This document shows positions 1-64,000 of a stretch of 64,000 nt of DNA, in pieces. How positions within the stretch are numbered: the stretch's first letter is position 1; the number at the start of each line of letters is the position of its first letter. The notes beneath the pieces were generated by a model, which was not told the DNA's origin, did no database searches, and was given only the letters and a program-made list of their open reading frames with translations. Source of the DNA: Octopus sinensis (lineage: Eukaryota); contig NC_042998.1 in NCBI RefSeq assembly GCF_006345805.1, positions 120,342,001 through 120,406,000 on the forward strand, given 5' to 3'. The translations under genes and the position numbers were made by a program.

Positions 1-4
1 ATAA

Positions 5-1171
5 TTATTTGTCCTTCTCTACATAGCCACCAACAATGGTGCCACACTTCTCCCATCACTTTATGCAGCTGTGAAGACCTCGTCTGTAGAAATTGGTAGG
101 TTGGGCCTGGAGCCAAGACATCACCTTAGAAATAAGTTCATCCTCATCCAAAAAGTGCTTCCTCTTCAAAAATGACTTCATGGTTGGAAAGAGGTGGAAG
201 TCAGATGATGCAAGGTCAGGACGAAGGATTTCATAGCTGCAGGAGTCTGCTTTCATCTGGGCAACATGTGCATTGTGAACTGGGGCGTTGTCTTGGAAGA
301 GGCAGACTCCTTTGCTCAGCATGCCACTCCTCTCTGCTTTGATGGCATCCCACAATCTCTGCAGCAGAGAAGCATAATATGCCCTGTTAATTGTGGTGTC
401 CTTTGCCAGAAAATCCATCCTCACTGCTCCATGCTGATCCCAAAAGACAGCATCACCTTGCCTGCTGAGAGTTGGACATGAGCCTTCTTTGGAGTTATGC
501 TTATATTCAAGTGGACTTTAGTCTTAGGATCATAGTGATGGACCCATGCCAAAAAAGTCCTCATTTTCTTGGCACATTGCCAAAAGAGCCTGGGAGTAAT
601 TGACGTGTTCCTGCTTCTGAAAAGGTGTGAGCATCTAGGGAATCTATCATTCACACAGCTTCCACATGTGCAAATGGTTGTGAATGATTTTTTTCCACAG
701 ACCCTACACTTATCTTCGCTTCTTGGGCTAGTTGCAGAATAGTTATGCAGCGATCCTCCAAAGTTGCAGCTTCTACTTTATGGATGGTGTCGTCATAAAT
801 GGTGGAATGTGGTTGTCCAAGAATAGGAGCAGTTTTCACCTAAGTCCAACCACATTTGAACTGGCAATGTCAGTGCTTGACTACATCGTATGATGGTGCA
901 TCATCACCAAAAGCTTCTTTCATCTCATCAAAAGTCTCTTTTGGTGTATGCCCTTTCAAGTATAAGAACCTGATCACTGATCTGCATTCAACTTACTCCA
1001 TTGTAACACATTAGTCCACTTCAGTAACCATAAAAGACAAACGAATACTAGTGGAAAGCTGCAATTTACAATGTGACATGTAGAGACAAGTACACTTATA
1101 CCTACACAAGTTCCGTTTCCTGCAATAACTGGAAGTGGATCAGGGGAAATCTTAAATGAACACCCATCATA
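5..1171 (-). mobile_element. Degenerate mariner (Tc1/mariner) transposon; transposase pseudogene 1001->5 with one terminal repeat at about 1140-1171
   Basis: Minus-strand pieces read ME*VECRSVIRFLYLKGHTPKETFDEMKEAFGDDAPSY (ATG at 1001), the HTH region ...TILQLAQEAKISVGSV, HHYDPKTK, QLSAGKVM, FQDNAPVH, PDLASSDFHLF and the C-terminus WEKC..GGYVEKDK*. There are several stops and frameshifts. The end TA-TGATGGGTGTTCATTTAAG resembles a mariner TIR. The other TIR lies outside the window. Confidence 0.93.
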
Positions 1172-3169
1172 AATCTGATCATCTGATGGAGATAGGGAAA
1201 AAGGCACCAACTACAGGATCCACTTTCTATTTTATAGTTGAGTAGTCATCAGTAAGGACATCACTTAGCTGTAAAAGTAATTGTCCCCACAAATAATCTA
1301 TAGAAGCATGAGAAAATAGATATAAATGATATGTATGTGTGAATGCTTTATATATATATTTATAACACCTACCCTGAATTGAAAACCTATTTGCTAGTTT
1401 TTATTTGTCTATTTTATTTAGTTTAAAGCAACTTTATAAATCTTTTTTCAAAACAATTTATAGAGAAAATTGATGTTGATCAATTTTCGAAATGAACTTT
1501 TATATTTGTCTCATAGTGGTCTAATTGAGAATGACTAAAGTTATAATGTGGAATAGTTCTGAGGCTTTATTTGTAATCTTTCCTTGAAACAAAGCTTTAT
1601 ATATTTATCTTTGTATTTTAAACAATTTTCTAATTAACTTTCTGTCTGTATTGCTTGCTAGTAGTTAATTGCTTGTGTGTAAAATGAAACTTTCTAACAA
1701 TATTGAAAATAATTCTACTTATTTACAAGTTGAATATAGGGTTGAACTATTATTGATCTATATTAACACCTTTTATTTTTAATATTGCTATGCTTTTTAT
1801 ATTATTATTATTATTTTATTTATATTAAATGCTTGTATTTATTTTGGCAATATAACAACATATCTTCACCTCTTAAACATGTTTTGGTGTAATGCATGAG
1901 TCTTGTTTTAGTTCAACTAAAAACCTTTTTAACAACCAGCAGTGGTAAGCATGATAAGAATGAAGTACCTTATTATTTTTTCTATAAATTGTTTAACTTT
2001 TTGAAAATTTTTTGCTAAATGTCATTTATTTGTTTTATTTATTGTTTATATTGAAATTTATTCTAATCTGCTTTCATGAGCCAAAGACAGCTTGAAATTA
2101 TATTTCATGTTATCTCTACATTTCATACTAAATGTATCCTTTCACTCTGTAAATGACCATTTCAAATGTAAATTCTCCAAAGAATGTTCATGTCATTAGA
2201 ATCTTTGTTTAATCTGATGTCAGGTAGTATATAAAGTTTGGAAGAAATTTTATAAAATATTGAAAAGATAATTTGTTAATATAATAAATAGATGAATCTT
2301 CTGGTTAGCAGTCTGTTTACTGGTTGCTCTTCAGAATGTTCTTTTCACTAAGTGTAGAATCATATCTCCTGCACATAGAATGAAACACTTAAGATATTGA
2401 TCTTAATAGTTTAGTAGCTTTCCCACTTCTCTGTCTATCTATATCTACAGTTAGATATACAATTTTAAAAAATTCTGTTTTACATCCATTTTTTACATGG
2501 CACATTTTTAAAATTAGGAAGCTTGCATTAATACTAGAGAAGTATTTTGACAGCTGGATGTCATTCCTACCACTAACCACCTAACTATAAAATAGCTTTG
2601 GATACCATTGTGAGCTAGGCAGTGTTTATAGTTGTTAGGTTTATGAAATACGTATAGCTCATAATTTTTTTTATTTTCTATTTAGTGAACCACCTCCTAT
2701 AAATCTATTTTAAAGACTTTCTTTTGAGTCAGATTTTGGAAACTAGCTATAAAAAATTAAATAGTAGTAATTTTATCAAAATTTGAACAACTTTATTCGA
2801 ATATTTTTTGTCAGTGAACTGTTCAATGCACAGGTAAATGTTCATGGAGAGCCTGCTTTCAACCTACTTTTTTTCATTCTTATGTGGTGGTGGTTCTCAT
2901 AGCAGAAGGAAAGAAAAAAGTTCCAAACATAGATGGTATATTAAAGTTCAAAGACATAAATGTCAGCATAATGAAGAACTAGTTAAAGACAGCAAAAAAT
3001 CTTATTTTTTTATTTGTTTCAGTCAGTTGACTGCAGCCATGCTGGAGCAACATTTTGAAAATAACTTTGCTTAGGAAGGAAGTTGTATTCTGTGCATACA
3101 AAATTCTGTAAGATTTGACATGGAACCAGAACTTCACATATGATAGATGTACTATAGTAACAAACAGGA

Positions 3170-5010
3170 AGAGAAGTCATAAAATAATTTTAAAGGAAGT
3201 TAACCTCAGCAGGATTTGACTAAATGTTGCAAGGCACATTTGCCTAGGGCTCTGCTAGTCGTACCTCTAAGCAAACACATTTTGTGCTTCAATTTCTGCT
3301 CTGATGGCTCACTTAATGTAGGTGGTAGTTTCTGTTACTTAGAGGATCTAATTAGGGGATAAGTGTACAATAGCTTAGGTAAAGAAAGGAGTAGATTAAG
3401 TTTAAACAACTGTAGACAATAAAAAGCTTCCATCTTCATGTAAAAACCAGATTGAATAAAGCTTCTGTAAAAAATGTGATGATACAAAGTAGTAGGATAT
3501 GGGCTATTGAATGTGGAATATCTGTGGATATCGGTGAGAAATTAGGTTAGTGTGATCTTGTAGTTGTGTATTGTTAAGCTACATAAAAGATAAAACAAAA
3601 GTGAGTTAAGCTGTAGTTAATCATTAGAAGTTTTAGGAGTAATGGCTGTATAATGAGTATTTGGTGTTGTTGATGGAAGGTACTTGTAAAAGATTGATGT
3701 ATGGGAAACAGGGAGTTGAGATCTTGGGTTGCAGGGAAGATGAAGAAAGCTGAAGATGATTGGTAATATCCTATATAGCTGACCCATCCAAAGCAGGCTA
3801 AGATTTTAAAAAGCAAAGATAAGGATGATGATAATCGTGATTATAAATTAATGTACAACTTTTGTACAATTTAATAATGTTTTTGCTGTAGGTATAGCTT
3901 ACTGAATTAAGTAATAGCAGCTGGTCATTGCTTGTCAAGACAGTGTGGGTATGGTCATACCTACCAAGATAGGCAGTGAGCTCCATCATTTATGTTGATA
4001 ATCATTCTTGGATTGGCTTCCAACAGAATGTGTGTGTGCATGCACGTGTGATCATTTTTAATGTCCACTTTCTTAAAATGATTTTCCATGCTTGTAAGGC
4101 TCAGATGGAATTTGTTGAGATGGAATCTGTGGCTCACCTTTTCTCAGGCAAGGTAATATTTCCTCCACAACCAGACACAGGCACACACACACGCATGCAC
4201 ACACATGCGCGCACACTCACACGTCAAGCTTTTTTAGTTTCCATCTACCAAATTCACAAGTAAGGTTTTGGTATACCGGGGTTATAGCTGAAGACACTTT
4301 CCTAGGATACTACATAGTAGGACTTGAACCCAAAACCTTGTGGTTAGAAAGTAAACTTCTTAACTACACACTTGTGTTTTTGCACCTATTATATGTATAT
4401 GGAAGAGTAGTGTAACACATTGATAATAATGATATAACTAGTGCAAACATGCTATCTTTAAGATAGCTTTTGTCAATTTAGAGAGAAAATATTTGATTGG
4501 TACTCTGCTTTAGTTTAGTAGTTGCTAAAGAAATTAAAGTCTGAGGTGCAGTTTGCAATGGGTTCAGCAACAAATTTAGTCTTCAGGTAGGAGTTTGTTA
4601 GTCCTCAGATGTCTGGCCCCTGGCCCCTCTTGTTATAAGACTAATTGTACATGGGAACTGTAGAAGTTCCCATGTGTTGATGGATAGATTCTTATAGCTG
4701 ATTCTGTAGATTTAGAAGAGGAATTCCAGTCATGGGAACAAAGCCTAAAATTGAGAGGTCTCAAATTAAGCTTAAGCAAAAACTAATGGTTTTACTAAGT
4801 AGGGAAATCAGGTCCCTGTTGCCATCATGGAAATGACTGTACTTGATATTCAAAAGAAATAAAGTTAAAAATTCCGTATCGTATAACCAGTGTAAATTGT
4901 AGATGTTCAAAGATGTAATAGGATCGCAGAAAGACGGACAGGAAAATTCAGCTTTGCATTTAGCACAGGAGTAGTCAACAGTAAGAGTACTAAAGAAATA
5001 GGTAGTTAAT
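3170..5010 (-). mobile_element. Highly eroded Penelope-like element (GIY-YIG part about 3400-3800, RT part about 4700-5010), interrupted by a SINE
   Basis: The translations are only weakly motif-like: ...QSFTSTFHQQHQ...INYSLTHFCFIFYV (resembles the FTC..NLIY.I.C..C..YIG region), a terminal LNLLLSLP* and SMMATGT*FP (resembles GVAMGT..P). The order of the pieces fits a PLE ORF. Confidence 0.35.
4229..4385 (-). mobile_element. SINE family A, 5' half
   Basis: Aligns by eye to the copy at 10856-11375 (tttccatctaccaaattcacaag...gaagacactt...gaacccaaaacc...). Confidence 0.8.
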
Positions 5011-5034
5011 AGCTTGTTTCCTATGGTACTCAGT

Positions 5035-5185
5035 TATGGAGGTGGGTGCTCTAAAAGCTTAATAACCAGAATAAGGAAGGGATAGAAGTTAAGGGAGATA
5101 TGGTTATTGTTAGTGGCAAAGGGTTTCTCTCTTAAAGTGAAGAGTAGATTGTATGATGCTTGCATACAAAGTACACTGTTACTAG
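5035..5185 (+). mobile_element. RTE-clade LINE fragment (post-RT region)
   Basis: Encodes ...KGFSLKVKSRLYDACIQSTLL, paralogous to KGLSLRVKGRLYDACVRTAML in the 60519-61097 ORF. Confidence 0.8.
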
Positions 5186-6199
5186 AGATGGACCTATAAT
5201 GCAGAGAATTTTTAATGCTTAAAAAATCAAGCATGTTCTGGTTAATGTTTTACTGTCTATTAATGATGGAGCACTAGATATGAGATTTACGGCTAAGATA
5301 TACTATGTAAGAGAAAAACTACACTGGTTTGTAGCCAATTGTGTAAAAAATTGCTGAGTGCTTGCTAAGTATGGCATCTATAGAAGACATGGAATGCAGT
5401 TGTGAAGACTTATTTCAAAGTACTAAATTTCACAAAACAAACGACAAGCAAGTATGGTGGCAAAAAGGATCTATCCACTTATAGAAGCATGACAAAGCAG
5501 ACTTAAAAATTATGGTAGTTGGAATGTACATCAACATTTGACCCCCTTCTCATGTTCTGTTAAGTCATCATCTACTGTCTATACTTTCATTACTGTCTCG
5601 TGTATTACAGCCTTTCTCTCCTATCACTAGTATGCTTGCCTTTCTAACAGAGTGGTGTTGAATTGTTCATATTCAGGCACCACTCCACTGTCACACTTTA
5701 TCTCTCTCTCTCCCCCTCTCTTACAATGAAACCTGATGCATTGAATGTGTCCATATTCAATACATCATCAGTCTTGTTTTAATTGATAATCTCCTCTTTC
5801 TCCTGTCCATGACTTTGCCCTCCATCACTCTGTTCTCTTCACCCATCTTTTATTGCTATCCATCATGTTTTCTCTCACATTACTCCATTGTTGATGTACA
5901 TCACGCATTTCAATTACTTCCTCTTCCATTACTCTGCCACCCTTCTATCCCTCTCAGCGTCCCTATCATGTCACTTGACATCCTTTTCAATCTTGTTACC
6001 AACAACCAACACATAGCTGTCCATAACAGACTATTTTTCCCTCCTGCTACCTTCTATGTCCTTCTATTTTCTCCATCATAATTATCATAATTTCTACTCT
6101 ATCATTTGTTCATTTTGGTTCTTTCTCTTTCATTACACCCTCCTCTGTCTATCTCTTGGTTGTGAAACCTTGAACAAACATAAGCAATGTTTTGAATAG

Positions 6200-6597
6200 A
6201 GAGGATTCTTTAGTCTTGTCAGAGACATAACAGCCTCTGTGCCATTATGAAACTGAGGACACAACGATGCGCTAGTGTCTAGGATAAAATCACTCAGTAC
6301 ATTCTGTAAAGTGGTTGGTGTTAGGAAGAGCATCTAATTGTAGAAACCATGCCAGAAATATATGAGCATGGCATGTTCTTCATTCCTTTTAGGAGGGTTG
6401 TAACTCCAAAATGAACTGATTTAGACCACAACTGCCTGTCTTCTCTAAGTATAAAATCCAGTGGTGTATGATATGTTTGATGGGATCCAGCAAGCTGCAG
6501 GGCTGCATCATTGCTCCATCTCTGCTTTGGTATGATTTCTATGGTTGGATATATCATCATCATCACCACCACCATCAAATGCTTGTTTTCCATGCTA
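6200..6597. mobile_element. Fragments sharing the RTE LINE 3'-end sequence (SINE or LINE tails), in both orientations
   Basis: ctgtaaagtggttggtgttaggaagagcatc...gtagaaacc on + matches 15495-15540. The segment 6475-6550 resembles the reverse of the RTE 3'UTR end. Confidence 0.6.
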
Positions 6598-7221
6598 TAT
6601 AGACATAAGTGTGTGTGTGTGTGTGCGTGCGTGTGTGCGTGCGTGTGTGCGCATTAGTTGAATTAAATTGTGTTGGTATTTGTATGGCTCCAAACTTGAA
6701 TCTGTAATCTGCTGTAATGTCAATCAGAGTGAAATCTGGTTTTATAAATTACAATGCTGGTTGTAAAACTCTGTATTGGTTACTTTTGCTTGGATTTATA
6801 AATAACAATACAATTTATGTCTCGAGCACGGCTGTAATGGAATGGCTGGAATTTGAGTACTTTTGTATGAAGCAACAACAGCAATAATAATAATAATAAT
6901 AATAACAACAACGATAATGCTGATGCAGATGATGGTATCTGCAACAATGAGAACACAAAGCTGCTTTTGTTCTAATATACATAAACTTCTAATAATTGCA
7001 TCTGCAAAATATTTCATTACGTAACTGACAAAAGTCTTAAGTGATATTCAAAGAATTAAGGGAAACGTTGTGAAATCTAAGTTAGGGGTGGGGATATTTA
7101 GAATAAAAATCTTTTAAAATGTATTCAGTGTGTGTTAAGTGTTGCTAGCTGTCTGTCTAATGGATACCAACAAGTTATTTTCCCCAATGTAAAATACTTC
7201 TATCTTGTTACAGTTATTATT

Positions 7222-7400
7222 AGACTGCAGCCATGCTGGGGCACCACCTTCAATTTTAAGTCAAATGAATTGATCCCAGTACTTATTCTTTAAGCCTGGT
7301 GCTTATTGTATCAGTCTCTTTTGCCGAATGACAAAGTTACAGGTTCATAAACACACCAACATCAGTTGTCAAGCAGTGATGGAGGGCATAAACACAGACA
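7222..7400 (-). mobile_element. SINE family A, 3' half
   Basis: gactgcagccatgctggggcaccacctt...tcttttgccgaa...aagttacagg...aaacacaccaacatc matches the other family A copies. Confidence 0.85.
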
Positions 7401-7414
7401 CCTACCCACTTAGT

Positions 7415-7712
7415 GCTGCAACATGGGTTAGCAACCATTATCTCGGCCTATGCTCCCCAGGTCCACCAAGGATCAGTACTCAGCCCCCTCTTATTCATCA
7501 TAGTCCTCCAGGAAATTACAGAGGAATTCAAGACAGGATACACCTGGGAGCTTCTCTATGCTGATGACCTTACTCTAATAGCTGAGTCACTATCTAAACT
7601 AGGGAAGTTTCAGGTGTGGAAGCAAGGTCTAGATTCGAGGGGCCTTAAAGTCAATTTAACAAAAGCCAAAGTCTTAATAAGTAGGAAGGCAGACAAACTA
7701 CAAATTCTATCT
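7415..7712 (+). mobile_element. RTE-clade LINE reverse-transcriptase fragment
   Basis: ORF 7413-7718: VHQGSVLSPLLFIIVLQ...ELLYADDL...GLKVNLTKAKV (RT domains with the YADD motif). It is paralogous to 61040-61260. Confidence 0.93.
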
Positions 7713-8056
7713 GAATGAATTTGTGGTTTATCTGCCTTCTCCATTATCTCCAGCTGGCTATACAACACACTATTTGTGTCCTTATATTTTCAAACAGGAG
7801 AGTTTACCCCACTCAGCACAAAGCAATATCTGTGGACCACGGTTTCTGGGTTATTTCTCTTCCTCAGCTCAGAATAACTGCTCAGTTACAGATGGCGCTG
7901 CCAAACTCCTGTTCGAAAATATATGTCATTTTCAAAGTGACACACAGTTTCTGATCTAATAAATAGAAGCATTATTATTTCTAAATCTCTCAATGAGACA
8001 TTCAGTAACTGTACTCTAAAGTAAGGATTATATACTGAAACTGAAATAAGCCTGTT

Positions 8057-8270
8057 GTGTGTGTGTATCTATGTGTCTTTGTGTTTGTCTTCCACCACTG
8101 CATGACAATTGCTGTTGGTCTGTTTACATCCCTGTAACTTAGCAGTTTGGCAAAGAAAGACTGATAGGATAAGTACCAGGTTTAAAAAAGAAAGTACTGG
8201 AGGCAGTTTGTTCAACCACAAGTCAGTGTCCCTGTATGCCTGCAGGCTAATGAATGAAACAAATAAAAGA
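8057..8270 (+). mobile_element. SINE family A, 3' half
   Basis: gtgtttgtc...tgtttacatccctgtaacttagcagtttggcaaa...gataagtaccagg...gaaacaaataaaaga. Confidence 0.8.
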
Positions 8271-8528
8271 TACATTTACAGGGTATTTTTAAGAATATCC
8301 CCCTCCCCTTTTTTTTTTTTAAGATCTTTCCTCTATTTCACTTAAATTTTGAAATAATCAAGAATTTTGGAGAGTATTAGTAAATTAACTGGGCCCAGGA
8401 GGATTTGAAGTCTAAATACAAAGAGTTGAAATAAATGTTGTGAATCATTTTGCTCTAATGACTCTGCTAATCCACCATCCTAATAATGATGATGATGATG
8501 ATTATAATAATATTGTCATTATTTTTGA

Positions 8529-8970
8529 AGTGGTGAATTGGTAGTATTGTTAGGATGCTGAACAAAATGCTTAACCATATTTCATCTGTCTTTACGCTCT
8601 GTATTCAAATTCTACCAAGGTCAACTTTGCCTTTCAACCTTTGAGGGTCGATAAAATAGGTATCCTTTGAGCACTGGGTTTGATCTAATCAACTTAACCA
8701 CTCCCTTGAAGTGGCTGGCCTTGTGCCAAAATTTGAAACTATTATTATTATAAAGATGGTGGATTATTAGCATTGTTAGAGAGCATGGGACAAAATGCTT
8801 AGCAGCATTTGTTCCAGCTCTTTCTGTTCTAAATTCAAATGCTACTGAGGTCAACTTTGCCTTTCATCCTTCCAGGGTTGATGAAATATATACCAGTTCA
8901 ACAGTTGATGTAATCAACTAGCCCCCTCTTCCAAAATGTCAGGCCTTGTGTCTATAGAAAGGACTATTAT
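8529..8970 (+). mobile_element. Two head-to-tail copies of SINE family B (about 8529-8750 and 8753-8970)
   Basis: Each copy has aaatgcttag/aa...ttcaaat..ac..aggtcaactttgcctttca.cctt...gataaaata.gtacc...ggccttgtg...(att)n. Confidence 0.88.
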
Positions 8971-9949
8971 AAGACTGCTGCATGTTGCCACAGATCTTTA
9001 TCCCCATATCTCCTACAACGCTATACTTGTGTTCTGTCTTCCCACTTCTAGCTGTTTTAAATTACTGTTATTGGAACAGTTTCAGCCAATTCAAGACTGT
9101 CTACTTACAGCATGTATGTATAGTAAAACATGCATTGTAATTTATGAGTAGATAACAAACTTTAAGAGGTGGTATTTTCACTGTAATTCTGTGAAAACTT
9201 CTTAGAAGTTAGCAAATCAAATCTGACCCCTTTTTATTCGTAGTTTCAAAGGCCATATTGTAATCTCTTCATTTTCTATATTGCTATATTTTTTCTTCTT
9301 TTTAATGATATAACTTATAGTTTTAATTAATTATTTGCTTATACCCAAGCTTTGTTCATTCATAAATCTCAAATCTTGTTGATTCATGATTCACAATATT
9401 GTAAATACTAGAAATACAAGAAGGTTAGTTGAGATGTAGAAACAAACAAGCTAACACGCTTGCACGGATGAAGTACAAATTTTTTAAATTGTATCAATCC
9501 AACAATGATTCTGTGTGATGTATTTTCATATATACCAAATGTATGAAAAGTGTGTATGTGTGTTGAATTATATTTGTAGAGAGTTGACAGCTGTTAAGAT
9601 GTTGCTTCTTGTCTTAGATAAATCCCTTTCTGTTAGCACTTTTCATACAAATGCGTCTGGAACTACTTTTTTTTCTTTTTCTATTCTATGATACAACACC
9701 TCTCATTTTAAAGTGTGTGTATTCAAATTAAAACTTATAATTTTATGTAAGGCAACTTTTTCTGAAATTACGAACCATAAATTAGATTAAAAGGTGAAAG
9801 TTAGGTTTTTTAATAAATCCTTAATTTTTTTAAGTAATTGAAATGCAGGGACTATGTATTTCAATGGAAATATGGTTCTAAAATACTTATAGATGTATCT
9901 TTTGAGATAATTTCGTGCATGAACATTGTTTTTCATTTTGTCAATGACA

Positions 9950-10687
9950 CAGTATAGTAGGGTTACTTGAGCACCATCTGTGAGAAAATTTGGAAATGGC
10001 ATGCTGTACTGCTTGGCATTCATGCTGGAAGCTTCAGTACGAAGAGATGGTGAATACACAGAACAACCATTGGCTTGCTGTGTCTCCAAAGCATGTACCA
10101 AGGTTGGTAAAGATCAAACATCCAGTCAACATCATGATTTTTGGAGTGATCACTAATGATGGTGACATTATGCCTCCATTCCTCTTCCCACACAGCCTCA
10201 GATGCAACACGGAGCCCTACATCAAGTGCCTGGAGGAGGTAGTGCTGTCCTAGGTCCAGAGGGTGGCTTCTGGAAGACCCTGTGTCTGGCAACAGGACTC
10301 TGCACCATGCCACACAAGCAGAAAACAGTCATGGCTGTCAAACAATTTCTGAAACCACATTACCCCTAACATCTGGCCACTTAACTCCCCAGACTGCAAC
10401 CCCTTTGATTATTGTGTGTGGGGCACAGTTAAGGGAGAGACCACCAAAACTCCTTAGGCAAGGATTATGGCAGTATTCACCAACTTAAACAAGGAGACTG
10501 TCCAGAAGAGTTGCAGGAGATTCCGAAGTCGTCTGGAGGCTATGGTTCAAGCCAATGGCGATTTGCTCTCTAGTATTTCAAGATACTTTTATGCAATTTT
10601 CATAATTATATCTTTTAAAATAGGATGTCAGTATTGTTTTCAATTTTTGCGTAATTTAGGTGACACTGTATTCACTTCACCCTCTGT
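9950..10687 (+). mobile_element. Internally deleted Tc1/mariner element of maT (DD37D)-like type
   Basis: Encodes NTQNNHWLA...KHPVNIMIFGVIT.DG...VWQQDSAPCH...WPLNSPDCNPFDYCVWG...CRRFRSRLEAMVQANGD. There are 36 residues between the last two Asp in this copy, and in-frame stops are present. A TIR-like end lies at about 10660-10687. Confidence 0.88.
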
Positions 10688-10722
10688 GTGTGTGTGTATG
10701 TGTATGTATATGTGTGTGCATG

Positions 10723-10759
<37 letters not shown>

Positions 10760-10788
10760 ATGTATGTGTATGTATATGTATATATGTG

Positions 10789-10824
<36 letters not shown>

Positions 10825-10855
10825 TGCGCATATATATGTATCTGCATATGTATAT
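10688..10855. repeat. Compound (TG)/(TA) microsatellite
   Basis: Directly visible. Confidence 0.97.
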
Positions 10856-11163
10856 ACTCTTTTACTTGTTTCAGTCATTTGACTGGGCAGTTTGATGGGA
10901 TCCAGCAAGCTGCAGGGCTGCATCATGCTCCATCTCAGCTTTGGTATGATTTCTATGGTTGGATATATCATCGCAATTCTACCTATCGCAATGGAACCAT
11001 GCTGGAGCACCTCCTTTAGTTGAGCAAATCAACACCAGGACTTATTCTTTGTAAGCCTAGTACATATTCTGTCGGTCTCTTTTGCCAAACTGCTAAGTTA
11101 CAGGGACGTAAACACACCAGCATCGATTGTTAAGCGATGGGTGGGGGGGACATAGATACACAA

Positions 11164-11213
<50 letters not shown>

Positions 11214-11375
11214 GACGGGCTTCTTTCAGTTTCTGTCTACCAAATCCACCCACAAGGCTTTGGTTGGCCTGAGGCTATAGTAGAAGACACTTGCCCAAGG
11301 TGCCATGCAGTGGGACTGAACCCGGAACCATGTGGTTGGTAAGCAAGCTACTTACCACACAGCCACTCTTGCACC
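10856..11375 (-). mobile_element. Full-length SINE family A (tRNA-like head, internal (CA)n, GTAAAAGA tail) with a 113-bp internal insertion
   Basis: The head on the minus strand reads GGTGCAAGAGTGGCTGTGTGGTAAG...GGTTCCGGGTTCAGTCCC (A/B-box-like). The copy is colinear with 50821-51233 except for 10886-10998. Confidence 0.93.
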
Positions 11376-11479
11376 TATATCTGTGTGTGTGTGAGTAACT
11401 ATTTGGACTTTAGTTATATGTTTATTAGTATATCAATTAAAGCACATTTAGTAAATTTTTCTGTATAAACTTACTAAAA

Positions 11480-11914
11480 CCATTAAATGGTTAACTACTT
11501 TTTGAAGTTTGGCATTCATGCTGGTAATCACAGTCTGAGCCATATTTTACATTGCTTGGAGTTTCTACCTATCGCAATGGAACCCAGCAATTTCCTTAAA
11601 TAAATCAGTTTTTCTCCGCTGAAGAAGTCTAACTTGCATTTACCTTTTTCTGTGTTTGGACAATGAAATTCATCACTGCCGACATCGTCACTACCAGCTC
11701 TTATTTAATGAAAATTTAATAAAATCTAATCATAAGTAAAATTATCTTGAATACAACTAAATTGAAAATCTTTTTCCCCTGGCCATATTGGCAATTCTGA
11801 AAACTTTTGGGTGCAAATTTTACATGAGTAGAAGCCCTTTTTTAACAATTTTTATCCTGAAAATCACCTGCGTAAAAATACACAGGTGCGCAAATTACAT
11901 AGGTTTTTACAGTA
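11480..11914 (-). mobile_element. Possible pogo-like DNA transposon remnant (one end only)
   Basis: The minus-strand end TA-CTGTAAAAACCTATGTAATTTGCGCAC with an internal repeat of the TGTA-TTT..GCA motif resembles pogo-group TIRs. No convincing ORF. Confidence 0.35.
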
Positions 11915-13084
11915 ATTTATTATGAATGTTAGATTACTGGAATGTATTATGCTCAAAACATTATTCTTTATTCTTTTTAGTTTAATCTCAGGAGGAGGAC
12001 GTAGAGGATGACTCTTTTAGATTATGTGATAAAGAATGCATCTGTAGGGCTGCTACTCTTAATGTTTAGTTTTGACTTTTGTAGTTTTGTTCTGAAAGTT
12101 TAGGCTTAGATTTCCGGTTAGTCTTGATTCCATCAGAGGTTTTCCTCCCTCATTACAATGAAATAACAACCTGAAGGAAACAATAAAAAGAGCAAGTTGT
12201 ACATCTTGATAAATGAAATGTTTAAAACTACAATAAACACAAAATAGCAACAAAAAAAAAATAAAATTCCAGTTTAAAATATGATATCAGTCTAAACAAT
12301 GTGAAGCAGTTAGAAATGAGTGTTTAAATATAGGTAAACTTTGTTTAATCTATCTACATCTGAAACTACTGATAGTTAAGAGTGAATCTTTGAGTGGTTT
12401 CTAGAAACAGATGCCTTTATCTTGATGGCAAGCTGTTGTTTGTGTGTCAATTCGAAATAGTCAGGTCCAGAATTATTTCTGTGAATCCAGTAATGTCAGT
12501 TGTAAAACTATCTGTTGTTCTAGGTATAGCTTTAAACAAAGCCAGCAAGTATTTAAGATAAACAAACCAGTTGTTCTCTTTCTCTTTCATTGGGTCAGTA
12601 CATTTTGGTGGAACAGTGACTAATAATTTAACTACTTTTTCTCATATTCAATAGTTTTCCAACTCAAAAGAACTTCTTTGTATATTTCTTTGTACATTAT
12701 TAGTTGTTTTGTTTTGTTTGCCTTTGCCATCCCCACCATGCCTGAGTCTGTTCTAGAAATACATTTATTTTACATATGTATTTCAGGTTATGCTATTTTT
12801 CTTATTGTTATTTATTTACAGAAAAGCAACATTCTTTGTAACTCTAAGTCCCTCCTTCCCCACAATATAGTGAAAGAGCTGGTGAGATTAATATTCAGTT
12901 TAAAGTGTTGAGACAGTGACAGCAGTGGGGATGGGCCAGCTGATTCAGAGGTAAAAATTCTGGAATTGGTGTCATCTTGTAAACATGGGTTACATGAGTT
13001 AACAAGTGAGCCTGTATGTGGTCATTTGACCTGCTAGTAGTAGTAATAGCCAAATTTTACTCAAACCACATCCTAACACCTTAA

Positions 13085-14155
13085 CCCTTTCGTTACCAAG
13101 CCGCCCGAAAAAAATTTTGGTTTATGAAACCAAACCGCCCAAAGCCGCCCGAATTTACCTATTCATATTTAAATGAGAATATCAGAGCAAATCTCTTCAG
13201 TACATTCGTGAAAACACGTATTATACTTCGTAAACAGTTCAACTACAGTTTTGTACAATAATCGAAGTGTAATTTTAATTCCGTGAATTTTGGGAGATTT
13301 TTTCCGAAATTTGTTCCTATTGTGTTTTCAAAATTTGTAATTCTGACAAAAAATGGATACGAATTTCATTATATCAAGCAGCGAGTCAGAATTCGAAGGA
13401 TTTTCTACTGAAGACCTTCATAAATCTAACTCTATGACTGAAAAGAAAAAGCACATGGTATTTGATAATGAATTTGATGTTTCATTTTCCGAAAGTGAAA
13501 ACAGTGAATCTGAGATCTCCGATAGCGATAAAGAAAACGAATTGGCACCTGAATGGAGTGAAAATTTAAAAACTGTTTCTTTCGGTGATTTTTCTGAAGA
13601 AACTGGACCAAGCCACAGACTTTCCCAGAAGGGTAAAGCCTTAGGCTATTTCTATTTACTTTTTCGAATGAGCCTATTTGAAATCATTACAGCGAAAACG
13701 AACCGTTACGCTAAACGTAAACAAAACGAAAGAAAGGATAGTTTGTTATTTCCCACAACCTTAAATGAAATTAAGGCCTATTTTGCCATAAATATTATTA
13801 TGGGTATCAGAAAGTTACCCAGAATAACAAATTCTATCGTAAAATTTTGTTGTATACCCAATTGAATATTAGCTAATATTTTCTATAGCGATGTTTGAAC
13901 AAAATTTTAATAATTTTATATTTTGTGGAATTTACCTGTATCTACCTGCAAATAGAGTCACTTTGTGACAAAAATTATAGTATAGAATTGGTTGAGAATA
14001 TTTCATCAAATTATCTTCCAAAAATCAGATTAATATATCGATAAATAAAAAAGTTATAGTTGTTTAATGAAACCAGACTAAATTTATGATTACGTTAGAA
14101 ATTAAGTGAAACACATAAGGGGTGTAATTTGGTCAGAAATATAGTAACGAAAGGG
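13085..14155 (+). mobile_element. Non-autonomous (internally deleted) piggyBac element, 1071 bp
   Basis: TTAA on both sides (13081-13084 and 14156-14159), perfect 12-bp TIRs CCCTTTCGTTAC / GTAACGAAAGGG, and three CCGCCC subterminal motifs at about 13098-13153. Confidence 0.96.
13353..13865 (+). pseudogene. Truncated piggyBac transposase (N-terminal part, 170 aa ORF, no catalytic DDD core)
   Basis: An acidic Ser/Glu-rich N-terminus is followed by FSEETGP...YFYLLF...IITAKTNRYA...TTLNEIKAYFAINIIMGIRKLP, typical of the start of the piggyBac (DDE_Tnp_1_7) domain. Similarity stops after LPRI. Confidence 0.9.
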
Positions 14156-15156
14156 TTAAAGAGGTACGCCACAATCAGTAATGTAATCCAGTGTACACTA
14201 TTCTGGTGGTGGTGGTAGTGGTGGTGAGATAGGACAGTTATGGTGTGAATGCATTTGATGTTGGGTCTGATGAATCAGAGTCAACCTCAGGCTGAACAAA
14301 ATTTGATTTCGTCTATCAACTGGAGTACAACAGATTATTTTCATCTTTTAACCTTTTGAAATTGACAGTATAACCATGATGTTAACTATATGGAAGAAGG
14401 AACCACATTGAAATAAAACAGATCAGCTTTGATTCTGTTGCAGCAGTTCTTTTTGTGACAATTCTATAACAAGATACATTGGAGAAGTCATGTATCTTTT
14501 ACTTAACATTATAGAATTTTGGTTAAGCACCATTCCTGTTCTGCTATATATCTTATCATAAGAATGGTAGAAATGTGTAAAATGTTTTAAATGCAACTGG
14601 TTCCTATTCATAAACAAATTTAATAACCCTTGGAAGAAGATTTCAATTTTTCTTGTGCAATAATTTCAATATTTAGAGGTTTCTCACTTTTGGATAGAGT
14701 ATCAGATATTATGAAGAGGAAATATATGTCTTCCATACCATTTTGGAGGTCATGATTGATGTGAGTAGAAGAAAATCTGGGTTATGTTTATTAGACATTG
14801 CCACATTTTAACAGCTCTTACAATTTATTCAATTAATTAGAAAAAAAAAAAGAAATTACATATAGAGAATATTAATGAAGCAGTTGACATTTCAGTGTAC
14901 AGTTAATCCTCTAATTATTATTCATTTTAATGAACTTTTGATATATATTTAAAAAGAAAAAGAGATTTTTGCATGTGACTATAGAAAAGTGGATGTTAAG
15001 TGATGATGATGATGATGATGATGGTTGTGGTGGTGAATATGAAGGACAAGAAGAAAAGATATTTGCAATGCTTTTACACGCCTTGAGTGGTTCTGAAAAT
15101 TTAGACAACTCATTTGCAAGTATTGTCAGAGAAAATGTTTTACAGCTGGATATTCT

Positions 15157-15643
15157 TTGGGACCTTTGGAGATATGCTGTGCTTAAGAAAACCCGGCAAG
15201 CCAAGTGAGACCATACCTGCTGCTGATGCTAGTGTGGCTTAACTGGCCTGTTTAAAAGTACCTTTCAATATACTGTGCTTGAGAAGACCTGTTGAGTCTA
15301 GTGAAATTGTTGTCGTGGCTGATGCTAGTACCGCCTGATTGGTACCTATGCTGGTGGCACGTAAAAAGCACCATTCGAGCTTGACTGGCTCCTGTACCGG
15401 TGGCACATAAAAGGCACCATTCAAGTATGGTCGTTGGCAGTGCTGCCTGACTGGCCCCCATGCTGGTGGCACATAAAAAGCACCCACTATACTCTCAGAG
15501 TGGTTGGCGTTAGGAAGGGCATCCAGCTGTAGAAACCTTGCCAGAACAGATTGGAGCCTGATGCAGCCACCTGGCTTGCCAGTCTTCAGTCAAACCGTCC
15601 AATGCATGCCAGCATGGAAAGTGGACATCAGAAGAAGAAGAAG
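15157..15643 (+). mobile_element. 5'-truncated RTE LINE (ORF end plus 3'UTR and short-repeat tail)
   Basis: Reads DLWRYAVLKKTRQAK* (stop ends at 15208), then a 3'UTR homologous to 30818-31290 and 59687-60200, ending in (gaa)n. Confidence 0.9.

Positions 15644-15645
<2 letters not shown>

Positions 15646-15694
<49 letters not shown>
15646..15694. repeat. (TA)n microsatellite (others at 16541-16610 and 16956-17005)
   Basis: Directly visible. Confidence 0.97.
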
Positions 15695-15698
<4 letters not shown>

Positions 15699-16536
15699 TG
15701 TATAAACTTAACTCAGTATCTCAATCATACTAAATTATGTAGTCTGCTCTGAGACCACCACACTCCTTGGCACAAAGGTTAATTGTATAGAGAACAGTAT
15801 AGCAGTCAAGATGTATGACTACAGGCTGTTTTAGTTACCACAGATGGAGACTGGCCAATTGTTTAGGGATCCATTATAAGTAGTTGTTGGATTTTATTGA
15901 GGCAACTTGATTTAGTGTCGTTGTGTAGCAACTGGTCAGCTTTGGTTGAGCAAACTTATGCCAAACCTGAGCTAACCTAACAAGTTGTTGTTTCAGGTAC
16001 ACTATGCTAAGGGCCAAATTACACATCTCTACAAGTATTAGTTAATTCTATGGTATGCAATATGACAATTTAGATGTGTTACGTTATCTCCCATAAAATA
16101 CTGTACAGAGTAATAAGCATTGACACCAACCTGTTTCTGTGTAATGTTGGTATGTGCAATAGAACTTCTCAGTATTCTAAATACCTTACTTATTCCACCA
16201 GAACTGTTTTTATTGTAAATATTTACCTGCTACGAAACAGATTTTAAAATGTCAAGTGACTTTTGAATCTCCCTCCCTATGTCTCCTTTTTCTCTCACAC
16301 ATACATTCTCAGATGTTCCTTTAATGTCTTGATCATGTGTAACACACAGTTATTCTGTTCATTATCATTGTCTTCGTTATCATCATCATCATCGTTTTAT
16401 GTCAATGTTCCATGCTGGCAGGCATCTATACTTAATGTGAAGTGCCCTGAAACTTGTCAACACAAATACCTCAGAAAGATGCCTGTATCATTACTCTGTG
16501 TGTGTGTGTGTGTGTGTGTGTATCTGTCTGTCTGTA

Positions 16537-16611
<75 letters not shown>

Positions 16612-16613
<2 letters not shown>

Positions 16614-16938
16614 TACAGGCATGGCTGCATGTTAAGAAGTTGCTTCCTAACCATATGGTTCTGGATTCAATTTCTGCATGTGTCTTCAGCCTCAGGCTAA
16701 CAAAATTCTCGTGAGTGGATGGGGCAGACAGAAACTGAAAGAAGCCTGTCATATGTGTGTATCTTTGTTTTATGTTTCTCCTCAACCACTGCTTGGCAAC
16801 AGGTGTTAGTTTGTTTACATCCCTGTAACTTGGTTGATCAGCAAAAAAAAGACTAATCAATGTTTTCAACTAAACCCTTCAAGACAGTGCCCTAGCATGA
16901 CCACAGTCCAATGACAGAAATAAGTAAAAGATAAAAGA
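16612..16938 (+). mobile_element. SINE family A copy
   Basis: ggtacaggcatggctg...gaaactgaaagaagcctgtc...tccctgtaact...cagtccaatgacagaaataagtaaaaga. Confidence 0.88.
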
Positions 16939-16954
16939 TGTGTGCATATGTGTG

Positions 16955-17009
<55 letters not shown>

Positions 17010-18065
17010 TATCTAGTTATTTTGGGATATCTGTGACTCATTGACTGCATTTATGTAAGAGATGAATAAATTCTAATGGATTTGTATTTACTAGATATAT
17101 TTTTGACATTGTGACCATTGTATTACTTGAAATAACGTTCTTCTAATCTAGAATTGTTTAAGATATTTTTCTTTTTTTATTATTCAAATCAAGTATTATA
17201 TTGTTTATGTGTACACGTACATACACACACACAAATCTATGTAAGTATATAAATATGTATGAAGAGTTGAAATCCAAGTGATCCACGCCCACAACTTCAC
17301 CTACTGCTAGCTGCTATTCCTACCAACATCACAGAGTCTTAACTGCTGTTGGTCTCGGAATAACTGGAAATAGTTAATATGAAGTTGCATAATGCCTGGC
17401 AGTTATCCAGAATCACCTGAAAGCACAGTGAAACATGTGACTTGCATGTTTATTAAATGAGCTGTAAGATAGCAGAACTGGAGCTTTATAATGTGAACTG
17501 TTTTATTGAGCAACTTTACTCTTAATATATGCAATAATAAACATAAGATAATCATGATGATTATTTAAACTTAGGAAGTTCTCTTAATTAACAAAAAAAT
17601 TATTTCTATTGTAGAAATCCCTTCCCCTCAGATATTGCCATATTATTAAACAGTGGCTATCTTTGTTTATAGATAAGTTTTGGAAATTGTTTTAGGAAGT
17701 TTTATGAGGTTTTGTTTTAATCCTTTCATTAAAATTAAATTAAAGCTATAACTACTTCAGGGAGCAGAACCAGACACCATGGGTCTGCTCTTTGGCATTT
17801 GTACAGGTACTATGATAGCTTCTGTTCCTTTGAACTGGCAATTCTACTCTAGACCCATCCCAGTGCACTTGTCTTTTCTCTTAGTCATTTCAAATGTGCC
17901 TACCCAATACACTCCAAAGTAAATACTTGCCTTCAATTTGTGATTGACTGAAGTTCAAGCTTAATATCAAACCCCATTGATCTCACCATACGTGTGCGCC
18001 TTCATTGTTTCCTCTAAGTAAATAAATAAATAAATAATAATAATAATGATGATGATGATAATAAT

Positions 18066-18427
18066 GATTTCAAATTTTGACACAAGGCCAGCACTTTCGA
18101 GGAGGAGTAAGTTGATTTCATTGACCCCAGTACTCAACTAGTGCTTAGATTTATTGACCCCAAAAGGACGAAAGTCAATCTTGGCAGAATTTGAACTCAG
18201 AATGTAAAGATGGGCGAAATGCTGCTACAAACTCTGAAAATTTTGAGGAGAGGGATCTAGTCAATTACACCAAACCCCCATGCCCTGCTATAGCGGTACC
18301 TATTTTATCGACCCTGAAAGGGTGAAAAGCAAACTTGACCATAGTGGGGTTTGAATGCAGAACGTAAAACCAGAAAAAATGCTGCTAATCATTTCATCTG
18401 ATGTGCTATCAATTCTACCAACTTGTC
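18066..18427 (-). mobile_element. Two head-to-tail SINE family B copies embedded in (AAT)n
   Basis: Reverse complement of the 8529-8970 pattern, with (aat)n/(gat)n on both flanks. Confidence 0.85.
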
Positions 18428-19677
18428 AATAATAATAATGATAATAAGGGTAAAAGTATCAAAAGTAATAATAAGGTGTACACACATGCACACACACAAT
18501 CAAGTAATTTTTCTATGATTTCTAATAAATATATTTGAGATTATAATTTGAACATAATGTATTGTCTAGTTGATGGTCCTATCTTGTCTGACACAGTATC
18601 AGATGTACATAAACACATATCTCTCAACAAACACACACACACACACACACACATGCAGGTCTATTTTTTGGATTTTATGAATATATTAGAGAAAGTAATA
18701 ATTGTTTTAACTGGTTGACATAATCTACTTAATTAACTTGTGTAAAAAAAACAAAAAAAAACAAAGGAAAAGAAAAAGTAAAAAGTTGAAAGCAAAAGTA
18801 ATTTCTGAATAATTCTTCTTGGGAAGGTGGGGTGAGAGAAATCACAGGGTGACTATAGGGGAAATGCTTTTATTACTTTCCTTTAATGTATTTTGTGCAT
18901 GTGTGTGTGTGTTTTGTGATATAAAACTGTAGCTAGTTAGTGAAGATTGTTAATTTAAACACTGATTAGGAATAATAAAATAAAAAAAGAAAAAGAAATA
19001 TTGTACAGTACTCACAAGTGACTGTTGCTGTTGAAGGCAGGCTAGTCGTTACTTCCTTTCTTTTTCTGTTTGTTTGGTTTTTTACTTACACTGAAACTCG
19101 CCTGTCAGCTGCTTCTAGCTACTAACACATGCTACAGTAGTTGATATTACCATATCAACTATGGAGCTGTAAGCATGCTTCTCTACTAGCTCCAGCTCCA
19201 ACTCCAGCTATTAGTTTTCGTACTCTCACAACAAGCAGCTCCTTGCATTTTTAAGCCCCAACCAGTTTTTGACCACATTCACTTCATTTTATTGGAGTGA
19301 CTATGTAATATGTGTTAATAATAGCTTTAATGTGTAGCTCCTCAGTGTTTTGTGTGTCAGCTCAGATGATTGCCGGCCAACATTTACGCTGAAAAGTATG
19401 ATGTGCATTGGGATTGTAGTTTGTTTTGTCGCTCGACAACAGGTGATTCTGGCTGATGAGCAAACTTCACTTCGTACAACTTACATGACATGAAAACGGG
19501 AAGAAAATGGCCATCAGAAAAGAAACCTTCAGACTGTTTATAAAAAACTTTTTATGGGATTATATTACCTGACAGCTAAGAGTGAATAATTTCTATATTT
19601 ACCTGTAAAGTTCTCTGTGGATTATCTATGTTGTTCTTGTTGTTAGCCATGAGATATTTGTGAAAGCCACCAGCACC

Positions 19678-19915
19678 ATGCCGACAAGACCACACAAATC
19701 ATTTAAAAAATCATTCCGGAATTTACAAACCAAAGGCATTCTCTCATTTGTACTATCAGCTGTCTATGTGCTCATTAAAGTCATGTTTATTATTGCTATG
19801 TTTTTCTGTGCAAAATTCCTGCACTATGGTGAAAAACTCATTCGTTTTTTATTTAGTGGTTTTGGAATGGATCCAGAAAAAGTCAACCCAAATTCTGATT
19901 ATTGTCATATAGAAG
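19678..19915 (+). CDS. trio: Putative alternative first coding exon of Trio (5'-extended form of the 19857-19915 exon) encoding a basic plus hydrophobic N-terminus
   Basis: The ATG has a good context (gcaccATG). The frame is open from 19609 through the donor and in frame with the Trio exon: MPTRPHKSFKKSFRNLQTKGILSFVLSAVYVLIKVMFIIAMFFCAKFLHYGEKLIRFLFS-GFGMDPEK.... There is no transcript evidence. Confidence 0.5.
19857..19915 (+). CDS. trio: Trio/Kalirin RhoGEF internal exon (59 nt; spectrin-repeat linker)
   Basis: Acceptor ttttttatttAG (phase 2) and consensus donor AG|GTAAGT (phase 1). It encodes GFGMDPEKVNPNSDYCHIE, which joins in frame to the 58478 exon to give CHIEGVLQQL, matching vertebrate Trio NHIETVLQQL as recalled. 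Confidence 0.85.
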
Positions 19916-20427
19916 GTAAGTACATATTTCTTCTATTGTTTGTATTGAATTTCTGTTTAGTGCTCTAACTGGGGAGGGTTATCATGTAAAAATATCTCAA
20001 ACCCTTCAGTTTGCTATAAACTTCTTTAACTCTACCTTTTGTTTTTAGCAGTTATTAACTGAAAATTTTCAGATTGTAGATTATATTGAAGTTATTTTAT
20101 GCTTGAAAAGAGAGAGAGAAAAAAAAAAGAACATTGCTTAATTCTCTTTTTTCCTTTCTTTTTGTTTTCCTTTTCTCCATGTTTTTCTCCTCCCACTTTC
20201 CTCCTCATATGATGCAGTGATGCTGTCACATGCTGAACATTGCAAACTTACATCTATTGATCTAAAACAATTACGGTGTATATGTATGTATGTGTGTGTG
20301 TATATATATATTAAACTACTAATTATCTCAAAAAATTGACAAAACATTAACTATTTGACAATTAAACTACCTGGAATTTATATTTACTGATTACTGTCAT
20401 ATTTATTGTTGATCTTTAAATCAGTTA

Positions 20428-20710
20428 GAGTTATAGTTCCTGTTTGATAACGAAACTACTCAGTGTTATTGTATTTGCTGTTTGACTTAACTGCCTAGTG
20501 TTATATTTACTGTCTGATAATGAAACTACCTAATATTGATGTACTTTCTGTTTGACAAACTATCTAGTGTTGTATTTACTGTTAATGGAAACTACCCAGT
20601 ATTATTATATTTGCCGTTTGACAAACTACCCAGTGTTATATTTACTATTTGATAATGAAACTACTCGGTATTATTGTATTTGCTGTTTCATAGTTAAGCT
20701 GCTCAGTATA
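20428..20710. repeat. Degenerate minisatellite, 32-36-bp units alternating as a roughly 69-bp dimer
   Basis: At least 7 units begin (a)aactac. Their endings alternate between ...tattgtatttgctgtttgac and ...gttatatttactgtttgataatg. Confidence 0.85.
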
Positions 20711-23219
20711 TATTAAACTTTTTATATCAAACTTTATTTGGTGTTATAAATAAATAAACTTGTTAAAAACACATGCAACATTGTTTAAGAGATATCACAA
20801 TAAATTCTACCAGTTACTGGTATAATTTAGTTATTTTGTTGGGTGGCAGAGTGGACTCTGTCAGATTGGACTATTTTTGAGACGATACTGTTTATCACTG
20901 AGTAAAATGGGTGTGGAATGCTTTGAAATACTTCCCTAAATTTTTGATTCAGTTTCTTGTAAATTACATATCCAGTCAGTTCAACATCCTCATTGAATTA
21001 GATATCACTATTGACAAAACAAAATAACAATCTTTTTTTAACATTTGTTTGTGCTGCAGTATAGTGTTGTTAACAAATAAATTATGTTCTTCAGAAAATA
21101 ACAAAGTTATTTCTAAATGTTATGTCAACTTAACCGTAGGGAAAGATAGCCTTTTAGTTGCTGTTTGTATTGTGTGTGTTTGTAAAGTAAACTGATTATA
21201 CAAGACAATAAATATGGGCCGAGAGTTGTAAAGAGACGTTAAAATTAATCTTAGATTGTGAATCTCTGCATCTAGTCGAGTGGTTTTTAACCTTAAGTGA
21301 TGGATAAATATAACATCCTGCTATAATGAACCAGTGTTTTGGAGATTTTGTGTTAATCACTACTTACTAAGTTATGTGAAGTTTATCTTGTCAGAAAAGA
21401 GTTTTGGGGGTTTGTTTTTCAAAGGACGCTAGCTATTATGACTATAATATTAAGTTAGGGGTTCAAACACTTGATTATACAGAGATAATCTTCACAAAAA
21501 ACCTCAAATTATGATATAGTTAAATCTTTGGGCTATACCCCTACAGTTTTTTTTTTTTTTTATTTCTCTGAACATATCTGTCTCTGTCTCTCTCTCTCTC
21601 GCTTACACACACACTCTTATGAGAGTGACCAGTGTGTATGAAATTGTTTACTTATCACTGTTAACTGATGTATTTCAGTACAATTATTTTATCAATATTT
21701 CTGTATATACTGTTGCTTAATTTGGATGTTATAGTCTCTTTATTATTATTTTCCAAATTTTCTGACAGGAACCAGTCAGAGAACTGTATAGATGTTTTTT
21801 TTCTCTTTTCTTTTTCTCTTTTCTACATTCATTCCTTTATAAGCAAGTTTAGATATTGATTAATTGGCTGGTTGGTTGATTGGTTAGTTGGTTGTGTGGT
21901 TAATTGGTACATTGATTAGTTGATTTAAAACAAAAACATTTCACCAGACACCGTTGTTATTTCTAACTGGACCATGCAGTAGTTCAACTTTCATACACAA
22001 CCTGTTCTTCAAAAAGTTATGATACCCTCAAATTGTATTCAACTGCATTCTCATTTCATAACCAGTGTCATGCAAATGAAAGCAATCTCCAGTTATTGAT
22101 CATCAGTGTCTTTGATCTAACACATACGCACACTTGTCCAAGTTATAGAGTTTATCATTTCAAATCAATGGTGGATGGTGGGGGGGGGACATCTATCAGA
22201 AAATGTATCAGGTCTCTATCAATACCACATCTTTCTTTTCCTTCCTTCCTTCCTTCCTTCTTTCTTATTTTCTTCCTTCCATTCTTTCTTTCTTTCTTTG
22301 AGAACCCATTGGATGCACAATTTCTAGAATAGAGGAAACAGTAAGGTTGGTCATGGCTTGAATGCCTTTAACTAGGTAAAATGTGGTTGGTTTGGATAAT
22401 ATTTTTTTAAAGTCTAAATGACTGAGAAGAGTTGTAATTGAGAGATAAAAACAGTCTGGACTTTTATTTTCCTCTCCAGGATATCTGCTTACAATTTGAT
22501 TGTTATCAAGTTCATATTCTCCACCAAATTGCTACACATGTACTGCATAAATGGTTTAGTTGAATAGATCAAAGCATAATGTAGTTACCAATACTATAAA
22601 CACTCTAAATTGTGTGTGTGTGAGTGTGTGCACGCACAGCCACTCACACTTAGTCACATACACACTCACTCTAGGGAAATGAATTTAATACTAAAAAATA
22701 TTTGTAATCTTATTGATGGTTTCTTGCATCAGCACAAAGCTACAGATTTATTGGAGATGAGAATAGTTGTCTATAATTCAAAATACTACAAGGCCCAACA
22801 GTCTGCTGTTGTTGACTGTCCTAACTATACACTTTATGGATATCTTTTAAGGTAAAGGACATACATTGTAAGGGAGGGATTATTATTGATTTAAGTGATA
22901 CAAGCATATTATTGGTAATTCTTTTGTAATGAAAAGTAATTCACTCTGATAAGATTTCAACTCAAAACATTGAAGGGGAACTCTGTATCCTATTTAGTGT
23001 TTCTGCTATATTGGTAGTGATGAAGATTGTTCCCAGCCTTAAGACATGTTTTGGAATGAAAGATGTTCCATTCTAGTGAAATAACAGATGCTGATTCAAT
23101 AGTCTGTAATTATTTCACTGCTGAAGATGGAAAGAAGAGTTACTAAATTCTGCTCCAAAATGTATTTAATATAAATCTCTACTATAATCATCTATTATAC
23201 AGTTATATAAGTAATAATG

Positions 23220-23436
23220 ATTTCTTCCTTTAGTACAAGACCCATACATTGGCAGAAGTGGCATTATAGTTAATTCAATGAAACATTTTCCCCCAATATT
23301 TGATTAGTACTTTTATTGAACACTGAAGGATGACAGAAAAATCGATCATGACAGGTTTTGAACTCAGAATGTAAAGGAACATAACTAAATACTGCAAAGA
23401 ATTTTGTGTAGCACTCCACTTATTCTGCTAACTACC
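23220..23436 (-). mobile_element. SINE family B, old copy
   Basis: ...tttgaactcagaatgtaaag...aaatactgcaaagaatttt...tctgctaactaccg. Confidence 0.7.
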
Positions 23437-23832
23437 GTTATAATAAGAAGAGTAATTGTTAATAAAGTGGTAGGGCATACCTACTAATAGCTAAGACTAT
23501 CCCCCTAATCTACAATGTATCTATGAAGAAGGCTTGACTAATTAACTGTGTATGAAAACTTGGAAACAGAAATTTCAGAATCTTTACTGTGCTTGTTGGT
23601 GTCATCTGGTGCAGTTAGAAGTTTATTAAAAATATTGTGAGAAACAGATTGTTCTTATCATCATTGCTCACATCCTTTCTGGAATATTGTTTACTTGATA
23701 ACCCACTGAAAAGACACAATGTAGATTACAATATATATTACTTTGTTGATATATAAATGTGTGTGTGTGCGTGTGTGTGTGTGTGTGTGTTTGTGTGTGT
23801 ATGTGTGTGTGTATGGTGTGCGTATGGATGAT

Positions 23833-23990
23833 AGGCACATGTATGGCTGTGTGGTTGAGTTCGCTTCATAACCACATGATTTCAGGTTCTGCCCTACTGC
23901 ATGCTGCTTCAAGTAGGTATTTTCTGCTATAGCTCCAGGTCAACTAATACCTTGTGAGTGAATTTCATAGACAGAAACTGTAAGAAACCT
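23833..23990 (+). mobile_element. SINE family A, 5' half (further partial copies at 28488-28598(-), 30365-30510(+), 48135-48245(+))
   Basis: ggctgtgtggtt...accacatgatttcaggtt...ctatagctc...cttgtgagtgaattt...agacagaaactg. Confidence 0.8.
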
Positions 23991-24539
23991 CATGCATCTG
24001 ATTGTGTGGGAGTGGGGATGACAGGTACAAATGTGCTCATGCATAGGAATGTCCATGTTTCATGTTTGTCATCAGTGAAGTGATATTGATGTTGATATTC
24101 TTTGTTGACATTATGACCAATCTCTCTACTCTTTTGAAGACCTGTGTAATGCATGAAAATATTGTACTCGAAAAAAAGGTAAGGGTTGGTGACAGGAAGA
24201 GCATCTGGTCATAAAAATAATGCCTTAAATGACTCTTGTCTACAGTCTTGCCCATGTGGAAAAATGAGTGTTAAACAAATGAACACACACAGTGATATGT
24301 AATGAGTTATTGTTTGTACTAATGGAAAAATTTATTGGATAAACAATCTTTTGTTTTCCTGTTACCCCCCCTATTTCAAACAGAACTCACAAACCTTTAT
24401 TTCATTCACAAATCTAGCGTTCTTATCCACTATACTGAATTGAACCCAGCACTAGAATTATATTAGTCACAGTTCTTAGTAGTATCCATCCATCTTCTCT
24501 GCACACTATTCTTGATAGGGTTATTGGGATTGAATCCTC

Positions 24540-24870
24540 AAACACCTCCTCCATGGGGTTCTATCAGAAGCAACTGTCATTAGATTTTCCAGCTGGATTC
24601 CCAAATGTGACTGAGACTATGAAATATTATCCAATCATTTTGTTCTTGGTCTACCCCTAGGTTTCTCGCTAGTTGGTTTAGACTGAAGAATCCATCTTGT
24701 GAATCTTTCTTGTGACATTCTGATCACTTGTCCCTTGTACTGGAGCTGTGACCTTTCAGTGTGAAGAAGTGGTGATTCAAACTGGGGAGACCCCCATTCT
24801 TCAAGCTAAGCACCCTGTTGAGTAATATTACTCCAGGGATCTTTTAGAGGAACCCTGTTTTGGCCACTTA
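24540..24870 (-). mobile_element. RTE-clade LINE C-terminal fragment (a second, older family)
   Basis: Translates to ERSQLQYKGQVIRMSQERFTRWILQSKPTSEKPRGRPRTK*LD...VASDRTPWR, matching the RTE QLRW.GHV.RM...RPRGRP..RW motif. Confidence 0.8.
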
Positions 24871-27800
24871 CATTCTTGATTGCACTCTTTCAGCTATTAT
24901 CCAACAATTACAATCAGCTTTTATGTTTCCGTCTTTCTATAGCAATTCTAATGTGTGCTCTCAATACATTATTTCATTTTGGAATATAATTTCTATTCTC
25001 ACATCATGTATGTTCTATCATTCCAGACATTATTGTTTCATATTTGAGTTGAGACTTTTGTTTTGCTAGTCAGACTCGCCAACAATTGTGTTCATTCACA
25101 AGGATAATGTCACAATAAAACTAGAATCCTTTGTGACTCTTAGAAGATGTTATTCTAAAGGCCTATCTGAGGTGATATAACATATGTGATCAACATAACA
25201 CCACAGTGCTGTTCAGATTTATCTCTGCATTCTGCAGAATTTAGAGTTACACTGTTTTATTGTAGAAGTCAAGTTGAGATGATAAAATATTATATTGGTC
25301 AATATAACATGGAAGCAATGTTTCAAAGTAAATTCCATATTATTGCACTCTCACCCAATTATGATAGTCCTTATAACAGGAAAACAAGACAATAACTAAA
25401 TATTAGAATCACAGACAACTCAAAAGTTTCTTAACAAAGACTCTAAATTATAATTGTTATAAACTTGCAGCTGAATCACATGTCTAGTACTAATTTATGA
25501 TTAAATATCAAACAATTAACTGATTCATTTCTGTTGAATAATAGCAGTGGAGTAGTACATCTTGACAATATAAAAACCCACTGCATAGTGTTGCTATAGA
25601 TGGGCAAAAACACCATAAACTTCCTCTGAGGAACCACATTATTAGCACTTTTTGTCTAATGTCTTAATTATCTACAGTAAGGATGATTCCACCTGCCTTC
25701 CACACCGCAATGTGATAAAAAAAAGTGTTGATCATGATACAGCTACTTGACTGTAAAAAAAATTAAGTCGAAGAGGTTCTGGTGCAAGATTTCATTGCAT
25801 AAATGTGAAATAGTACACTTGGACTCTATATGTCAGTTTTGCTGTGTGTAGTTAATTTAGGGAGGGAGTCAAGCACATGACTAGTCTTTATTTAAATGGC
25901 ATCTGCAGAAATGCAAGACATTTGACAACTGAAAGGTTTGAAACAAAACCTCGAAGAGTGAAACTAAATGCTCAGGCTCTGTGATTTCTGTAATGCACTT
26001 CAGTAGGCTCTGTAGAAGGGTTGGTGATAGACAGGGCATGCAACCATAGAACCCACATGTTAAAATGGAACATACAAATGGGACATGGATTCCAAGTTGC
26101 AGTGCAGTCTGCTTGTCCAGGGAGTAGTAACTCCATGTAAGAACTGATATAGAATAAAGGGGCTCTTCAATATTTTTTATAGTGGCATTATAAAATACAT
26201 CCAGTCCACACTGTAAGGCATACACATCACCAAAGTTGGCTAATTTTCACTATTGTTGATATATGCAAGATAATACAAACTGACAGCCCATCAAACCCAT
26301 AACATCATGGATAAAAAGATATAAAACGATAATGATGATAGTGATTTCAAACAGCAGATGGACACAAATTTGGAGAAGGATTTCATTGATATTATTTAGT
26401 TTATGTGTTGGTCATTTGTGGAAATTTAATGTCCATGGTGGTGGTGGAATGTAAACTACAATTCCATGAGTTACTGCATCAAGATTCGGTGTGAATGTGT
26501 GCAAGTAGGGTGGAATCTGCTAAAGGTACTGGATTAAACCCAGAACCATGTGATTGCAAAGGAAACTTGTTAACACTTGGTCATGTCAACACACATATGT
26601 TAGTCTCCAGAAGGAAGATAAAATCAATATTGGTAAGATTTGAATCAGAATATAAAAAGTTATTACTAAATATTACAAGTCATTTTGTCCAATACCCTAC
26701 AAAAACAATAATGATTCTGATAATAAAAATATTTGGCATTATCTTAAATATTTCTAGTTAATCTATAATTAAAATACAATAGTAGTAGTAGTAGTAGTAG
26801 TAGTCAGGGCCCTAAGTATTTACATGAATTATCATCATTCAGATAGGTTAGTGTAGTAGAGAGAGGGAGAGACAGCTGTACTGTATTACTTCTCAAACAC
26901 CTAATTCAAGATGACCCTGCAGGAGTCAACCCTGCCTTTCATTCTATCATTGATCATTAAGATAGTGAAGAAATATGAAAGACTGGCTTATGAAATTCAC
27001 TTGTAGTCTTTCTCTCTTCTTGCACCAAGTAACCAAACCAGTATAAACTGTAGGGGTAGGGTAGAATTGATTTGACATAATATTTCTGTTTTCAGATAAT
27101 GGTTACTGCAAGGAATGATTGTCCCCATATTGTTGGTTTTACTTATTTATTCTTTATTTTTTCTACTAATTTCAATTTGGGCTAATTACACATTAATTAT
27201 GAATATGTAGTTGGTACAGCTGGTGTGGAAGTGTGTGTGCCTGTTGCTGTGCATTGCTTGGCTGTGTGTGTGCTTGGTAGTACATCTGTCAGTGTCTCTG
27301 TGTATGTAGGGACCTGTCATTGTGTGTGTGTATCTCTTGGAATGTTTGTAACTGTTCTTACCATACCACTATAGGTAGTTGCCTTTTAAGTTATTTAATT
27401 ATATTCCACTGACCAGTTTCAATTTGACATAGATTGTTCATATCTCTGTATCATGTATTTTACACACTCTCTCTCTCCCTTTCCCCTCTTATGAAATGTA
27501 AGGACTAATCACCTGTTGATGAATACTTGCATATCAAAAAGTGCATATTTGTTTTTGGATTACTTATAAATATCAGTTGTCTTCCTTCTCAACATCCTCA
27601 TCATCTATTGAACCTAACTCTGTCTGAGGGAGCATTCGGCTTCCATGCTTTCTTTAGCCAGATTGTCTTGGGTTTCTTGTTCCATCTAGCCCATAATCTG
27701 AATTTACTACATTATGTATAGTGGCGCAGTCTTTGCTAGAGAAAGACTTAGTGTTCACAACCATCTATCCATCCTTATTTCTTTGTGATTATGAAGTCTG

Positions 27801-29121
27801 TCTACATTGCTTATTCACTTCAGTGGTAGATAAGTGTGTACATTGAAGTAACTATCCTGTTGTTGTCTAACATGTCGATTAAAATTACTAGTTGTGATAA
27901 TGAAATCACAGTTATCTGTGATTTATAGAGTCTTCAAAAGGGGCTTAATAAAAATGATCCTTCTATTCCTATCAGTGTTGTTTGAGTGCTTATGCAGAAA
28001 TCACTTTTACTGTTGTGTTGTCTCTATAACCAATTTAAATCTTAATTATGACAGGCATCATATAGCCCTACTACTTTAACAAGTTATCTATCCATTTCTC
28101 TGAAAACAACATAACTCTTCACCAACTCTAGTACTGCTACCCATCCAGAAGAAGTTGTACATGCTCCTTGCCTATGAGGAGTCAGACTGAGGTTCCCACT
28201 TCGACACATGTTGTGGTCTCTACTCCAACATCTTTACAATCTCTCTAGTGCAAAGTTTCATCATTTCAACATTCATAATAGTTCTGAAGTGTTGCATTTT
28301 GAAAGAGTAGAGTTTTTCTGTTAGTTCTGAGCTGTTTAATATCTATTTTGTGCATATGAAAGGAAGAGTATAGGTGTGATTATTTGATGATGGTTGAGGG
28401 TTCCTCACACACAGTCAAATGCTGCTATTTAGTCATTCTACTGTTGTGCATACAACTAATATAATAAGTGTACACATGCACATGCACGTTTCTGTTTACC
28501 AAATTCACTCACAAAGCCCAAGGTGTCACACAGTGGAACTGAACTCAAAACCATGTGGTTGGGAAGTGAACTTCTTAACCACAGTCATAACTGTGCCTCT
28601 TTAAGTGTGTAAAACATAGAATAATTTTCACCTCTTTGATTATTGTTTAAACATTTTATAGAGAAAAATTTTTTTTAAATATTTTATTGTATATGTATAT
28701 AGTCCATCAATTATTCATTATCTCTGGATAAGATACTAGTCAGTCAGAAATAAGTTTTACAAGACAGCCTGATACTTAAACAATTGGTTAAAAATGCATC
28801 AAGTAGCATTTCCCTAACCACTGACAACACAAAACATTTGGGATATGAGCAAATGAGTTCTAAATTTTAACATGAAATCTCACAAATTATGAACTGTCAT
28901 CATTAATATATGGAATTTCAAAGTAGAGTGTTTAAAACAGGTACCTTCTTGTTATAAATTTGTCTTGCCTTAGTAAATAAAATGGATTACCACTGTTAGA
29001 GATGTTGAGGTACAAGTGTTTTAACATTCCTGACATACTTCTTAAAGCTGTTTTATGTTAAAACTACCCAACATGTTGATAGTAGTTTGTAACCATCTTA
29101 CATCCTCCTGCTCATAGAAGT

Positions 29122-29157
<36 letters not shown>

Positions 29158-29928
29158 CTGCATTGAAACAACTCTAATTGGTAAATCAGTCAGTAAAAAT
29201 GCAGGTAGTATCTAAGGTCAGTAGCAATATGTGTTGACATGTATTCCACCAATCAACTTGAGTAATTGAGTTGGTGGCTCTCTAGGGAGAATTATATACA
29301 TTTTTTTATTTTATAAAATCTTATCAACAGAGGATGAATTGTTTTTGTATTTTAAATAAGCAATTTGAAGATAAGCAAAATCTTTCATCATCTCCTGTAA
29401 ATCTACTGCATTTACTCTTGGATATCAATTTCTAATTAGAAGTTATTTCTAATTAAGTCTGTAATGATTAGTTGTTGTATGTGTGGTCTTGGTGGGGGAT
29501 AATAAATTGGTTATATTTATGGATTAGCTGTATTATTCAGAAGTCGTACAATAAAACAACTGACTTGCTGGGAAGTACTTACAGAATTTAAAATTATGGG
29601 AAGCACTAAGAAGTATTTAGTTTGTAGTAAATACATTTACACTAATGATAATACAAAGTTTATATGACACTTAGGGGTGTGGCTTAAAACGTTCTGCTCT
29701 AATTTTGTTTTAAAATAAAATGTAACATATGACAATTGGAATAACAATAATAGAAATGTTTCAAATGAAGTGGTTGTGTGAAAAGCATCAGGTTATTAAT
29801 AAAAAATAAAAGAAATTAAGCTACGCCCAGTTTATATTTGAGCAGTTGAGACTAAGAAAAGTATTTACTTCACTAACTAGCAAATGTCAACATTTTCAGA
29901 AACACTTAATTCAGGCTAGTATGTAAAC

Positions 29929-30072
29929 CAAGCATGGGCAACCTTCTTTGAGAAGTGAGTTGCTTGAAACATCACACCTCATTAAGTGTGATACACTATG
30001 AAAAGAATTCAAAGTAATTTTTATTGGCATGCCATCCAAAATGTTGTGTAGGCTGCAGTTTGCCCATAACTG
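29929..30072. mobile_element. hAT/Charlie-type MITE, 144 bp
   Basis: Imperfect TIRs CAAGCATGGGCAA / TTGCCCATAACTG. The left flank ATGTAAAC fits the NTNTANAN target, and the right flank ATATTAAAC is a degraded match. Confidence 0.65.
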
Positions 30073-30817
30073 ATATTAAACTATGAACATAGACTGTTCT
30101 CACCTCATTAGAATTTTTGCACCATATTTCCCTGAATTTGCACCAATTTTCCCAACATTCTTCAATTAATTTTATATGAAAGGTAAACCCATGAAAGTTT
30201 GCAATATCGGGTTAATTTTTTTAAGAACACATCAAATAAACTTACAAAATTATCCACTGCAAGATCAATGAAATGATTCTTGTATATGAACTTTGTTAGT
30301 GACTATCAGTCTGTTGACTTCTGTGCCATCTGTGAAATTGGAACACATAGTGTATGTGTGAATAGCTGGTTACTGGTTAAGAAGTTTGCTTCATAATCAC
30401 AAGATCCCAGGTTCAATACCACTGTATGGTAGCTTGAGCAAGTATCATTTGTCATAGTTTCAGGGTGACCCAACTTATGAATGAAATTAACTGGACAGAA
30501 ACACTAGAAAACTGTCAGTGTTTGCTTCTGTACTTCAAATGTTTTGTCATGTCATACTGTGTCATGCTCTATATGGCTGACTAAAGGTACTGTCGAACAG
30601 TAAATCACTTAGGCACTAATATGAATAGACAGTTTCATCTGTTGATTAAACAACTGAATACATGCCATTGAAACCAACAAATTTCCATTTAGTGTGTGTG
30701 TATGTCAAAAGATTTACATGGATAATGCTAGGTGCTTTAGTAATTTCAGAGGTGTTTTTTTTTTATGTCCAATATATATGTGTAACAAATGTATAGATTT
30801 CTTTTACTCTCTATATA

Positions 30818-31817
30818 TCATCATCATCGTCGTTTAGTGTCCGCTTTCCATGCTGGCATGGGTTGGATGGTTTGACTGAGGACTGGCAAGTCAGGAGGCT
30901 GCACCAGGCTCCAATCTGATCTGGCAAGATTTCTACAGCTGAATGTCCTTTCTAACGCCAACCACTCCAAGAGTGTAGTGGGTGCTTATCATATGCCACC
31001 AGCACGGGGCCCAGTCAGGTAGCACTGGCATTGACCATGCTCATTGTACTTTTTACGTGCCACCAGCATGGGAGCCAGTCCAGTGGCACTGGCATCAACC
31101 ATGTTCAAATGGTGCATTTTATGTACCATTAGCACAGGTGCCAGTCAAGAAGTACTGGCATCGGCCACAACAATGGTTTCACTTGACTCAACAGTCTTCT
31201 CAAGCACAGCGTATTGTCTGGCAATTGAAGGGTACTTTTAAATGGGTCGGTTATGCGACACTGGCATAGGCCACAGCTACAATCTCACTTGACTTGCCGG
31301 GTCTTCTCAAGCACAGCATATCTTGAAAGGTCTCAGTCGCTTGTCATTGCCTCTGTGAGGCCCAATGTTTGAAGGTTGTGCTTCTCCACCTCATCCCAGG
31401 TCTTCCTGAGTCTACCTCTTCTACAGGTTCCTTCCACTGTTAGGATGTAACACTTCTTAACACAGCTGTCTTCATCCATGTGTAACACATGACTGTACCT
31501 GTGCAGTCATCTTGCACACTGCATCTGTTGCTTCTTATGTTCAACTTTTCTCTCAGGGCGCTCACACTGTCATGTGTGCACACTGACATTACTCATCCAG
31601 TGGAGCATACTAGCTTCATTTCTTTCAAGCCTACACATGTCCATAGCAGTTTCACTTCCATGTAGCATGGCTGTTTGTACACATGCGTCATACAATCTAC
31701 CTTTCACTCATTCACTCTGAGTGAGAGGCCATTTGTTACCAGCAGAGGTAGGAGCTCTCTGAACTTTGCCCAGGCCATTCAGAGAGCTCCTACCTCTGCT
31801 GGTAACAAAGGGCCTCT
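30818..31817 (-). mobile_element. 5'-truncated RTE LINE with an intact 3' tail and a terminal inverted duplication
   Basis: A (cat)n tail starts at 30818, followed by the 3'UTR. The coding end reads ...RGRLRKTWDEV...RYAVLEKTRQVK*. The copy is colinear with 59687-60700. Confidence 0.93.
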
Positions 31818-34800
31818 TGCTCATATAAATAATCAGAAGATGGATTTGGTATTAATCTTTATTTTGTACAACGCTTGTTTCGACCCATCCTGCTACTGTC
31901 CCTTATGTGTAGGACTCTGTTCAACATGTTGTGTTGCATCCATTTTGCAGTCTGGATCTCATCAGGTACATCCCTACATAAAGTTGAGTCTTGCTAAAGA
32001 TCCTGAGTTTTGGCTGTCATGTTACATGCCCCTCTGGTTAGGGAATGAAACATCAGTACAATTCTGAATTACTATTATCTTTCTATAATAAGAATTGCAA
32101 AGACAAATAAATGTTGATTTAAAAAAAAATTTTTTTAGTGGAAGTAAATGAATGGACAAGGATGGATTGAGTTACATTGGGTTTAGACAAAAGGGATGGT
32201 ACTATAAAAAGGAAGGGGAAGCTATATGTGCAGGCTACAATGCCTAGTGGGTGATCAGTTGTTTAGCTAGCTAGGTTAGGTCAGGATGCATATACACACA
32301 TTGGCACACACACCTGCTTATACATACATTCATTCAAGGGACGTTGGCCCACCCACCCATATGGTCAATTTTGGCCACAACTGCAGTTTGGATAATTTAT
32401 GGTTGGAAGACATCCTCATCAGAAGTCTGTCATCATAGTCACCTCAAGACTAGGGCTGCTTGCAGACAGTCTGACTCGTTCCACATCTATATCACCAAGG
32501 GTGAATGCCTATATGTGCATACACACATGCATACATACACTCACACATGCATAAACACATATACATATCCATATGTATATATCTACACAAACATATACAA
32601 GTACGGACCTACATACATACATTTATATATACACACACACACACACCACAGAGTCCCACCCGTAAGGGACAACGGCATGGGTTGAAATGACCATTGTACA
32701 AAACAAAGATTGATACTAAATCCATCTTCTGATTATTTAAGAAATTATAATTATTATTATCATCATTATATAGATAGAAAGATAACACACATATTGTAAA
32801 TGAAAGCTATCCTAAACTCTAGCAGTCACACGTACCTACTTGGCAAACATTTTACATAAGACATGTGGAGTTTAGTATGAGAGGTTACATGAAATGTCTT
32901 TTAATGAGTCATCTATTACTGTAAAGAGGCTATAGAATAAAATATATTACTTCAGAGATCACTGCTGGAAATTATTTGACATGCTCTTCAGTTTTCTAGT
33001 CCTTAGTGTAATGTTGGTTATGTAACGAAGTAAACAGTTTTTCAACTTCCTTGTTTCTCTCTCTCTCTCTCTCTCTCCCTCTCCTTTTCCAGTGGTCTGG
33101 TCTTGAAACCTCAAACCATTGCTATTTCAGGCTTTTTAAACCTCTACTTGGTTTTAATGAGGGTGCCCTGTCTCTACATAAGTACATGTATGTGTGTGCG
33201 TGCACACACACACATTGATAGATAGATAGATAGATGTAGAGTGAAAGACAGACAGAAAAATCTCATTAAAATGTAGCAATATGAGAAAGGGTACCAGTTT
33301 TAGCTGATTTTTCAAGTTAAAGATGGTAAAGGATAATGTGTGTGTGTGTTGTGAGAGAGAGAAAGAGAGAGAGAGAGCTATTTGAAATATATACTCTGTG
33401 TGCTAAACATAATACAGTCACCAATTTTCAGAAAATACTGTTAAGTCATATACAATGTAAAATATATGTAACATTATAGTATGTAAACATATAAAAAAAA
33501 AAAAAAAACTATCATTTAGTGTTAATTTCAGTTATCTGTTTTGAGTTTGATGTGGTGGTGGCTACTGTGCTGCTGATCTGAGTGAATAGTGCTATGACAC
33601 TGCACTGTTCTTTACATCCCACTGGTAGACAGTAAAGCTGACTGAGGAGGGAGTGAGTCAAAAGCAGGTGGGTTGTCACTGCTGTTAGTTGGCTGAACAT
33701 CTGCAACTGGGTTGGGACATAGTGACTTGATGAATGAGTTGAGTTTCATTTGTATACCTTACTGAAGTTGCTTCCAGTTAGTTAATAAGTTCACTGAAGG
33801 CTCTAAGATGGTGATGCTATTGCTGAACACCAGTTTCTATGATCAAATCAATGTACAAAATTACTTATTGTAGGGATTCTCGTACAACAAAGTGTTTGGG
33901 TGTCTCATCTTCATTATCCTTATTATCTCTTCCAATGTCACCTCTATCTCTTCATCTGCTCTTTCTTCATTTAAGCTTGATATCCAGGGTCACCCTTTAT
34001 GTTCTCTAGCCTGGTTCTAAGATTGTTTTCTTTGACGCCTGTTTCACTTGTCGTCTATATTGTGCAGAACTAAACACCCACACATCCACCGAGTGTTGGC
34101 AAAAGTTGTAGTTTAAAGTGCTTTTCATGGAACTGTTAAATTCAATATTACAGACATAAGATTGTAATTCTTGAAGTAACTGATAGTTTTTTGTGCTCAT
34201 GTGCCTTCCCTAATATTATAATCTATCTGAATGATAACGTCATCTTTATATTCATCATCTTTATCATCATTGTTTTATATCTACTTTCTCTATTGGCATG
34301 GGTTTAATGAATTGTCTTCAGCCCATTCTTATTTGGTGTTTTTGCTCCCCTTGAAGTATCTGTTGACCACATCTTGCTCATACATCAACATGATTTCTAC
34401 AGTTGGATGTTCTTTTTTATACTAATCATTTTAAAGAATGTACTGGATACATTTTATCATGGCACCAGTACTAGAGAAGTTGCAGGCTACAGTTATACTT
34501 TTGAGTTATTGGCTGGGTCATAGTGATAATGTTTTATGAAAGAACGTAGACCTTATTTTACCTTCATTATTGGCAAGTTGGTCTCTACCTGTGCAAGCCG
34601 GTATGTTGTCCTAAATTAACGATGCCATCACTTCCACAGCAGACAGTTAGAGGACATCTTTCATGTATTTATGCACTGCAAGAATGAAGAAGTGAGAGGT
34701 ATCAGTTATTAAAGATTTCTTGGAATGGTAGCAATAGACTGGTAGCTGGCACATTATGGTTTTCAAAACTTGCAGATGTTCTGACCTTCTCATTTCTGCT

Positions 34801-35819
34801 CACTTTAAATGGTGCATACTATCTGTTTCCATACAATGCAACAACAAAAAATATATCTTAATTTAAGACTTGGTGCAGAGGTTTCATTATTCAAAGTTGT
34901 ATTATTCCAAGTTAGTGACCATCAATACAATGCATGTTTCATCTGTGTTATACAGTCAGGAAATATAGTCATCTAACTCTTTCTGAAAAGTTTCACTTCC
35001 TCTGTTGGTACTTCATTGGCAATTTCTAAATATCCACAACCACCTGTCACTATATCCAATGCTTACATATTGAGTTCCTACACTGACAGATGAATTGTAG
35101 AAATTCAATGAGATCATCGATGATAAACCACTTTGTTGTTGCTCCTCAAGATTTGCATATTTTGTAATTCTTATATATTTTCTTGCACCAACAGGTAACG
35201 ATTTAAAATTCATAGTAATATTGTATTCCAAAAGAAAATGCAGCTTGTCTTGTGCTCAAGCTCAAGCACAAAGCTAAACTGCTTTTTAACACTATACTCT
35301 TCACAAACTCTTACCTCTAAACTACTAGCCTCTAACTTCTCAACTTTTTATGATCCAAAAGCTAAAACATTAAAACACCAGACTAGGTCCTCAACTCTAA
35401 TTAGATCATTGTCCTACATTTATGATATACTTTGTCTTTTACTTCAGGAGATAGTGAGGGATGACAGTAGTATAGTACTTGTACTAAAATCGGTGTGAAT
35501 TCATGTGATCTTATCTCAAAAATTGGGCCTGCATTACCTTCAGTAAACAGTTGCCTAGCTTTTAGTCAGTCCTTGATCAAACAGATCCTGTGATCAAATG
35601 CATCCTTTTCCTTGGCAGAGTATACACTGGGTCAGCTTATCCAATGTGTACTTTTCTTTTTTAAGACAGTATAGTGTGATTTGAGAAAGATTTGATTACT
35701 ATTTTTACCATTATTAGCAACCTTATAAGGGATCACTCAGTGGTTAATTTTAATAAATAGTTTTCGCTGCATGCATCGAAGATAGCTTCTCAGATTCTTT
35801 AAGGTGTACTCATGCACCT

Positions 35820-35829
35820 TCTCTCTCTC

Positions 35830-35879
<50 letters not shown>

Positions 35880-35892
35880 TACACACTCACAT
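35820..35892. repeat. (CT)n(CA)n compound microsatellite (similar at 53761-53805)
   Basis: Directly visible. Confidence 0.95.
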
Positions 35893-37714
35893 ATATGATA
35901 TTTCATGCTGTTCTTGCTTTTCTTTGTACCAGATTTCTGTGCCTTTCTTTCCATTCAACAGTTTTCTAATAGCAACCTATTTATTTTCAAAGTAGTAACA
36001 AACTGCCATGAAAATAATTCCAATGTAATGGTGGTGGTCCTCTCCATTTCTCTGTAGATATTTACCAAGACAGGCCAAACAGTTGGAATTATTGTCTTTA
36101 CTCAACGAAGGTATTTTTTGCATTAGTCAGTCTTTAAGGAACACAAAATTGGTGAAATTACTATTCTGAACTGATAGATGTGAACTACAGACTTAAAATA
36201 ACTTTACCCCCTAATTAGTGGGTTTGCTTGCTGATGAGATTAATGATAGTGTATGTGTGCTTATGTTTTTGTGTGTGTGTGCTTATGTTTTTGTGTATGT
36301 GTGTGTGTGCGTGTGTGTAGTCATGCCAGGAGGAAAATGCTTAAAGAAAAACCTGGAATACGAGGTGTGTGTAGTATGAGTATCTATGTATAAACACCGA
36401 TAACTATACTGACATGCATATACACAAGTATTATTATCATGATGTATGTGCCTATGTAATATTTATACATAGACATTAATGTTACATCCTTAATTTAAAT
36501 GGCCAGTGATGATACAAGTTAATGTGTGCAGATGAGAAGTTAGCTGAAAGCAGCAGATATGCTTGTAAGAATAGGTATGTTATGATTGGTCTAGGAAACT
36601 GTGTATACAAGTTGACGGTGGGGAACATAGTGACCTGACATTTGTACTGGCTGGTCCCTGAAAACAAATAGCAGAGAAGAATAAGCAATGGGTATGGGGA
36701 TACTGTTCTAAACTTAGAGAAGTTTGGAAGTGTAAGTGGAAATTAAAATGTATCAGTTGTTGATGACTGCAGAAAAAGGAAGATATTATTGTCTGAATGG
36801 AACAGGGAAAGTAAATTTCAAAGATAAATGGGTTGAGATTTGGTGTGGAATGTGATGAAGTAAAACTTAACATCTAAAAGCTTTAACTGAGGGAAGGAAA
36901 TGATTAAGGAGACAGTGGGGGTGGGGGGCTAGGGGTGGAATTTGGTTTATTATCCTATCACTACTGTTGCTCCTGCTGCTGATGATGATGATAATTGTGG
37001 TGTTGTGGATACAAATATAAAGTATCTTTATCAGTGAAACCAACCATGATAGTTACAGTATAGTCATTTCATCTTAGTTTACATAAGAATTAGGCTTTTA
37101 GTTGAGCAAAAAAGAAAAGTCTCAAATTTTGTTTTCTTTGCTATCATTGGTTGAATAATTCTGCAAATTTAGACATCTTCTGTAGCTGCTGTTGCTTCAT
37201 TTATTATTGGTTTCCATTTTTGTTCAGCACTCAAACATGATGATTGATTAAGCAGCATGGTATTACTTAGGTTTTTGTGTTTTTCAACATTGTCTGTGGG
37301 TACTTTTACTAAAATGCTTTACCTCCTCTCCTCTTCCACCTCATCCTCCTTACATCATAATTATCATTGGTTAATATTCATTTTTCCATATATTGCCACT
37401 TTGTGATATTTCATTTGTATAATTAATTTCTCTCTATTCATTCTCAGACTCTCTCCAATCATCCTCACTCACTTTTCTATCTGTATGTAACTCACTCTCC
37501 AACTGTCTCAATCTATGTCCCAGTTCACTGTCACAATCTTCCTGCCATCATATGTGCTCTACTCATTCTCACATTGTCTTCTTTACATCTACTAATATAT
37601 CTCTGCTCATCCTTACACTGTCTTCCTTCTAATAATTATTATTATCTTCATTAACCCAGTAAAAAAAATAATAAATCATTGATACTGTTTAAGATATGTC
37701 TTTTGTAGTAGTAG

Positions 37715-38032
37715 TTTCTAACAGGCACAGGGCCTGAAAATCTGTGGGAGGGATACTGTTTATTCTGACCCAAGTATTTGACTTGTGCTTCCTTTTATCA
37801 ACCTCAGAAAGATGAAAAGTAAAGCTGACCACAACAGGATTTGAAGCTAGAACATATTGAACCAGAACAAATGCTGCAAGATATTTTGCCAGTGCTCTAA
37901 TGTTTCTGCCAATTTATTGACCTCAGTAGTAGCAGTAGCAGCAATCCTTTCTATTACAGGAACAAGCCCTGAAATTTTAGGGGAGTGGGGCTAGTCAATT
38001 ACATCAACCCCAGTACTTGACTGGTACTTTTT
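37715..38032 (-). mobile_element. Two head-to-tail SINE family B copies (the second is partial)
   Basis: Both start with a tttcta..acagg.ac.g..cctgaaa pattern and contain cc.cagta.ttgact.gt.ctt. Confidence 0.8.
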
Positions 38033-38079
38033 TCACCAACTCCCAAAGCTCATTACCTTAAATAATAATAACAATTATA

Positions 38080-38152
38080 ATACATTCCTTATTGGTCACA
38101 AGGGCTCAGAAAAAATATTTGTAACAATACATAGACAAAGGACTGTGGATAT

Positions 38153-38189
<37 letters not shown>

Positions 38190-39000
38190 CATAAGTAAAA
38201 CAATGCAAGAAAATTGTTAGCAAAATTCCCTGATGGAGGAAGTATCACTCAGGGGGAACCAAAGAAACCCACTAATGCTGGACCATCCTGACCACCAAGG
38301 GCACAACAGGGATACACAACTCTTGTATCCATTCTCTCCAACTACAGGAGCAAGCTCAGAGCTGGTCCACTCACTCAAGCCATCTTTGTACCATAAGTGT
38401 GGCAGATGATGAAACATTAGGTCAGATTACATAAATGGTAGGTGTTTTCACAGATTGACTACAGGTTTGGGAAAAGCCACAGGAAACAGATGTATAGAAA
38501 TGAAATGAAACCTTCCAAGAAGTTAAAACCAGCTGGAGACAACTGAGGAACCCATCACATATCCAGGATTATCTGATTGAGGAAAATACCCTCTTCTAGC
38601 TATGTTTTCTAGCTTACAGATGCATGCTGAGAGTTGGTTCATTCATACAGATGGTTCTTCTCACCTATCTTTCAGCAAATTCACTGAAGGGTAATATTAA
38701 CCTCAGCACCCCCACTTTTCTTCTAGTGGAAGTTAATGATGGCTTGGCTGAAGAGGAAACTGTGTTTCCAGTCTTTTCAATCTGGTTTCCTATACAATAC
38801 CTTTCATCATGGCCACCAGACTAGAATATACCTACCCTTCCCAGCAGAGTGAGCCAGATTTGTCCTTTGTATAGCATCATGACATAATTTCACATGCTAG
38901 CAGTACTTAGACTGATTGAGTATGTTTCTGAGACATAATTCAATTTTCCAAAGAGTAGGCCTTCAAAAAGCATCTCAGCTAACTGCATTGCTAACTCTGT
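38080..39000 (-). mobile_element. Probable eroded non-LTR element 3' region
   Basis: It begins with (aat)n-ttccttattggtcacaaggg, recalled as an Octopus LINE end. No readable ORF. Confidence 0.3.
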
Positions 39001-42000
39001 TTCCATAGAAACTAACATTTCAGTATTGATATATCCCTCTACCAGTGTAATTGCTGATCATCAGTTCAACAGAACTTTGTTTCTGATATCTAGTTTACAT
39101 TTAAAATATTAGACACTATAAACTTTGGTCAAAAAGCAACATACCCACTTCAGTAACCAACAACCATCATTAATGGAGATTTCAGCTCTTAGCAGCTACC
39201 ATTATGCATTCAAATCTTTCTGCCCATCTTATCCATTCTCCAGAATAAATTTGTTGCTCTTTTCTTTCTGAAATTGGTGTTTATAATTATCTAATACTAT
39301 TCTACATTGAAAGTCTCAGCAGTGAATTCATTCCTAACATTATATTTGTTCTGTCTTATCTCTATTGAGCTGATAAATTTATCAATTTTATCATCATTTT
39401 CAAATATTGATTCTAACTGTTTCTGTCTTTATATGTCTGTGTAGAATATAAAGAGTCACTGTTACCAAGCAGTATTACTTGCTGGTTATTTGATTAATGA
39501 TATATATTTATTTGATACAATCTGCTGTATTATATTATAAATACTTCTCTCCAAATATGTTATGAAGTCTGCTTTTATTCACAAATAGATGATTTTTAAT
39601 ACGGTAAATTAAATGGTAAATACTTCTAGTTACCTTATCTCTGTTAATCAACCTTCAGCATCTTGTTCGCTTCTGTATCTTAATGTCTCAACCTTCAACT
39701 TTTTTTGAACTCATCCTGTTTGTTAACCGTCAGCTGCTTGTATCTGTGCTTTTGTGTGTTACAACAGGAGTATTGAGTGGTTTATGATACTATCTCTCAG
39801 TCACCAGTCTGGCTATATCTGTTACACAGAGACATTACTGAGAGATGTATGCTGGCAGCCCTTATTCACCATTCTAGTCACTCCTATTGTATTGAGACAA
39901 GAGTGTCACTGTGTTTTGTTCATTCAGTATATTTACAGAATGCTCCTAAGTCCTAGTGATTCTCTTTTAGTACTCATACCAGTTGTGTGCTCTAAGTGTG
40001 AGGTTTTGCAGTGGACCTGCAAACAATGTCAGAATGCTGACATTATGTAATATTTGTGCTACTCTCATAAGTTTGTGAAAACTATTTTTCACTGTCACAT
40101 GCACACACTACAATTTTTTAGTTTATAGAGTGTATTGTATAATACTAGATGTTCTAGTACCTGCTGTACTCTACAAGCACTACAAATCCTCTTGTATTTC
40201 CCACTCTGCTATCTGATAAGAAGTGTATATTTTCCTACCTGTAAGGCCATGTTTCATATAGTAAACTAGCTGTTAGTGCCTAGTGTTGTCTGGGTTCATA
40301 ATTGAAAGACATTAAGCCAATAATTATAAAACGTTTTTCCTGTTTCTTACAAATAGACTTTCTCACTAGCTGGCAAAAGAACCAGTTTGTGAAATTTTAA
40401 CCAGTTTTTCCTTAAATCATATCCTATTGCCTAAAATAAAGATAGATATACTAAATGGCATCTCTGATATTCAAAAAGATGGGCTGGCTGCAGCTAGAGC
40501 ACATTTTGATCATGGATCTGATTGATCAGGGCTGACCTGTGCTAGATAGGACAACACCAGCAGCAATGAAGCAAAATACTAAAACTCTGATTGTGATGTT
40601 TCTCTGTAAGCAATATTTTCACTGCATTGTATATTGAAATAATTTCTCCATGATGGAAAACGTATTAGAGTGAGGAAAAGTTACAATCAATAGAATGCTT
40701 CACACTGATTTTAAACATGTGATAAGGACAGTATTAGTAAAAATAAGCAAAACTATAGAGACAGTTTGTTTATAAAAGAAACAAACTTTTAAGATATTAA
40801 ATCTCTAAAAATAACTGACATGTGATATTAAAAACAAGAAAATGAATTATGCTATAATAGTCATAGATTAAAAAGTGAAATATTTTCACCACATAATTCA
40901 GTTGATGTCTCACTTAAGAATATTTCAACCAGTGCATTTACGAATATTCATGTTCCCAAAAATCTTGCCATAGAGTAGAATTCCATAATTCAAAACTTGT
41001 TTTCCCAATGATTTCCATATTATAAAGTGGGATGCATTCCAAGGGAATTTTTTTAAAATAAATAAATAGATAAAAAAGCAAGTAATCCAACCACTTGTAT
41101 GCACAGAAATAATACACAGTAGAGTATGTATACATAGAAAATTTGGAAGAGAACTGCATTAGGGAATAAATAAGAATGCAATAGTAAAGAATGTTAACTG
41201 CTGTTTGTTGAGAGGTGGTGCAATAGGAGTTACTGGGAGGAAAAGAGATACTATCTTCTGCTTTATAGATCAGCATTATAAGCATCTGCTTTGGAGATGA
41301 AGAAATGTCCTGAATTGTTTGATGATTTCAGTGCCCCATCACTTTGTATAACAGAGTGTAGGAACCGAGCTCATGATTTCCTTTTGTCATTTTGATGTTG
41401 CATTCACAATAAGGATGATTATTAGCAAGTGTTTCCAAACTTTCCTCTGTAAGTGCTATAGACAACTGAAAGGGTGTGTGCAAATTGCAAACGTTAACGT
41501 TTTACAATCTGACTGAGTTGTTCTCCCACATAGAACATTTGTAAAACATCAAGCTTAATGTCCAACATAATTCATTTGTGACTCCTTTTGGCACCTCTGC
41601 TTTCATTCTATTTCATGGCCTCTTTTCAGTCATCTTGAATAAAGGTAATGCTCTATAAAACTAATGGTGGGAGAGACAAGCAAGATATCTTCTTCAAATT
41701 GTAAAACAGTAGAATCTGTGAAAAGTAGCCATCTTCTGTATCAATACTGACCTTCTAACTTTGGATGCAAGAATAGGAATGAGAAAATGAAAGGTGTGGG
41801 GAAATAACATCAAAAAGTGGGAACTGTATGATGCAGGTGAAAGTACTGTATAGTTAAAGTTAGAAACAAAACCCAGGCTGAAAACTTTGAGAGCAATGAA
41901 AAACAAAATCAGATGAACTGGTACAAAGAATATGGGAGAAGGAGGCAGACAGTTGTTAGCTAGAATGTTGAAAGTAATGAAAAATAAGGTGTGGAAGAAA

Positions 42001-45000
42001 AGAATGACATGGTTATGTATTGGCAAGAAGATTAAGAGCAATGAAAAATATGTAAATAAATACTTGGAGGAGGAAGAAAAAATCATAATTGGTAGGTTGT
42101 AAGCAACAGAAGTGTGAATAGAATAGGGGCAAAAAAAGATCAACATGATTTCTATGTAAAAAACACTGCGTATACATGGTTCATGATTTTAGATTTTAAA
42201 GTTGTTAAAATTCACTTTAGTTTTCATAAGGATAGAATAATAGGTGTTGGACTTTATCTTCTTTTTATTATGGATGTCTTAGCTGTCACTTGTAGTTCAA
42301 TAACAAAAAAAATGATCATACCCATTATTGAATCAATGGAAACATGGGCCAATGGCACTGTTGTAGGTGTGCTTTGCGCACATCAACTTTGATTTTCTGC
42401 TTGCCTTCCTGCTTCAATTTACTACTTCATTAGCTATCATACTGCAGTGCTCTGTGTATGCTTTGTGTGGACAGTCATGAGTAGTGTTAAGAGTGATATA
42501 TATTATTAACAGTTCTTAATGTGTGATGCACGGCTGCTGTGACTTGCTTACTCTTTACAGGTGTATATCCATCTCATGCTGTTCCAGCTGATCCTTACAT
42601 TTCCTCTGAGGTTTATAATGTATTTGAGAAACAAGCACAAATTTTGAGTTCCAATATATATATATATATAAACTTTGAGCTGACATGACTTACATGCTGC
42701 AGTTCTTTTAATTCCAGGGAAAAGAAACAAAGTAATTGAAAATAACATTATTCTTGGGATTGAATTACAATTGGAAATAATTTTAGCACTAGATGTTCAA
42801 CCAATGAGTAATGAAAAGTGGACTTATATCTGTATATAAACATGCACATTCACTTTTTTACGCACATACTCTTTACACACACACACACGTGCGTTATTTT
42901 GGTTGAGGTATATAAACTGTATTGCTCTTAAGTTGAGAATATAAATCATAGTTAAATGATAAACAACAGCTTTATAAAACATTAGTTAACACTCCTTCCA
43001 ACACCACCATCACCAGTTACCTGTGTCTGTAGACTAACAGTAGTGTTTCTATAGAACCAAGTGGTGTTAGTTAAACTAGTTCTGTGACTCAACTTGGCTG
43101 GCTGTAATGTTAAAGAAACACATACAGTATCAAGTTATGGATACATAAATTCTAAGAATTGTATTTAGACCCTTCCTATATATCTCAGACTAGTGAATTA
43201 TCTCTGCAGTTAAGTATTTGAATAATGTTCCTTGTTGGTGGTAATTTGATTTATCATTTCACACTTTACACTTTCTGCTTCTTCATCGTCATTGCTTTTT
43301 CCTCTCCTCTTTCTCACTTCATTCATTAGGCCGCCTGACCATTTATGCATACTGTAATAATAGACAGAAATACAAGTAGTTGTTGAGTGTATGTTTATGC
43401 ATACATAAATACTATAGGAGGATTAAGTAGATTGTCTGTTGTAGAGTATAATTTATTCAAAATTTTCATTTAGATTTTTTATCAAAACTGGTCAACACTA
43501 GAATCTGTAATCTTGGTCTTGGTTTATCCCCGCCCCCTAGTTATTTACTCTTTAGCTAGAAGCTCATTTTGTTTGTTATAACCACCATCATCATCATCAT
43601 GATAATGGCTGTTTATCTTTGCTGATATATCTGCCATACAACCATCTGTCTTGGTCTTTTCTCATTCTGAAATCTGATCTCACCATTTCTTCCTATATTT
43701 TTCACTTTCTTGGGTAACCTCCCTTCTCACTACACGTCACTTTTTCACAGAACATCTATCATTTATTATACCCCTCACATGTCCAGTCCAGAACAGTTAT
43801 ATTTTCTATATATATTAGCTGGTATCTTTTAAACACATTCCTCATGCAAGTTACCATTACATATCCAGCATACGTAACTGCTTTCTTTCCAGTATTCATC
43901 TATCTTCCACATTCAATATCCAATACTAACACTTCCATGCAACACCATATTCCTTACAGGTACTTCATACAACCTGTCTTCTACATAAGCACAGAAACTA
44001 ACAGCCATTTTCTTGAGCAGTGTCCACTTCTTCTTTTTTTACTCTTTTTACTATTACACTGTCGCCATTACTAATTAGATCACCTAAATGACATACACAT
44101 GTGCAAATAAATGAATGAAGGAGCTTTTATATATTCTTCAACCTGCTTGAAATAGCAACTAAACTTCTTTCCAGTTATACTCTGCTGTCTTTAATAAAGA
44201 AAGGAGTTATTAATTAATGTAGTTCTGTATACCCTTAAACAAATGGAATGTTCAAGGCTGGAACAGTTTTGACCATATGTTTGCTTAACCAAGGTTGTCC
44301 TAACCACCAATAACAAACAAACACATACACACATCTGTATTGTGTTATATATCAGTCTAACAGAGATGAAGATAGTGTTAGTATGGAATGAGATATGCAG
44401 AGTAATGTAGATGTGTGAATGGGAACAAATTTCTCTTGAAGATGCTGTAGTTAATGTTTAAAAAAAAAAAACATATCCAACATGGAATCCAGTGTGTGAG
44501 GTGTTCAAATAGTTGCTATCATAAACTGGCAACTTAGATAAAATGGTTTCCTATGATGTGCACAAGTTTACGATTTATTACTATGATACTATGAACAGAA
44601 AGAAGATCCCTGGCTTTTCAACTATCTCACTCTCCCAACCTTTGTAATAGAACTGTTATGCATGAGTTAAAAAATGTATGAAGTAAAGAAACGTAAGAAT
44701 ATTTCAGTGGATTTATAGCAAGATAATATTATATGTTAATGGGACTTGTTTAGTTGTCCAATCATAAATCAGTTTTGTTGTTATAAATATCAAAAACAAA
44801 ATGATAGTTTCTGTAGATTTTATTATCTTCATTGAAATCATAAACTGAATTAAATATCTCATAAACAGAAGTTTTCCTGCTCCTCTTGTACCCACCCAAC
44901 CTCGATGGTGTGGCCTTCTTTGAAGGCTTTATTGAATATTCTTTGAGAAGTCAGTAATTGAAGTTTATTACTATACAATGCTTGCATATTAATGTCTGGT

Positions 45001-46894
45001 CACCAAGAGCTAGTTACTTGAGTTTATTCTTTATGTCTGTATCTTAACCTTTATAGTATTGATTGTTCAAATTGGTACACAGACACAAGTTGATATGGGA
45101 GTAAGAGGTGGGATTTGGTTTGAAAATGTAGAGAGATTCTTTTTGGCATTTTAGCATTTCTGCTACCTCATTAATGTTTGTAGTTTGCAAGCTTTTCAAT
45201 GATGTTTCTGACAATAGTGTAACTTGGTGTGAGACAACATGCCCTTCCTTCTCTGGATACACAGCTATTCTACTGGTAGTCTACATTTCTAGCAGTTAGG
45301 TAGGCTGAGATAGATTGTATGCAGTGTCTCATTGCTTGAGAGAAAGTTTAGAATATAGTAGAGAACAGGGAGGCCTAAGAAAGTAATCGGGTCTTTGTCG
45401 GTATTGTGGAGAAATTAGATTCTATGTAAATACAAGCACCAATTTTTTTAAAAAAACAAAAATTTGGAGTGTGGTAGGAGTTTGTGATAGAAAGCACGAG
45501 ATTTGTGTCAGAATGACTAACATGCTGGAAGATGATTGTAATGTGTAGGGTAATGGTTGAACTGAAATCAAGAAATATTGGAATAAAGAATCATGAACTG
45601 TCAACCACTGAATTGGTAGTGCCATGCCATTTTTGACCATTTCATAACTTGGATATAAGAAAAACTGCAGGCTTATGATTTATATGAGAGGGAAATATGA
45701 GGTTGTTTAGTGTCCCTAGACATTTAGTCCTAGGCAACACTTAACTGCTTGACTGAACAGACCTATGATCAAAGGAGTTCCAACTCTAATCATTCTACCT
45801 TTTTAAGTCATCTAAGGACAATATTATCCAATGTTTTCTTTTTAAAAATTATAGGATATGATTTGAGTGAGATTTCACTGTTTTTTCTAGTAGAATAAAT
45901 GAGGCTACATTGTTAATTCATTAAGCTTCTCATATTTCTGGTCTGTGTTAGCAATGTAACTGGAGTGAAATCAGGATTGAGGAAAGGATTTCATACTTGG
46001 TTTTACTTCTCTTCTATAGAAAGTTATAAAGATCTTGGAATATCAAAGTTGCTGATATCTTAGGATACTGAATATGAAATCTCTCTTTCAACATTTTCTA
46101 TTTCAATTATAATATCATTAGGTTGGTTGCCTTATACTGATAGAGTTAACAACTGTGATTTATCTGACAACAATTTTCTCTTTATATCTTTGCTAATAGC
46201 AACATTATGGGATTCTGTATCATGTGGCATTAATTATTTGTGACATCTTGTCATTAGCTACAATTTAGTAACTTTTCAAGAACTTTAAAAATAATCTACT
46301 TTTGGAACTTTAACTTTGTCAGTAACTTCTGTTTTTATGGTTCTGTTGAAATGTAAATAATTCTTCTTCTCTGCTCTCTTTACCCCCCCCTGTTCTCTCC
46401 CTCCCTCTCTCTCACTCTCATACCGTTCAACTTCTTAAAAGAAGAAAGGTATGACCTCACAAGAAAATAGAATACCTTTACACAGTAAATTAAGTAAAGT
46501 GAGAAAATATTTTATGTTATGGTTTAGTCAGAGGAGGAAGGACAAGATAACCGATTTTGTTGGGAGGAAGCTATTATCTGACCTTTGAAACTATGAGAAA
46601 AACACTAACAAAACTTTCATTTGTGGCACTTGAGGGTTTCATAAACTTCAAACTGTTCCTTTTAAACAGTGGGATGATTCCAGAGCCAAATGTTTGTTGA
46701 GGTGAAATACATAGTCAGTTAGGTATTGCAGAAAGGGTCATAAGCTATGGTTGATAAAACAGTTTTACTGTCAAAAGAGATGCACTAGAGAGAAGCAATT
46801 GGAAAGGCTTTACATTGTTGGACTAGGTTATGAAAGTTATGGATAGGTATATAATATAGTTGATGAGGAACAGAAGTAGCTTAGATGAAGTGTA

Positions 46895-47045
46895 CTTAGG
46901 CTTTATACCAGGAAGAAGTACCACAAATGCTACTTTCCTAGTGAGACAACTGTAGAATTACTTTCTTACAAGTAAGCCCTTATACCTAGCATTTGTTGAC
47001 CTGGTGAGGGCCTTTGATAGGGTTCCACACTCTGTAACTTGATGG
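46895..47045 (+). mobile_element. RTE LINE RT fragment
   Basis: GFIPGRSTTNATFLVRQL*...KPLYLAFVDLVRAFDRVP. Confidence 0.9.
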
Positions 47046-49289
47046 TTGCTGTTGACCAATGTCTTGTGATTGAATTTAGTGAACAGAAACAGTATAGAAA
47101 TGTGTGTGTGTGTGAAAGAGAGAGCACATGCATGTTTTTGGCTCTTAGTCATGCTAATTGTAAACAAAAATCAGTGTCCTGCAAGCTGTGTTGTTTGTTT
47201 GCAATCTCCCATGAAAACATAGGGGTCTAACAGAATGGTAGTTGATCAATCTGTTTCTCACTTGAACACCACCACTTGATCTGTGGGTATAGCTGAATCT
47301 ATTTTGTTGCAAGCATCTGGGCCAGACTTCCGGTGTTTAATACCTCCCTCCTTGTCACCATCACAAGCTCTGTAAAGGACAATGAGCACTGCCTTTCCTC
47401 CTAAATAAATCATTAAACAAAAGGAAATAAAAAAGTCAGAATCTTCATCATTAACAACAGTCAAACTCTTCTGTTTATACTGAAATATTCTATTAGTCTG
47501 AATGGTGGTGGAAGGGGTGGGGCTGATATAAATATTTGAGCCATGGCTTTGCTAGGTTCAGATGTTAGGCACAACAGAACAAACATGTAATGAATGGCAT
47601 CTACAAATATTTAATTATCCACCTTTGAAGAAGATAGCGTCATGATGTCTGAAAAATGTTCCTTTTCTCAGTTCCTTCTGGAAGGGCAATCAGTTCCTGT
47701 CTGATTTTCTATACTTCCCTGCTGTGCTCATTAACCATCCTCAATGAAGCGGCTTTGTTCTTGTTGTGGTTGTGTTGTTGTTACTACATTCCAACTAGTT
47801 TACATGCCCAGAAAATTACAAAATTAAGTTCCTTCCTCTTCTATTTTTTGCCACCATGCATAAACAGCTTCCTAATAATGACCTAAAGATTTAGCCTTTA
47901 TTCTGCCACCTGTCCAAACATTTTTTTTTTTTTTTCCTCTATAGCATTTAGGAAATTTCGCTACATTAACTGTTCAGGCATTTTGTCATTGCTTACAGCT
48001 GACTATATTCAAGTATATGCATGCGAACGTGTGTGTGTGCGCACACACACACACACACACCATAATCATCTTTATTTTATATCCATGTGTGTATGTGCGT
48101 GTGTAATTAAATCATTCAGGCAAACATTAATACTGAACAGTTAAGAAGTTTGCTTTGCAATAACAAAGTTTCAGGTTCAATCCCATTGCATGAATCTTGA
48201 GCAAGTGTCATTTACTGTAGCCTCAGTTCAACTAAAGTTTTGTAGTACATGAAATTGGTTCAGTGCAAAATATTTAGAACTCTATTGGTTGGATTGTATT
48301 TTAATTCAAGGGTATTGAACTGATTCTGTGGAATAATTATTAGCTAATAGATTAAGTACAGAGTTTAGTTGATCAAGTCACTGACTACTCATCATTGAAA
48401 TCAGCAACAGAGATACACACGCACACATGCAGGTGTGTGTTATACTACTCATCAAGCATGGTGGCTTTCATAATTATTGAGAATGAAACAAAAATGTCTT
48501 ACTGCCACTTACATACACATTCACTTTATTTGTTGTTTGATAACCTCCTACTTCAACACTGTCTCTGCTAATTATTTTATATAGTTATTTTAATATTTGT
48601 AAAATTGAACTTGGCCACTCTTCTGTCAAAAGAATGTTGTGAAGGCCCTGAGAGTTGGTGTGAAATGGATGCAATTTCAAGTTGAGTTTAGAGATTGGAG
48701 ATAAAGGAAGTGGAGTTTGTGAATGAGTGATAGTGGTAGGTAATGAAACAACAGCCACTATATAGCCATTCAACTTAGTAGCCCTGTGTGCATTTGTGTA
48801 CATATATGTATATGTGTGTGCATGTATATCTATGCATTTGTGCATGTCTTTGTGCAGAAACTCACATGTACATATGTTCACACACATATGCTTATAATAC
48901 ACAGAGCAATAAACAGATACAGAATGTGAGCTTATGAGCCAATAATGGGCCACTAAGAGGAAAGCTCTTCTACCTGAAAAGTGAGTGCAGTTCTATGCCT
49001 ACTTCACTCACTCATATCCATTTCACACATGAGAACTTCTTGGAAAACACACAAGGATCTCTCACAAAGTCCTGTGGCAGTGAAGAGTAATGGAACATAA
49101 CACGCTTGAGCAGCTTGAAGTATGTAATTTCCAACCTTTGTGTAGGTAGCTTGCGATATTAATCACTTCTTTTCCAAACTAAAGTAAAGGAGAGATCAGT
49201 AACACCATGAATAACAGAAAGGATTGAGAAAAGCTGGTTTAAACAAAGCTTGCCTAATTCTGTAACTGGTCAGCAACCTTTGCAGTTGT

Positions 49290-49380
49290 CCCCTATCTTT
49301 GTAATCCATAGTAACATCCAGGAAATTTACAACTTTCCAAGAAGTTATCATAGTTAGACACAAGTTGATTTCCATCATGC
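49290..49380 (-). mobile_element. Short Penelope-like RT fragment
   Basis: Contains the KVVNFLDVTMD motif (ORF 49196-49435). Confidence 0.45.
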
Positions 49381-49613
49381 ATACCTGCCTGCCCCCCCCC
49401 TCTCTAATATTCCGCACTCCATGGTGTAGACTCATGGAATTAATGCTTCAGTGAATCAACAATTGCATGGGATAAAATCATGTATAAGTATGTAGGCACT
49501 GTCCAAAGAAACTGTGAAATAGCATTGCAAGTGTTTCAACAAGCTAGAATTACCTGGTGTACTATCACAGACTAATACCAAAAAATAGAAATCTTATTAT
49601 TCTTTGTCGGTGC

Positions 49614-49822
49614 TGAGGTGGCAGAATCATAGCAGGCCAGACAAAATGCTTAACAGCATATTTTTACAGCTTCATGTTCCAAGTTCAAATGCTGTTGAGG
49701 TTGACTTTGCCTTTCATCCTTTCAGGTTTGATAAAATAAGTACCAGTTGAGTACTAGGGTCAGTGTAATTGACTCCCTACCTAATCTTCCTAAAATTGCT
49801 GGCCTTGTGCTGAAATTTGAAA
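49614..49822 (+). mobile_element. SINE family B copy
   Basis: ggcagaatc...aaatgcttaacagc...gttcaaatgctgttgaggttgactttgcctttcatcc...ggccttgtgctgaaatttgaa. Confidence 0.88.
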
Positions 49823-50424
49823 CCAGTTTTCTTCCTAGAATCTTGTGTGCTCCACATTTGTGCAATGATAGAAGGCTGGGGCATCCATTGACCTTGTATT
49901 GTATGCTAGTTTCAGACTTAGCATCACCCACAACTTTTTCTCCCTAATTTTTTTCATATTTTTGATTTAAGCACCAGCGATGGAGATCATGATTATAGAG
50001 AAACAGAAAAAGTTCAATTCTTCCATTAACGTCTCCCTTTTGTCTATTTTGTAGTGTACAATATATGTCTTTTTATAAATTTTCAAATTAGTTTTGAAAT
50101 GTTTTTCTCTTTATTGGCCATTGCTGTCTACATTATTTCATTTTTCGAAAAGTCGCTTGTCATTAAAGGTCTCTTCTGAATGGGGGTATGAGACATTTTG
50201 GTACAGCCATTTTATCATTGCCTATTTGGCATTGCTGATTCAACACTGACTTATTTGACATCAGGTGTTTTTATCTTCCATTCTTCTAACCTTGTTGGTC
50301 TCTTTGTTTATGTCTAGGAATATCTAGTCATGTTTGTATAACACATCTGACTATGGATCAGAAGATTTCAGGTTTGTATCCTGGCAAGCTTGTATACCTG
50401 TCTCCCATGATTGTGCTGTGTTAA

Positions 50425-50720
50425 AAGCATTTGTGCTGCTGTCATGTAAAAATTACCCCAGTCAGTTCCATATAGAAAGCACCCATGCTGGTGCCACACA
50501 TAAAGCACCAGTGCTGATGCTACATTTAAAGGACCCACGCTGGTGCCACATAAAAAGTACCCAGTATGCTCTGTAAAGTGGTTGGTATTAGGAAGGGCAT
50601 CCAGCCATAGAAACTATGTCAAAACAGACAGATGAAGCTGGTGCAGCTCTCTGGCTGGCTAGCTCCTGTCAGACCCTTTCTAGCATGGAAAACTGATATT
50701 AAATGATAACAATGATGATT
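50425..50720 (+). mobile_element. RTE-type 3' end with tandem GCTGGTGCCAC..AAAAG.ACC motifs
   Basis: Same motif and tail as 15353-15630. Confidence 0.75.
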
Positions 50721-50820
50721 TTTCAAAATTATAGAGTTACATAGGAGATTATAGGTCTAGAAAAAAATGATCAAATATTTTGGTTTGGGGTTTAGAGTTG
50801 TGATTAGGGCATAGCATTAT

Positions 50821-51027
50821 ACTCTTTTACTTATTTCAGTCATTTGACTGCGGCCATATTGGAGCACTGCCTTTAGTCAAGCAAATCGACTCCAGGACTT
50901 ATTCTCTGTAAGCCTAGTACTTATTCTATCTGTCTCTTTTGCTGAACTAAGTTACGGGGACATAAACACACCACCATCTTCTGTCAAGCGATGTTGCAGG
51001 GACAAATACAGATCCCCAAATATATGC

Positions 51028-51068
<41 letters not shown>

Positions 51069-51233
51069 TACAACGGGCTTCTTTCAGTTTCTGCCTACCA
51101 AATCCACTCACAAGGCTTTGGTTGGCCTGAGGCTATAGTAGAAGACACTTGCCCAAAGTGCCATGCAGTGGGACTGAACCCGGAACCATGTGGTTGGTAA
51201 GCAAGCTACTTAGCATTGAGCCACTCCTGTGCC
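50821..51233 (-). mobile_element. Full-length SINE family A
   Basis: Colinear with 10856-11375 but lacks the insertion; it has an internal (TA)n. Confidence 0.93.
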
Positions 51234-52744
51234 TATTATGGTTAGGATTTAAGCTTAAGGTTTAGTTAAAGTTAAAAAGAGAAAAGATTTTAAAAATTCA
51301 AATCAATTCACATGCACGCACGCACAGACAGACAGACAGAGTTGAAATTTCCTCTGGTTGAAACAGAAATCCAAAGTAATAATGATGAGAAAGATGTAGA
51401 TGTTACTTAGTTTGAGACTTCTTTGTTTATCAATGAACATTGTATGTTAACCTGTACAACACTAAGTATTTTAGCTTGTCATATATAATGCACTCAACAT
51501 CTCTTTATCTAGATTTGTTTCCGTAAAACTAAGATTATCAATGCATCATTAATGTTGCACCTAAATCAGTAACAACAACAACAACAACAATAATAATAAT
51601 CCTTGTGACATACTTTTATAGATATACATTTATTAACTATCTCTAATACCCTACAGATCACTCTTTCTTAGTGAATTCTCACCTATCATAGATTAATTAT
51701 ATTCTTTCTTATATTTTAGTACTTATAGTTAGCTATTAACCCATTCTAGTTATTTTAGTTTCCTGGATAATCCTCTCTCTCTCTTTCTTTCTCCATCTCC
51801 TTTAAGAAAAAATAATATTTAGTACACAAGTTCGATATAAGTTTTCTTGTATTTTCTTAAGTGTTGCCAACAAGACATTTCATTCTTTCTTTCCTACTGT
51901 GCAATCTGTTTTACTGTAAACTACATATTTATGCGAAGCTGTTAGTTTCATCAACATGCAGTGTCTTTACAACTTGATACCATTGTAAAGGTTATTTATT
52001 CATCTACATCTATTTTCATTTCTGTTAGTTGGTATAGACACATGCATACACCTAGACAAAAGATGAAGTGCTAACCTATATTGTGTTCAGATCAACAAAA
52101 CACTATTCAACTGTATTACGATGAAATATTTTAAGTTATTCTCATGAAAGCTACACATAAATTATAGCAAGCTCAATATAGAATTATTATATCATGTCTA
52201 GTGTTTTCAAATACTACATACAGAAACAGTATGTTACTATTTTTAAGGAATGAGCTTTGTGGAATTTTCTAAAGAAATGTGTAGCTATTTTTAAGGAATT
52301 AGCTTGTGGAGGTTTCTACAAATTACTAAAGCACAATATTATTTTATAAGAAACCTGTTTGTGTCATTAAACTCTGAAGTCCTATTTATATGGAACTATT
52401 TATTGGAGAAGTCAAATGAGTCATAACCATGTCTTTGTAAAACAAGCTAGTGAGAAATTACAATGCCGTATATCATCAAGTTACATTTTAGTTCAGCACT
52501 GATTCAACTAGTGGGAAGAAACTTGTGGGTGTTAATCAAGGGTTTTTCAAATTGTACCAATGTCTTAATTCTATTGTTAATTTGTAAATATATGAATGAA
52601 ACACGCGGTTCTCCAACTGAAATTCTCTTCTGTCAAGTTATTTACAATTTCTCCCACATAATCATTTCTTAGTCTTTCTTTGTCTTGTTTTACTGATTTC
52701 AAAATACCTAATATTTAGAAAGTATAAAAATGAAAATAGTTAGA

Positions 52745-53085
52745 AAATTTAAGCATTTATTGGCAGGATTCTTCTGGCTCTTCATGTTGAGTTTAAATGC
52801 TTCTTAAGATTTTGTCGTTCACTCTTCTAAAGTCAATAAAATAAAGTACCATCAACCCACTGGTGTTAATGGTATTGACCAACTCACTCCTTCAAAATTT
52901 TGGATTTCGTGCCTAAATTTCAAGCAATCTAAGAAGCAGAGAGGGTACTAGAGTAGTACAGTTGGTGGAATTAAGGGTAAAATGCTTTTAGTCTTTTGTT
53001 GCATTCTGAGTTCAAATCTATTGGTGTCAGATTTGCCTTGTCATCCGTCTTGGGTAAATAAATAAGTACTGCTCAAATACTATGG
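52745..53085 (+). mobile_element. Two head-to-tail old SINE family B copies
   Basis: The pattern ...gagtt.aaat...gtcaataaaataaagtacc... is repeated at about 52965-53085. Confidence 0.65.
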
Positions 53086-53760
53086 TCCCGTACCAGGTCA
53101 CTTATCCACCATTATTAAATGTTATTATTACTGTTAGGAATGAGTTGATAATGATGGAGCATTTTTATATTCCTAGCTTATAAAAATTGAAGAAAAATCT
53201 TTGGTTTTTGATCCAAAGATATATATATATTATTCTTTAAATTGGATAAAGGCGTTGGCATATTTATTATTATTGTATCTTTTGCTGATGTTCTTACACT
53301 AATGCCACTTTTCTTGATCCATAATCGTATGAAACAATCATTAAGCCGGATTAGAAAGCTGTTTTTTTTTTCTAAAGATTAACTCTTCAAATAGTACTAA
53401 AGGTGAACTAAACATATGTACTGTATACTATAATGAACAATTCATTTGCTGTGGCTCTGCTACTACTACAAAAGCTCACTGGAGAAGAAATGATATTATT
53501 AGAGATACTTTGACCAATATCGCTGGGATTCCATGGTTTATTACTTTTTAATATTTATGGAATATAACAGAAAGCATTGATCACACTTTGTACTCATCAT
53601 CATCATTACCACCACCACTATCATCATCGTCATTATTTGAATGAATTTCTTGTGTAGTTGTTTTATATTTTTTCTAGATTTTCTAACAAGCTGTGTGTAC
53701 TATCACAACTACCAGGGACAATGTTATGAGATATTCATACCTAGAACCCATACATAGGTG

Positions 53761-53805
<45 letters not shown>

Positions 53806-54194
53806 CCACATGATTTGTATATCTATATGAAAAATGTAATCTCCTCTAATTCTGTTGCTTGTGTGTATGTATTTGTTGTTTAACCGTGAATGATAAACTA
53901 CAAAAAATAAATACACAGTGTAAAATTTAATGCTCTTCTCTTCATATACTTATCTTCTGTGTGTATGTTTGTGTTTAGATACAAGATAATTTACTAATAC
54001 TAGGTAAATATTTCCAATTGTATTATTCTGCTTTTGATACTTTCTTGATCCCCTGTACTCCATAATCTGATATATCTGTAGTGCTTCAATTTCTGTCAAG
54101 TTGAACCCTCTACCTATTTTCTGATCCTTTCACCTACCATTCACCTATGTTTGTGTGTCTAAATAAATACATACAGGTGCAGGTATGTGTGCAT

Positions 54195-54232
<38 letters not shown>

Positions 54233-55751
54233 AACTACTTGAGATTGGATATAGATTGTCAAAATATTGTGTATTTATTAAGCTGAAAGTTCATATTTAT
54301 AACTCTGAGATTTATGTCGCTGATTGTCAAACAGAATGTGTGTGTGTGTGTGTATGTGAGCATTCCTTTGTCTCCTACATCATCAAATCACTCAGTGTGG
54401 GTGTGGCAGTTACTGTCTATAGTTCTTATCTCTGATGGTGTATATCTCTGTAGTAAAGTGCTTGGCGTTTATGTTAATGAAGCTACTGATGCTATTTTTG
54501 TGTGGCTTTATTTTGTTGTATGTTTGTTTTGGATTGAGATGGAGGTATAATGTTCTTAATATTGAGTGATTTCTTATCCACCTGGCATCAGCTTCACATA
54601 TTTCTTTCCTCTCTAGCTGATATTTAAAATAACTAGTTGAGTATTGCCCCCAAATTTGTTGTTTGTGCCTAAGACAGAACTTGTTCTATGTTGAAATCCT
54701 GCTGGGGTTAGGTTTGCTTTTCACCCTTCTATTGTCAATAAAAAAAAGAACCAGTCAGCTATGGAGTAGATTTAATCGGCTGTCCCCACTTGCAGTGTAT
54801 GGCCTTGGGACACTATTAAATAAAAATCATTATGAGTGGCAGAGTAGAGCAAAGTATTAGAGTAAAAGTGTAGCTTTTAGTTATAGTTCAGACACTCTGG
54901 TATTTTATTATGCTCATTTAGGTTCTGATGTCAAATCCTGCTGAGGATCAGTTTTCTTTGTAATCAATAAAATATATGCTAATGGATCTGATGTAATTTA
55001 TTATAAATTTCTCACAAACTTTTGGTCCTGTACCATCGCAAGAAATATTTTCATCATAATAATTTTAAATGACTTGTTTTGCAAATCCTTATTTATGAAA
55101 GAAATCCTTATTATTAAGAGTGAGGGACTGATAGATTCAATAGAGTGCCAAGTACATCAGTTTTGCATAGTTGTGTGAATTACGTTATTTTCTTGGGTGA
55201 TACTTATGCTTTTTGTATGCTGAGTGATCGATGTTATGTGTTTTAGTGTTGGGCAGTGAAACTATGGAGTATGTGCTTTGTGAGATGTGTTATATTATTG
55301 GATAGCAACTGAGTTTTTGGTTTTATAGTGTCAAGTATTGATTATGTAAAATTAAATATTGTGTTATTGTACTAAGTGGTGATTGTGTAGATTATGTATT
55401 ACATGCAGAGAATATAGTATTTGAATTGTGGTATTGAATTAAAAGTCTCTTATATATGGTGAATGGTTTGTACCAGTAGGGCTCTCAATTTTGACTGTGA
55501 ACCCTGGGATGGTTTATATATATATCATATTGCTTCAATTATTACTGGTTACTTTCTTCCACCCTGCTTATTTCAGTTTCCAGATCCTTGTGCTCTGACA
55601 TTTTATCTCCCTCTCTTAGGTAATGTTTTAGCATGACACTAAAGATATCTGTTAGAGTACATACATTTACTTTTCAGTTCATGTCTATTTTATTTGAACA
55701 GTTTGCCTTGGTTCTTTTTGTTAATCTGGATAGGCATGTTGGCAGCTTTTG

Positions 55752-56112
55752 TCTTTTACTTGTTTCAGTCACTAGACTGCATGAGGGCACCACCTTAAAG
55801 AACTTTAAGTGAAATGAAATCAACTCCCAGCATTTTTTTAAAGCCTGGTACTTATTATATTGGTCTCTTTTGCTGGGGATGTAAACACACCAACACTTGT
55901 TATCAAGTGGTGGTGGGACAGAGACACACAAACACATACACGTATATATGTGATGGGATTCTTTCAGTTTCCACTCACCAAATCCACTTACAAGGCTTTA
56001 GTCAGGTCAAGGCTATAGCAGAAGACGCTTTCCCAAGTTGCCATGCAATGGGACTGAGCTTGGAACCATGTAGTTGGGAAGCAAATTTCTTACCACACAG
56101 TCACACTCATGC
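55752..56112 (-). mobile_element. SINE family A copy
   Basis: tcttttacttgtttcagtc...ctttcagtttcc...ccatgcaatgggactga...ccacacag. Confidence 0.9.
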
Positions 56113-56179
56113 TGCAACATGTTCAAGATAATTATGTTTAAGTTGTTATTACGTACTGTCTCTGGTATGTGTTTATGCA

Positions 56180-56560
56180 TGCCAATTCCTCTCCAGTTTA
56201 ATGTCAAAATACCAACATATTTATTGCCCAGTAGACATAATATGCTGACTTGATTATGTCACTGAATATATTTGAACTTGACAAAAACTGGGCAACTTGA
56301 GATGGTATGCTCATTACACTGGTTGCATAGTCTACACCTGTTGATAGCATCTGTTGTCAATGGTTGAATTTTGTAGTAATCTGAAATTAAGTATTGGTTC
56401 TGCGCAGCTAAACACAAACTTTTTGTTTCTGCTTTTAACCCAAAACTTTTGTACCAATTTTGGATCTGGTTTACTTCCTCTCTGTCAAGTTTTGCTGACA
56501 TTATCATTATCATTAGCTGCCTATTCTTACCCATGACAAAGTTCGAGCTTTCACTTGCTG
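56180..56560 (-). mobile_element. R4/Dong-like (restriction-like endonuclease) non-LTR element fragment, zinc-knuckle region
   Basis: GLKAETKSLCLAAQNQ...NRCRLCNQCNEHTISSCPVFVKFKYIQ*HN. Confidence 0.8.
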
Positions 56561-57299
56561 GTTATTGCCCTTGAAATGGTTTATCTCTCTAAATGTTTGT
56601 TTCTTTCCTGCAGTATATTGTTTTGAATTCCATTGTGATTTTGTCTCTTTTGGGTCTCTTTTAATGTTCTTTGTTTGTATTTATCTAAATCTTTAGTGTA
56701 TTTTATTGTTTGTATTTCATGGTTTCCTTATACAGAGAGAAACATTTTTTGATCCTGTAAATATTTTTCTTTGCAGACACATAATAGTGTCTGAGAAAAT
56801 ACCTTGAGGTATTTGTTCTGGTTCTTTATGCTCTGAGTTGAATACTATTGAGGTTAACTTTGTCTGAAAATTCCAGACTTTGTGCCTATTTTAGAAACAG
56901 TTATTGTAACAGAATTCCATGTTGACTGTACTGAAAAAGTGATATCTTGAAATTTGGTGTCAACAACTCCCTTAAAATCTCACAAACTTTACACAAAATT
57001 CTTATGTAATAGATGACTGTTTCCAGTAATTCTGCTATTTGGGTGTCAGGAGTCTCAATTCCAGTGTTTCCTATTTTCAGCAACAGCTACTTTGGTGTTT
57101 CCCAGTGTTACTAATGATCACAGGGATAACTTTCACTCTCATCTCATAGGTTTTCTTAGTTTTCTTCACCAACCCAAGATACTTTCCAATCTTCTTCCTT
57201 TCTGTCTTTACTTCCTTTGTTTTTGTTTACCCCATAATTTTTGGCTGCTTCTACTGATTCACCAAGTGCAGTCTTTTATTAGAAAGATTGTTTTTTTTT

Positions 57300-57800
57300 A
57301 TTTCCTTTCTCCACATTCTGTTTATCTTCATGTCCAAATCTTTATATCTGGATAATTTCTCCATTTCTTTTAATGGCACATTATTGTTTGTTTTATACAT
57401 CAGTTGGGAAGCACTTGCTTTCCTTGTGGTTCTTCTTAACAACATTCAGTTGGTTAGCTATGACCTCCTTTTGTCTGGATTGACTTCAGTGTGATTATTT
57501 TGTTGTTCTCACATATCTTTTATTGTGTATGTTTATACTATTTTCTCTTTGTATTTCATCATGCTTCTATAACTTCCAGTATATGAAACCCTTAACTTTG
57601 AATAGGCAGCTAATGATAATATCATGTATTTGCTTTATTATATAATTTTGTAGATTTTGGTGGGAGGCCTTTGATTTTGTATCTCAATCAAGAATTCTTC
57701 AGTCTCAGCTTTAAGTCCTTGAATTGGTCATTTAGAAATTTTCTTGACATCTTAGTATGTCATACTGTGATTATATTTTTCACTTAGATTTTATGGTTGC
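57300..57800 (-). mobile_element. Second R4/Dong-like fragment including the RLE region
   Basis: GLKAETEEFLIEIQNQRPPT (about 57720-57660), followed downstream by NNVPLKEMEKLSRYKDLDMKINRMW (about 57390-57310). Confidence 0.78.
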
Positions 57801-58067
57801 TTGTTCTTCTGTTGTAGTTGTATATGAGTCTTGTCTGGTTCAGCATGTTGATTAAAGTTGCTAGAGTCAAATAGAAAAGGAGTGGAGAGAAATTTCCATG
57901 AGATTTGCTTTTATGATTCCCTCTTCCATCTATGTCTGCAGTATTGCATGCTTTTTACTTGGTACTAGTTTACTCATGGCTCATTTTTCAGGATCCATAT
58001 CTACAGAAGGCCTTCTAGGGTAGTTAATGCATGCCACACATAAACACATCTTTTCCATTTTTTGTAG

Positions 58068-58436
58068 TCGATTTTGTAATTGATTTAATCCCTTCCCCCA
58101 AATTTTAGGCTTCGTGCTTCCAGTAGCAAGGATTATTATTATTATTATTTTTATTATTTTATTATTATTATTATTATCATTATTATTATTATTATTATTG
58201 CTACAGTGGTGAACAGGCAGAATCATTAGCACGCTGGATTAAATACTTAGTGGTATTTTGCCTGTTGCTACGTTCTGAGTTCTAATTCCACCAAGGTCGA
58301 CTTTGCTTCTCATTCTTACGGGGTCGTAAATTAAGTACCAGTGAAGCACTGGGGTCAATGTAATCAACTAGTCCCCTCCCCCAAATTTCAGCCTTTGTGT
58401 GTATAGTAGACAGGATTATTATTATTATTGTTATTG
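58068..58436 (+). mobile_element. SINE family B 3' fragment + (ATT)n + full SINE family B copy (about 58203-58436)
   Basis: (ATT)n at 58133-58199, then ggcagaatcattagcacgc...gttctgagttctaattccaccaaggtcgactttgc...aaatttcagcctttgtg...ggattattatt. Confidence 0.9.
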
Positions 58437-58477
58437 TTTGAAATGATCCTTATTATGCCTTTTTTTTTTGTTTTTAG

Positions 58478-58593
58478 GTGTTCTACAACAACTTAATGAA
58501 AGTCGTGCACAGTTGGAGGAACTATGGGCCACCCGCAAACGGAAATTGGATCTGTGCTTAAAATTACGTCTTTTTGAAAGGGATGCATTAGAG
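58478..58593 (+). CDS. trio: Trio/Kalirin RhoGEF internal exon (116 nt; spectrin repeat)
   Basis: Strong acceptor (T)n-gtttttAG (phase 1) and donor GAG|GTAAAG (phase 0). It encodes (G)VLQQLNESRAQLEELWATRKRKLDLCLKLRLFERDALE, compared with recalled vertebrate Trio [38 protein letters not shown]. Confidence 0.93.
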
Positions 58594-59686
58594 GTAAAGA
58601 AGTATTACTGAATTAAAGCACAGTTAAAAAACAATATTGCTATGTAGGAATTTGTGTGCTTGTGATCTGTTATATTGTAAATGTTTTATTTAAAAACAAA
58701 AGAATATTATGATGTACATTATTTGCCCACAGAAGTAAACCAATTCTTGCATTTGTTGTTGTTATGTAGTCCCATGTTAACTCACTTTTTAATAGACCTG
58801 TGAGACATTGGAAGCAAGCTGTTTGAATGTTTCAATATGACCCACAGATCATGCACAACCCTCAGGTTGAAGTCGATATTAAGCATGCTGACATACAGGT
58901 CCTTTGAGTGTGTGAGTGTGTGTGTGTGTGGGGGGGGGGCTGCAGGTATATTGCATTCTCCCAATTTAACCAATCTGGTTTTGTAAGCTGGCTCAAGTGG
59001 TGGTTATAAGAGTAATAGACAATGTAGACTTATCTAGACTATGGTAGTTATCTCCCTTTATCACTCATTTCCCATAGGAATATATGCCAGCACAGCGCAT
59101 TAAGTTAATGAGATTGTTAATGCTACAGGGATTTTGATGTATATGTGTTTTTATGCATTAGTCTCAGTAGAGAGAGGGTAGTAGCAGTCAGTTTTTCTCG
59201 CATATTCCTCTAGTAGTACAAAGGTACCTGAATAAATAATTCTGTTAATCATGACTACCTTGTCTCTATTGCTATTGTGGAGCTTATTTCTTTTTGTTAG
59301 CTCCCAGTCAGCCCTGATTGAGCAAAACTACTATTACAAGTGGTTCAGACATGACCATTTCAGCAAATGCAATAGATTTCTTTGGTTGACCATACATTGC
59401 TTCCAGTGTAACTAAGGATGTCACAAAACCTATTTGACCCTCTCTCCAACACTCCTTATTTTCCTCTCTCATTTTTATCACTGTAGCTTCCTCCTTACCA
59501 TTTTAAAAGAATAATTAAGAGACCTCATTGGACCTGTGTGTATCTCATACACTCTACCTAAATACCTCACTGATCATTTGGTATTGACCATTCATCATTC
59601 ACTCTCACCATTTATTCACCTATTGTTATCCATCACTCCTTCTCTCAAGTCTAGCCTCTCTAGCACAAGTACGAAGATAAAACACA

Positions 59687-61519
59687 CAAGCCAGATGGCT
59701 GCACCAAGCCCCAATCTGATCTGGCAGAGGTTCTACAACTGGATGCCCTTCCTAACGCCAACCGCTCCGAGGGTGTAGTGGGTGCTTTTACATGTCACCG
59801 GCACAAAGGCCAGTTAGGTGGTACTGGCAATGGCCATGCTCAAATTGTGTTTTTTACGTTCCACCTGCACAGGAGCCAGTCCAGCAGCACTGGTAACGAC
59901 CTCGCTCAAATGTTGATTTTCACATGCTAGTAAAGTGACGCTAGCAACAATCATGCTTGAATGGTGCTTTCTATGTGCCACTAGCACGAGAGTCAGTCAG
60001 TGGTCCTGGCAACGAACACACTGTTAATGTTCTATTCGCACAGATGCCAGACAGGCAGTGCTGTCATCAGCCACATCAGCAAATTTGATTTCGATTTCAC
60101 TTGCCTCAACAGGTCTTCACAAGCAGAGGTTTAGTGCCCAATGAAAGAGAGTTACGCATAAGTGGCTGGATACACCACTGGCATAGGCCACAGGTTATGG
60201 TCTCACTTGGCTTGCCAGGTCTTTTCAAACACAGCATATTTCCAAAGGTCTCAGTCATTACTCATTGCCTCAGTGAGGCCTAATGTTTGATGGTCATGCT
60301 TCACCACCTCATCCCAGGTTTTCCTGGGTTCACCTCTTCTACAGGTCCTTCAATCGCTAGGGTGTGACATTTTTCACACAGCTATCCTCATCCATTCTCT
60401 CCACATGACCATACCAGTGCAGTCGTCTCTCTGGCACACCACATCTGATGCTTCTTAGGTCCTTCTGTTCTCTCAAGGCACTTACATTCTGTCATGTATG
60501 CACACTGACATTACACATTCAGCGGAGCACACTAGCTTCATTCCTTGCAAGCTTATGCATGTCCTCAGCAGTCACAGCCCATGTTTCACTGCCATGTAGC
60601 ATGGCTGTTCGTACACATGCATCATACAGTCTACCTTTTACTCTGAGTGAGAGGCCCTTTGTAACCAGCAGAGGTAGAAGCTCTCTGAAGTTTGCCCAAG
60701 CTATTCTTATTCTAGCAGCTACACTTTCAGAGCATCCCCACTGGCTACTGACTTGGTCACCTAGGTAACAGAAGCTGTCAACTACTTCTAGTTTTTCTCC
60801 CTGGAATGTGGCAGAAATTGTTCTCTGCATATTTTCAGTGTGTATTGCTTCTGGGTGTCTGCCACATACAAAAACTATCTTCCCAGTTAGCCTTCCTTTG
60901 ATATTGCTGCACCTCTTATATGTCCTTAGCTTACACTGGGTATACCTTACAGAGTTTCTACCTACACCTTTTCTACAGATCGAGCAGGGCCGTCTACCTG
61001 AAGGGATTTGTGGTTTGTCTGCCTTCCTACTTATTAAGACTTTGGTTTTAGCTAGGTTGACTCTAAGGCCCTTCGATTCTAATTCTTTCTTCCACACCTG
61101 AAACTTCTCCTCTAGTTCTGATAGTTACTCCGTCATTAGAGCAAGGTCATCAGCATAAAGGAGCTCTCAGAGGCATCCTGTCTTGAATTCCTCTGTTATT
61201 GCCTGGAGGACTATGATAAATAGGAGGGGGCTGAGGACTGAATCTCAGTGAACCCCTACCTCTACCCAGAATTTTTCACTGTACTCGTTGCCAACCCTCA
61301 CCTTACTGACAGCATCCCTGTACATGGCTTACACAGTTCTCACTAACCATTCATTTATCCCTAGTTTCCTCATTGACCATCAGAAAAGGGATCTGGGGAC
61401 CCTATTCAAGTCTTTCTCCATGTCAACAAAAGCCAGATACAGGGCTTTATCTTTGACTAGGTATTTCTCCTGCAGCTAATTTACCGGAAATATAGCATCA
61501 GTGGTGCTTTTCCCTGGCA
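59687..61519 (-). mobile_element. RTE-clade LINE, 5'-truncated in the RT and missing the extreme 3' tail
   Basis: PGKSTTDAIF...LYLAFVDMEK...VLSPLLFIIVLQ...LLYADDL...GLRVNLAKTKV...FCYLGD...LHGSETW. The stop is at 60203-60205, followed by the 3'UTR. Several in-frame stops are present. Confidence 0.96.
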
Positions 61520-62118
61520 ATAGGGTATTCGTTTGAACTTAAGTTTGTTTTTAAGACAGAAGATGAAAACTAAGTTTACAGAACTAAGAGGAGATTACAA
61601 TCTGCTCTGAAATAGAGGTGATAGATGTATTGAGTTGGGGAAAAAAAAGAATTCCTTATCTGAACAACATCCTCTGGATGGATTTGTATTCTTTTGGCAA
61701 GGTTATTGAAATGTAGTAGGAAACCAAGAGAACACGTTTATATAGAGTGGGATGGTAAAGGAGGAGGTAAGTGATTGGAGAAGCAAGTGTTATCGAAACA
61801 GGGAGAGTGAAAGAGAGACAATGCCAGTGTTAGGACAGAACACGAGAGGGAGAGAGATAATTCTTTTGGGGTTCTTGCGAAACATAATTTTAATGAAACA
61901 GCAAATTAATAGTAGATAGAATTTAAAAATCTTAGAATATTCAGTCAGCCAAAACGTAAATAGATGAATGAATGAGTGACGATAGGGTATTCATGTGAAC
62001 TTAAGTTTGTTTTTAAGACAGAAGACGAAAACTATGTTTACAGAACTAAGAGGGGATTATGATCTGCGCTGAAATAGAGGTGATAGATGTACTGAGTTGA
62101 AAAAAGACAAGATTCCTT
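61520..62118. repeat. Direct repeat with a 462-bp period (61520-61657 and 61982-62118)
   Basis: The 118-nt cores (61520-61637 and 61982-62099) differ at 9 positions. Confidence 0.92.
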
Positions 62119-63069
62119 GTAAAAGCCTTTAAGACCACAGTCCCCTGTATTCTTCGTGTTAAAATAAGTTATTATTCTGTGAGCTACATATATATAGAAG
62201 ATATTGGTTATTGTTAATTTCTTGTTTTATGGTGCCACTATTGAAAGATGGAGCAAGTATTTCTTTTTATTGAAAACCACATCTTTTAACTCTAGATGTT
62301 CATCACCTGAAGGTCTTTCCCTGTGAGAGATCAACTGTGCAATCTAATGGGACATTTGTAATATATACAGTCCTTCTGATTCTTATAGCAGTGGACTCAA
62401 CCTCTTCACTGTATCAATTTAAAGGACTACAGCAACATAATTGAATTGGTCCCTCTCATAAGCTCTAGTTAATGCCACTGTACTTGATCCAATCAAGAGG
62501 CATAATTTAATGATACCTACTTAAAGCCTGTTATTGTCTATTGTGTATTGTCTGATACAAACTATACATTGGTGATGTTCTAATATGTAATTGTGTGTTT
62601 GTGTGCATGCGTAATAATATGTAGTGTGTGTGTTATATCTTGAAATAAATATGTTGAAAGTATAGCATAGGTGGCAGTTAAATTAAAAAGTGAAGTGGCA
62701 GTAGTTCTATATATATTCTAGGTCTGTATCTAATCATTATAGCACACACCCTGCACCAACATGACAATAGAAGAACATTCTGTGCTGCCCAGGAAATAAA
62801 ACACTTAGTTGTTTGTCAATTTGTTGAATGAGAATTATGATAATTCTGCATGAATTTTTTTATTTTAAACATATTGTTTATATTATTTTGCAACAGATAT
62901 ACTTTGCTTTTTTACACTTAAAATTTCACTTGCATTACAATAACCCACTGTAAAAGTAACAGGATTGTTGTGGATGGAATATTTTTCTTTAATGTTACTT
63001 TTATAGTGGGTGTATCACATACACATACATACATCTCCAGTCTCTTCCCACCTCTCTGTATGTGTACAT

Positions 63070-64000
63070 GCAGGATAAGGTGATTAAGCTAGTCAGTGTG
63101 CAGTAGGATAATTAAGCTTAAACAAATCTTAGAAAAGAAAACAGCAACTTTTATCTTAGCCTACACTCCTCAATCAAGACTACCAGATGACCAAAAGGGC
63201 CATTTTAGGATACCCTTTAGCAGTTTACCTCAATGATGAATGATAGTGACTTTGTCCTTATGGCCTGTGGCCTCAACAATCATGAATGGCAGCATGCTGA
63301 AGGATTCTATGGTATGCATTGAGACTATGAATTTTGTTTTTAAAATGAAGAGGAAGCAAGGATCTTGGAGCACTGTTATGCAAATGACTTTATGATCTGC
63401 AACACCAACTTGAAGAAACCAGCCAGTTACCTGATCTCCTATCAATTTGGTGGGCATGCAAGCCATGTTCTCACCAATAAGCAGGATAGACATATGGTTA
63501 TAAATGCAAAGTTCTTCCCAGGTGAAGAATGTATTATTCAGCATAAGTTAGTGGTTAATGACTTCAGTCTTAGAGCTAGAAAAACTGAGAGATCCAGGCC
63601 TGTCTGAAAATGTAAGCTATAGAAGCTTAAAGATCATTCAAACAATCAGAAATGTAGAAAAGCCCTAATTGAAACATTTTATGAGAAGGAGGAGGAGATA
63701 GAGATGCACAACATAGAGGACAACTGAAAGTTCTTACAAGACAACCTACAGAGGGTTACAGACCAAATTTGTGGCTGGTGCAATGTTCTAGTCAAATCAA
63801 AGATGATGTGGTGGTACAATACTGAAGTAAGACAGAGCCATAAAAGTGAAGAGACAGGCTGCAAAGGTTTGGAAGAATGGGGGTAGCAGAAGTATACCAG
63901 GTGGCTAGAAGAGAAACTAGGTGACAGGTATATTTAGCAAGGCAATAATTGGAAAGGAAGAGTTTTTTCAATATTCTATAGCATGTGGAACAGAGGGGTG
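63070..64000 (+). mobile_element. RTE LINE APE-endonuclease and linker fragment, running off the window
   Basis: ...AYTPQSRLPDDQK...RILEHCYANDFMICNTNLKKPASYLISY...FPGEECIIQHKLVVNDF..., degenerate. Confidence 0.85.

Follow-up and report, generated by a model that had tools for sequence, protein, structure and literature searches.

The Trio gene around a 59-nt exon

The DNA analysed here (hereafter the window) is a stretch of 64,000 nucleotides of the Octopus sinensis genome (contig NC_042998.1, positions 120,342,001 to 120,406,000), which lies inside a Trio gene. Named Trio proteins map exon by exon, in tblastn searches of 264 kb around the window, from -86 kb to +154 kb with the CRAL-TRIO domain first, and RhoGEF matches lie on the same strand at contig positions 120422295-120430095 and 120560121-120567073. 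The order given by tblastn and Pfam, i.e., CRAL-TRIO, spectrin repeats and two RhoGEF modules on one strand, is that of Trio/Kalirin genes. The window contains a 59-nt exon (19857-19915, donor GT at 19916), which belongs to Trio, being joined in RNA contigs upstream to an exon ending REGESLLERI and downstream to the exon at 58478-58593, whose best named matches by identity are bivalve. The last base of the REGESLLERI exon lies 3,739 before window base 0, and the intron separating it from the 59-nt exon measures 23,595 nt. Both introns flanking the 59-nt exon are long (23.6 kb before it and 38.6 kb after it, 19916-58477), and the next exons are densely spaced; such long introns would fit an internal promoter region.

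The end of the upstream intron can be read in the Trio frame. A TAA stop at 19606-19608 is followed by 82 open codons (19609-19854), among which an ATG at 19678, in the context AGCACCATGC with an A at -3, opens 59 codons ending at 19854; when read through, the acceptor AG (19855-19856) and the first base of the exon form a Ser codon. The first-pass annotation, made from the sequence alone, had described this open intron, a well-placed ATG giving 59 new residues, and the succession of a Lys/Arg-rich segment, a hydrophobic stretch of about 25 residues and an amphipathic run. Re-reading returned exactly the same frame and peptide, and the succession is borne out by charge, hydropathy and hydrophobic moment (table 1). 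Of the 678 acceptor-like site/phase pairs of the window, 1.3% are preceded by at least 82 open codons, and 1.3% of sampled positions have an open in-frame ATG at least 59 codons upstream; the hydrophobicity of the extension is reached by 9 of the 278 Met-started open stretches in 264 kb, the extension itself being one of the nine. Such an open frame and such hydrophobicity are unusual and, in a gene with dozens of exons, no proof. It is the transcripts and the conservation, not these chance statistics, that make the case for an isoform.

Table 1. Features of the Trio locus at and around the candidate internal first exon (window positions)
Feature	Position	Strand	Basis
Leader found in RNA, probably the 5' UTR of an internal first exon	18748..19677	+	X1 contig; its 5' end lies in a masked A-rich repeat, so the real start may differ
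59-codon alternative N-terminus, Met in good context	19678..19854	+	Frame; identity 45/59 with P0001-P0004 and 58/59 with P0005; 3/3 listed organism E substitutions synonymous
Basic amphipathic segment, residues 1-19, net charge +6	19678..19734	+	Hydrophobic moment 0.54-0.63
Hydrophobic stretch of 25 residues (20-44), interrupted by Lys34 (19777-19779); predicted to be membrane-embedded	19735..19809	+	Kyte-Doolittle 19-mer 2.56
Amphipathic helix, residues 45-59, with Lys46, Glu52 and Arg56	19810..19854	+	Bivalve charges in the same register; helix in AlphaFold model
AG acceptor used in ordinary Trio splicing; when read through, it contributes to a Ser codon (Arg in L022)	19855..19856	+	X12 shows the ordinary junction; X4 and X12 branch at 19855; L022 has the same phase-2 AG
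59-nt exon present in both forms; loop that precedes helix three of a spectrin repeat	19857..19915	+	RNA contigs; 59 nt in L022 too
Following Trio exon, joined to donor 19916; helix three of the truncated spectrin repeat	58478..58593	+	Sequence from 58480 on matched exactly by loose ends of X1, X12 and 12 X24 reads; Trio matches

Transcripts and conservation of the probable first exon

Seven of the 24 listed sequencing runs were compared with the window, five of them RNA or guessed to be RNA and two of DNA size. None of the matching runs is recorded as RNA, and 14 of them were guessed to be RNA; spliced joints back the guess for the three contig runs, X1, X4 and X12. In X1, a single RNA contig of 1253 nt lies on 18788-18890 and 19004-19917, with a masked repeat between these parts and 40 extra letters at its 5' end. 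From about 18748 it covers the ATG and the 59-nt exon without a break and extends 83 letters into exon 58478; neither an ordinary junction nor a branch at 19857 was seen in this run. In X4 and X12 both the read-through and the ordinary splice form are present, contig depth, which is a rough measure, being 7.2 and 8.5 across 19857 and 42.8 and 54.8 in the common downstream contig, respectively. The read-through share thus differs between samples. Contig depth is zero at 18503-18603, a short unique stretch and the only one tested upstream, in all three contig runs, and near zero in the downstream intron after 19917, except at a repeat, which speaks against genomic DNA or general intron retention. 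Raw RNA from a close relative (organism E) also covers the region: in X24, reads lie at 19370-19829 and 12 of the 20 aligned reads carry the splice at 19915, with two intronic background reads at 20382-20657, and in X23 a few reads lie at 19412-19815. The two observations singled out by the first-pass annotation as informative, RNA upstream of 19857 and a splice from 19915 to 58478, are therefore both at hand, the former in X1, X4, X12 and the organism E reads, the latter in contigs and reads alike. A delta-type transcript starting inside the spectrin-region intron is likely; its exon and splice are observed, depth is absent just upstream, and the 5' end itself is a putative one.

Two features of the RNA data are noted in passing. 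Short interspersed repeat copies at 18100-18450 and 58240-58410 show very high RNA depth coming from other loci, and two X12 contigs differ by A/G at 19738, in the codon of Ile21, either as alleles or through editing.

The extension is conserved in relatives, and its conservation is bounded by the Met and the donor. In P0001-P0004, from one relative, the shared exon is identical at 17/20 positions (see table 1 for the extension) and in-frame flanking identity falls to 3-6/23 before the Met and 3/17 past the donor; an FSVD motif is shared upstream, but in another frame of the window. These four alleles have one identical 79-residue core, with three upstream and two downstream variants. P0005 has a single replacement in the extension. 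In the DNA of organism E, the closer relative, all the listed extension substitutions are synonymous, where the expected share is 0.26 (P ~0.019), and the frame has no indel; a 3-base deletion lies in the leader, at 19637. Neither stops nor frameshifts, which the first-pass annotation had put forward as evidence against the frame, occur in the extension of the relatives examined. Comparison of these sequences shows the 59-codon frame to be under purifying selection, the synonymous test being one of three listed changes. The exon as a whole is more conserved in organism E than the downstream intron (14/912 vs 37/951 differences, P 0.0025).

The same leader could also be read as a non-coding first exon with a regulatory role, or as the end of a retained intron, with the frame hardly translated or with translation beginning at Met64 in the shared exon. 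The transcribed exon, of about 1.1 kb, has up to 19 upstream ATGs (19 counted from 18748, 9 from 19370), base-level divergence from organism E is as low in the leader (1.6%) as in the frame (1.7%), and the contigs cannot fix the start, that of X1 ending in a masked repeat. However, conservation at the protein level begins at the Met and stops at the donor, the bivalve-type sequences have Leu or Gln in place of Met64, a conserved frame of 345 codons at the same site in another locus (L022) cannot be due to chance, and a retained intron does not agree with the absence of depth just upstream or downstream. We thus consider this reading very unlikely. The leader constraint is of interest in itself: at 19004-19677 its divergence compares with 4.3-4.7% in the downstream intron, which suggests, at the level of sequence, promoter or UTR elements.

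The hydrophobic segment could also enter full-length Trio, if an alternative acceptor at 19647 inserted 70 residues into it. An acceptor-like AG is indeed present there, in frame and open, but the X1, X4 and X12 contigs pass through it with no break or loose end, the ten codons ahead of the Met are not conserved, and the L022 frame extends over 345 codons to its own Met; we give hardly any credence to such an insertion. The same AG (19628-19647), 31 nt before the ATG, could instead end a 5'-UTR intron whose removal would take away upstream ATGs, a junction not seen in the three contig runs. The existence of the short Trio isoform appears to us highly probable.

Bivalve-type sequences with the same exon design

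A protein search with exon 58478 returned 24 proteins (searched lengths 43-2000 residues), only one of which contains a long hydrophobic block. This protein, Mactra antiquata KAL4217263.1 (P0007, a predicted model named "hypothetical protein"), has no CRAL-TRIO domain according to Pfam; an unrelated N-terminus of 363 residues leads into the homologous exon, and the sole windows of the whole protein with a hydrophobicity of at least 1.6 lie at 310-366, directly before that exon. Other candidates among the 24 were discarded: the arthropod-type matches are either ordinary Trio or short intronic read-throughs of an unrelated kind, and a Mya model begins after the site. A metagenome scan gave at least 597 pattern matches, including at least one confirmed locus (L022), in which a frame of 345 codons begins with a Met at 786 and, uninterrupted by introns, reads across an in-frame phase-2 AG to enter a 59-nt exon whose donor is in phase 1. 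The L022 frame is homologous to the Mactra N-terminus along its whole length, with 37/59 identical residues in the hydrophobic block. Since this unbroken frame matches P0007, the bivalve-type read-through is a coding exon that is present in genomic DNA and conserved, and it lies at the same splice site. In both bivalve-type forms the hydrophobic block is preceded by about 290 extra disordered residues.

Alignment at the splice site shows that P0007 and L022 share their exon design with the octopus Trio extension. All four sequences agree in the sign of their charges at offsets -31, -19, -13 and -9 relative to the DPEK motif, so that four of the five charged positions of the octopus peptide have same-sign bivalve partners at equal distance from the splice site, and a Lys or Arg stands at the offset of Lys34 in 4/4 sequences. 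Sliding the charge register by up to 15 (30 registers) gives at most two matches (post hoc P ~8e-4). The octopus-bivalve similarity of the extensions is not significant in substitution-matrix shuffles (local P 0.20-0.62; anchored P 0.05, 0.10 and 0.20), and no relic of the bivalve disordered N-terminus was found in 264 kb of the octopus locus (tblastn E 1). A single origin of the octopus and bivalve extensions is the simplest reading, the letters of the anchor being weakly alike and convergence the alternative; the internal first exon is likely to be old within molluscs. A hidden coding exon in the form of a 5' extension of the 59-nt exon would also account for the gene predictor having split Trio at this place in the clam.

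The N-termini of the bivalve-type forms (L022:786-1640 and P0007 1-310) share conserved islands, SWHG, KRRS, FKSLF, RV[DN]WNIST[DE]SESDQT, HPIHTFQ and KKSVI. The RVxW island resembles the docking motif of PP1, and KRRS is similar to a kinase site.

The hydrophobic segment and comparison with known isoforms

The most hydrophobic 19-mer scores 2.5-2.7 in all forms, and ordinary insect Trio never exceeds 1.0. Residues 20-44 make up a hydrophobic run of more than 20 residues, broken by a basic residue (Lys34) and with basic flanks, a sequence pattern of hairpin anchors. Pfam gave no match for the 79-residue piece comprising the extension and the shared exon, and an ESM Atlas search returned only leads below 0.9. 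AlphaFold predicts one unbroken helix (7-61) and no hairpin for the octopus peptide (six shallow rows, pTM 0.36), and two helices with a break at an Arg-rich hinge for the bivalve-type segment (shallow, pTM 0.28); the hinge has no proline and the second octopus helix is amphipathic, not bilayer-spanning. The charge of +6 before the segment and the disordered N-terminus of about 290 residues in bivalves indicate a cytosolic N-terminus, and the GEF must be cytosolic too. If the segment crossed the membrane once, either the GEF or the basic N-terminus (290 residues in bivalves) would come to lie on the far side, and the arrangement is hence consistent with a monotopic hairpin or an interfacial helix. 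Anchoring of short Trio to a membrane by a cytosol-facing hairpin is, on these predictions, probable.

Two other roles of a translated extension have to be weighed against this anchoring. The segment may span the bilayer once, or be a cleaved or organelle-targeting signal, such as a type III anchor or a mitochondrial bipartite presequence: 25 hydrophobic residues are long enough, the basic, acid-free N-terminus is like that of a presequence, and the rough insertion energy is favourable. This is nevertheless unlikely, because the positive-inside bias (+6 before, +2 after) would place the GEF in the lumen, and the roughly 290 residues ahead of the bivalve segment do not suit a presequence or a type III anchor. 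Alternatively, the helix may bind protein, by packing on the orphan third helix of repeat 5, by dimerizing or by docking on a membrane protein. That the new start cuts a spectrin repeat precisely after its second helix, that AlphaFold gives one long helix and that the conserved charges could form a binding face are all compatible with such a role, but the hydrophobicity of the 19-mer is far beyond that of a spectrin helix, as judged from insect Trio, and the extension piece lacks any Pfam match; we regard protein binding as equally improbable.

We therefore retain, with a probability of about 0.7, the reading in which the last 1.1 kb of the intron is an internal first exon that encodes a short Trio with a predicted monotopic hairpin in the cytosolic leaflet. 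An intronic promoter would produce an mRNA whose first exon ends at 19915, and translation from 19678 would give about 606 residues up to GEF1. In a numbering inferred from Kalirin, spectrin repeats 1-4 and helices A-B of repeat 5 would be missing from the product, as would Sec14, and repeats 6-9 and the GEF domains would be retained. In human Trio, repeats 6-9 are reported to lower GEF1 activity about 20-fold (PMC9467883). Residues 20-44 would insert monotopically, kinked at Lys34 or with Lys34 snorkelling, the basic N-terminus and the following amphipathic helix lying on the cytosolic surface with both ends cytosolic. A fixed anchor would in this way be swapped in for reversible targeting by Sec14 and lipids. 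The anchored form would most likely reach the ER first, and possibly lipid droplets or other endomembranes, and would make up a tissue-dependent share of Trio transcripts, while the 9-19 upstream ATGs may throttle translation and keep the protein low.

The parallel drawn by the first-pass annotation with delta-Kalirin holds in part. Delta-Kalirin is reported to have an internal start, its rodent promoter lying in intron 10-11, to lack Sec14 and four repeats, and to carry upstream ATGs in its leader (PMC3048553, PMC11630257) that are reported to throttle translation (PMC3048553); the human Kalirin starts are delta and deltaEx12 (PMC11630257). An internal start in the spectrin region, the loss of Sec14 and four repeats and the upstream ATGs of the leader would thus be common to both, but the start is not the same, since the delta promoter lies two exons earlier. 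Kalrn exon 11 encodes QLAQTGE, which corresponds to the exon two before the octopus 59-nt exon (near -9407), and human exon-12 primers, read by hand, match the exon one before it. Delta-Kal7, moreover, is described as soluble and cytosolic, with no hydrophobic extension reported in these sources. Delta-Kalirin proper was hence set aside as an identity for the octopus form, whose extension includes the hydrophobic 19-mer of table 1.

By analogy, the segment appears to resemble most the spastin-M1 hairpin, which is described as a 23-residue hydrophobic run broken by Arg65, with both ends cytosolic, on the ER and lipid droplets (PMC4395272). In M1 compared with M87, as in the putative octopus form, an alternative start adds a hydrophobic N-terminus broken by one basic residue and then basic residues. 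Spastin is however an unrelated protein, and its anchor is added to the long form whereas that of Trio would replace Sec14 and spectrin repeats, so that this is a working analogy and not a membership. The ER-to-lipid-droplet hairpins of GPAT4 LiveDrop, ALG14 and UBXD8 have two hydrophobic helices, a basic hinge and basic flanks, and mid-helix tryptophans (PMC12687460). The bivalve segment is like them in its Arg-rich hinge and its two to four Trp; it differs in lacking a hinge proline, and the octopus peptide has no Trp. Droplet targeting of the octopus form, predicted by analogy, is less likely than not.

Within the gene family, Kalirin Ex1C is described as an alternative first exon; the basic amphipathic helix that it encodes binds phosphoinositides and directs the protein to the Golgi (PMC9823006). 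The candidate octopus exon would resemble it as an alternative first exon with a membrane-binding front peptide; that of Ex1C differs in being short, peripheral and ahead of an intact Sec14. Solo/Trio8 is reported as a membrane-associated short Trio isoform of early endosomes (PMC4536496, PMC8467920), and differs from the octopus form in keeping Sec14 and all spectrin repeats (PMC3547891). Internal starts in the spectrin region, membrane-binding front peptides and membrane-associated Trio are thus known, and a hydrophobic anchor replacing Sec14 would be new. The part that is special to Solo/Trio8 is C-terminal. Myristoylated variants of Dbs were not confirmed in the literature examined. In the open-access literature we found no description of an anchored short Trio, just as the first-pass annotation had known of none; an unnamed predicted model of more than 2000 residues, with both GEFs kept, may exist.

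The place at which Rac and Rho become active depends on where a Rho exchange factor is located. The known isoforms of Trio, a protein with a central part in axon guidance and neurodevelopmental disease, are brought to membranes by Sec14, PH domains or partners. The trade of Sec14 for an anchor in both cephalopods and bivalves would point to a fixed, organelle-bound Trio pool. The furthest-reaching version, in which molluscs have possessed since the bivalve-cephalopod split an undescribed integral monotopic Trio held permanently on the ER and lipid droplets by a spastin-M1-like hairpin, seems to us rather doubtful; if true, a Rac/Rho exchange factor on these organelles would couple actin control to them. 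The extension would also provide a short targeting peptide that can be tested directly.

One or two cysteines lie in or beside the hydrophobic segment in all four sequences, at differing positions (the 19741 and 19809 region in octopus; 339 and 363 in P0007), and their placement makes S-acylation possible.
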